Shown in pieces: positions 1 to 64,000 of a stretch of DNA of 64,000 nt; positions within the stretch are counted from its first letter, which is position 1; the number at the start of each line of letters is the position of its first letter. Source of the stretch: Eledone cirrhosa. Its lineage: Eukaryota. Under the pieces are notes generated by a model, which was not told the origin of the DNA, searched no databases, and was given only the letters and a program-made list of their open reading frames with translations. The stretch spans positions 33,728,001 to 33,792,000 of the forward strand of contig OZ024747.1 in the NCBI GenBank assembly GCA_964016885.1. Reading direction: 5' to 3'. Made by a program: the position numbers and the translations under genes.

Positions 1-70
<70 letters not shown>

Positions 71-306
71 TATATATATATATATAATTATATATATATA
101 TATAATATGTACATATATATAATATGTATATATATATATATAATATGTATATATATATATATATAATATGTATATATATATATATAATATGTATATATAT
201 ATATATAATATGTATATATATATATATATAATATGTATATCTATATATATAATATGTATATATATATATATATATAATATGTATATATATATATATATAT
301 AACATG

Positions 307-356
<50 letters not shown>

Positions 357-408
357 GTATATATATATATATTATATATATATATATATTTTATATATAT
401 ATATATAT
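1..408. repeat. (TA)n microsatellite with TAATATG interruptions
   Basis: Visible directly; the YI-rich ORFs here are artefacts. Confidence 0.97.
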
Positions 409-577
409 GGACACACTAGAAGAGGAAGACCAAGGTTAACGTATGTTGATGCCCTAAGGACAGACACTGTTCTGTTGGGGACGCAGGACATGGCAGCGAT
501 AATGAGGGACAGAGACCGCTGGAGAGAACTCGTCCATGGATCTCAGGTCTTTTATCCGCCTTTGATAGATAGATGGA
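409..577 (+). mobile_element. 5'-truncated 3' end of an RTE-clade LINE (same family as 53318-56528)
   Basis: Encodes GHTRRGRPRLTYVDALRTDT...RWRELVHGSQVFYPP, nearly the same as the C-terminus of ORF 53318..54058; ends in a short (TAGA)n tail. Confidence 0.9.
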
Positions 578-589
578 TATATAAATATT

Positions 590-1298
<709 letters not shown>

Positions 1299-1439
1299 CA
1301 AGCAAATTATAAACGTAAACATGTAAGTATGTTTTTGAAACGGTGCGCGAGTTTGAAATTAGAAATTAGAAATTATAAGCTTTCACCGTATTTTAGACTA
1401 AAGAAATTTGTAGCCTGATAATATATATATATATATATA

Positions 1440-1920
1440 TTGGTAAACGGAATAGAAAATGCTGACAAATTGTTCACAGTTGAAAAATGGTTTAATTAGG
1501 AATAAAAGAGTATTAGTGATTGTATGGGTTAGTATTCAGTTGTGGTTTTAAGTTTTTAAGTTTTTACCGGTTGCGCATTTCTAAATGCTTTTCAAAAATA
1601 ATTTTGAGATAGAGTGTCCGTGCTGTTTGCTCTGATCTGATTAGTTTTGGGAATTCTACCTGTTTTTATGTTAAAAAAATGGCTCCAGCGTTATTTTTGT
1701 GTTGCAAAAATGCTTGTGGTCAAAACAATTTTGATTGGTCGGTAGAGGTCATGTGAATGTAAAAAGTTGATTTTGCGCCAAGACTGGTTTTATGTTAAAA
1801 TGTTAGAAAAGTGGCTCCAGCAAAAATTATTGGTCAAAACAATTTTGATTGGTTGGTAGAGGTCATGTGGATAAAAAATTGGTTTTGCGCCAAGATTGAG
1901 AAATGACTCTTTCACAACAA

Positions 1921-1956
<36 letters not shown>

Positions 1957-2025
1957 TAGTAGTAGTAAGGTGTTCGATGCTGCGACAATAGCCAGCAGCG
2001 ATGTGTGTCAAATGGCTATTAAGAT

Positions 2026-2059
<34 letters not shown>

Positions 2060-2600
2060 ACATACACACAGCAGAGTCATTCGAAGGTCAAAAGATATTT
2101 TTCACACACACACACATATTTGTTGTGAAAGAGTCATTTCTCAATCTTGGCGCAAAACCAATTTTTTATCCACATGACCTCTACCGACCAATCAAAATTG
2201 TTTTGACCAATAATTTTTGCTGGAGCCACTTTTCTAACATTTTAACATAAAACCAGTCTTGGCGCAAAATCAACTTTTTACATTCACATGACCTCTACCG
2301 ACCAATCAAAATTGTTTTGACCACAAGCATTTTTGCAACACAAAAATAACGCTGGAGCCATTTTTTTAACATAAAAACAGGTAGAATTCCCAAAACTAAT
2401 CAGATCAGAGCAAACAGCACGGACACTCTATCTCAAAATTATTTTTGAAAAGCATTTAGAAATGCGCAACCGGTAAAAACTTAAAAACTTAAAACCACAA
2501 CTGAATACTAACCCATACAATCACTAATACTCTTTTATTCCTAATTAAACCATTTTTCAACTGTGAACAATTTGTCAGCATTTTCTATTCCGTTTACCAA
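1440..2600. mobile_element. Foldback/MITE-like element with 498-bp inverted arms
   Basis: 1440-1937 is the reverse complement of 2103-2600 (only one mismatch noticed). Termini TTGGTAAACGG...CCGTTTACCAA; TA flanks; 165-bp spacer with (GT)n and (AGT)n. Confidence 0.88.
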
Positions 2601-2632
2601 TATATAACTTGTGTGTTACACCTCTATTCTTT

Positions 2633-2636
<4 letters not shown>

Positions 2637-2670
<34 letters not shown>

Positions 2671-2841
2671 GTATATATATATATATATTATGTATATATA
2701 TATATATTATGTATATATATATATATTATGTATATATATATATGTATATATATATATATGTATATATATATAATATGTATATATATATAATATGTATATA
2801 TATATATTATATATATATATATATGTATATAATATATATAT

Positions 2842-2878
<37 letters not shown>

Positions 2879-2940
2879 TATATATATATATATATATGTA
2901 TATAATATATATATATTATATATATATATATGTGTATATA

Positions 2941-2980
<40 letters not shown>

Positions 2981-2993
2981 TTATATATATATA

Positions 2994-3031
<38 letters not shown>

Positions 3032-3038
3032 TATTATA
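2637..3038. repeat. Imperfect (TA)n microsatellite
   Basis: Visible directly. Confidence 0.95.
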
Positions 3039-3083
3039 TTTCGTTTCTGAATTTGTTTAGCAATATTCTTTATCTGAAATCGT

Positions 3084-3931
3084 GTGTTGAAACCGATATT
3101 GTTATACTTTGCGGATTTGGTACGGGTGATGAGAAATGTGTCCCGCATGTACAACCCCGAAGAACTAGAGAGACACATACAACACTTCATCCACCGTATG
3201 CAGTTCTCTGGCTACAATCAGAGAGATAGAATCAGAGTGTATAAAGGAGCCAGAACCAAATGGGAAAAAATGGTAAATAATGACATAAATGGGACCTGCC
3301 CCGTGTATAGGAGCACATTTTGGAATAGAATAGAAAGAACTAGGAACAAGGCCAATAGAATAAACTCATGGTATGATAGCAATAAATACCAGAGTGTAAT
3401 GTTCATCAATACAACCCCTAGAGGCGAACTAGCCTACAAATTTAGAAGGGCCCTAAATAAAAATAATCTCAATATTAAGATAGTAGAAAGACCAGGTACC
3501 TCCGTAAAAACACTTATTAGCAAGACATACCGGTTCCAAAGACCCTCATGTATAGATAAGAAATGTATAACCTGTAAAATAAGCCCCAATATTAACTGTA
3601 AAACTAGAAATGTAGTGTATAGCATAAGATGTACTGAAGGACAATGTAGAAACAAAAATATAGTGTACATAGGTGAGACAGCTCGTAGTATAGGGGAACG
3701 AATAAATGAACACTGGCGAGAATCCAAGATAATAAAGAATCATCTGTGCTCTACCAACATGCTAAGATAGAACACAGGGGTAGATTTGAGAACATAGAAA
3801 TAAAAATAGAATCCACACACAGAAAAGACGCAATGTTTAGGCAAATTACAGAGGCAGTAAGCATAAAAGAATTAAAACCAAAATTAAATAGAAAATATGA
3901 GTGGAACAGCAACATCACAACTTACAATTAA
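3084..3931 (+). pseudogene. Penelope-like element ORF remnant: RT C-terminus, Cys-rich linker and GIY-YIG endonuclease, frameshifted near 3720-3750
   Basis: NVVYSIRC...VYIGETARSIGERINEH (GIY-YIG), upstream C-x4-C-x2-C-x7-C linker, continued in the next frame by HAKIEH...RQITEAVSIKELKPKLNRKYEW. Confidence 0.9.
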
Positions 3932-4161
3932 GGACAAAATGAAAACACACACAGGACAAAATGAAAACACACACACACATAGAACAAACAAACAACCAAC
4001 AATAAATAAATAAATAAATAAACAAATAGATAAATGAACACAAACACACACAGACACCCGGATGTGGCGCATGCGCAAACTGAGCACACAACACACACAC
4101 AGAAACAAAATGGCGTAGGATAGAAGAAAGGAAAGGCACAGAAACAAAGAAAGGAATCCCC

Positions 4162-4206
4162 AGTCACTGAAGAGGTCACAGAGTGTGTGACGAAAGGACT
4201 ATGACT
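4162..4206 (+). ncRNA. Minimal type I hammerhead ribozyme in the PLE 3' region
   Basis: agtca-CTGAAGA-ggtcac agagtgt gtgac-GAAA-ggac-TA-tgact. Stem I agtca/tgact and stem II gtcac/gtgac are perfect; stem III is vestigial. Confidence 0.85.
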
Positions 4207-4369
4207 ATATATAAACAACTATCTGGTTGTGGAAGCAACCAACCACCCAGAAATTTATAGGTTTGTAAATTTGTAAATTTATAAATTTATAAATATATAA
4301 TAAATTGAAGTGAAAGCATGTGGTGCGTGTGTTTCTTATTGGCAACATGACCCTCCCAAAGTATAACAA

Positions 4370-4394
4370 TATATATTATATATATATATATATA

Positions 4395-4436
<42 letters not shown>

Positions 4437-4492
4437 TATTATATATATATATATAATATATATATTATATAAATATAATATGTATATATATA

Positions 4493-4536
<44 letters not shown>

Positions 4537-4648
4537 TTATATATATATATATATAATATGTATATATATATATATATATATAATATATATATTATATATA
4601 TATAATATGTATATATATATATATAATATATATATAATATATATATAT
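4370..4648. repeat. Imperfect (TA)n microsatellite
   Basis: Visible directly. Confidence 0.95.
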
Positions 4649-4836
4649 GGTGAATTGTCAGTATCGGTAGAGGCTCGGATGCCATACTTTGACGCATAGA
4701 GTTACGGCCCTTGCCATTCTGAGTTCAAATCCCGCCGAGGTTAACTTTGCCTTTCATCCTTATGGGGTCGATAAAATAAAGTACCAGTGATACACTGGCC
4801 AATTGCTGGCCTTGTGCCAAATGTAGAAACAATTAT
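4649..4836 (+). mobile_element. tRNA-derived SINE family 1 (Meta/MESC-like core)
   Basis: A-box-like tgtcagtatcgg, B-box gagttcaaatccc, core gcctttcatccttatggggtcgataaaataaagtacc; many copies in this window. Confidence 0.88.
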
Positions 4837-4857
4837 ACATATATATATATAACATAT

Positions 4858-5118
4858 AGGCAAAATTAACCCCGGCGGGATTTGAACTCAGATCATAAAA
4901 GTTCGTTATTCTTTGCTGCAACGCATGGCGTCTGACCTCTAGTATCGGTAGAGGGTCGGACGCCATTCCTTGCTGCAAGGAGTTACGACGCTTTATGGTC
5001 TGAGTTCAAATCCCGCCGAGGTTAACTTTGCCTTTCATCCTTACAGGAACGATAAAATAAAGTACCAGTAATACACTGGAATAATTGCTGGCCTTGTGCC
5101 AAAATTAGAAACAGTTAT
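4858..5118. mobile_element. SINE family 1 copy (+, 4942-5118) preceded by an inverted copy of its own 5' half (4858-4941)
   Basis: 4858-4941 is the approximate reverse complement of 4949-5033. Confidence 0.85.
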
Positions 5119-5349
5119 ATATATATTACATATATAATATAATATAATTCAAAAATTAAGATAAATCAAAATGAATTTAATCTGAATCAAATTATGGGTG
5201 TCATGCCAGAAAGACATCCACCTTATCACCCGTTAAAGAAGCTCCAAGATTCTAATGAATAGGTCCGAGCATTTCATCACTAGAAATTGATTAACATATA
5301 AATAAACATATGAAACAATTACAGGGGATAATTTGTAAAAGTGTGTATA

Positions 5350-5354
<5 letters not shown>

Positions 5355-5440
<86 letters not shown>
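5355..5440. repeat. (TA)n(GA)n compound microsatellite
   Basis: Visible directly. Confidence 0.95.
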
Positions 5441-5442
<2 letters not shown>

Positions 5443-6128
5443 TAAGATTAATATATCTGAGGGTACAATGTACCCCCAGAAATGAGAGCTACCCGAATAG
5501 GTAAATATTTATATTATATTTTTTAATTTTGATTAATTTTAATTGTAAATTAATTATGATTTATTTTGAAAAATTGGTTGAATTTTACTTGTTCTGCTTA
5601 TCTTCATATTAAGTTCTGGTATATCAAATTAATACCATAGAACCACCTTGAATCATAGACAACCATGTATTTCTGGGGGTACATTGTACCCTCAGATAGA
5701 TTAACCTTACACTTTATTCTCCGATTATGTAGAGAAAAAATTCCGTCGTTCTATCTAGCTGCTAAAAATTTATTTTTTTGGTGGCGAGCATAGACAACAA
5801 GTCTACGATTTCCCGCCTTCACTATACACCAACGTATTTATGGGTCTCTTTCACGACCTTTCAGACCTGTATTAGTTGGAGTGAGGTCATATATTTTATC
5901 GTTCCTGGGGTTTTTAACCCTAGGAAAGGAAAATGCTTCTCTGATGATCTTTGCTTTTCCATTAATATCCATGTGATATTTAATGTTTTGCAAAGTGAAA
6001 CTGTACAGTAAGAGCTGCCCGAATAGGTAAATATTTATATTATATTTTTTAATTTTGATTAATTTTAATTGTAAATTAATTTTGAGTTATTTTGAAAAGT
6101 TGGTTGAATTTTACTTGTTCTGCTTATC

Positions 6129-6135
<7 letters not shown>
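5439..6135 (+). mobile_element. Retrozyme-like non-coding element B (526-nt monomer, 125-nt direct repeat, 45-nt 5' inversion)
   Basis: 5485-5609 repeats at 6011-6135, starting at the HHR cleavage site. 5439-5483 is the reverse complement of 5669-5713 (2 mismatches). Ends in (TA)n. Confidence 0.82.
5935..6015 (+). ncRNA. Type I hammerhead ribozyme with extended stem II
   Basis: gcttct-CTGATGA-t ctttgc...cattaatatc catgt gatatttaatg...gcaaag t-GAAAC-tgtaca-GTA-agagc. Palindromic actgtacagt; predicted cleavage after 6010. Confidence 0.88.
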
Positions 6136-6181
<46 letters not shown>

Positions 6182-6223
6182 TATTCAAAATATTAATAAA
6201 TGAAGACGTTCACATAATCAAAA

Positions 6224-6293
6224 TATGTTTTATTATATATATTTAGGAGGTACTGTGCTATTTTTTCAGTACGCCCTCATCAGATAAAATATA
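6224..6293 (-). ncRNA. Degenerate type I hammerhead motif (GAAA changed to TAAA)
   Basis: Minus strand: atattttat-CTGATGA-gggcgtactg...cagtacctcc-tAAA-tatata-TA-ataaaacat. Confidence 0.6.
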
Positions 6294-6810
6294 TGAATTG
6301 ACATACCTCAACTGTCTTGTTGGTTCAATTCCAGTATTGGCAGTGATTTATTATAACAAATCTCAATATTTATATACCACAAATAATAACATGATAAAAT
6401 TAAATATTATGAAGAAGAGGATGTGGAGCGAGATATAAGTATAAGACGGGTGAGTATGAAAAAATGTAAGAAGAAATAATTAAACACATACGTACATAAA
6501 TATCTAAATGCGTAAATATCCGTGTTAGGGAAGAAACGGAAGAGAGATGGAGATAGATAGAAAGAAAGAAAGAAGAAGAGAGAAAAAAGAAGAGAATATA
6601 GAAGAAAGAGAGAGAGAGAGATAGAAGAGAGAAGAGGGAAGACATAACTACAAAAAGGAAAGAATGAAAGAAGGAAAGAAGAAAGGGACATGATGCGTGA
6701 CCGTTGTTTTCAAATATTAAGTCAAATAGAAGCGACCAATTAAATATCGTGAAATGTTTAATATCTTTAGTATTTGGTTAGGTTGTCCTTCCCGTTCCGT
6801 TTAGCCATGT

Positions 6811-6860
6811 CCATTACGAGCTGAGGATCCGCTAAGGTGAAACAATTGTTCTCGGTATGG
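6811..6860 (+). ncRNA. Minimal type I hammerhead ribozyme
   Basis: ccattacgag-CTGAGGA-tcc gctaa ggt-GAAAC-aatt-GTT-ctcggtatgg. Stem I cgag/ctcg plus ccat/atgg; palindromic aacaattgtt. Confidence 0.82.
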
Positions 6861-7021
6861 TGAACTAACTGTTGTGTAAGCACTTCTACCTAACTCGTCC
6901 CATGAACTGAGTGCTCTACCACTACGCATGTTACCTTCCAGTGTTCTACCACTATATATATATATATATAGAAATATATATATATAAGAAGAAATTAAAA
7001 GATGGTTTAAAAAGTGCCATG

Positions 7022-7092
7022 TATTTTATTATGCCCATTTCAAAAACAAATATCATCCACTGACGATATTTGCGTTCTCATCAGATAAAATA
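7022..7092 (-). ncRNA. Type I hammerhead ribozyme
   Basis: Minus strand: tattttat-CTGATGA-gaacgcaaatatcgtc agtg gatgatatttgttttt-GAAA-tgggca-TA-ataaaata. Perfect 8-bp stem I and a long stem II. Confidence 0.85.
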
Positions 7093-7164
7093 GGGAGACA
7101 TGATATGAAGCTTAAAAAAGACACTACCTTGCTCACAAGTGTCTTTCAAACTACATTTCAAACT

Positions 7165-9900
7165 ACATGTGGGCTGGGTGCTTTTTTTGCCGTGGCACCT
7201 CCATGACCACTTTGCAGTGGGAGGGGGTGGGGCATATTGTCTATATGCTTCAGCTTCGGCTTGTTCCTGGGGGAAGTCGGGTCGTCATTTATCACCTCAT
7301 CCCAGGTCTTCTTGGGTCTCCCCACACCGTGGCTTCCATTGACTTCTAGTGCTCTGCACATTTTAATGCAGCTGTCATTCTTCATACACATCATATGTCC
7401 ATACCAACACTGTCTCCTCTTCTGCACACAGCATTTGATTCCTCTTATGTTCAGTCTCACTCTCACTTCATTTATGCTTTGCTATTCACGTATATTACTA
7501 TTAAACATCCATCAGAACATGCAAGCTTCGCTTAATTCTAATCTGCGCAAGTCTTCTACAAAGAGCGCCCAGGTCTTACTACCATGTAACATTGCTGTTC
7601 GTATACTCGCATCATAAAGTATGTCTTTCATTTTGAGGGAAAATCCTTTTGCAGCTGGCAGTGGTAGTAGCTCCTTTTAACTTCTTCCATCCCGTTCTTA
7701 CCCTAGTTATTGTACATTCCAAACACCCACGTCCATTCCAAACACCCACGTCCAGAGTTTGGTGGTGCTTGTTTCCTGTGGCCGTTTGCTGCTTGCTGTC
7801 CCAGTGCAGCTGTAACATATGAAGCCTACATTCTTAGTTAATCTTCCTGAGATCCCACTTCATCTCTTGTGTACCCATTGTTTGCATTTGGGGAAGTGGA
7901 TGGAGTTCCTACATACTGAGCAAGGCCATTTCCCTGAGGGGATCTGGGTTCTGGTTTCTCGTCTACTTACACGAATCTTTGTCTTTGTCAGGTTGAGTTT
8001 GAGACCGTTTCTTTCTAATACCTGCTTCCATGTTTGGAATTTCTTCTCTAGTTCTACCATAGATTCAGCTATAAGTGCAAGATCATCCGCATATAGGAGT
8101 TGCTATGGGCATCCCGTCTGAAACACCTCCGTTATTGCCTGCAAAACTATAATGAACAGGTGTGGGCTAAGAACAGAGCCCTGGTGGACACTGACCTCTA
8201 TGCTAAATTCCTCGCTAGAGTCATTGCTAACCTTAACTTTGCTGACTGCTTGTACAGCTTTCACAAGCCATTCATCTACTCCTAATATTCTAAGAGCCCA
8301 CCAGATTATAGCACAGGGGCTCTCTCAAAGGCTTTTTCCAGATCAACGAATGCCCGGTAGAATGGCTTTCCTTTAGCTAGGTACTTTTCCTGTAACTGCC
8401 TCACAAGGAAGAGGGCATCAGTGGTGCCTTTTCCTGGTACAAAGCCAAATTGCATCTCATCTAGTTTTACTCGGTCCCTAATCAACTGTGCTATAACTCT
8501 TTCCGTTACTTTCATGATCTCGCCCATCAGCTTTTCACCTCTATAGTTTCCTCTATCTAGTGCATCACCTTTACCTTTGTAGCAGTTGACAATGATGCTG
8601 CTGCACCAATCCTTAGGGATGATACCCTCTAGTATTTCCTGGTTAACAATTTGTGTGGTTATGGTGTGACCTACCAACCCAGATGCCTTCAGCATCTCGG
8701 CAGCTATACCCACTGGACTGGTTGCCTTCCGCGTCTTCATATCTTTGATTGCCTTACTTACTACGCTGCTGCTGACTTGTACTGCTGGCCCCTCAATAGG
8801 GTCCTCTTGGGGTAGGTTCTCATTTTCTCATGCATTCTGCTCATTTAGTAATATTTCATAATGGCTATTCCACGCATCTTTCTTCTCGGCACTTGTAAGG
8901 GCAAGCTCACCTTTTTTTTATTATGGACACACTTCTTTCCAATGACATCACAATTCTCTCTGACACACCTCCTGTTTCTGGTCCTCACGTTGCAAAACAT
9001 GCTTGAATTTTCTATCCTCCTCTTCCCTTCTAGCTAAGTATACTTGTTGCCTTCTGTTTCCAAGTTCGTCTAGTTTTGACAGGGAGGTCGCTGACAACTA
9101 AGTTATGTTGGGAGGTATATTCCTCACCAGGGAAGGCTTTTGTGTTTACAACCGTCCATCTATCATGCCCTCTGATCAGGATAAAATCTATTTGACTAGA
9201 ATGCTCCCCTGATCTATAGATGATCAGGTGGTTGTCGGATATTTTGAAGTTTGTGTTACATATTGACATGTCATTGGCGTTGCAGAATTCCAGAAGCCTG
9301 AAGCCTTCTTCATTTCTTGTGCCAAGCCCGTGGCCTCCATGGACTCTATAGAAGCCGTCACGGTGTTTACCTATGTGTCCGTTAATATCTCCTGCAATGA
9401 TTAGGAAGTCATTGTCGTTTGTTAGAGCAGTAGTGTGCATTAGGGACTCATAAAATATATCCTTAAGTTAGCCTGGCAACGCTGACTGGGGTGTGTAAGC
9501 TCATACTATTGTGGCAATTGTTTTATTCAGGACTAGACTGAATTCAATGATTCTTGCATTCACCCTGTTCACTGAGATTACCTTATCAACCCATTTGTCA
9601 GCCAATAGTATAACTACCCTCCCATCCCGTTGTCATTTCCCATCCAGAAAAATTTGTAACACTGACTTTTGCCTACAAGGACTCTAGCGGACTCTCCTCT
9701 CCATCTAGTCTCTTGCACACAGCATACATCAATTTCCTTTCACTCTAGCATCTCTACAATTTCTCCTGCTCTTCCTTTCATTGTGCTTAGGTTGATGGTT
9801 CCAACTCGAAGTTTTGGAGAATTGCCATCACTCGTAGGATAGCGTAAACTTTTGCAGGGGCGTATGCTTCCTGTCTCTGGATTAAAGCTTTGCATGGGTG
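7165..9900 (-). mobile_element. Near full-length decayed RTE-like LINE, family A (APE + RT + PHD-like insert)
   Basis: APE motifs (LRVGTINL, VQETRW, GDINGHIG, SQIDFIL) and RT motifs (KGDALDRGNYRG, QFGFVPGKGTTDA, FVDLEKAF, VHQGSVLSP, YADD); several stops and frameshifts. Confidence 0.93.
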
Positions 9901-10066
9901 TTTGGTAGCTCGCGGATTCATATTCATTTATTAATTTGGGGTTTTTCCATTTATCCTCAGCTCATCCATAGATATCATTAAAATAATAATTATTATTTAG
10001 TGCAGGGCTAGAAGGAAAGTAGTAGTAATGGCAGAGTTTGTTGGGACTGGTAAGGGCTAGGAGTGC

Positions 10067-10117
<51 letters not shown>
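10067..10117. repeat. (AGT)n microsatellite
   Basis: Visible directly. Confidence 0.95.
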
Positions 10118-10119
<2 letters not shown>

Positions 10120-10744
10120 CAGTGTTTGTTGGGGTTGATGAAGGGTTGAGGTTTGATTGGTCGAATAGCCTATGGTGGCAAGGTCTAGCTTCATAAAACC
10201 GGAATGAAGGAATGTGTGAGAGAGAGAGAGAACGGGATGTGATGGGTTAAGGGAGAAGCCTAATAACCAGTGTGGTGTAATTCGAAAAATTGATAATAAC
10301 AACAATAAAAATAAACTATGTGAACAGGACATTTTGAAATTGAGGAAGGTAGATACCTGCAGGAGAGGAGAAATAATATCTATGAATGACTAGGGACAGG
10401 CTGAAAGTATTTAGGAATCCATGTAGCCTTTCAGACATCAGAAATCTGTGTTCATACCATTGCTACATATTTTATATGCATTAACGTGAAAATTAATTAC
10501 TATCATGGCATCTGAATTATTTTCACTTCGCTTCCAGCTTTTTACTCATCTTCTCTATGTGTATCATTTAAACTCCACCAATGAATATTCTTCTAACAAT
10601 TACAAGAAGTAATAATACTATTAATGATAATGATGTACTGCCTTTTACTTCAACCCCAAAACATGCTCTTTTACAACTTTGTACTTATACCCTGCTTTGC
10701 TTGCATTCTTCATTATAAGCTTGCTACTGTCTAACATTTGATGA

Positions 10745-11740
10745 TCATCATCATCATTCTTACGTCTGTTTTTCCATGCTTGCATGGGTGGGACAGGTCC
10801 TTCTCAGCATATCATCTCTCCACTAGTCACATTCTTTTGTTATCTCCTCTGCCAGTCTTAGAAATTTGAGGTTAGCTCTCCCAACCTCTGCTCAGGTCTT
10901 TCTTAATCGTCCTCTACTGTGGATTCCTTTCACCAGGATTTTCTGACATTTTTTCACTTATCGGTCATTCCCCACATGCATCACATGTCTATACCAATGC
11001 ATTCTTCTCTTTTACACACCACCTCTGATTCCTCTTAAACCCTGCTTCTCCCTCAGCTTGCCCAAGCTTTGCTTTTCTCTTGTTGGATGTGGACATTGCA
11101 TATCCACATCCAACAAATCAGTATTGCTTCATTTCTCTCCAATCTATATGTTTCACTACCATGTAGCATCACACTTTGCACACAGGCAACATACAACAGT
11201 CCTTTTGTTTGTTGGGATAAACCTTTTGTTGTCAACAGTGGGAGTAGTTCTCTAAACTTCTACCTTATCCTTATTCTAGCTATTATGTTCTCCTGCACAC
11301 CCTCCTCCACTGCTATCTAGATAGCAGAAGCTATCAACCACATCTGTGGTTCCTTCCTGTGAGTGGAAAAGATTTATATCATTAGCAGTCTTCCTCTTGA
11401 TTTTTCTTGTGCATCTTCTACATGCAAAGTTGTCCCTTCCTGTAAGTCTACTTGTTATCCCACTAAATATTTTGTATACCCAAGATTTACAATGTGTGCA
11501 TTGTATGGAGTTTAAGCCTACTCTTTTTTTACATATTGAGCAGGGCCACTTCCCTGAAGAAATCTGGGTCCTTTCTTCTTCCCTACTCTCTGGCACTTTA
11601 ATTTTGGCTATGTTTGCTCTCAGACCTTTTGATTCCAAATTTAGTTTCCATAATCAGAATTTATTTTCTAGTTTTTTTGTTTTGTTTTGTTTCAGCTGTA
11701 AGGACCAAATCATCTGCATAGAGAAGTTCCCATAACTCCT
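10745..11740 (-). mobile_element. 5'-truncated RTE-like LINE, family A, with (GAT)n tail
   Basis: ORFs 11276..11638 (GKWPCSIC...VDSFCYL) and 11053..11235 (MLHGSETY); catcatcat tail. Confidence 0.9.
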
Positions 11741-13319
11741 GTTATGTGTGTCTTCTTGAAATTTGTATTTGGTTAAATTCCTGATCATATGCAGTTGTTA
11801 TACATATTGTGTTTTGTGCAAATAATTGTTAATCAACTGTTTCTGATTAACCTATTGTCTACATATGCAAGTATCATTAACAAATTTATAGAAATGAATG
11901 TAGAAATAAAAAAAATGGATTTAATTTGATGTTCATTTATATAAATTATTAGGGCCATGGTTAAAAATACAGTGCTCGACAGGGGCGCAGTTTCATTGCT
12001 TGCCATAGGTACTATTTTCCCTAGACAGCTTTTTCCTTGCTTCATGATATAGTTTATATTTGAGTGTTACATATTGGAAACACAGATTGAAAGAGATAAG
12101 TGTTAGATTCAAACTATTGGAGTCTAACACTTTTTCGAGTATTTAGATATCTTGCAAGTGTAAAATTTTCCATAATTAATACAAATTTAGATTTAATTTG
12201 AAGAAAATGTCAGAAGAGAAGAAATAAAACACATTTGTAAGTAATTCGTTTCATAATTAATTAAACTCACTGACCTTCTAAATTTTCTCTTGCATAGAAT
12301 ACAAACAAGTCGTCTTCAAAGAATTGTCCAGCAGTATCGTTTTATGCTTTGCATATCATCTTAATGAGTGTGTATTTAGTGGCAAGTTGTCTATTTGTTT
12401 CTTCACAAGGTTGTTGATTTAAACTTTTGTTTGATAATAAAATAAATAATATACTTTACTTTAATATTTAATTTTAACCTCTCCCACCCACTCCCCAAAC
12501 CCACATTGATAACGAAAAATTTCAAGATTTCACTCTAGAGGAGATTAAAGAATCAAAGTAAAAAAAATTGATTCTTATTTAAATTATTTTGATTAATTAA
12601 TGATCAAATTCTGTGGACAATTTCAAAGAAATGAAAAAATAAAGCAATGACACATTTAAAGAAATGATTTAGAATGAATCAATAAGAAATAAATACTTTA
12701 AAGCAGAGCAATCAATCTTGGATGCTGTAAACACAATCTTTAGAACACAGTATTATCAAATGTTTGATGGTAATATATTTTGTTAGATGAAACTAAAAGA
12801 ATATTACTGTGTATATTGTAAAATGCAGTAAAGATATAACTAGTTTGCATATGGACCTAGAATTGATAACTATTAAGAGAATAAAATTATTGGTTGATTT
12901 TTATTGCTGCTTTCATTTGAAATAAACTTCTATTTCTAAAAAATGAGAAATGGAATGCTAATATTATATTTAAAATTTGTTTTTTTCACAGGAACCAATA
13001 TTTCATGGACAAATTATTTGATCTTGATAAAGGATATCCTGTAATTTAAGAAATATAGAAAAGATCAAGAGTGTTCCCATTATTATTAATAGCTTACTTT
13101 GTTTTAATATAATTTTCATTATTGAATATGGAAAATCACAAACAGAAACAAAAATTGAAATAAATAAAAATGAATCATAAAATTCTATGAAAGAAACAAA
13201 AAGGAAAAAAAAGCGAAATTTCTTAAAAATATTTTGTCTTCAAAGAACTTAAATCTGTTAAATGTAATATATTGATACCTTTCTGACTAAGCAGCATGCC
13301 AATTTTTGTGAAAGGTTAT

Positions 13320-13750
13320 ATTTTATTGTATTGAGTTTATTACTGGTACTTCAACAATACCTTCTTGAAAAAATTAAAAAGACCACTCCTATCTTTACAC
13401 GAAGATGAGTGATATCAACCCAACATGTCAGGAAGTATTTACAGGTAGAGAACATGCAGCAAATAGAGGCATGTTATGAAGGCAGGAATGCTGAGAAACG
13501 AACAAAGGAAAGTGAACTGAAGAGAGAAGAAACAGCAGAAACTAAAATTAGAACCACCACAGACAACTACAACTCTTACATGTAAAAACTTTTTAAATTG
13601 TCCCACTGCAGCATTGAGCTATGCAGTTGTAACAGTTCTGGTCATCTTATTCATTCAGTCTCATGACTATGGGATACAAATTGTCCTAAGCCAGGTTGAG
13701 AACAGAAGAAGGTTGGGCATAAGGATGGTATCCCTACTCTGTAAAAAGAC
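13320..13750 (+). mobile_element. Highly degraded RTE/BovB-like LINE 3' remnant
   Basis: Lys/Arg-rich stretch followed by a TTLTCK...HCSIELCS-like relic of the C-terminal zinc finger. Confidence 0.4.
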
Positions 13751-14399
13751 TCATTTACCATATAAACCACTACAAATTTTCCACTTTCGATGAGGGTTGC
13801 TACAGCTTAAATCCTGACTAACCAATGGCATACATTCTAATGTCTCTTGAGACAGATGGATGTCAATCACAATCTAAAGAAGTTTCTTTTTTTACTCATT
13901 TATGATAGCTTATCTGACTTTAATAGAAAGTGCTCCTAGTCCAAGTGGCATCCATGGAACTTGCCATACCTTAGTTATGACTCTGTATATAAGTAATGTA
14001 TCCCAAATAGCAGCCACATCTGTCAGTTAATAACTATCCATTTTTAAAATGCTGGCTACTAATCTAAGTTTGTATGGTTATTAGGGAGATAGGGTTGTGT
14101 TGTCACATGATCAAAGAGGTAAAAATGTAGAATACGATTGATATATTTATATGAAGAGGAATGGATTGTTATATGAACAGAATGGGTATACACAGGATAT
14201 TGAAATGTGGTTATGTGACTGTGGTATATTGTTATCTAGATGCATCTATGCATGGTCCCATAATTCTTGAAGGAGTCGTAGGAGGACCATGTTGAAATGC
14301 AGCGTTTTTAGTGCATTTTAAAACCTTTCCAGGTCTAAATACAGTATATTTCTTCCAGAGAAAGATAGTGAGTGAGAGGATGGAGGTTAGAAAGAGAAG

Positions 14400-14555
14400 A
14401 AGAATCGACTCCAGTACTTGACTGGTACTTTTTTTTATCTACCTTGATTGGATGGAAGGTAAAGTTGACCTCGGTAGGATTTGAATAGAGAGCAGAAAGC
14501 TGAAATGAATACTGCAAAGCATTTGACATTCTGATGACTGCCAATTCACTGCCTT
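14400..14555 (-). mobile_element. Diverged SINE family 1 copy
   Basis: Reverse complement of the B box and core (ggtacttt...aaagttgacctcggtaggatttgaa). Confidence 0.75.
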
Positions 14556-15556
14556 GGTTTTCTAGACACACTCATATAAATGGGAATGTATTGTTATGTA
14601 ATCAGATTGAGTATACAAAGGATATTAAATGGTGGTTGTGTGATTGAAGTAGATGTGTATGTGATGGTGTGATTTAATGATATAAATTGATAGTAATTGG
14701 TTAGATATGTTGAGAAAGCTGTCTTAAAATTTAAAAGGTTTATTGGATAGTATACTTGAAATTTGAATTCACATACCTGGATATCTGAAATGACAATACT
14801 GAGTTTAACTACCTTCTGGAAATATATACTTTTAAAGATGAGAAAGGAATTGATCATCATGATTAGATAAGCATCCTGTTGATTGTGATAACCTAATGAC
14901 AGAAGGACATTTTAGAAATAGAAATAAGATGAAACGAAAGGCAGGAAGTATAGATTTGATCACTGAAGTAATTTATCACATTTGTATGAATTCTAAGAAT
15001 GTGGTAAATAAATGCTAAAATACAGGCACAGCTCCACAGAAATATTGTTTCTAATGTATATAACATTGAAAGAGGAAGATGTCCAATCACATCATATATC
15101 TTCTCCCTTTACATGAGCACATGACCAACCATCTGTATTATCTCTCTATTTAATAACATTGAACTCAATAAACCAAAGAAATGACCTCACCACAGACACT
15201 ATGTGTTAGATGACACAGCATATTTATTTTTTGCTGTCTGAAACAAAAAAAAAGGAAGACATTAGATAATGCATATTTAATGAAAAGAAAGTGATCCCTG
15301 ATAGATTGTCTTTGATCCTAATGTTGCTTGACTGAGGCTGAACTAGAGTTAAACAATGAAATTTCACTATTTGATCTATTAGAAATAACTATCAAATTTC
15401 CTTCAAATCACATTCTAAGACACAAAAGATACTGTAGTCATAGACACACAGTAAGGTAAATAAGCTCTAGCTTGGGGGCTTCATTTTCTAAAATCTTTTT
15501 TTTTTATTTTATCATTAGTTTTTATTCTTTATAGCACTAAATCATTATTTATATAT

Positions 15557-15746
15557 GGCGGTGGATTGGCAGCATCGGTGGAGAGTCGGACACCATGCTT
15601 TCCAGCATAGTTACGTCCCTTTACGATCTGAGTTCAAATCCCGCTGAGGATGACTTTGCCTTTCATCCTTACAGGGTCGATAAAATAAAGTACCAGTAAT
15701 ACACTGGAATAATTGCTTGCCTTGTGCCTAAAGTAGAAACAATTAT
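15557..15746 (+). mobile_element. SINE family 1, full length
   Basis: ggcggtggattggcagcatcgg...gagttcaaatccc...gtagaaacaattat. Confidence 0.92.
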
Positions 15747-15916
15747 TTATATATGTATATAATTTTTGATGATATATATATATTGTTTATCATTAACATT
15801 AATAAAAAAAAATAATCATGTATAATTATTTAAACAATTTTTACCCAAATTCTTAGAGAATGGCCTCAAATTGCATATAGCTTTGGAATTCAGCACGTGA
15901 AAATCTGGTCCTGGCT

Positions 15917-17450
15917 ATCATCATCCACTTTTCCCTGCTTGCAAGGGTGGGATGGGTCTTATTCAGCACAGCATCTCTCCACTTGTCACGGTCCTTCGTC
16001 ATCTCCACAGTGAGCTTCAGCAATCTGAGGTCTGTTCTCACCACTTCCGCCCAGGTTTTTTGTGGTCTACCTCTACTACATCTTCCTTCAACTGGCATTT
16101 CCTGGCACTTCTTCACCCATCGGTCATTCTCCACGCACATCACATATCCATACCATCGCAGTCTCCTCTCGCGCACACTACATTCTATCCCTCTCAGACA
16201 CAGTTTCTATCTCAACACATCCATGCTGCATCGTTCACGCACATTGACATTGCACATACAATGGAGCATACTTGCCTCATTTCTCTCCAGCCGTCGCATT
16301 TCCTCTAAAGTTGCTGCCCAAGTCTCACTACCATGCAGCATCGCGCTCCTCACACAGGCATCATATAACTGGCCTTTCGTACGCAGGGAGAAACACGTCT
16401 TTGTCAGCAGAAGAAGCAGTTCCCTAAACTTCTTCCAACCCGTCCTTATTCTAGATACTATGGCCTTGGAACAGCCCCCTCCCTTGCTAATCTGATCTCC
16501 TAGGTACCGGAAGCTATCCACCACTTCTATAGCACCCGCCTGCATTTGAAAAATGAGACTATCAATGTGACTTCTACTGTCTAATTTCCCTGTATATCTA
16601 CTGCATACGTATTTCTCCCTATCTGTTAGTTTGCCTGATATTCCACTACATCTCTTGTGTACCCAGGATCTGCATTGTGTGCATTTTATAGAATTTATCC
16701 CAGTTCATTTTCTGCATATCAAGCATGGCCATTTCCCTGATGGAATCAGAGTTTTGTCCTCTTTTCTACTCCTCAACACTTTTGTCTTAGCTAGTTTCGC
16801 TCTCAGCCCTCTTGCTTCCAACTGCTGTTTCCATAGCCAGAATTTATTCTCTAGCTCCTCTACTGATTCTGCTATAATTACTGAGGGTAATTTCTCTCTC
16901 CCCATTCATTCTCCACATTCATCAGTCTCTCATAATGACATTTCTAGGCCTCCTTTTGTGATCATTCATGACACTATGTACACCGGCATCATTCCGGACA
17001 CACTTATCTCCAACAGCATCCTGATTTGCATTGACACACTACCTTGCAATGTGGAACACTGCACACCTCTGCTCTTCCCGTCGCAGAACATTGGCAAACC
17101 TCCTACTCCCAGCCTCTCTGCATACTAAGTACACCCGACGTCTAGCTTCTCTCTTAGTGGATGTATATCCTTCTCTATTCTCACCCTTTTTCCAAACCTT
17201 CCATGCTAGTCTTTTGTCTCTAATGGCCCTATCTACTGTGCTGTTCCACCACCAGGTCACTCTCTGTCTGGTTGGAGCTCTGCTCCAGCCACAATTTTCA
17301 TCAGTAGCCTGCAGTAAGTTGTCACGTAAGAAATTCCAGTTATCATCTATGTCATACAACTATAAATTGTCTTCTTTTTCGTCATACACATGTTGAAGAG
17401 CTTTGCTAAATTTATATTTTAGTGAAAGGTCTTTTAGCTTCCAGACCTTT
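15917..17450 (-). mobile_element. RTE-like LINE, family A, with internal deletion of the RT core
   Basis: Linker ORF 17039..17359 joins directly (~16885) to the post-YADD sequence IIAESVEELE; then PHD-like insert, VDSFRYLG, WKKFRELL and RGRPQKTW. Confidence 0.88.
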
Positions 17451-17465
17451 CAAAAATTCTAAAGT

Positions 17466-17750
17466 GTAAAGTTTGTCTCAAGCCTGGAGGCACTTCAAGC
17501 CAGTGCTTATCCTGGTTTCCATGGTATGAAGCAACTGAGAGTACAAAACTACCTCTAGACAAGACACCAGTCCATCACAGGGTTAACCTCCCCAGCTACT
17601 GCTGGTACTCATTTTCAGCTTTATTTCACAGGAGCAATGTGAAATAAAGTGTTTTGCTCCAGAACATCACAAAACCCAGTCAAGTATCAAAACCATGGCA
17701 TTATGATTGTAAGTTCAACACCCTTATCACTAGGCCACAATCCTCCTACA
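17466..17750 (-). mobile_element. tRNA-derived SINE family 2 (CORE-like)
   Basis: Reverse complement of 29057-29330 (gcaaaacactt..tttcacattgctcc, cagctgaaaatgagtacc). Confidence 0.75.
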
Positions 17751-18439
17751 CTTACTCAATGAAGGGTAATTTGAGGCTAAGTAACAACAACAATAACATG
17801 GCTAATATTGCTTTTTTTCTATTTATTCTTATTATGTGATGTCCCCCTTACAATAATAACATTTATAAATCCACTTCGCCTCATTCAGGAGAGAATAATT
17901 ACTTATCTCTGAGGTTTATTTAACCTTCAGATTCTCATATAATAGACAATTATAATGATGACGATGATGATGGTTATGATGGTTGTGGTGGCGAAGATAC
18001 AAACACGACCCAGTAGAAAACCCTTTGTAGCCAATCAACTGGAGGTTTGCTGAGTTCTGTTGCTAGTATATCAAGTGAGGTGGAATTTGTCAAATTGGAC
18101 CAAGGAAACCATGTTTCTATTGATCTTTCCAATTGCTGATATTATCTTCCAGCTGCAACTCCTGGCACAAAAAGTAACATGAAATAATGTCTTGCTCAAG
18201 GACGTAAGTTGTAGGTGGTATAAAGTACATCCATTTATTATGCTGAAAAGAAATTTTCAAATCATATAAACACGATATGTTTATATAAACATGATATATC
18301 ACAGAGGCATTGGAGAGAAAGGGGAGGCTTTGAGGCTGTATATTTTCTTCCCCACATGCTGAGTTCTTGTTTAGGTCAACATTATTTCTACAATCAGTGC
18401 ATTTAAAACATATATACCAGTCATATATGTTGAATATAC

Positions 18440-18622
18440 ACTACACACTACCTCCAACGTCAAAAACAACACCTCCACCCATTCCCAATGCAATGTGGTC
18501 ATATAGATGTCATGGCGAAATGCATGCAGTACACACAGTAAGTGTGGTTGGTGTTAAGAAGGGCAGCTAGCCATAGAAGACACACTAGCATGAAAAATGG
18601 ACGTTAAATGGTGATGATTATG
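18440..18622 (+). mobile_element. LINE family A 3' UTR fragment
   Basis: gtggttggtgttaagaagggcagc...ggacgttaaatggtgatgat. Confidence 0.7.
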
Positions 18623-19679
18623 ATTACCTACAGAAATTGTTTCTGTTTACCTATAAGCTAAAACTAAAATCAATAAAAAGCTAAGCTAAGATTGATCAGT
18701 CCATCATAAACAATAACATGTGTTACTAATATTTTAAGATAAACCTGAAAGTTTAGACTAACAGACATTGTAAATGTTACTTATTGCCCCAACAGTGACA
18801 TTTATTAAATAAACTTGGGACATAAGATTTATTAGTCTAACAGTATAATATATACACACATATATACATACATATATGCACACAGGCACATATATATGTA
18901 TATCAAATCATTGCAATAAAATATTTTAAAAATGAAAGAAAAAAGATTTGGCTATAAAGTTATGGTTTTAGCTATTCTTGGCTTGTTTCTACATAGGACA
19001 TATACATATATATGTGTGTGTGTGTGTGCATGTATGTATGTGTGTATGTGTGTGTGTGTGTGTATACATTGTCAGGCGGTCAAACATATGTAAGTATTAT
19101 TATTATTATCATTAATTTTTACATTTGTAATCTAACACAGGAAAGAAAGAAATGGTGAATTGGAGAGAAATTGTGGCCAGTATTATACAATTACTTAGAA
19201 GACATATTTTTGAAACTAGTTCAGAAAATGGCCAAATGAGGTGGGAACACTCAAAAACACTCAAATCTAAATCTAATAGATAAGGAAATAAATGAATTAT
19301 ACACCATTTTGTTTTCTGAGACAAGAATCAATACTTTACAGAGGAAGTTTTTATTATGATGAAAGATATCTTGCAATTTGGGAGGAGTGAAAATGAACAT
19401 AATTCAACATTTTTCTGAAGACTTTAACAGCAGCTTTTTGGATAAGATAAACAATAGTTTACAACAATGATATATTGGAAGACAATGAATTATAACTAGG
19501 TAGAGGAAATTGGAATGAAAAGAAGATTCTACTTAAGGGTTATTTTTCTTACTTGCTTTCTTTTTCCAGTTCACTACCCTTTTGAGCTCATGTCCCCTCA
19601 CATTTATTTTCTTAAACATAATTTTCATGCATCGGAACATTTTTCATTCTTTATTCTTTTCATTATTCTCACACTGTAG

Positions 19680-20030
19680 AGCAGTCGATTGGATTGACAG
19701 TATAGGTAGAATGTCAGACAACATGCTCTGTGGCAGGTTAATGGCAATTTATGTTCTGAGTTCGAATTCTGCTGTGGTTAGCTTTGACTTTTATCCTTAC
19801 GGGTTCGATAAAATAAAATACCAGTAATGTACTGTTGTACCGGGTCGATTTAATCGAGTTTCCCCTCCTCCCAATTGGCATTAGATTGGTAAAATGGCTA
19901 GAGCATTGGACAAAATGGCTCTTCAGTTATGACCTTTTATGTCCTGAGTTCAAATCCCACCAAAGTTAACTTTGCCTTTTATCCTTTTGCGGTTAATAAA
20001 AAAAGTACTAGTCTAGTACTGGGGTCGATT
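19680..20030 (+). mobile_element. Two tandem diverged SINE family 1 copies
   Basis: B box and core seen twice (~19755-19830 and ~19940-20015). Confidence 0.8.
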
Positions 20031-20409
20031 CTTCTTCTATATCTCTTTCTCACTTCCATTCTCTTACACTCTATTCTTCTCTGGAAGAAATCTACTGTAT
20101 TCAGACAGAGAGACAGGCTCTGCCAGGTTTAAAATGCCCTAGAAACGCCACTACAGTACCTGTATGTCTCTATCGGGAGTTACAGGACCATACATGCACT
20201 GCTAATTAAGCTGTTGTTGTTTTTAATGTTCTTTAGCGCCAGGAAAACCTCATCAAACAGACATGACCAAAGGTGTACCATCTAATCTTTTTACCATGTA
20301 GAGCATTTCTAGAACTACATTGTCCAATGTTTATCATCAAATTCATGGCCAGCCATATCATAATACACAGAAGAGATGGTTAAGTATTATTTATATTATT
20401 TGTTATAGG

Positions 20410-20945
20410 TTGGGGTGGTGGAGTGACAGTATCAGTAAAGCATGCTTTACAGCATATAGTTATGTCTCTTTATGTTCTGAGTTCAAATCCTGCCAAAGTT
20501 AGTTTTGCTTTTCATCATTGTAGTAGTGGCACTCTGTTGTTGACTATTATTCCAGTTGATACGTTCAATGGAACAGCCTGCTCATTTAATTAATGAGCCA
20601 GAAACTGAGCATTCCACAGATACATATACCCATACTATAGTTCTCAGAGATTCAGTCTGACACAGAATGTGACAAGGCTGGCCCTTTGAATCACAGGTAC
20701 AACTTCTTTTTGCCAGCCGAGTGGACTGGAGCAATGTGAAATAAAGTGTCTTGCTCAAGGAGAAATTGTGCCACCAGAAATTGAACTCATAACATTTCAA
20801 TCATGAGCCAAATACCCTAAGCACGAAGCAATGTGCCCATCAGTACAGTGTTGATAAAATAAAGTACCAGTAATGCACTGGGGTCGATTTAATCAACTTA
20901 CCCTTCCCACAAAATTGTTGGCTTGTGCCTAAATCAGAAACCAAA
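20410..20945. mobile_element. SINE family 1 (+) interrupted by a CORE-like SINE (-, ~20520-20840)
   Basis: The family 1 core breaks at gcttttcatc and resumes at gataaaataaagtacc; the insert contains gagtggactggagcaatgtgaaataaagtgtcttgctcaagg. Confidence 0.78.
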
Positions 20946-21178
20946 TAGAGAAATCAATATTCAAAAGAGATTTAACAGCTGATTCTATAACATCAAGACC
21001 ACAGAGAGGCTTCCTTACTGACTCAGATTAGTACTACTCTTTGATCAGATCCAGTTAACCTTCATTGAATGGACCAATTATCAAAGCCATTCAAGCCATG
21101 ACCATCACAACTTTTTTCAGGCTAGTATATTTAGAGTAAGATCATTATTTAATGTGTCTTTCCTGTATTTGGACTGGA

Positions 21179-21340
21179 GCATTATATTTGAAGGAGATTT
21201 AATCACCATTTTAGCAGGACAAACAATGACAAGGAATTTGCTATCATTATGGAACTAGAGAATTATATTTGAGGGAGATTTGGTTACCATTTTAGCAGGA
21301 GAAACAATGACAATGTATTTGCTGTCATTTAGGAAAAGAA
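21179..21340. repeat. Degenerate tandem duplication, ~81-bp period, inside an old dispersed repeat
   Basis: attatatttga.ggagattt...accattttagcagga.aaacaatgacaa...atttgct.tcatt occurs twice. Confidence 0.8.
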
Positions 21341-23496
21341 CTAACAACGAGTGTCTCTCCAAGGCACAAACATGGGCAGAGGGTTTTTGTGGAAGACCAA
21401 TATTCTCTATAATACAAGTCTCCCTCTTATATGACACCAATGTTGTGCAAAGGAAACACAAATATTGATGCAACTTGGTACTAGTGTTGTCACAATTCAT
21501 TTTTCTAGCTCAGTGGACTTAAGCTGTGTCAACTAAACAGCCTCGCTTAAGCACACAATGTACTGTTTGACCTGGGAATCAAACTTCTAATTTTAGGATT
21601 GTGTCCTCAGCACTTTAAGCCATGCGGTTTCATTGCTATCATTTCCAATAATGATATATATATTTCCTTTGTATTTGGTGGACTGGGCATTTAAGAGACT
21701 CTTGATCATGGACACAATGCAAAAGTTCTGATAAGGTAAGAATTACTAATCTTTTTGTCAGCTCTCCGCCAACCAACTTGTTTGTTATGTTTTTGAGCAG
21801 TAGGTCAACCCTGATTGAACAGATCTTTATTTAATGGTTTTCTTGCCATAATTATCTCATCATTTTGAATATCAGAGTCATTGTCAATCTATTTGAAATG
21901 AGTAAAACTAGCTATCAAGTTAAGCCCATCTTGAGAGGCGTGATCACCAATTAGACTGATTGAGTGATTTACCATAGACAAACACGTGTATTAAATAGCG
22001 TAAGCATAAATGAGTAGTGAGGGTGAAGGTGCAGTCATGTGACTGTGTTTTATCAGACATGCAAGTGTTTTAAGAGGTGTCTGGTATGTTCTATTATGTA
22101 GTGAGAATGGATGTGGAGGGAAGGTGGCACTTATGTGGGCATGTGATTGAATGAAGAGGATTACATGTTCAATCCTGAGCAAAATATATGTGCAGAAAAT
22201 AATTTGTATTCAGTACATCACACAGTTTCTTTTTTCTTAAGATGTAGGATGTAAATTGGGGGAGATTTTACTGAAGCAAGATTAAGAACAGCATATAGAC
22301 TATCTTATTAGTTTATATCAACATAGTCCCACTCTTAAAAAGCATTCCATTGGATTCAATGTTGATTTTTAATGTTTTGGAAACAAACCTCAGTAGGGAC
22401 CAGTTTCCAGGAGCAATGGAAAATCGTGAATTGTGTCAGAAATGTTTGACTGTGGTCACAATGATGATGATGATAAACAAATGAATTATATTTCCATATT
22501 TATCAACTCATGTTTCCATTCTCTATTGCAGCTATGATGTACAAATGAATTTTTTTTTAAACAACAAATACCTTATTTTTCAATAAAGCAGCAAATTGTA
22601 AAAATAATTTCTATTTTTTAACTATTCAGTGGAAATTCTATGAAATCTTTAACATTTCTTTTCTTTATTTAATCTGTATTCAGCTAAATTTCCATCCATC
22701 CTGACAATACAAATATTTTATTGCATAAAATATCGGTTTTAGTGGAAAGTTTTACTGGGGTACATATCATTCATATTTTGGTACACTATCTACTTTATAT
22801 TTGCATTTCTATTCTTTTACAATTATATTTTTTTCTCCATACACAGATATTGAAAATAGGAAGGATAAAAGAAATGTATTAATATTTTTGTTTTTCGACA
22901 AAAAAAAATTTAAAAAATACAAAAATCTTTATTGACTTAGATACAAGGTTTTATAATGTCTGCTGAATGCATAAATATCCACTGAAATATTATGCAATAA
23001 ACTGTGTATTAAATAACTATTCATGTTTGTATTGATACTTTCCTACATTCATATCTGATTTGTTGTAAGATAATATGAAGCAAGTTGCTCTAAATGATAT
23101 ATGAAACTCTCATAGAGATTAGCTGTATGATATATCTATAGTTTCAACAAGGCAGATTTCCTTAGCCAAATCAACATTTTTTTCTTTCACTTCTGCCTAA
23201 AATTTGATTAGTGGTTTGGACTTAATATCCTGAACTTTGCTCTTTACAGCATTTATCACAATATTTTTTTCCTGATTATCATATCCATCTGTCTTTAGGC
23301 GTGATAAAAACTGATACTAGAAAGGCTAACAATTTTATTGTAGTGGTTTCTGAAAAGTATTAACAGAGAAATGTTGTTGGAATAGATATTTCCTAGCCAT
23401 CAATTGTATTCTTCTTACAGAGTGTCCAGTCTCAAAATATTCTTTTACTACATATTCTAATCTTGTTTCCATTGTTATTATTTATTATTATTGCGC

Positions 23497-23905
23497 TGGA
23501 GTTGATTTAATCAACTAACCCTTCCCTCTAAACTACTGACCTTGGGCCTACATTAGAAATAATAATTACTATTTAGGGAGGAGAAAGGAAGTGGATTGGC
23601 AGTATCAGTGGAACATTAACCAACATGGTGTGGCATATAGTTACATTCCTTTACATTCTGAGTTCAAATCACACTGAGGTTAGATTTGCCTTTCGTCCTC
23701 AATAAAATAAAGTACCAGTTACAAACTGGGGTAGATTTAATCAACTTTCTCCTCTGCCAAAATTGTTGGCCATGTGCCTAAATCCAAAACCATTATTTAG
23801 GGTGGTGGATTGATAGAATCCTTATAGGGTTGGACAAAATGTCATGAAGTATATAGTTACAGATTTTTATTTCAGAGTTTAAAATACTCCATGGTTGATT
23901 TTACC
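23497..23905 (+). mobile_element. Three head-to-tail SINE family 1 pieces
   Basis: A 3' fragment, a full copy (23590-23797) and a 5' fragment. Confidence 0.78.
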
Positions 23906-23939
23906 TCATACAATGTTGATGAAATAAAATATTAGTACA

Positions 23940-24878
23940 GCGTTGATAGTCAGAACAGGATGGAAAAAGTTCAGAGAGCTTATACCGCTGTTGGCCACAA
24001 AGGGTTTCTCTCTAAAAATGAAAGGCAGACTGTATGATGCCTGTATACAAATAGCAATGTTACATGACAGTGAGACATGGGCATTATGTGCAGAGGACCT
24101 GCGCAGCCTGGAAAGGAACAAAGCATGTATGCTCTGTGGGGTGTGTAATAGTAATATACATGAACAACAAAGCATAAATGAACTAAGTGAGAAATTAGGA
24201 ATAAGAAGGATCAGATGCTGTTTACTCGAGAGAAGACTACATTGGTATGGTTACGTGATGCGCATGAAAGACAACAGCTGTATAAAAAAGTGCAGGGCGA
24301 TTAAAATAGACGGAAGCTACGGAGTAGGTAGACCCAGAAAAACCTGGGACGATTTGATAAATTCCGACCTTACACACTTACACCTCTCTAAGACAATGTC
24401 ACTGGACCGAGATCTTTGGCACTACGCAGTAATACAGAAGACCCGCCTTGCCTATGTACAAAGTGAAACCTACAATCAGTAGGCACCTCTTAACCAAATA
24501 TACACTCCAATCCACTACCCCTACCCTATCCTCCCACAACACTACCCTCTCTCTGTAACGTTGGTACCACAACATCCAGTTCAAATAAATGAGATAATGA
24601 GATCGAGAATGAGATCGTGTAGGTGTCACGACAAAAAAACACACAGTCCACGCTGTAATGTGGCCGTGTAGGTAACACGGTAAAAAGTTCCCAGTCCACA
24701 CTGTAAATGTGGTTGTTGTTAGGAAGGGCATCCAGCCATAGAAAACCTTCCAGATAGTCCTATATGAGTGAGACATGGTTACTCGACCAATCTTGCCTCA
24801 AATTGGGACAACTCCCGTCTAACCCATGCTAGCATGGAAGATAGACGTTGAACGATGATGATGATGATGATGATGATG
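23940..24878 (+). mobile_element. 5'-truncated RTE-like LINE, family A (C-terminus, 3' UTR, (GAT)n tail)
   Basis: ORF 23943..24482 WKKFRELIPLL...GRPRKTW; 3' UTR ggttgttgttaggaagggcatccagcc; gatgatgat tail. Confidence 0.93.
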
Positions 24879-25560
24879 TTGCTGATCTTGTGCCCAAATT
24901 AGAAACTGACCATTGTACATGCAATTCTCAAATATGATCCAAATGATGGCTTCTCACCCATGTGTGGGTGGTTAATTCTAATTGTTTTCTAGGATTTAAA
25001 TTATGTATTTTTATTAATTATTCTATGTTTAAGGCATATCAATTATTTAACATGTCCTAATATACATTTTATAAGAGTGGGATAACATCCATAAGCTCAG
25101 CTGGTCTCACTTGAGGATCCAGCAGGATCTGGAGATGGTTGCTTCTGACAAGACCTGTTGAAAGGTGTGTTTGAGATCTCTACCTCTCTTAGGAATATGT
25201 GGGAGAAGAAGAAGTGGAAGATCTTTATCTCTCCCCTCATGTTTATATAAATTTGTCCTCACTACAGCGTATGTAAGCCCTGTATAGAATCAAACCGAAC
25301 TTCAAATTTAAACATAGTTGAACAATGCAAGACCCCTTACCACCTCCCAAACACACACATTACAATTAGTGAAAACATTAATTTTAATTGATACCCTCAC
25401 AAAAAAAAGCAGGATAAAAAGCAACAACAAAATGAATCTATCATTTGCTAATGTTTTGGGTTAAAAAGAGTGACTCAACTTGAGAGAGCTGGAAGAAAGA
25501 GAGAAAGAAAAAGTATGGCTAAATTGGTATAACTAAGTGAGGATAGTCTATATGTATTCT

Positions 25561-25832
25561 TGAGTGAATAACAATATCATAATAATATATTATTAATATT
25601 TGGTTTGTTTACTAGTAAACAGCCTCATAAAACACAAACATGGGAGATGACAACACCATCCTTTTGTTCCAGTAGTAGCTGAGAGAAAATAATCGACAAT
25701 TGACAATTGTTCTGAGTGTCTTGCTCCTTGTCAAGTTTGTGTTTTCTCCACATGGTGTTTTATGAGGCTGTCTACATGTAAACAAACTGAATATTAATAA
25801 TATTATGATATATTTTTATTATTATTCACTCA
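25561..25832. mobile_element. MITE-like element with ~85-bp imperfect TIRs
   Basis: tgagtgaataa...gtttgtttac..gta.acagcctcataaaacac is mirrored at 25745-25832. Confidence 0.78.
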
Positions 25833-26129
25833 TGTTAAGAGCGAAAGCAAATTTTGTTTTTTATAGTCTATATGGCTATAGATTAATAGTGAGAAGCATC
25901 TCATTGGAATCCTTACAAGTAACGTACTGATTTAATTGAATTTCCCCTACCCCAAAATTGTTGGTGTTGTGCCTAAATTATAAAACCTTATTCCGTTTTT
26001 TTATATTTTTGTTTGTATTTACTTATTAGTGTGTGTGTTTTTGTTGTTGTTGATCTCACCTTTTGTTGTTGTAAATCTCACAATCTTAAGCGATTGATAT
26101 TTTCAAGCTGATGTTATGGTTATCTGAAA

Positions 26130-26206
26130 GATGGGTGTCAGATGTTTGAGCAGGGGCGCAATTTCACTGCTTGCAATAGGTGTTATTTTCCTTTGTTACG
26201 CCTCTG
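26130..26206. mobile_element. hAT-type MITE terminal remnant (related piece at ~11968-12025)
   Basis: aggggcgcaatttcactgcttgcaatagg...gttacgcctctg; the core motif recurs at 11980-12023. Confidence 0.5.
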
Positions 26207-26781
26207 CCCACTATTTTCTACTTTTCCTTTTTCTCTATTTTATCTTTGTTCTCCCCTCCCCAACCTTGATAGTCAATACAGGAAATGTTTGTTACTTTTA
26301 AGCTTTCTCTTCTCTTTCCTCAGTCAGAAAAAGATCTTTGTTGTTCTGACGTAACTCACATAAAGAAACTGTAACCCTATTTAATCTATCATGAAAATTA
26401 CTGGCGGTAGAGCCACCTCAGCCTACATTCTTACCACCACGGAATGAATTCAGCATCTCAGTCTAAAGCGGTTTAGCTCTGATCATGCATACTTCATAAT
26501 TAAAATTATTCCTCCCATGACCATTCAAACTTTGTTTTTTACAGATACAGTATAACTGGTATTACATTATTCAATATGTCCTACCTTCGTTAAAGATGGA
26601 TGACATGTAAGTGAAATTTGGCTGCTATATCTAACAAGACGAAGATCAATAATTTGTTATTGTTGTTGATGTTTAAGACTAGGTCCTTTCTGATCAATTA
26701 ACCTTTTTACTGCATTTCTAATGAAAGACACTGTATTTCAATTAATTAATGAAGAATTTTGAGGAGATTTACTAAAATTAT

Positions 26782-26954
26782 TACCGTATTTCCCAGTGTC
26801 GAAGATGCTACTTTTTTCCTGAAATAAATCTCAAAAATCTACCATGCATCCTGGAGGCCAAAAGTAATTTATTATTTTTTTTTCAAATTTTTGGTTGTTA
26901 AAATTAGGGTGCGTCCTCGAAGACGAAGCGTCTTCGGCACCAGGGAATATGGTA
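26782..26954. mobile_element. Tc1/mariner (Tc2-like) MITE
   Basis: TA|CCGTATTTCCC...GGGAATATGG|TA, with subterminal cgaaga/tcttcg symmetry. Confidence 0.75.
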
Positions 26955-27842
26955 ATTATTTCATTACTAAGATTGTAACTTAACAGATGGCTGTCATATA
27001 AATTTATGTTGGAACTTTTTAATTTAAATAGAAAACCTTTAAAATGGGTGGTTTTATTTATAGAACCAGAGCCAGTTTTGGCTGGGCTAGTAACAAAAGG
27101 TTTTAATGAATCAGCAGAGATTTACCTATTACCAAAAGAATTCCAGCAGTGATCATCTACTTTCCTTTTTAAAGTGTATTTTAGATTATATTATCTACTG
27201 GCTACTTCTCTTTATCTAAAGACAGTTTAGTCTAACGTATGCAAGCTTTGGCTGCTATTTCTTGCAGACTGAGTGATGATGAGTCTGTCTATAAGAATTG
27301 TAAGCTAACAGCTATAGCCGAAGAAACAGATAAGCATCTTTCTAAAACCATTAAATCAACTCAAAATATTTTCTGAAGATATAAGCTTGTAGTTTAGTAT
27401 AAACAAGTATTGATGATTAAAAAAGTAAGTAAAGTATTTGAGTTTGAAGAAGTGCGACCACTTGATAAAAATAGATAAAAATCTATTGAGAAAAATGAAT
27501 ATAAAATACATAGCATTGTAAAGTTTGATAGGAAAAGAGAAGAAAATAATGTTTGCAATTGAATATTATTCAGACGCTTTAAATTGATTCTAAGTTCTAA
27601 ACTGAAGAAACAAAAATTATGGCAGTCAATAGATCGGCTGTTGGAATGGTAATGAGTTATGGAACTGAAGTACTAAAATGGAAAATTAAAGACCTGAGTA
27701 GTTATATCAGAAGAGAAACAAAACCAGAAAAAAATCGTAATGTACATTATATTTTATCCATAGAAACTACATAGATTGATTATATTTAGGAAAGTGGTAC
27801 ATAAAAGAGGTTTGTTTATGAGCTAACCAACAAGTATCTATC

Positions 27843-28025
27843 TATGAGGATCAGCTCAAAATATCATAGGCTGACCAAGATACTCTCATGGAATGACTAA
27901 ATGAGGCTTATTTTTCAACATAGTCACTGGAAAGAAACAATGTTGAAATTAATGCATGCAAAATTTCATATCTCTAGCATCACTCCTTCATAGTCAGCCT
28001 ATGAACTTTTCTGCTATCCCTCGTA
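27843..28025. mobile_element. Mariner-derived MITE (copy 1 of 4)
   Basis: TIR consensus tacgaggg...gaaaagttcataggctgac / gtcagcctatgaacttttc...ccctcgta; TA termini. Confidence 0.82.
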
Positions 28026-28539
28026 GTTAGCTGTCCTAATAAATATAACAATCAAATCTTCCCCATATCACACCTTACAGTTTGGAAAATTGGAAAGCAC
28101 ACATAGGATAGTGTAGTCTTAGATACTCCTAAATATATTAGATAGTCATGACTGGAATATTTTTAATCATAGATTTGTTTGATCAGAATTGACTTGGGAA
28201 TAAGTAACAACAGAAACTTTATTTAACAATATATTGTAAAAGATCTACCAACTATAAACAAAATCAGAACTTCTTACCTACTTTACAGCTTCCATTGCTT
28301 CACATATTTTCTTTATCTTCCCATTATAATAATTATAAAAATTATTTTTATGTTTATTTTGCCTCCAACTAGCCTTCCCATCTTAAATTTATTATATTTT
28401 ATTTTCACTCATTTCTCTTCATCCTGTTTTTTGTTTCTTAACTGTAAAAAGTATTAGATATTTTCCCTAGTCTGCCATGACTTATTAGCTCTATATGGAC
28501 GTTTAAATCGATTAAATGAATAACTTTTTACATCTTAAA

Positions 28540-28950
28540 AGCCGACCTTACCCAACTACACCTCTCAAAGTCAATGACACACGACCGTGACTTCTGGCGT
28601 CACGCAGTAATACAGGGTACCCGACCTCCCATGGGTACATGCTGAAGCATATAAACAATATGCCCCCCCCCCCACCGCAAGGTGGTCGTGGAGGTGCCAC
28701 GGCAAAAAAGCACCCAGCCCACACTGTAAAGTGGACGTGTAGGCGCCACGAAAAAGCACCCAGCACTCACTGTAAATGAGGTTGGTGTTAGGAAGGGCAT
28801 CCAGCTGTAGAAATCAAGCCAGATCAGTTCCTGTATGAGCAAGGCATGGTCAGCCGACCAGACACTGCCCACAACAGGACAACCCGTCTAACCCATGCTA
28901 GCGTGGAAGAACGGACGTAAAACGGTGATGATGATGATGATGATGATGAT
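28540..28950 (+). mobile_element. LINE family A 3' UTR with (GAT)n tail
   Basis: Matches the 3' ends at 24480-24878 and 62163-62480. Confidence 0.88.
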
Positions 28951-29056
28951 CTTGTAATGACTTAGGAGAAAATGTGTTTGTTAATTCAAATGTTTACAGT
29001 CATTCTCTATCTTACCCTTCATTCCTCCATGGAAAATTTTAGCCAGTATAATAGTG

Positions 29057-29330
29057 TAGGTGTGTGGCCTAGAGGCAGGGGTATTGGACCTATGATCATA
29101 ATGTGGGTTTGATTCCTGGACTGGGTTGTGTATAGTGCTATTGAGCAAAACACTTCATTTCATGTTGAAACAGTATACTCAGCTGAAAATGAGTACCCAC
29201 TGTAGCTGGGGGCTTAACACTGTGATGAACTGGCATCCAGTCCAATATTGTACTTTCAGCTGCTTCATGCCAAGGAAACGAGAATAAGCACTGGCATGAT
29301 GAGTCTGTGGGCTCAAGACAGATTTTAGAA
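29057..29330 (+). mobile_element. SINE family 2 (CORE-like), full length
   Basis: A box gtggcctagagg, B box gggtttgattcctg, CORE-like ttgagcaaaacacttcatttca, cagctgaaaatgagtacc. Confidence 0.78.
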
Positions 29331-31499
29331 TTTTTTTAGATAGAGATAGATATGGAATGTTAACATTCTTTGTTTGCAGCTTTTTCTTGTAACCACTCAG
29401 CTCAAAATTTCCCTTACAACAATATTTAGGTCTGTGCAATCTATCAATGTTGAAGTAATTATCATAAAACACATCTTTTGCTGAATTGGACACTTAATCA
29501 ATAAGTCACAGTCTTAACTAGAGCTCTATGACTAGTTAACAAAAGGATCTTGACAATAGGTTGGACCTAATAAAGAAAGTTATTGAGAAAGATACAGAAT
29601 TATCTGATGAACAACTGAAGAATGTAATGTTGGAGTGTATGAGATAGAAAGGTTTTATCTTGCCATCATCCAGAAGTGGATGAATTTAGTAGCTTAGTTA
29701 GTAAAAAGATTCCATCATAATTTTATGTAAGAAACTTTGTTAAGTTATGTTCCAAAAGAGAGTCATTGAGGAAGATACAGAACTACTGAAGCAGTTAATG
29801 TTGAATCGTGTGAGATGCAATGGTTTTATTAGGTCACTACAAAGAAGTGGATGAATTTAGTAAAAAGCATTGAAAAGACCAACTGAAGTTACCATTGAAG
29901 GTGTAGTGAAGTTGACCTTAGTGGGATTTGAACTCAGAGAAGCAAAGAGCTAAAAAAAATACCACAAAGCATTCTATCCACCATTCTAATGACTCCACCA
30001 ATTCACTGCCTTTAGAATGAAAGGAACCAGGCTAACTGCTACAAAAAATGTTTGATTTTTTAAACCATTGTGCCAATTCATCTTATTAACCAAAAAATCC
30101 CAAGCACATGTGTATGTAAAGATTTTTTCTTGAGAAACATGGCTGTATACATAACTAGTTAAGTTAACTATGATGATGTCGAATTACACAGCTTATCTCA
30201 ACTTACAAGGAAAGGCCTGAAGCTGAAATATAGAATATAAATGGAAAATAGATTTGGTGACTGAGCAATTCCAAATCTCACTGGAACACAATTATCCATT
30301 TAGCAAATACTTTTCCTGACAATTTTCAATTTCCTTTTTTTATGACATAACTGTATTGAAAAATATTTCTATATTTCTGATTTCTGGGGAAATGGTTAGA
30401 CTTAGTAAGGTAACTATTATTTAAAAAAAACATATGGCAATTAATTTTCCATACAGTAGTATTATTCTTACTGGTCTTAGTCTTTAGACTGCTACCATTC
30501 TGGAGCACTTTTGTCAAGGGTTTCTATTTAATTATATTGATCCCCAATAGTTAGTCATGTGATTAATTGAATTATTGATTTCTGTTTACTGAATGACTAA
30601 GTTTTCTTATAAAAGAAAATGACTTGATATCTAACCACCACAAATAATTTTATATGGTTTATACTAATGTACACATAGATATGTATATATTCTGTTATTA
30701 ATTTTATATAGTATTTTATTCATAATCTATCATAATGCATATTTCTGTGGTGTCAATATTTACATAATGCTGTCATTACACAACTACCAACATCACTTCT
30801 TCAGACAGCATTTAAGTAATAAGGTTGTTATGTAATAAGGTTCTTAATAGCTCCTTTCTCTTATTTTCATCAAAAATGGGAAATCACATGAGACCTAAAC
30901 TTCAAAAATGTGTATCATTTTCGATTTCAAACCCCTAAATCAATAAAGATTAATTGGTTTGATTTCCAAATCAATTCCCTTGTAGCCCATGTAATCAAAG
31001 CTGTTCCAACTCACTTTTCAGATATAGTTTCTCAGACTTCCTTATCCAGTAAGTCTTTCTTTCCATTGAAGATGCTAGAACACGTTTTGAAAGTAATTTA
31101 GCTGCTGTATCTGGCAGATCAATCGATCAATCATGTGCTCTAAATCAGTTATAAACATTTATATTTATATTTGTCGGACTTCCAACAAATTAAATACCCC
31201 CTTTACTTATATATATATATATGGCGTTGTTATTTGGCGTTGTTGAAAAGAGCAGTGGCCTTTGACTTGGCAATAAAAACTGGAGACAAAATTCTTTCTG
31301 TACCAAAACCAAGTCACACACACAGAAGTTTGTGTGTGTGTATGTATATATGTGTGTGTGTGTATATGTGTGTGTGTTTGTGTGTGTGTGTGTGCGCGTT
31401 TATGTGTGTGTGTGTGTGTATCTATCTATGTATATATATGTCACCAAGCTTCTCAATTCATGCGTTGCTAGTATTTTATTTTGCTACGAGGTACTATTT

Positions 31500-31712
31500 C
31501 CCCCCTTAGTTTGTGATTCGAGAGAAAGGTAAGAAATTCTTCATATTTTGCTTCTTTTGTATTTTGACTATACAGTTTGAATTGTATATTGTATAATTGA
31601 TATCAAAATCAGTGGTATATTGAAAAATGGAAAAATAGGGTAGGGGCGTTTCGTGATTTTGAGAGGCAAAAGGGGGCGTTTGGCCGAAATGGGTTGAGAA
31701 CCTTTGATGTAG
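31500..31712 (-). mobile_element. hAT (Charlie-like) DNA transposon terminal fragment
   Basis: Minus strand begins caaaggttctcaacc, which resembles the CAGTGGTTCTCAA terminus. Confidence 0.5.
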
Positions 31713-32654
31713 ACTTTCCCTGAATGGTTCGAAGAGATGTTTTACTTTTAGTGAATGTAGCATTCTCCAGATGCGAGACAAATATTCCCCTGCTGAGAGA
31801 GTTATTTCAAATCTAATAGAAATATAATTACATAATTAGTTAATATCGCTGTGTTTTATTAGTATTTTAAAATATAGAAGTATTAAAAATAAAAGTCCTA
31901 TATCAAATATATTTTGTTCAATTTCAAAAATTAGTGAGATTTATATGTATCATTTAGATAGTGAAGGATAATTTATGTTTTCACAATGGTACACTTTGTG
32001 TAGTCAGACTGTCTGCACACTATTAAAATATCACAAAATATGTTATTATAGATTCTATTTTAAAAAAAGATAAATAGTAACAATATTTGAGGCAAAATGA
32101 AGCATACATTAGAAAAATAAAAAAATCAATAAAAAAAATCAAACAAAAAAAAAAAATGAAAAGAAAACTATTGTGCATTAGAAAAAACAACAAATCCAAA
32201 GCAAAGAAAGAACCTAAAACTTCAAATTTTGAATTATTAATTCATATATGATATCAATTTGGATGTAATTCATGAATGATGTTATTTTAAAACATATTAT
32301 TTTCTCGTACTTTCTTACTTAATAATAAGAAAGAAGCTCAATGAACAGATTTAGGTATGTACATAAGTAGGATCTATCATTGACTGATGACTACTATAGC
32401 AATACAACAACTGAGAACACACTGGTATATACATCTTATATTTAACTACATTACTACAATGTCTAAAGTCTGTCCTGAGAGCCTGGAGGTTCATTAGGTC
32501 AGTGCTTATCCCAATTTTAGAAGTTTATCTCACAATCATGATGTATTGCATTTCTGTTTTTAACCATAGTCTTGGGTTGATCCAAAACCTTGTAAGTGAA
32601 ATTTAATAACCAGAATTCGATTGGAAGCATTTCAGATTGACTGTAAAATGTTTA

Positions 32655-32912
32655 AAGTTTCTCTTTGGGCTGGCACTTATCACGGTTTCTGTGGTGTTAA
32701 GCAACTGATAGTAAAAGACACCCACTGGACAGGATGTTAGTCCATTACAGATTTAAACACCCAGCTATTTCTGGAACTCATTTTCACTATAGTGGAGCAA
32801 TGTGAAATGAAGTGGTTTGCTCAAGAACACAATACACAACTCAGTCCAGGTATCAAACCCATAACTTTATGATCGTAAGTCCAACACCCTTACCACTAGG
32901 CTACACAGCACC
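32655..32912 (-). mobile_element. SINE family 2 copy
   Basis: Similar to 17466-17750. Confidence 0.75.
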
Positions 32913-33071
32913 ACTGGTGGAAAATTTGCATGGAAAATGAGGTTTAAGATAGAGAATGAATAATTGAATGAAATCTTAGAAATGCATCTGATATACATCA
33001 CTACCGGATCAAATATACATAACATTACAGAGATTATGTCATGGTTAAATTAATATTGTGAGTATTAGATA

Positions 33072-35060
33072 TGTAGCAGTTGCCTCCCTTATTGTGACTC
33101 ACAACCCCAATAGATTAACAACATCTAGACGGGAAGTAGAACCCTTTCTGTAACTTCCGGTCAGAACCCTATAAAACTAACAACTTTAAGTTCTCACTCT
33201 CTCATTTGTCCTTCCGGCGCCTGGCCTTCGCCAGGCATCCTGCGTTTTCCTGGCAATCAAAACGGTAACTACTAACTTTATTTCATTCTTTCGTTTATTC
33301 ATTGACATGTCAACTATACTGTTAAATTGTTGATTAAATATTATACACACAAACCATGTCTCCTTGTTACATTCATACACACGAGTTCTCCGCTAAATTG
33401 GTAACCCTGACGTGATACGAACACGCAGCCGTTCATTGTTATAAGTGGTCACCCCCAAAAAAGAAAAAAATAGCAGAATCTGGTGTTGTGTGAGTAACAT
33501 TTCGAATACACAGCAAATTTTGTTGACAAACTATGAAAATACGCAGTCAAAGAAACGCACATGTGAAATTTTCGCACAGACAGACTTTTTCTCTCACGCA
33601 TCAACTAACTGTCGCATTTCACGATATATATATATGTTTCTCGTTTCTTACAACGAACACTTTCAAAACAAAAAAAAAAAAGAAATTTGATATTTTAAAA
33701 AAAAACATTTCAACAGGAACATTTATTTTCGATGAACCATTGCCTTTTTTTTCATCCTTTTCTTCATCGTTCAAGTTTTTTTTTTCAAAAGTTCACACCA
33801 ATAATTATGCTAAGTGAAGCCTTTCTTTTTCATCATTGTCACTTTCACACACACATTTTTTTCAAAATTGCTGCCAACGACCTGTTGCACTTTCATTTTC
33901 TCGCGCGTTAGAAATATTATTTTTTTCAACCTAACTTAACCTTGTATTGGCACGTGTAGGCAGCACAAATTCTCAACTCACGGAGATATCTCGACTCACA
34001 GAGATAGCCGCACGCCAGAGATAACGTTTCTCTCAAGGATTCTTCAGCCTTAAGCTATATTCTCCTATTTGCCGGTTTAAAAATTTACCACGTGAATTTG
34101 CCGTTGAAAACTGCGTATTTATTCAGAATGCTTATTTTTTGGTCGCTGGTCTCTTGACCCTTCTAGGTCAACGCATTCTCAACATCGACCATCAACTTCG
34201 GCTGTTATTTCTAACACTTTGCGCAACTCATTTTTTCCGAAAAAATTTTTTTTACTGTGAATTTAAACACCGAATACGCTCACTCCGCGGGACAACAACA
34301 TCAACAGCAACACAGCTTCATCAACAACCAAAACCAGCAGAACAAGCCAGAGAATTTATTTTTGCAGCACTCTTCCTGTGAGAAAATCCATTCGGAGGTT
34401 GGAAATTTCACGATATACCACAGAACAGAAACCACCTGCATTCATTCTCTGGAACACACTTTCTTTCCTGCTGTCATGTGATTGCACACCTGTGAACTAT
34501 ATTTTGTACATTTGAACTTTGAGCTCTTCTCTTACTTTATTACATTGTATCTTTGGGTGATGGATAGATAGATGTCCAGTCGTTCTCTGGCCAAGAGCGG
34601 TTGGCTACCTTGACATCTATCATTGATTTTTGCAAACATTCTTTTGTTGTAATTTTCATGCCTGTTACAACATTCTCGCCAACTTGCTACATATTTCATT
34701 CGATTTTTATATTCTAAAATTCTGGCGGGAGGTTATGTAGCAGTTGCCTCCCTTGTTGTGACTCACAACCCCAATAGATTAACAACATCTAGACGGGAAG
34801 TAGAACCCTTTCTGTAACTTCCGGTCAGAACCCTATAAAACTAACACCTTTAAGTTCTCACTCTCTCATTTGTCCTTCCGGCGCCTGGCCTTCGCCAGGC
34901 GTCTCGCGTTTGCCTGGCAATCAGAACGGTAACTACTAACTTTATTTCATTCTTTCGTTTATTCATTGACATGTCAACTATACTGTTAAATGGTTGATTA
35001 AATATTATACACACAAACGATGTCTCCTTGTTATATTCATACACCCAGTAACCCGCTAAA
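33072..35060 (+). mobile_element. Non-autonomous LTR retrotransposon (TRIM/LARD-like)
   Basis: LTRs at 33072-33397 and 34736-35060 are highly similar. 4-bp TSD GATA, PBS and PPT (ggcgggagg) are present. The 1.34-kb interior has no gag or pol ORF. Confidence 0.95.
33399..33416 (+). promoter_or_regulatory. Primer binding site, tRNA-Trp-like
   Basis: TGGTAACCCTGACGTGAT versus the tRNA-Trp complement TGGTGACCCCGACGTGAT (2 differences), 1 nt after the 5' LTR. Confidence 0.85.
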
Positions 35061-35594
35061 GATATGTTAATTACAAATAATTATGTGGCAAGGAAAAGAC
35101 AACATTATCTTTTAATAATTTCAGAAATATCAGTGGAAACTCTGAATCATTTCAGTCTTATTCGATCTCAGCCAACTTAAGACTTCATTCTACTGACCAA
35201 AGTACATATATAATGGTAAGAAACTCTCAGGAGAGCTGAACAGCAGGAGTTCTTCAGAGAAGAAACACCCTTAAGCAAGTGTTTTGGCCCTTAACTTATA
35301 TGAGTGTACAATGCACTGGGAAAAAGCTTCAATTGAGGAATGGGGTGAAGAAATAAAATAGATGGTGATGAGTCAAAATCTTACGAAATTTAAGTACAGG
35401 TATAAAATTTGCCACAGCCATAGTGGTCAAATTGCTTGATTATTAGCTCAATCTGTTTGAATTATGAAATCAGTTCAATATCACTATCTACTCATGCTTT
35501 AAAGCATGATGACAGAAGGTTAAAAGAATTTGATAAGTAATTAAAAAGATTTAACCCATTTGATACTAAACAGCCTGGAACTGTCTTTAGACCT

Positions 35595-35795
35595 ACAAGG
35601 GTTGACTGAAAAGTTCAAAGGCTGAACATGATACTTTCATGGAATGACCAAATGAGGTTTATTTTTCAACATAGTCCCAAGAAAGAAGCAATGCAGTTAT
35701 TAATAAAAGGAGTTGAAATTAATACATTCAAGATTTCACAACACTAGCATCACCCCAACATATTTGGCCTATGAACATTTCAGCTGACACTTGTA
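35595..35795. mobile_element. Mariner-derived MITE (copy 2)
   Basis: tacaagggttgactgaaaagttca...tatgaacatttcagctgacacttgta. Confidence 0.82.
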
Positions 35796-36989
35796 CAATA
35801 CTAAGCTGTGTATTTTAAAGTGTTTACTTGATAAACACATATCTGTTCTGCGAGTGCAATAGTACTTTGCTCTGAATGTAAGAGCCAATGTCTCATCAGG
35901 CTGTGAAGTAATTCTGCAGGTGTTTACACACCTTCCACCATGACACCAGAGCTACTTGAGACCACCTACTGTTGTATGTGATAACATTCCTGTACAACAG
36001 CACAATCTTATATGAGCCTGAAGTTGTGAATCAGTTCATCTCAACACATCAGAACAGCATGAAATTCCATGAATTGATTGTTGTGACTCTGAACAAGGTA
36101 TCTCAATTCACATCAAAGTGTCAGCCACAGCATTCATTCCCTTTAAAACCAGATGTAATGACTCTCTTTCTCAACTACATCCAATAATGCCCTCAAATGT
36201 AACATTGATGTTGACCTTCCAACAAACAGTATGGTCCACCATCTTTACCACCTATTTTTCCTTACACCACAAGGCAAGTTTTGGTCTGCTGGTGGCAAAA
36301 TGAGCAAAGTAGTATTTACCATCCAGGTCAACTGAGTCCTTCTAGTTTGGATCAATCTTCTTTCTCACAGTGTCTGGCTTGCAGTGATTTCCTTCTTTAC
36401 AGACCCTCACCCTGCTCTTCTCCCCTACTTGTGATCTCTCACTGTGGTTCATCCTCTCTCCCACTGCACCAGTCAGTACTCTAAGCCTTCAATTATAATT
36501 TATATAAAAGCAGTTTAATAATGATTAGGTTAATTATATTATTATATCCCTCCAAATCCTTAATTATTTTCAAATGCCTTTGCCCTAAAAGAAGTGGTTT
36601 ACATCAGTGGATGCAAACAAAGTCACAGGTTTGATATCAGAGAGACTTTCTCCTAGAAAGATGTCTTACTAGGAGACCATCACACAAAAAAACAACAGGA
36701 GAAGGCAGTTGACTCTCCTGAGTTCTTCCACCCTTTGACGGGTTTTGTTATTCATACCATAGGGCATCCAAAATCACACTCCTCACTAAGCAAGCTTAAT
36801 AAGGCATTTCGTTTAGTTGCTGATGACACGACCATGCACAGGTTGTACTGGGTTCCATGTTAGCAGAAGTGCTGAAGAGTGAGCTGACATATATATATGA
36901 TGGCTGCCCCCTCATTATTGAGTATGGCCATTGCACAATATACCATTATTAATAATTATTAATTAATTCTATCGGGCAATGCTTGTGCA

Positions 36990-37240
36990 TGAATATTTTT
37001 TTAAAAGTGAGGAAAGACTGTGCACTGAGCCAATCCGACTCTCTGAGTGACAGTAACTAGAACCCGAAAAGAAGAAAAGATCAACATCATCGGTAACTAC
37101 TGAGCCGCAGGTTTTACATCGGAGTTATACTAGTTTCCTGAGTTGCCTTCTTCTAGAGGAGTGCCTTGACGAAGGCTAGGAGTCCTTCACTCCCAGTGGT
37201 TTAACTGTGCGATCAGGTATCCTGCCTTTCTATGTCCCCG
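36990..37240 (-). mobile_element. Short repeat resembling an RTE 5' UTR (second copy at ~48700-48960, +)
   Basis: Reverse complement aligns with 48735-48960 and contains an RTE-like ctaggagaaggca.ctcaggaaact. Confidence 0.7.
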
Positions 37241-37984
37241 CACATATACATACACGTGCATACATGTATACACATATTTACACATTTTTAGTTAGACGTT
37301 GACTCTTATGAGTTCTTCCGCCATTTCTCAGGTTTTGTTTTTTGTCCGGCAGAGTGTCCCAAATCACCCTATAACAGGATGTTTTAATGTAGTAACAAAG
37401 TTGTTAGAAGAAATAATGTAATTAGTAGCGCCACGAGTAATCAGTTTGGTAGAAAGATGTGTTTATGTTATATCGACAAACGAGTAACATGATAATAACG
37501 TCAACAAGAAGAATGTTCGTGAGATGAAATGTATGTTTATTTTGTTGTAGCACAAAGTAATGTTTGTTAATTTGTATGGTTGAAGTTAAACATAAAAAGG
37601 TCGAAGTGCAAATCTCACCGTTACATATTGTACTTGTCGTTCCTTCGGAGTTCAAGCAGCAAGAGACCAAGTCGTCTTTACATTACCATGTTCAGGTTGC
37701 GAGAGGGTGATTTCTCTAATTTAAGCATGAATTTTTCCCTCAGGGCGCGTAGAGATACATTCTCTTCTACTGGCGCTGTTTGGTTGAGCTGAGCCAGATC
37801 ATGCACAGAAACCCTCTTCACCAAGTAAACTTGGTGGGGTTGCCGGTTTAGTCGCCGACGACCAGTTGTACTGGGTTACATGTTACCAGTAGCACATATG
37901 TATATACATACTTACATATATATATATATACCTACATGATGACTACAAACTCTGCTAAGAGTACTGCAATCGCTTGTCAGATTA

Positions 37985-40625
37985 CCAGCCATGAGAAACA
38001 CTATCATAAAATATAAGGAAAACAGAGTTGGAGCCGGATTGTCCCCCTGCTTCACTCCATTTTCAACTGATATTGGTTCAGAGATGCTACCACCAATACT
38101 GACCCAAACCTTAATGTCATCATGAAAAATACAGAAACTTTACAAACTTTGGAGGACATCCAAGCTTTTCCAAAATATTTCACAATGCAGTTTGATTGAT
38201 GGTGTCAAAAGCCTTTGTCAAATCAACAAAGGTAAAGGTAAAGGTCCATACATTGTTCGATACACATTTCTTGCAGCTGGAGTGCAGAAAAGATCATATC
38301 CACTGTTCCTCTTTCATTTCTTAACCCACACTGCAACTCAGGCAACATATTCAGAGCAACCCCTGAGATCAATCTATCCATCAATATTCAAAACATGACT
38401 TTACCAAATACAGAAAGAAGTGATATGCCACAAAAACATTTGTCCTTCCCACCCTTTCCTTTATGGAGAATCACCATGAGTGCATCCTTCCAATCTTGTG
38501 GAACATTCTGATCTTCCCAAACCTTTTTCATGAGGTCAGTCAGGCGCTACGTGAAGTATTCACTACCGCATTTCAAAAGCTCTGCACTCAGACCAACCAT
38601 ACCAGGAGACTTACCACAGTTCAGCTTATGCACAGTAAAAGTCACCTCTGCAAGAGAAGGTACATCTCATGCTTCACTGGTTCAATGGGAATGGAGTAAA
38701 TAAAATCATCATCAAACTGGGATGGCTGGTTTAAGAGCTCATCAAAGTGATCTCTCCATCTGTCGAGTATGTCTTTTGGATCGCGCAGTAACTGCTTGCC
38801 ATCTTTTGATCTCGACGGTGTCACTTGTGAGCTGAAAGGACCGTACACCTCTCTGAGTAGAGAGTGCAGCAGTTTCACATTCTTGCTATCAGATGTCACT
38901 TAAACTTCACCTGCTTTGTTGCTCCACTAGGTGTTTTGCATGGCCCTGTGTTTCACCTGCACCTTCTTCTTTACCTGTCTGTAATGCTCATATTGTCACC
39001 AACAGAGTTACCACCTTTAAGAACTGCATCAAGTGCCTTTTGCTTTCTGTCCAGCAGAGTCTTGACCTCCCGGTTATTCTCATCAAACCAGTTCTTGTGT
39101 TTTCTTGTGACAAAGCCAGGGACCTCTGCTGAAACCTCATAGACTGAGCTCCTGAAATCATTCCAATTGTTCACACAATCAATGTTTTCAAGCCTGTGAC
39201 CCAGCTCTTCCTTGACATCCCCATCTTTCATATAATCTATATTCAAGCGCCTTGGAATCTTGACACCATTTGCTCTTGTTTGAGGTTTGATCACAAAGTT
39301 TGCCTTGATGCGCACCAGACGATGGTCTATCCGGCACTCTGCACCACGCAGAACACGCACGTGCTTGATATCCTGCATGTCACATTTCTTCACAAGAACA
39401 TAGTCAGTCAGATGTCACACCTTTGACCCAGGGTGCATCCATGTTCAGGGCCGTTTTAAGGCATGGGCATGCTGGGCAGTTGCCCAGAGGTCCCATGAGG
39501 ATAGGGGGGCCATTTGTATTTTTATTCCTGTCAATGGTTGTGTAGGTAGGGGCCCCAGTGCTCTGCTTTGCCCGGGGGCCTATAATTCTGTCAAGATGGC
39601 CCTGTCCATGTTGTCTTGAACTTATCCTTTTGCTGGAACATTGTACTTGCAATGAACAAATCTAACTCCACACATATCTGTAGCAAGAGGAGACCATTGC
39701 TGTTATATTTCCCTCTGCCATGTCTGCTGATCACATCCTAAGTCTCATAATCCCTGCCAACGCGAGTTGGATAATTTTTGCTGCTGAAGGAATCTTTTTG
39801 ACAAGTTCCTTCAAAGACTTGTAAAAGGTGAGTTTCTCGTCTTCATTGGAGTTCATTGTCGGGGCATATACACTGAAATGTTAAAGTAGTGATTGTACAT
39901 CAGAGGAATTCTCATTGATATGAGATGATCACTGATGCCACTTGGAAACTGGTCAAGTGTCGACACCAAAGATATTTTCACTGCAAAAGCCACACCTGCC
40001 TCCCTTTTGCATCCTGCAGTTCTGCCACTTCAGTGAAACGTGTAGCCACTGGAGATCTCAGTGATATGACCGTCTTTGAGTAGCCTTGTTTTAGATAAGG
40101 CAACAATATTTATATTATATCATCCCAGCATCAAGAGCTGATCTTCTTTCTGGTCGTGATTCTGAAGACACAAAATATAATGAGGTCCGGGTGTTCCAGC
40201 AACTGATATTCATAGGTTTCAGCTTCTTCTTCTTGGCAGGATGATGACCGGGCCCATGCTGCCGGGCCAAACCCTTTCACCATCAGTTCCAGAGCCACCA
40301 TTGCCATTAATTGGTACATTATCATGCTTCATCATTGAATAATTTTGCCTTTTTTGGTTACGGTCAGCCACAATGCAACAAATAATTTGTTCAAATCGAT
40401 CAGGCAATGCCTTTCTCAGAACTAATCCAACTTTCTAAGCATCGAGAGCATATACCAAAAAGTAGAGCTGGTCATCATCATCGGGTGCCCTTAACACCGC
40501 AGGTGTTTATTTGTAGTTTCCCTCTCCTAGAGAAGTGTTGTGACAACAGCTAAGGCAGCATCTCACTCCCAGCAGGCTATCTGCACACCCGGGCACCAAC
40601 CTAGGTATTTCCTGTCCTTGCGCAC
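37985..40625 (-). mobile_element. Decayed RTE-BovB-like LINE (APE + partial RT)
   Basis: GAECRIDHRLV, HKNWFDENN, SKDGKQLLRDPKDILDRWRDHFDELLN, ENGVKQG..PAPTLF. Confidence 0.9.
39446..39604. mobile_element. hAT-type MITE nested in the BovB-like LINE
   Basis: TIRs CAGGGCCGTTTT/AAGATGGCCCTG and a perfect 8-bp TSD TCCATGTT (39438-39445, 39605-39612). Confidence 0.93.
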
Positions 40626-40750
40626 CTACATACATATGTATATACATACATACATATATACCTACATACATGTGTATATGTATACATACATATATACCTA
40701 CATACATGTGTATATGTATACATACATATACACCTATATACATATATGTA
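40625..40750. repeat. ~36-bp minisatellite derived from a (TACA)n/(TA)n tract
   Basis: About three copies of acctacatacatgtgtatatgtatacatacatatat. Confidence 0.8.
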
Positions 40751-41574
40751 ATATAGAATATGCTTCGATCATTCCCGGTTGGAGCTGTATATATATACAG
40801 CTACATACATATATATATATATATATACTTCCATATACATTTGTGCATATATATATTGTGCATGATTTTTTAAATATTTTGAATTACATTGTAGGTTTCT
40901 GAACTTTTAAACAGATATTTTTAAAAAATGTAATTTTTTTAAAAACAAATAATCATTTCAAATATTTACTTCTCAACTCTGGTAAATAATTCCTGATAAA
41001 ATGCAGTTGACTTTTTTATGAAATTGAACATTAATCTAAATTTTTTTTACATGGTTCAATATTTTAGAAAATATTTTTGTATTCGAGAAATTTATAGCAT
41101 TTATAACACTTGAGATGTTAAAAAAGAAAACCAATACTTAAATTATGTTTTGATGATCCAATATACAAACAGAAAATCTTTCTGAAAAATTTCATACAAG
41201 TTAGATACGAAAAATATTTATTGAAAAAATAATAATTTTTGAAAACATTTACATGCTCCGATAGCTTTATAAATATTTTTATAGTTTTACAATATTTAAT
41301 CCAGTATATGATATGTGAATACATATCTATATGAGATATTATCATAACGTTTACACAATACAGATGCTGAGCTCCTACTGTACAATCAAAATACATGTAT
41401 AGGGGTGATCATTGGTAGCCATTGTATAGAATCAATCTTGATATTGTTTTGGTGCAATCTAATTGTACTCAGTTGTCAAACGTAGTTTAGCTCTGTTGTA
41501 TTAGAATGACTCTTTAACTTTTATGATGGCTTGGCTAAAGATTTATCTGCTCGGGGTAAGAAGAATCCATAGTA

Positions 41575-41995
41575 ATGGAATAGCAGTATCAGAAGAGCGT
41601 TGGACATCTTTTGTGGACATGCTTTGTCCCTTTACATTCTGAGTTCTGATTTGCTTTTCATCCATACAAGGTCAATAAAATAAAGTACCAGCTGTACTGG
41701 GATTGATTTAATTGACTTTCTCTTCCCCCAATAATTTTGGCTTTGTGCCTAAATCAGAAACCATTATTATTAAGGTTGGTGGATTGGCAGTATCAACATT
41801 GCGCCAGACAACAATCTTTGTGGCATAGAGTTACGTTCCCTTACATTATGAGTTCACATCCCAACGAGGTTAGTTTTACCTTTTATTCTTATGGTGTGGA
41901 TAAAATAAAGTACCAGTAATGTAATAGGAGTCGATTTAATCCACTTTCTACTCCTCTTTAAATTGCTGGCATTTTGACAAAAGTAGAAACAATTT
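41575..41995 (+). mobile_element. Two tandem SINE family 1 copies
   Basis: Core and tail present twice. Confidence 0.82.
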
Positions 41996-42022
41996 TTATG
42001 GTAGCTGATACATTCAAGCTAT

Positions 42023-42427
42023 CATCATCTGGCAACCTCAGCTGAGATGGTCTCAACAATTGATCTCCACGTGGGTCTGTCGTTCATTGCCATTGCCAAG
42101 TCCTGGATTTCAATACCAGAATCTCTGGAGATGACATCGGGATAGGAGAACTTGTGCCCCCTGTTATTAGTGACTGTTTGTGGTTTCCAAAGCACTAATG
42201 GGGACACAGCCTCATAGGTGGCACGATGGCAGTGGCCTGCAAATCTTGCTCTCCTTTTACGTACAATGACAGATATGCATGGGAGGCCGGCATATATCTC
42301 TCTCAACGCCAGATGTCACCAGCTTATGTTCTGAATGTGTTGAAGCAGGCGAGTGTAGGTGCCATCAATATGTTTTTGTTGTTTGGATGAAAGCGTCCAT
42401 ATTTCACTTCCATATAGCAAGATACAT
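42023..42427 (-). mobile_element. 5'-truncated RTE-clade LINE 3' end with TSD
   Basis: LLYGSEIWTL...RRARFAGHCHR; short gat tail; 11-bp TSD attcaagctat (42012-42022, 42428-42438). Confidence 0.88.
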
Positions 42428-42859
42428 ATTCAAGCTATACTCCTGAGAAGAATTTTGATTGAAGCTTAGCAAATTTACAACCAAAGCTTTTGGCATATAA
42501 AATACATAAGGAAGCTAGTTGTAGGTTAATTTAACCACTTTGATATGAAATTGTCTGAAACTAGCCCCTTCTATGATTCAAACCTGCTCATTGTAAACAT
42601 TATAACTATTTACATAAAAATTATATTTTAAAAGTATTTGTTAAATAATGTACTAAATATCAGCTTACTAATGAAAACTTAATTAAACTAACCTTAAAAT
42701 TAATTGAAACATAGGCAGTGAATTTCATTAGCAAAAACAATCACAAAAATAATGCAAAAAATATTTGGTTAAAAGTTTGGAACCCACTCATTAAACTGAA
42801 GCTAAAAGAACATAGCACCAAGACAGTAAATGGAACTGTACATAATATTGATAGTTATA

Positions 42860-44040
42860 GTGTCAAAGAAGTAACAATGAGATGAAGAATGGTAAAGCTA
42901 CAGGACCATCAGAGATAGTTGCTGAGATGCTAAAAGCATCAGGAGACATAGGAGTTGAACTAGTAACATACATAGTCAATCAAGTATTTCTGGCTGGAGT
43001 TATACCCAATGACTGGCACAGCAGCACAATCATAAATTGCTACAAGTGCAAAGGAGCAATTATAGGGGAATAAAACTAATGTACCAAGTTATGAAAGTGA
43101 TTGAAACAGTTTTAGCACAGCTAATTAGGGTGGAAATCTCAAATTAGATGAGATGCAGTTAGGTTTTGTGCCTGGGAAATGTACAACAGATAACCTCTTT
43201 TTAGTGAGACAACTACAAGAGAAGATCCTAACCAAGAATAAGCTGCTATATTTAGCATTTTTTTATCTAGGAAATGCCTTTAACAGAGTACTTCATTCTA
43301 TTATCTGGTCACCCCTATGGAAATTAAGTGTAGAATAATGGCTTTGAGAGCAGTGCAAGCCATATATAGAAGAGCTGTCAGTAGGGAGTTTAGTGAAGGA
43401 TTCAAGGTACAGATAAGAGTTCATCAGCCTTCAGTTCTTAGCCCACTGCTTTTCATCATATTTCCCCAGGCCATAACAGAGGAATTTATGACTGTCTGTT
43501 CTTAGAAAGTTCTTTATATGAATGATCTTGTCTTTATAGCTGAATCCATAAAAAATCAGAGAATAAGTTCTGACTATGGAAACAGAAGTTGGAATCAAAT
43601 GGTCTGAGAATAAACTTATCTAAAACTAAAGTGCTAGTAAGTAGGAAAGATTTTCTTAGGGAAGTGGCCCTGCTGAATATGTAGAAAAGAAGTAGGCTAA
43701 CACTCTATATGATGTACACAATGTAAACATTGCATACACAAGAGATGAAGAGGAATATCAGAAGTAATTGAGAGGAAGAGCATCAGTGATATAAACCTTT
43801 ACCAATCACATGAAAGATCCATAGAAGTGGTTGATAGCTTCTGCAATCTAGGTCACGTATGATATTTAGCAGCAGAGGAAAGTGCTCTGAAAACATAATA
43901 GCTAGAATAATCATAGGATGGAAGAAGTTTAGAGAGCTACTTCCACTGTTGACATAAAAAGTGTTCTCCCTACATATAAAAGGAGAACTGTATGATACCA
44001 CTGTGTAAAGTGCAATGCTGGATGGTAGTGATACATATAA
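42860..44040 (+). mobile_element. Degraded RT region of LINE family A
   Basis: MKNGKATGPSEIVAEMLKA, QLGFVPGKCTTD, VHQPSVLSPLLF, GKWPC. Confidence 0.9.
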
Positions 44041-46377
44041 TCCAAGGAATGTGACCTAAAAAGATCGATGGCTAGGAGGGGGTCAGTTTATATTCAGGGT
44101 CAATAGCTTGACTATTTTCACCAATTTCCAATCCTACATAAATAGGATTTGGATTTTTGCCCATTTCTCAGACATAAAATAGTGGAATCGGCTTATATTC
44201 ATATCTACTTATATTCTAGTATATATTTTAAGTTCAGAAAACAAAACATGCCTTTAATAGATTGGTGGTGCTCAACTAGCTCCTTGTCTTACCTCCAGAG
44301 ATGGCTTCAGAATAATATATGATTTTATTGATAGTCGTACTTTCCATTTTTGGCATGATTTCTATGGCTTCATGCCCTTTCTAACGACTACCACTTTACA
44401 GAGTGTACTAGGTGTATTTTATCATGACAGGGACACTAGAAAGTTGTCATATTCTAACAACAACCATTTTCTGTTTCCAAGATGCAAAGTAGTGAAGCAA
44501 CATCATTTGAAAGGAAGAACGTAATAGCTACAATTTTAACCCAGATGAAATCACATCGAGGGTAAAAAAAAAGTATGGATTTACTGTTCTTGTTTTTATC
44601 TATCAATTTCTAAATGTTTGATGAGATTTCAAAGATAAATCGCTTTAAAATGTGTTTATTTGATTTGAATGGAGGAAAATAGGGAAGGGGAAGCATAGTA
44701 ATAAACAAAATAAGTAAATAAATAGAAAGATAAAATAAATAAATAAATAAACAAAGAATTGAATATTCGATAAATAAGTATAAATAATTCTATAAATAAA
44801 TAAATACATGTGATGCTAATACATGATATTACCGAAGAGAGTTATTGTCAGTTTTAACCATTCAATTGGATATTGGTTCTCTTTGCAACGGAATGCTTTA
44901 TGAGCTATTCTGAAGTATGGCCTGAAGTTATTCTAGTCAAAGCAAATATATTCATATCTATACAAAATCTTTTGAGTGTGAACTCTTTGGAGAAATTCTA
45001 ATGCATTGATATACTTCAAAATGTATTTTCAATTCATTTGAAATAAAAATTCTTTATTTAGTGTGAAAATATATAGAATATGTTTTTCCTGGCTTCTCTT
45101 AACAAATCAACAAATCAATTCTTGTCAAATAAAATGAACAACATTCTTGCATATTCTTTTTTTGTTGAAGCTGATTAGTCTTATTAAAACAAGGACTGCC
45201 TAAAAGATCTTAATTGAATAAATTGTAAATGAAACCAAACCAGAGTAAAATGGTTATCTGACACTTGGGGGAAGCAATTTCTTGAGGAAGCTTTCTTTAT
45301 TCAATAAATCTGGAAGATAAACTAGCAAATTTAAATATATATGCCTTATAAAATGGAAGTATGTTTATTGCAGTGAGAATGTTACAATCAAATACAGACT
45401 TGAAAATAGCTCATAACTCCTATTGAAAGATAAGCTTATGCATAAATCTATTCAGGTGGCAATATAAACAGATAATTTCAATACAAGCAGCATAAAATGC
45501 ATGTGTTCGCATGTGTGTATTTGTGTATTTGCATGAGTATGTGTGGATATACACACACACACATGTGTGTATATATATTCTCTTTGTTATAATACGTTTT
45601 CATAAACACGCTATACTTTTAAAGGCATCTTCAAATTCATCTATTCGCAGATGACTAGGTCGCAAATTTGATCCCTCTTACAATGTGGGAAGATCATCAA
45701 AATTGGGACTTGAAACATTAAGTAGTGTTTTTGTTCCGTGTATGAGCATAAACAATCAATATAATATATATGTATATATACAGGAGAACTCAATAAAAAA
45801 CTGGCCCCTATTTTTTTACATAATCCATATTTTCATAAATACTGATTAAACTCTGAATATATTTACTTCAAACCATTAAAAACATAAAAATTACATTATC
45901 TTCTGATGTTTCTCTCCAGAGTTACAGCCCATGTTCCATGTGAAGAATATGAAATACAAGCTGAAAGTGATCTCTCTTCAAAATTCAATGGAAAACCCTT
46001 TTTATCTAAACCCCTAAAGCATAAATTGGTCCACTCCTGTGAAAAGTTTCTAGATGGGCATGTAAAACATTAAACATAGTATATAGATAATAAACTATAA
46101 TAAAAAGCTTAGCATGGAGCACCAGCATGCATCAGCAGACAACAAATCTAGGGGATAAAAAAATACAAACATTCACCTCATCATTTCTAACTGCAAAAGA
46201 AATTCTTCTAGATACTTCATTTCTGTAAAGAAGATATGGTAGTCAACTCAATCTGTCATCAAATAATAAGGAAGGAAAATATAGCAACCATAGATATGAA
46301 CACATTGAATCTAATACTGGAATCTATAACCCCCCCCCCCCCAAAAAAAAAATCTCTACCATGGAGTTTGTAAAATT

Positions 46378-46743
46378 TAGCAGCAATTATCCAGTGCATT
46401 ACTGGTACTTTATTTTATCGACCCCGTAGGGATGAAAGGCAAAGTTAACCTCAGCAGGATTTGAACTCAGAATGGCAAGGGCCATAACTTTATGCGTCAA
46501 AGCATGGTGTCTGACCTTCTACCGATACTGCCAATCCACCGCCATTCTCATTTGATAATAATTGTTTCTACTTTTTGGCACAAGGCCAGCAATTACCAGT
46601 ATATTACTGGTACTTTATTTTATCGACCTCGTAAGGATGAAAGACAAAGTTAACCTCGGCGGGATTTGAACTCAGATCGTAAAGGGACGTAACTATGCTA
46701 GAAAGCATGTCTGACTCTCCACCGATACTGCCAATTCACCGCC
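46378..46743 (-). mobile_element. Two tandem SINE family 1 copies
   Basis: Reverse complements of the family 1 consensus at 46378-46543 and 46557-46743. Confidence 0.9.
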
Positions 46744-47001
46744 CTGTCTATGTGATAATAATATAGTAAAAACATGTATTAGATACAGAAAACCTTTATG
46801 AACTATTAGAGTAAATCTAGTGTCCTATACACATTATTAATAGATTGAAAATATGCCAAGGTCAATTTTGCCAATCATCTTCCTGGGTTTGATTAAATAT
46901 AATACCAGAACATACAAAGGTGAGTATTATTAACTTTAACCTATTCCTCAAAATCAATGGCTTTGTGCCTATAATAGAAACAATTATTAGATTTCACAGG
47001 A

Positions 47002-47186
47002 TACAAAGGTGGGCTGAAAAGTTCATAGACTGACTATGAAGGTATGATGCTTGTGCTGCGAAATCTTGCATGCATTAATTTCAACTCTTCTTTATAATAA
47101 CTGCATTGTTTCTTTCCAGAGACTATGTTGGTCATTCCATGAGAGTGTCTTGGTTAGCCTATGCAATTTTCAGCCAAACCTCATAT
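47002..47186. mobile_element. Mariner-derived MITE (copy 3, reversed)
   Basis: tacaaaggtgggctgaaaagttcatagactgac...tagcctatgcaattttcagccaaacctcata. Confidence 0.8.
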
Positions 47187-48311
47187 GTATCAACTAGTTG
47201 GATCAAAATGTCTCTGAACTTTGATTCTTGGAGAAAGAATGAGTATTCACAATACATATACAAGATCACTATACCTGACAGAATAGTAGTAAGAAACTCA
47301 CAGGAGAGCTGGACAGTAGGTGTTCAGAGAAGAAACCTCAACCAAGTGTTTCAGCCCTTAACTTCTGCAAGAACTCTAAAGGTTAAGTAAGGAGGTGTTA
47401 GTTGTGCAGGAGATGATGAAAAGATTGGGCAAACATATATCATTCCTATATATTTTTCATTACAACCTTGCCACAAAGTAGGTGACCAGACACACATTTT
47501 AAAAGTTTAACGAGGAAGGCAAAATATATATACATATTCATAGACACACACAAAATATATATACATATTCACACACACACACACATACGTTTTTGATATA
47601 TTTTATTGGTTTCAGTCATTAGACTGATATATATATATATAAATGTGTGTGTGTCTGCGTTTGTGCATATGTATATATATATTTATAAATATATGTATAT
47701 TTGTGTTTGTATGTATATGTGCTTGTATGTAAGTATGTATTATATGTATATATGTAAGTATATGTGTGTATGTATATATGTATGTATGTAAGTATATATG
47801 TGTGTATGTATATATCTATGTATGTATATATGGCTGTATATGTATATGTATGTATGTATATATGTATGTATGTATATATGGCTGTATAGGGAGCTTATAG
47901 ATTGGACAACACATGCTGTCTTTTCGTGGGGTAAATTTTGATTAATTTTTGTATTCTGAAACATCAAAATACAACAACATTTTTGCTCACTAGACTCGGG
48001 AATTATCCTGACTGAAGCTGTGGAAGTTACACAAATATTTTCATATATTATCCCAAAGCAATCTTTATTTACATTTTACATTATAAATTTACTTAATCCC
48101 AATGAAACATGGCTAAAATTCAAATTTTGTGAAGAGAAGAAAACTAGACACATTTCACTGACCCCGCCACCTCAATAACGTCTACACTCTCTCCCCACCA
48201 CCACATTTACATTTACGCAAGTCATTACCCTATCTAGACTAAAGTCACTAACCTGTTACCAAACTCCCTACTCTGTGTTCAATGTGTGTGTGTGTATATA
48301 ATATATATATA

Positions 48312-48490
48312 ATAATTGTTTCTACATTTGGCACAAGGCCAGCAATTACCCAGTACATTACTGGTACTTTATTTTATCGACCCTGAAAGGCAAATTTAAC
48401 CTCGACGGGATTTGAACTCAGATTGTAAAGGGACGTAACTATGTTAGAAAGCATGGCGTCCAACCCTCTACCGATACTGCCAATTCACCA
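48312..48490 (-). mobile_element. SINE family 1 copy
   Basis: Reverse complement of the consensus. Confidence 0.9.
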
Positions 48491-48959
48491 ATACTGAACA
48501 GTAACACCCGAACGGCTTCAATTATACGAACTCTTTCGAAAGTCAACATTGACATAATCTTGTATCAGTAATGACGGTAATATATATATGTATATATGTG
48601 TGTGTGTGTTTGTATGCATGAGTGTTGGTGTGTGAATGAGTGTGTGGGTTTGTGTGTGTCGTACGAATGAGTGTCAATAAGTGAGTGTTCTTGTTTTTTT
48701 TTATGCGCGGGGGCATCGAAATAATCGGGCTGAATACCCGATCGCGCAGTTAAACCACAGGGAGTGAAGGACCCCTAGCACTTGTCAGGACATTCTTCTA
48801 GGAGAAGGCACCTCAGGAAACTGGGTTAACTCCGACATAAAACCTGCGGCTCAGTAGTTACTGATGATGTTGATCTTTTCTTCTTTTCGGGTTATAGCTA
48901 CTGTCGCTCAGAGATTGGGATTGGCTCTGTGCACAGTCTTTCCTTACTTTAAAAATATT

Positions 48960-50250
48960 CTTCACGTACAGGCATTGCACAATTGCATTTTGCCTTGTCC
49001 TAAGCCTGGCCTCACTGCGCTGAAGCATTTGCTCTTTCGTTTTTTGTGGAAGGGACATGCTCCGATGGTCAGGCGGTCCATCTGCTTTCAACACCCGGAG
49101 GGCTGGGCATTACGTGGCTGATGATGTGCAGACACGCATTCAGGCTACGGCATCTCCACCTCTTCCTCGACGGTGATCAGGTGTGGTCGCCCTTTGCTAG
49201 TTGCGTTTTTCCCCAGCTCGTCTCCTTGACAGAGCTGCCGTCCTGGGTCAAGTGAAGACCGTGAGGGAGCACTTGGAGACTGGAATGTCTTCTGGTGCTC
49301 ACAGCCATCGATCAGTCGGGCAATGCATTCAGTGGAAACTCCACCTTGGCGTTCTAGAGAGGGTTAGTGGAGGAAACGACGTCCTTGGGGATACTCTGGG
49401 CGTTGACGAAAATCAACTAGCCAATCTCTTCGGGAAAACTTTCGAACCGGGCCCATAGACAATTTCCAGAAATCCCTGGCCTGGCAGTGCTACCGAGGAG
49501 AGGAGCCTTGCCAGTTCGAGATAAACTCCACAGGCATGGAAGTGCCGTCAGCCGGACCTGTCCATGATGCGCGCAGGGTGAGGAAACTGTCCTGCACGCA
49601 CTTGTCCAGTGTCCGAGCATTGCTGACTTGTGGGTTTATGTCGAACACCTGCTGTCGCATGTAGGACGGATCCGGCTATCAGCTGAGTCCACCGTGAAGA
49701 TTGCCCTGCTGCCTTCCTTTAGCTGAGAAGGGCAGGCAGCTTTTATCTGTCTGGTGGCCGTGATAAAAGAGATCGTATGGTGGACACGTCTGAAAGGTTT
49801 GAAGACGGGTACTTTCCTCTTCGGTGATGCCCTGATTAACTTTTCAGGTTTCACCTAAAAAGGAAAATCAGGGTGGAGAGGGAAATGCTGCCTTCCAGCC
49901 AGTTTGTTGAAAGGTGGGTGAGAGAGGCAAAAATGGCCCGTGTGAATGGGCTTTTTTTGAACATGTGCCTGTAGCATTGTGGGAGGAAAACTGGAAGAGG
50001 GTACTTGCCCTAGCAGTCAGGGTAACCGTGGATTTTTTCTGGGCTTTCTCCATAAGCCACCCTCCGAAGTCTCCCCACCCCATCAGGGATTGTTCATTGT
50101 TTTCTTTTTTTGTTACATCCGCTGTTTTTTTTTTTTTACACGCAGAAATACCCATTTGTACTATCCTATATTGTCCTGTGTTGTCCTTAATGTTATACTT
50201 TGTGTCAACCCTTGTGGTTAATAAAGAAAGCATTATTATTATTATTATTT
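48960..50250 (+). mobile_element. L1/Tx1-clade LINE 3' end (zf-RVT region)
   Basis: LLFRFLWKG..PMVRRSIC..HP..GGLG; ALPVRDKLHRHG...TCP*CAQGEETVLHALVQC; AATAAA followed by an (ATT)n tail. Confidence 0.85.
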
Positions 50251-50289
50251 TTTTTTTATTATTATTATACATCTTTTTTTTTCCAATTC

Positions 50290-53190
50290 GTGCCACTGTC
50301 ATAGAGCCAAACAAGGCATTTAATATTTGCTGCTTGACAGGGATTCATCTGAATGTCCTGAACGAAGGACCGCTCTTGTTGGAAAGGAGCTTCGACGTTA
50401 CGATCTTGACATCATAGCTATATCTGAGACGAGGTCAGCTGGAGATGGTCATCTTACAGAATTTTGTGGAGAATATACATTCTTCTGGAAAGGATGAGGT
50501 GAAGGAACCAAAAGAGAGGCTGGGGTAGCATTTGCTGTTAAGACTGCTCTTGTGGATAAAGTAGAAGATATTCCCAGTGGGGATTAGTGAGCGTCTTATG
50601 TCCATGAGAATTCTGCTGGACAAAGGAAGATATGTGACCCTAGTTAGTGTTTATGCTCCAACTATGAATTCTGTCGATGAAGAAAAAGTGTTCTTCGTGG
50701 AGCTGAGTGCTGGATGGACCACCATCTGGTATGTGCAAAAGTGAAACTAATCACTAAACGTAAAATCCGGGCTCCTGGTGTTACCCTGCCCAGGAGATTG
50801 AATGCTGCTCATCTTAGAGATAACTATTTGAAGAGGACATTGCGAGAAGAAATGCATGTTGTAGATCTTGGTGAGGATTGGCCAACCCTTAAAAAGTAGG
50901 TTTATGATGTAGGCAGGTGTGTTTGGGATTGGTGCAGAGAAAACGACAAGACTGGTTTAATGAGAATGATGAACATATAGATGTCTGATAAGAGGCGTGC
51001 TCTGTCACGCTATTTGACAGCAAAACCACGGGAGAAGAATATGTTGCATAACGAACTCAAGGATGTGAAATCATGTGTTAGGCGGAGTCTTTCGCAGATG
51101 AAGGATAAGTGGTGGAGTGAGAATGCTGATGGGATACAAGTTGCATCAGATTCCAATAACACAAGGTTGTTGTACAGTTTCTTGCGTGAAGTTTATGGAT
51201 CGTCTTCTTCTCTGGTGATACCGCTTTGCAGCAAGCATGGCAAGGAACTTCTTCGTGACTCACAAGGAATTCTACGAAGGTGGCGAGAACACTTTGATGA
51301 ACTTTTGAATCAGCCGTCTGTTGTCAATGAAGATTTCCTCAAGCTCATTGCTGAAAAACCTGTGAAAGTAGCTCTCGCAGTAGCTATCTCGAAGCTGAAG
51401 AGTAGAAGGTCTCCAGGGATGGATGGCATACATGCAGAGCTCTTACAATATTACAATATGTTGTGAAAGACTTCTTCAACATCTTCACTCTTTGTTTGGC
51501 AGGATATGGGCTGGTGGATCCGTGCCTGGGGACTGGAGAGATGCAGTAATTGTGATCTTGTACAAGATCTTTCTGCCGTTGGAAACATTTTAAGTTGGGT
51601 GCTTCTGGACCGTCTGCTGACACACATTGCAGATTGTGTTTTTCCTGAAAGTCAATCTGGATTTCGTGCTGGACATGGAACTACTGATATGATCTTCTCA
51701 GCTAGACAGCTCCAGGAGAAATGCATGGAACAAGGTTTGGATCAGTATCAGATTTTTGTTTATTTGACAAAAGTTTCGATACTGTTAACAGAAATGCATT
51801 ATGGAAGGTTCTCTAGAAACTTGGTTGCCCTGATAAGTTCCTTGCTTTGGTTAGGTCTTTCCATGACATCATGAAGGCTTGGGTTAATGTCAGAGGTAAC
51901 ATGTTGGAGCCTATCTCATTAAAAAATATGGAGTAAAACAGGGGGATATTCCAGCACCGACCCTGTTTGCCATATACTTTGCAATGGTTTTCTATATTGC
52001 ATTCAGGAATTGCGAGCATGGTGTTTACATCCAATATCGAACCTAGGCAGCATATTTAACATCAGGCACTTTGCTGCAAAAACAAAAGTATTTACATCAA
52101 TCATAAGAGACCTCTTATATGCAGATTATTGCGATCTTGTAGCGCACACAAAGAGTGATATGCAGCACAATTTGAATGCATTTTATGATGCTTGTACTGC
52201 TCTAGGATTGACTGTCTGTCTCAAGAAAAGCGTCGTCATGTACCAACCTGCCCCTGGTAAGCAGTACAGTGAACCTAATATCTATGTGTATGGTAAACGA
52301 CTGGGAGTGGTTGATCAGTTTGTCTACGTGGGAAACACTGTCAATCGATACAGCAACCTTGATAATGAAATTCCACTCAGGATTAGTAAAGCAAGTGATG
52401 CTTTCAGAAAGCTAGAAAGGTGACTCTGGGGTATGCAAGAAGACAAAGGTAAAGGTGTACAAGGCATGTGTGCTCTCTTCTCTTCTTTATGCCTGCGAGA
52501 CCTGGGTCACATATTGACACCACCTTAAACAATCGGAGCGTTTCATCAGATGTGTCTCAGACGGATCCATGGTGTTCACTGGAGAGACCCCATCAGTGAT
52601 GTAGAGATTTTGGAAAGCTCTCTGTGTGACAGTATAGAAACTCTTGTGCTTATGCAAAGACTCAATTGGAGCGGTCACCTTGCCAGGGTGTGAGGAATGG
52701 CATTGCTATTGCATTTCCAGACAGCGAGGGTCCTCCTATGGCGCTGGCATGCAGCGTCTGTGCGAGACTCTGCCTAATCAAAGCTGGACTCGAAAGTCAT
52801 CTTCGCAATTATTAAGTGAGAGCAGTGGTTGACTACTAGGCTGCTGTTGGAGATGCTACTCATCATGCTTGCCAAGCATGTGGTAGAGAATGTAAATCAG
52901 CAGGAGGGCTCAAACGACATGCAAAAGTACATGAACTCCAACCACAGCCGGCTATTCCCAGTGATTGTTTTGGTTGCCAACTCTGTGAAAGACATTTTAG
53001 ATCATTGGCTGGGCTAAAATCCACATTCATTCGCAGCATTGTTAATTGTTATTGTGTGTATGTATATATAGATATGTATATGTGTGTGTGTGTATATATT
53101 ATTATTATTGTTGTTATTATTATTGTCGTTATTATGTTGTTTTTTTTCTTCCTGCAATTGCCATACTCGATAACGAGGGGGCAGCCATCA
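50290..53190 (+). mobile_element. Decayed RTE-BovB-like LINE
   Basis: DIIAISETR, VSVYAPT, DHHLV, PESQSGFRAGHGTTDMIF, RDLLYADYC, LLYACETW and a C-terminal CKLCERHF zinc-finger relic. Confidence 0.92.
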
Positions 53191-53199
53191 TATGTATCT

Positions 53200-53290
53200 A
53201 TGCATGTATGTATGTATGTATGTATGTATGTATGTATGTATGTATGTATGTATGTATGTATGTATGTATGTATGTGTGTATCTCTGCATG
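53200..53290. repeat. (TATG)n microsatellite
   Basis: Visible directly. Confidence 0.95.
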
Positions 53291-53317
53291 TATGTATGTG
53301 TGTATCTCTGCATGTAT

Positions 53318-56300
53318 CTAGGGCGGGTAAAATTCCCGAGATCCATGGACGAGTTCTTTCCAGCGGTCTCTGTCTCTCAATATCGCTGCCATGTGATGCG
53401 GCTCCAACCGACCAGTGTCTGTCCTTAGGGCATCAACATACGTTAACCTTGGTCTTCCTCTTTCAGTGTGTCCATGTAGGGGCTCCCACAGGAGCACTGA
53501 GTGCAATGTCAACTCTAGATGTTGGTGAGCATGTCCAGCTAACCTCAGTCTCCTCTGTGTCACTTTTGAGCTGACTTTTGGGAGGCTCCCATACAGCTCT
53601 GAGTTTTTCATCCTCACTGTATACTGATTAATGTTCAGAGCCATCCTCAGCATTATCGTGTAGCACCCATCCACCATCTGAGTGAGTTTCATCGTCAGTG
53701 TCCAAGTCTCAGACCCGTACAGCAGCACAGACGCCACTACAGCAATGAAGAGGCGGATTTTCAGGTCTTTACGAAGGTCCGACTTCCACACCGATCTCAA
53801 GCTGTGGCACGCCACCCAGCCTTTGCTCTTCCTCTCAACCACATCATCTTCCGTATTCCCAATCTTTACTCCCAAATACAGGAAGCCCTCAAACAATTTT
53901 AGCGGCTTCCCGCCTACATTAGTGATCCCCTCTGGCTTCTCAACATTCTCTACCAGATATTTTGTTTTAGTCTCATTCATTCTCAGCCCGACACTCATCG
54001 ACACAGTCTCAACCTCCCGCATCAAATCCTCTGCCTCCTTTACTGTATTTGTCACCAAAACTATGTCGTCGGCAAATTCAGCATCTGATACCTTTTTCGT
54101 CTTAACTCTCCTGCTCTGAGCCTATGCTACAGTAAAGCCAGAGTCCTGGTGTTTCTCCAGTGCAAGGTGCATACAATAGTCCACTACGATGATAAAAAGG
54201 TAGGGAGCCAATGTATTTCCCTGGAGCACACCAGCCAGTATCTCAAAGAACTCTGTCATCCCATCAGGTGTAATGACATGGGCTTTGGTGTTGGTGTAGA
54301 GCAGTGATATCAGGTCCACTATCTTCTTGGGGATTCCATAAGCCTGTAAGATCTTCATCAGGCAGTGATGGTCCACAGAATCAAATGCCTTCCTAAAGTC
54401 AATGAAAACCATGACCGCAGGAAGGCACTTTGTTCTAGCTCCCTCTAGTATCCTCCTCAGCATCAAGATGTGACTGGTGGTTGATCTTCCCTCTCTGAAG
54501 CCGTTCTGGTTGTCCCTGAGCTTCTTCTCCATCTCAGGCTGGATCCTGTTAAGAATCATCCTGTTGAGGCTCTTTTCCACAGGTGACGCCAGTGAGATCC
54601 CCCTGTAGTTGTTGGTGTTAGAGAGATCTCATTTCTTTGGCACTGGGACGATGTTACTGATCCTCCACTGATTCGGGACAACTCTTTTCTCCAGTGCCCG
54701 GTTACAGAACCGTAGGATGACATCATCAAAATCACACCTTTTCATCACCTCTGATGCTACTCTATCTTCTCCATGAGCCTTGCCCTCCTTGATCCTCTTC
54801 TTGGCTCTCTGAATCTCCTCTCTGGTGAAGGGCTCTGTCTCAATATCCAGTTCCTCAAACAGATGCCTGATCTCCCCATTCCTGACTCAAATACCTTCTC
54901 TTCCTACCTGTGATCTCGTTGATGATCATCGAGCTCTCCTTACATCCAGATCTGTCAACCGCTCTCTCCACACATCTGATCTTCTCTATCAGTGCCTCCT
55001 CTCTGGTCTCAGTGTAAGCAGTACAGAGTTCTTCCCTCATCACCTCCACAGTCTCCATCCTCTCCTCCGTAGGATCAGCATAGAATTGGTCCTTGGCAGC
55101 TTTCAGGTGTTCTCTGGCTGCACACACTTTTGGGTTTGGAGAGCTGACGTGCTTCCTTTTGTTCTTTTTCCTTGGCACCAGGGTTTCACTTGCTTCCGCC
55201 ACTGCATTGGTGAAGTGCCCGTACCTCCTTTTCATACTCTCCTCAGTCCATCCAATCTCTCTCTCCTCTATCTCTCCACACAGAGCACTGAACCTGTTCC
55301 TCATTTCCACTGTAAACTTCTCCTGTAGCTTATCATCTTCCTTGAAAGCTCCCCAGTCATAGATTGTTCTCCGGGGCTGAGCCTTGCTCTTTCTTAAGCT
55401 CACCCGGATCTCACTCATAACAAGCCGGTGGTCACTGCCCAGTGTACTGAAATAGTTGTATGGTTCTGTGTTCCGCCACTTTTTCCTCACCAGAATGAAA
55501 TCAATCTGGGACTTGGACAGGTGCATATCTGAGATGTAGGTCCACATCTTCCCCGGATTCTTCCTAAACCTTAGGTTGGTCGATATCAAGTTCGCCTCCA
55601 GCAGGGTGTCTCTCAGTAGTCTTCCATTTCAGTTGGTGTTGTTATGGAAGTACCAGCAAGGATCTTCACTGCCCTCTTTACTCAGATGTGCTTTGAAGTC
55701 CCCCAAAACAAGCAGGATGTTGTGTGCTTGAGTGTTGTTGACAGCTCTACACACCTCCTCATGGAACTCTTCTGCACTCACATCACTGTCCCCCTCGGTT
55801 GGACTATAGGCTGAGATGACTGTCAGTTTTGGGTTTCCATTAAAGGTCACCCTCAACACTCGCAGGGAGACAGGCATTATTTCCCTCACCAATAGACTGG
55901 TTTTTGTGCTGAAAACAAAACCCACTCCTCCCACTGCAGCATTGATCATGTTCCTCACTGCTGATGTGGTGATAAGCTAGCTCATTTTCCCAATCATCAC
56001 ACTCCTCACGGGCTTATCGTGTAGGATCCTGTGTTCTTGGATTGCAAGTATCTGTATACCACTCTCCTCGAACAGATGTCCCAACTCCTCTCTCTTCTCC
56101 AGCGTCCGAATAGTCCTCACATTCAAAGTGCCCATTTTGATGGCTCTTCTGCAGGACAAAACTGCATTCTTTATATTTGTCTCAGAGACGGCTGATCCAT
56201 CATCCACTGGCCTTCTCTGTAGCTCTAAGCCAGCAGAGTCATAACGACCAGACTGCACCTTGACAGTGTAATTAGGGGCTCTAACCCTAGTGATGTTAGA

Positions 56301-56528
56301 TCGACTCTCCATATTTCTTTTCAATGGCTGACAATACCTTACCGGCGCCACTCAAATAAGGTAGTTATTTAACCCATAAATGGAGCCCTAACAGGTACTA
56401 CTACTCGAGGCCAGAGCAGACCTGGGAGTTATGACAACTAAGGGGTAACTCCACATTCCCCACAGCTCCTGAACTCCTGAATTGGAGCCTTGCCACGGGA
56501 TGTAGTTTAATGTCATACCCAGGACATA
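53318..56528 (-). mobile_element. Apparently full-length 3.2-kb RTE-clade LINE (APE + RT), lightly decayed
   Basis: MGTLNVRT, LAIQEH, SAYSPT, SQIDFILV, SDHR, QNGFREGRST, FIDFRKAFDS, GVLQGNTLAPYLF, EFADD; 27-bp TSD with 1 mismatch (53291-53317 / 56529-56555). Confidence 0.95.
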
Positions 56529-56861
56529 TATGTATGTGTGTACCTCTGCATGTATGTGTGTGTGTATGTATGCATGTATGTATGTGTGTATGAATGTGTA
56601 TGTATGAATGGCAATTATATGAGAGGAAGGTTATATTATAGCCATTCAAGAATTGCTATGTTTATTCACTAACCATTTCTTTCTCACTAGTATAGTCTAT
56701 AAAGGTAGTAGTACTAAAAAAATTAACAAAATCAGTATAAAAGATTCTATATGGTCTTAAATGGCTAAAAATTACTTCTGTAATGTAATTGTTTCTGTTT
56801 CAATGTCCGGTCACAAATTAAGTTATTAGACAATGTGGATATTTCTGATATTGAAAATATT

Positions 56862-57075
56862 AGAAATAATGGTTCCTGGTACAAGTCCAACACATTTGGG
56901 GTAGGGGAAAGTTGATTAAATCAACCCCAGTGTATTACTGGTGTTTTATTTTATCAACCCTGTAAGAATGAAAGGAAAAGCTAACCTCGGTGGGATTTGA
57001 ACTTACAACTTAAAGGACTGTAACTCTATGCCACAAAGCATGTCTGATGCTCTAACGATTACTGCCAATCCTCGG
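56862..57075 (-). mobile_element. SINE family 1 copy
   Basis: Reverse complement of the consensus. Confidence 0.85.
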
Positions 57076-57109
57076 CTCTCTAAATATTAGAAATAATGAA
57101 AACCTCATT

Positions 57110-57262
57110 TACAAGGGTCAGTTGAAAAGTTCATAGGCTGACCAAATGAGGTTTACATTTCAAAATAGCCCCTGCAGTTTTTATTAAAATGAGTTGAAAT
57201 TAATTGCAGACAACATTTCACAGCACTGTCATTACACCTTTATAGTCAGCCTATGAACTTTT
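57110..57262. mobile_element. Mariner-derived MITE (copy 4, right TIR truncated)
   Basis: tacaagggtcagttgaaaagttcataggctgac...gtcagcctatgaactttt. Confidence 0.8.
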
Positions 57263-57491
57263 ATATATCTGTGACTTTATGTATATGTAAATCTTTATAT
57301 TTAATAATCTCCCGTTGGGTTGAGATGCAATTGGGCGATATTGGGCTGCGCTTTCTAGCAAACTACCTACCCGCCGTAAGCAACTAATCACATTCTTTCT
57401 AGCTTGACCACTGCCACGTCATGATTCTTAGCCATTTTTTAATCTATTTTTGGCGCGATCGCTTTGGAAAAATTAACTGTCCAAATGAGTT

Positions 57492-57572
57492 TCTCTCCTG
57501 GTGAGTCTGTTACTCTAGGTTCATCCTTAACAGTAGGATATCTAAAAATACGGACGAAACCATGGTAGGATG
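57492..57572 (+). ncRNA. Degenerate type I hammerhead motif (core CTGGTGA)
   Basis: CTGGTGA-gtctgt...acggac-GAAAC-catg-GTA-ggatg. Palindromic accatggt; weak stem I; A6 changed to G. Confidence 0.55.
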
Positions 57573-57853
57573 TAATTACGGTATGTACACGTTTCTTCTA
57601 AGTTTAAATTTACACCTATTTGTGTATGGTTGACGGTATATATATAGTCAGTTTCTACATGCTGTTGAAATGTTGGGTAAATACTTTATTGGGGTCACCG
57701 CAAAGAGGCCGCTTTCGGTTATTTATCAAATATTTCTTCATAGGAGCCTTTATTCTTATAGCCTGGTCTAACTGATTTGTTATATGGTTAATTATGCTAA
57801 TTGTGAGAGGAAATGGTATATATTTTATCCAATAATTCTAAGGACATGATTTA

Positions 57854-58153
<300 letters not shown>

Positions 58154-59377
58154 TATATATATATGATGGTGGTGCCACATATACTGCCATAACTAGTGCG
58201 AGATGTAATGGGGGATGGGGGAAAAGGGGCGATAGTCATAGCAATTTCTCTGTGCTTTCTGCTGGGCTTTTTAGCTTTTGGATGGTTAGATTCTTTTGAT
58301 TTATTACCTGGATATATGACTTTGATATGTAAAATTGGAGGTTTGCTGTGTATTTAAATTTTTTTGTGTATGAGGTGGCCCCAACCAAACCTGAAGTATC
58401 CCCTTTTTCCACCTTCCCTGACATCTAAATCTTTTCCTAGTTTTAACATAATAACAAGTCAATAGCATTAGTGGCTGGGTAGTTGATTGTAAGCACTACT
58501 CTGGGTATCATATATCACTGCATATTTAATTCATGTATTGTTTTGGTATCTCGACTTCTGGTGTGAAGTTAAATGCAGGCATTCATCTGACATTTTTGAT
58601 GTTGCTGAGAATTAATACTGATGTTCTTTTGGTATATATGTCAGTTCAATGTTAAGTACTATCTGCGCAATGCTACCTGAAGCTAAGATGATCTTGGTGT
58701 GATGTCCAGGACCTTTAGCTAGAAATTGGTTAACAAGATACTTTTTTCAAGTAGCTGCAAAACATTTAGATGGTTTTCAGGTTGGTGAATATTACAGATT
58801 ACAGCACCATAAACAATATCTTGTAACGACAAATTTCTCAGTTGCATTTCCTGTACAGTTGCCAAAAGAAATACTGTACTGTAGGATTAAACATGGGATG
58901 AGATGGTGGCAAATCTCTTTACCACACAATTATGCCTGTGTTTTAGGAAGAATAAAGATTTCTACCATTATTGCTTCTGCTATTGTCTACAACAAATAAC
59001 ATCCTATAGAAAGGCATTGAAATATTTTTGGTTACTTAATACCATAGCCTCTTGTCTTATGACAAAACAGTTTTGTTTATCTTGATGTGATACTAAAATA
59101 CTAATAATAATCATCATCATACAACTGTTTTCCACGTTTGCATGGATTGGCTGGGTATCAATGTCCAAGACTATACATATATATATATACATTTAGGTTT
59201 TTTGGTTCACCACTGGATAGAACTGGTCATTCCTTATGGTCAACCTCGATGTAATATTAGGGAGAACACTCGACGTAATGCAACTCACCCGTCTTCGTTT
59301 GTGTAGTTTGTGGTGCGAGTACGGAGTTAATTATTATAAAATAACAGGAGACTGGACTGGTGTAATTCCTTAAAAGG

Positions 59378-59433
59378 AATTTCAATGACCGGTTTCAATA
59401 TGAATCCGGTGTCATCATCAGGTATTCGAAATT
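59378..59433 (-). ncRNA. PLE-type minimal hammerhead motif, degenerate stems
   Basis: Minus strand: aatttcgaatac-CTGATGA-tgacaccggattcatatt-GAAAC-cg-GTC-attgaaatt. Confidence 0.6.
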
Positions 59434-59525
59434 TAACAAACAAATATAATCCATGGGGCTGAAAAGGCAGAGAGACAAGAAGGCGGCCACACATTTAGCA
59501 GTTTCTATTTCGGTTCCCTGCCTTC

Positions 59526-59556
<31 letters not shown>

Positions 59557-59639
59557 CATGTGTGTGTGTGTTTGTGTATATGTCTGTATGTGTATATGTC
59601 TGTATGTGCACATATATTCTCAGGCTGAGGCTTATAGCT

Positions 59640-59985
59640 AGTAGGCAACACCTTCCTCAACCTTCTCCCTTCTCATACACCATCCCTCCTCTATTACATA
59701 TGTCCACAAATTCACCAAGCTTCCTCTCCTCTCTCTAGTTCCAAGTCAAAAGTGCCCAGTTCCCAATATAATGTGGTCATGTAATTGATATGACAAAAAG
59801 CACCCAGGACACAGTATAAATGTGGTTGGCATTAGGGAGGGCACCCAGCTGTAGAAACCAAACCAAAATCTGCCCCGGGTAAACTAAATCTGGTCCTTTG
59901 ACCTGATTTTCTCCCTAAGGAGCAATCCATCCTACCCATGCTCGTGTGGAAGATGGGCGTTAAACGACGATGATGATGATGATAT
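59640..59985 (+). mobile_element. LINE family A-like 3' UTR with (GAT)n tail
   Basis: aaaaagcacccag, gtggttggcattagggagggcacccagctgtagaaac, gatgatgat. Confidence 0.8.
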
Positions 59986-60314
59986 CTATATGTGTGTATA
60001 TATATCTAAATGTGTGTCTATATATATATATATATATATGATATATGATATATGTATATCATTATGATGTTATATGTGTGCATATATATATAATGTTGGT
60101 ACCACAAAACATCCAGCCTTCGCTGTACAGTGGTCATGGAAAAGACACGAAAAAAAGCACCCAGCACACACTCTAAATATGGTTGGCGTTAGGAAGGGCA
60201 ACCGGTCACGTTGTGGCTCAATGAAGAATTAATAAATTAAGTAATCAGAGCAATATATCATAAATATATATATATATATAATATATATATATTTATATAT
60301 ATATATATATATTG

Positions 60315-61212
60315 GTTTTTCTCTAAAAATGAAAGGCAGATTGTATGATGTTTGTATATGAATGGCAATGTTACATGGTAGTGAGACTTAGGCATTGTGC
60401 GCAGAAGACTTGCGTAAATTAGAAAGAAATGAAGCTTAAGCATAAGAGGTATCAAATGTTGTGTGCAGGAGAGGAGATTGCGTTAGTATGGACATGTGAT
60501 GTGTATGAAGGACAACAGCTGTATAAAAAATTGTAGAGCGCTCAAAATTGATGGAAGCTATCGAGTGTGTAAACCAAGAAAAACCTGGGATAAAGTGATA
60601 AGAACTGACTTTGCTCACATAAACCTCTTTAAGACAATGTTACTGGATTGAGATCTAAGGTGCAATGCTGTTATACAGAAAACCTGCCTTCCCTTGCATA
60701 CAAATTTAAACCTACATTCAGTAGGACCCTTTAACACAATATAACTCCCACACCCACACACCTCACACCTCTACCTCATCCTTCCACTTCCGCCTACTGT
60801 AAAGTGGTCGTGCAGGTGACATGACAAAAAACACCCACTCCACACTGTAAAATGGTTGTGTAGAAATCATGGTAAAAGGCTCCCAGCCCACACTGTAATT
60901 GTGGTTGGTGTTAGGAAGTATATCCAACCATAGAAAACCTGCCAGAAACAGTTCTGTATGAGTGATACATGGTCACTCGACCAATCTTGCCTCAATTGGG
61001 ACAAACCCGCCCAAACCCGCCCAACCCATGCTAGCATGGAAGATGGACGTTAAACAATGATGATATATACGTGTGTGTATGTCTGTGTGTATGTAGGTAT
61101 AGTACTATATGAGCAGGACAACCAATCTTGCCTCAAGTGGGAAAACTCCCGTCCAAACCCATGCAAACGTGGAAGATGGACGTTAAACGATGATGATGAT
61201 GATGATGATGAT
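60315..61212 (+). mobile_element. LINE family A 3' end with a duplicated terminal segment
   Basis: MLHGSET...C-terminus and 3' UTR; the terminal ccaatcttgcctcaa...ggacgttaaac.atgatg block occurs twice (60980-61063, 61121-61212). Confidence 0.88.
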
Positions 61213-61290
61213 GTGTGTGTGTGGGTGTGTATATATATATATACATAAGAGAGTGTTGAAGTTTGCTTGAAGCATTGTGGAATAATAAAA

Positions 61291-62158
61291 AAATAGTCAT
61301 TTTGGAAGCCTCAGCAATGGGTAAATCTCTGGGTAACAGAATCAGGTGGTAATGAGAGAGATGTAGGAGGATATGTAAAAAGAGACGCAGAGAGTGTAAA
61401 GGAACGTAGGAAAAGTGTAAAAAATAATGATTTCTACTACAGGCACAAGGCCAGTAATTTTGGGGAGGGGTCAATTAAATCGACCCCAGTACGCTACTGG
61501 TACTTTATTTTATCGACCCCGTAAGGATGAAAGGCAAAGTTAACCTCGGTGGGATTTGAACTCAGACCGTAAAGGGCCACAACTCTATGCTGTAAAGCAT
61601 GGGATCTGGTGCTCTACCGATACTGCCAAACCACCACCCTAAAAGTGTAAACAATAATAACATGGTGATGGTAGTCTGCATGCCTGTATACACACAATAA
61701 CAATCACTTGATTGTCACTGCGTTGTTGTTCCATTTGTTTACACCAACTGGTGTAAACAAATGGAACAACAACAACTATCACAGACTGAACATAAAGATT
61801 TAGAAGAACTGCCTCAAACTTTCTCTGACAACAGCTATTCTGCACGCACACATGCTTAATAGTGTATTTCAGTTGTACACAGTAAACAGTGGAAGCCACG
61901 TGTTGTCCCTCTCTGACATAACTTTTTCCCCTCAGAAAGCCCCCAGTTGATGGATGCGAAATTTGAAATATAGGGACTATTAAATAACTTCCAAGGTAAC
62001 TCTATCTCGTGTTATTATACTTTACACTTTTCCTACTTCCTTTATACTCTCTACATATCTTTCTATACTTCCTCTTACATCTCTCTTTCATTACCACCTG
62101 ATTCTGTTACCCATAGATTTACCCATCTGCATTGTTGAGGCTTCCAAAACGACTATTA
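61291..62158. mobile_element. Non-autonomous DNA-transposon-like element with ~140-bp imperfect TIRs, carrying a SINE insertion
   Basis: 61291-61428 is the approximate reverse complement of 62013-62158. Confidence 0.8.
61429..61640 (-). mobile_element. SINE family 1 with ~18-bp TSD
   Basis: Flanked by aaaagtgtaaa(a/c)aataat at 61411-61428 and 61641-61658. Confidence 0.9.
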
Positions 62159-62162
62159 ATAT

Positions 62163-63825
62163 ATCATCATCATCATCACCATTTTACATCCATTCCTCTA
62201 CGCTAGCATGGGTTAGATGGGTTGTCTTGTTGTGGGCAGTGCCTGGTCGGCTGACCTTGTCTTGCTCATAAGGGAACTGATTTTGGCTTAATTTCTACAG
62301 CTGGATGCCCTTCCTTACACCAACCTCATTTACAGTGAGTGCTGGGTGCTTTTTTTATGTGGCACCTCCACGACCACTTTGCACAGGGAGGGAGTGGCCG
62401 CATATTGTCTATATGCTTCAGCTTTGGCTTGTACCTGTGGGAAGTCGGGTCTTCTGTATTACTGCGTGATGCCAGAGGTCACGGTCCTGCGTCATCGCCT
62501 TTCAGATGTGCAATTGGTCTCTCCACTCCACGGCTTCCATCAACTTCTAGTGCTCTGCACATTTTTATGAGGCTGTCATCCTTCATACGCATCACGTGTC
62601 CATACCAATGCAACCTCCTCTCCTGCACACAGCATTTGATTCCTCTTATGCTCAGTCTCTCTCTCAATTCATTTATGCTTTGCCATTCACGTATATTACT
62701 ATTACACATCTATCGGAGAATGCAAGCTTCGTTTCTTTCTAATCTACGAAGTCCTCCACAGACAGCGCCCAGGTCTCACTACCATGTAACATTGCTGTTC
62801 TTATACACGCATCATACAGTCTGCCTTTCATTTTGTGGGAAAAGCCTTTTGCAGCTAGCAGTGGCAGTAGCTCCTTGAACTTCTTCTATCCTGCTCTTAC
62901 TCTGGCTACTGTACTTTCCGGACACACACCTCCACTGCTAATTCGGTCACCTAGGTAGCAACAGCTGTCTACTGTTTCTACAGAGCCTCCCTGAGTTTGG
63001 TGGTGCTTGTTTCCTGTGGCCAATTGTTGTTTGCTGTCTACTGTTTCTACAGAGCCTCCCTGAGTTTGGTGGTGCTTGTTTCCTGTGACCAATTGTTGTT
63101 TGCTGTCCTGGTGCAGCTGCTACATGTAAAGCCTATATTCTTACCTAAACTTCCTGAGATCCCACTACATCTATTGTGTATCCATTGCTTGCATTTAGGG
63201 CAGAGGATGGAGTGTTACCTACACCTTTCCTACATACTGAGCAAGGCCATTTCCCTGAGGGGATCTGGGCTCTGTTTTCATGTCTACTTACAAGGACCTT
63301 AGTCTTTGTTAGGTTGACTTTGAGACCCTCTTTATAGTCCCTGCTTCCATGTTTGGAATTTCTTCTCTAGTTCCACCATAGATTCAGCTATAAGTGTGAG
63401 ATAATCCACATACAGGGGTTCCCATGGGCATCCAGTCTTAAACTCCTCTGTTATTGCCTGCAATACTATAATGAACAGGAAAGGCCTAAGCACAGAGCCC
63501 TGGTGGACACCAACCAGTATGCTAACCCTAACTTTGCTGACTGCTTCCCTATACATGTCTTATACTGCTTTCACAAACCATTCATCTACTCCCAGTTTTC
63601 CAAGAGCCCACCAGATTATAGCGCGAGCCACTCTGTTGAAGGCTTTTTCCAGATCAACAAATGCCAGGTAGAGCAGCTTACTTTTAGCTAGGTACTTTTC
63701 CTCTAACTGCCTCACATGGAAGAAGGCATCAGTAGTACCTTTTCCTGACACAAACCCAAATTGTAACTCACCTAGTTTTACCCGGTCCCTAATCAACTGT
63801 GCTATAACTCTTTCTGTTACTTATA
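62163..63825 (-). mobile_element. 5'-truncated RTE-like LINE, family A (RT to (GAT)n tail)
   Basis: QFGFVSGKGTTDA, FVDLEKAF, VHQGSVL, PHD-like insert, VDSCCYLGD, then 3' UTR. Confidence 0.93.
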
Positions 63826-63918
63826 TGAAGGAAGCATGTTTGGAACATAGCAAGTGAAGTTTAGAATTGAAAGAGAAATAGAAGTCAGCATAATATTTTC
63901 GACTATATAATATTGTCC

Positions 63919-64000
63919 AATAATTGTTTCTACTTTTAGCACAAGGCCAGCAATGACCCAGTGAATTACTGGTACTTTATTTTATCGACCCCGTAAGGAT
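63919..64000 (-). mobile_element. SINE family 1, 3' part (runs off the window)
   Basis: aataattgtttctac...ggtactttattttatcgaccccgtaaggat. Confidence 0.88.

Follow-up and report, generated by a model that had tools for sequence, protein, structure and literature searches.

The locus described here raises the question of whether a hammerhead ribozyme carried by a mobile element sets the 5' end of its new copies, as the ribozyme of R2/L1Tc-type elements does. In the window, by which we mean the whole 64,000-nt stretch of Eledone cirrhosa DNA that was analyzed, a 125-nt direct repeat (5485-5609 and 6011-6135; 96.8% identity at a spacing of 526 in a self-comparison of the window) begins at the base that follows a GTA triplet, where a type I hammerhead is predicted to cut. 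The original prediction took this coincidence as the sign of an RNA template with a ribozyme-generated 5' end whose reverse transcription had also passed through an intact junction. The sequence observations behind it were borne out: the repeat is real, the hammerhead core runs from 5941, the triplet ends at 6010 and is followed by AGAGC, and the upstream repeat copy begins at 5485 with no hammerhead 5' half ahead of it. The coincidence of start and cut in this copy is also real, yet it is shared by only ~2% of copying passes. The insert, called element B here, is a non-LTR retrozyme inserted in (TA)n with Penelope-like footprints. The element type, non-LTR retrozyme, and the model for its mobilization are already in print.

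The insert is more than the one monomer plus 125 nt that had been described, given that a 45-nt inverted arm at its left end (95.6% identity to 5669-5713) had been overlooked. Its whole order is (TA)n(GA)n, the 45-nt inverted arm, one G, 651 nt in forward orientation, and (AT)n (Table 1). Monomer positions, m1 to m526, are counted from the base after the predicted hammerhead cut. Since 5439-5483 is the reverse complement of 5669-5713, what lies at position 5485 is an inversion joint, and the element does not meet host DNA there. The sequence across the joint is AAAT-G-AGAGC; past it, the inverted arm would go on ACATGG, whereas CAGTA is what normally stands before the forward arm. Either the two arms were joined bluntly at the cut with one untemplated G, or they were joined two bases upstream (m525-526) through a 2-nt TA microhomology that later underwent one A>G change. 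The chance that one copy starts within the three positions at the cut is ~3/526, and 8 independent copies genome-wide do so. Two contig sets of unknown kind contain pieces of the family; none of these pieces runs across the window joint, and they have no bearing either way.

Table 1. Coordinates of element B and of the features around it in the window
Feature	Positions	Strand	Remarks
5'-truncated Penelope-like fragment	3078-4370		RT thumb and GIY-YIG remnant (weak Pfam match, 3078-3770, E 0.0004); CxxC linker
Left target	5356..5439	.	(TA)n then (GA)n microsatellite, from the sequence
Inverted arm, matching 5669-5713 (monomer positions 185-229) in reverse complement	5439..5483	-	45 nt, 95.6%; on its outer side it stops at the second fixed 3' end of the family
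Lone G at the joint, matching neither arm	5484..5484	+	Untemplated, or A>G inside a TA microhomology
Full noncoding monomer, m1-m526	5485..6010	+	526 nt; first base is the base after the predicted cut
Hairpin with TCTGGTA...CATAGA	5614..5642	+	~5 nt past the first fixed end; candidate RT recognition signal
Hairpin of 11 bp	5672..5696	+	Predicted fold; ~17 nt short of the second fixed end
Site of the second fixed 3' end (window numbering, m225-229)	5709..5713	+	Penelope-like "tail," ~105 nt beyond the first end
Predicted type I hammerhead ribozyme	5931..6020	+	Core CTGATGA 5941-5947, GAAA 5997-6000
Hammerhead stem III palindrome ACTGTACAGT	6000-6009	+	Pair 10.1-11.1 of the hammerhead is U-U; its cut is predicted between 6010 and 6011
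Second, partial repeat, m1-m125	6011..6135	+	Stops at the first fixed 3' end of the family; exact stop ambiguous within 6132-6135, where ATAT fits the flank too
Right target	6136..6178	.	(AT)n microsatellite, from the sequence

The ribozyme of element B is predicted from its motif, from one compensatory pair, and from its conservation. Some 205 to 235 units keep the core, with stems I to III paired, position 17 has A and T equally often (119/119) and never G, and the pair m466-m510 is T-A in 96 units and G-C in 70, which is compensatory. Within the window, no Rfam family was found at gathering threshold, and the minimum-energy fold of 5925-6030 lacked the hammerhead core (z -0.34). The usual pair at 10.1-11.1 is G-C; in element B, this pair is U-U in 196/206 units, which together with the energy fold suggests a weak ribozyme. 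The stem III palindrome ACTGTACAGT could pair between two copies. Palindromic stem III sequences favor double hammerheads. The repeats of the axolotl are reported to cleave better as dimers (PMC7229834). Other hammerhead-like letters occur nearby. Positions 5865-5885 (m381-400) hold TTAGTTGGAGTGA, the letters around the cut of another hammerhead family (L011, L013, and L220); this may be a second ribozyme site that has decayed. On the minus strand, CTGATGA with similar flanks recurs at ~6285 and 7084, and the motif at 7084 passed the motif scan.

A pattern search of the assembly of this 3.0-Gb genome found the m125 end followed by (AT)n in 16 + 302 exact matches, and the copy number is thus at least 318, counting exact patterns only. 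A second fixed end became apparent at the sampled loci, which were taken from among the matches listed: an inverted partner was present for 31/104 arms, and 27 of these 31 inverted arms stop at m218-236. These two counts leave aside 7 listed matches that belong to the 111-arm sample used below, one of which starts at the cut. A pattern for this end (~m225-236) picks up further loci in either orientation. The family has a fixed 3' end, 5' truncation, and partial tandems that form a pLTR, as well as an adjacent inverted 5'-truncated copy and a one-sided tail of ~105 nt. Head-to-tail tandem monomers with a 526-nt period are dispersed, with dimers and trimers at many loci. Two whole ribozymes, which could release a monomer by double cleavage, are present in 12/111 arms; the window copy has only one and so could not itself release a monomer in this manner. 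The monomer is noncoding, with a longest stop-free stretch of 81 codons when circularized, and it contains neither the RT nor the GIY-YIG open reading frame of an autonomous Penelope-like element. GC content around the element is ~0.30, in keeping with the low GC of retrozymes, and the folding z of the monomer is -4.89. Related retrozyme families with the same layout and a differing stem III were also seen, at ~73 to 76% identity (L144, L146, and L227) and at ~60 to 70% (L220, L124, and L089); in the L146 family, pair 10.1-11.1 is G-C in place of the U-U of element B.

We then asked where the 5' ends of the family lie. The sample comprised 149 loci with 210 5' ends, picked by their 3' end or an internal junction from among the matches listed; it left out 202 + 1 of the 302 matches to the m125-end pattern and dropped L046 (contig start) and the duplicates L085, L160, and L166. 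A first copy set (40 of 1977 candidates scored) was excluded as a 5'-end sample given that it had been ranked by similarity to a query beginning at the cut. Apparent starts at query position 55 proved to be alignment clipping at subfamily differences. The 210 ends are scattered around the monomer. Five of them fall at m525-m1, where 1.2 are expected, and 10 of the 526 three-base windows hold as many or more. The top window is m11-13, just past the cut (9/210), and the second-highest cluster is m122-128 (8/210 in one window), which corresponds to exact one-turn insertions of ~526 nt and reflects either ATAT microhomology or an enzyme stopping after one turn of a circle. The first cut was passed by 100/111 forward arms and the second by 21/25 of those reaching it, with a median length of 495 nt.

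The genome-wide counts gave the same picture. We found 447 exact read-through junctions and 8 independent true starts within 2 nt of the cut (~2%), so that ~98% of copying passes in the family run through the cut site. If ends were uniform, ~2.9 starts would be expected. Of the 8 found, 7 lie at inversion joints and 1 at (TA)n; they remained from 13 rows lacking the preceding G after three point mutants and one deletion were removed and two rows were counted as one event. When the filters were matched, the cut had 5 true starts for 447 read-throughs and the control site m437 had 5 for 341 (Fisher p 0.75, or p 1.0 when only the 3 in-family control events were counted). The matched rows numbered 7 at the cut, which included one internal deletion and two rows from one duplicated event, and 6 at the control, which included one deletion and two rows (L144 and L146) from a more distant family. 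The matched cut filter was blind to one phase of (TA)n joints, which further patterns covered, and the genome-wide controls consisted of one site for the cut and one for m13. A pile-up of 5' ends at the cut is therefore absent as a family rule, the rate there being equal to that at the control. The claim of a ribozyme-made 5' end combined with junction read-through divides accordingly: passage through an intact junction, such as a circular or multimeric template would offer, is upheld by the 447 exact junctions and by the arms that pass both cuts, and the ribozyme end fails as a rule.

Element B is probably a 526-nt noncoding hammerhead repeat that is written into TA microsatellites by a borrowed Penelope-like RT, from an RNA that is intact across the ribozyme site and is most likely a circle. 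In such a mechanism, an endonuclease would cut both strands of (TA)n, after which one DNA end would prime at m125 and the other at ~m230 of the same type of RNA. The two cDNAs would stop at variable points, and short microhomology would join them to each other or to the TA repeat. In the window copy, the m125 cDNA would have run 651 nt and the m230 cDNA 45 nt, and the placement of their joint on the cut could reflect a template opened by the ribozyme, an enzyme paused at the ribozyme fold, or a chance stop. The helper supplying the enzyme would likely be a Hydra-clade element.

The comparison of repeated parts within single insertions bears on the form of the template. At 49 subfamily-diagnostic sites, tandem units within an insertion agree in 1027/1042 comparisons and arms or pieces within one insertion in 892/920, where 54% is expected in each case. 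Repeated parts inside an insertion differ at 457/24,321 sites (103 insertions), compared to 6.9% between insertions. By these comparisons, the units and arms of a single insertion derive from one template lineage. Repeated parts show no difference at all in 14/103 insertions, one of them over 455 sites, and have a private variant in common in 22/103. Where repeats within an insertion do differ, they often differ at stem II, with G/A at m511 in 10 insertions and G/T at m506 in 6, and a hot spot of mutation or RT error beside the core is suggested at these two positions.

A linear template that was transcribed through genomic tandem copies and stays uncut, the weak ribozyme rarely cutting before reverse transcription, is possible but rather unlikely. 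The U-U closing pair and the unfavorable fold of the monomer speak for it. It also agrees with the in vitro work in PMC11167929, in which uncut RNA was the dominant substrate and no RNA-seq reads ended at the cut, and with the Xenopus dimers of bioRxiv 10.64898/2026.07.22.740005, 8/9 of which did not cleave. One insertion (L236/L237, G000:C4:362.40 Mb) carries an identical G>T in the ribozyme stem III of both arms; either a single molecule, whose ribozyme was apparently damaged, was the template for both arms, or the arms were homogenized later, and the shared mutation would fit an uncut linear template better than a ribozyme-made circle. However, cleavage seems to have a role at some step, given that subfamilies have kept the core and show a compensatory pair. 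In addition, the 14/103 identical and 22/103 variant-sharing insertions are what would be expected from one monomer read repeatedly, and with an uncut linear template, lengths would probably shrink over generations unless there were a circle or long master arrays. We therefore favor the circle as the template, on the strength of the identical repeats, the shared private variants, and the Discussion of PMC7229834, as far as that text goes.

The route proposed originally, in which the usual template is a linear RNA with a ribozyme-made 5' end and the cDNAs run off at the cut, is largely refuted as the usual route, and we regard it as improbable. The 8 starts set against 447 read-throughs, the second cut passed by most arms that reach it, and the start rate equal to that of the control site all speak against it, although the window copy and 7 other independent copies do start within 2 nt of the cut. 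The m11-13 window could also consist of trimmed run-off ends. Ends joined to TA number 22 at m1-13 and 11 at m139-153, as the numbers at risk predict (p 0.72), and this too counts against run-off, whereas in a matched ATAG context, TA-joined ends number 10 at m13 and 1 at m153 (one-sided p 0.047 after scaling), which counts in its favor. A further point in favor of run-off comes from the inversion joints, among which the cut is the top window (5/107 in the sample, compared to 0.61 expected). Without the window copy, 4/106 lie at the cut (p 0.003), and genome-wide there are 7, compared to ~1.5 expected; outside the sample, the excess was not significant (2 versus 0.94 expected). The control site m437 is likewise above the uniform expectation, and a pause at the folded ribozyme would also give an excess at the cut without cleavage. 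We put the case for a real excess among inversion joints that is caused by the cut at slightly better than even, and that for a ribozyme-made end in the window copy itself at a little below even. Separately, L005, L006, and L007 share a recurring inversion joint of m213 to m13 with AATA microhomology, and the right flanks of L005 and L007 differ; this is either a recurrent joint or the result of two-armed copies having moved as a unit.

If the RT, on reaching the 5' end of a cut monomer, instead jumped to the 3' end of a second one, the read-through junctions would be template switches at the cut, which would explain both the intact junctions and the occasional stops at m1. Units do differ at common polymorphic sites in a few insertions (15/1042 tandem comparisons; L018, L054, and L181). 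Nevertheless, tandem units agree at 98.6% of diagnostic sites, where a pool of templates would give 54%, and the junctions are exact with no bases gained or lost (by construction for the 447 pattern matches, and also in the junctions that were inspected), so we consider such switching very unlikely. An origin at the DNA level, through satellite-type recombination or fold-back repair with no RNA step, would suit the few loci that are segmental duplicates (L084/L085 and L165/L166) but is most improbable and appears already contradicted by the fixed, strand-specific ends, given the dispersal on many contigs, the two fixed 3' ends with variable 5' ends, the (TA)n that flanks copies left and right, and the occurrence of this two-end layout in a coding Penelope-like family as well.

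That coding family emerged from a helper search whose query was an endonuclease fragment found beside one element B copy; it is the one coding family whose ends were examined, and the genome holds several. It has a 719-codon frame with RWK, DKT, and CxCX5C motifs, it shows the Hydra features described in section 11 of PMC8557442, and it carries its own hammerhead, with ends clustered at ~+34 and ~+112 after its cut. Pfam gave no match for the Hydra-type frame, and the assignment follows from the motifs. A hairpin-folded motif, TCTGRTA-N2-20-CATAGA, lies 9 to 10 nt past the first end of the coding family and ~5 nt past m125 in element B. In the 1.75 Mb scanned, it occurred only in element B, one relative, and the coding Hydra-clade family, and shuffled sequence gave 4 matches in 5.24 Mb; the motif was defined after both sequences had been seen. 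A wider alignment, of the monomer's first 270 nt against the end region of the Hydra family, scored 50, which 81/300 shuffles equaled or exceeded. Given the post hoc motif and the nonsignificant wider alignment, the Hydra-clade family is a lead and not a result as the putative helper of element B. The window's own Penelope fragment was also considered as a helper and set aside: the end region of 3078-3770 has no match to element B, and the hairpin motif is absent from it. The longer fragment (3078-4370) contains a minimal hammerhead-like motif at ~4161-4207, seen by eye, and has near-identical relatives in L026, L046, and L172. Elsewhere in the window, there are RT fragments of other retrotransposons on the minus strand (8306-8827 and 53318-54628) and, by eye, two inverted copies of another repeat (~1420-1925 and 2115-2610) around a microsatellite-rich spacer.

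According to a published proposal (Cervera and de la Pena 2020, PMC7229834), a Penelope-like enzyme reverse transcribes the circles of metazoan non-LTR retrozymes to give tandem cDNA. Element B resembles these retrozymes in its noncoding, low-GC monomers, which are arrayed in tandem and carry one type I hammerhead each, a likeness of sequence in which expression, cleavage, and circles are predicted features. It differs from them in its 526-nt monomer, compared to ~170 to 400 nt in PMC7229834 and 51 to 972 bp in bioRxiv 10.64898/2026.07.22.740005, and in its fixed ends, inverted arms, and (TA)n targeting, which are absent from the available text of PMC7229834 (the word "microsatellite" has 0 occurrences there). 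Partial tandems, an inverted 5'-truncated neighbor, a one-sided tail, a hammerhead, and insertion in (TA)n are shared with Penelope-like elements, in particular those of the Hydra clade (Craig et al. 2021, PMC8557442). Unlike those elements, element B has no open reading frame, and its tail is ~105 nt compared to their 30 to 40 bp; with the one Hydra end region compared, it has no alignable homology beyond the 13-nt hairpin motif. In vitro, the PAc Poseidon enzyme cuts both strands of AT-rich DNA, and two internal RT start sites define the tail (Frangieh et al. 2024, PMC11167929). Uncut RNA is its substrate, and ribozyme cleavage is unneeded, given that ribozyme mutants insert equally well. 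Two start sites, an AT-rich target, an uncut template, and the lack of ends at the ribozyme cut are thus common to PAc Poseidon and element B, although the former is autonomous and coding and starts in an AC-rich stem-loop, and the assays described in PMC11167929 do not include a noncoding circle. Animal retrozymes have also been proposed to be nonautonomous derivatives of Penelope-like elements, from co-occurrence and pLTR homology in vertebrates (Li, Clavereau, and Pollet 2026, bioRxiv 10.64898/2026.07.22.740005). The proposal of mobility driven by Penelope-like elements is the same as ours, and the available text of that preprint contains no mapping of insertion ends. In contrast to R2/L1Tc-type elements, the 5' junctions of element B do not coincide with the cleavage site (8 versus 447; 5/210). 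Among titles and opening abstracts, a range that leaves most subscription papers and all supplements outside, we found no publication that maps retrozyme 5' ends against the cut or describes the element B family.

In summary, our analysis supports a template that is intact across the ribozyme site, likely either a circle or an uncut multimer, two forms that none of the genomic comparisons made here tells apart. Given that the element type and the model are already in print, the gain is incremental. In the literature available to us, the mobilization of animal retrozymes has been proposed, so far without demonstration, and the element B family provides a quantitative genomic answer to one part of this problem, in that new copies do not have their 5' end set by the ribozyme cut, in agreement with the in vitro data on a Penelope-like RT (PMC11167929). 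From the same analysis come a helper that can be tested and a candidate for the RNA signal. As a tentative and rather doubtful extension, ~98% of cDNAs may roll through a sealed circle and ~2% may run off at the ribozyme nick as inversion joints, with the TCTGGTA...CATAGA hairpin recruiting a Hydra-clade RT to the noncoding circle. If this were true, the family would offer a germ-line readout of whether the RNA is circular or cut, along with a defined RNA-enzyme pair with which retrozyme mobilization could be tested.
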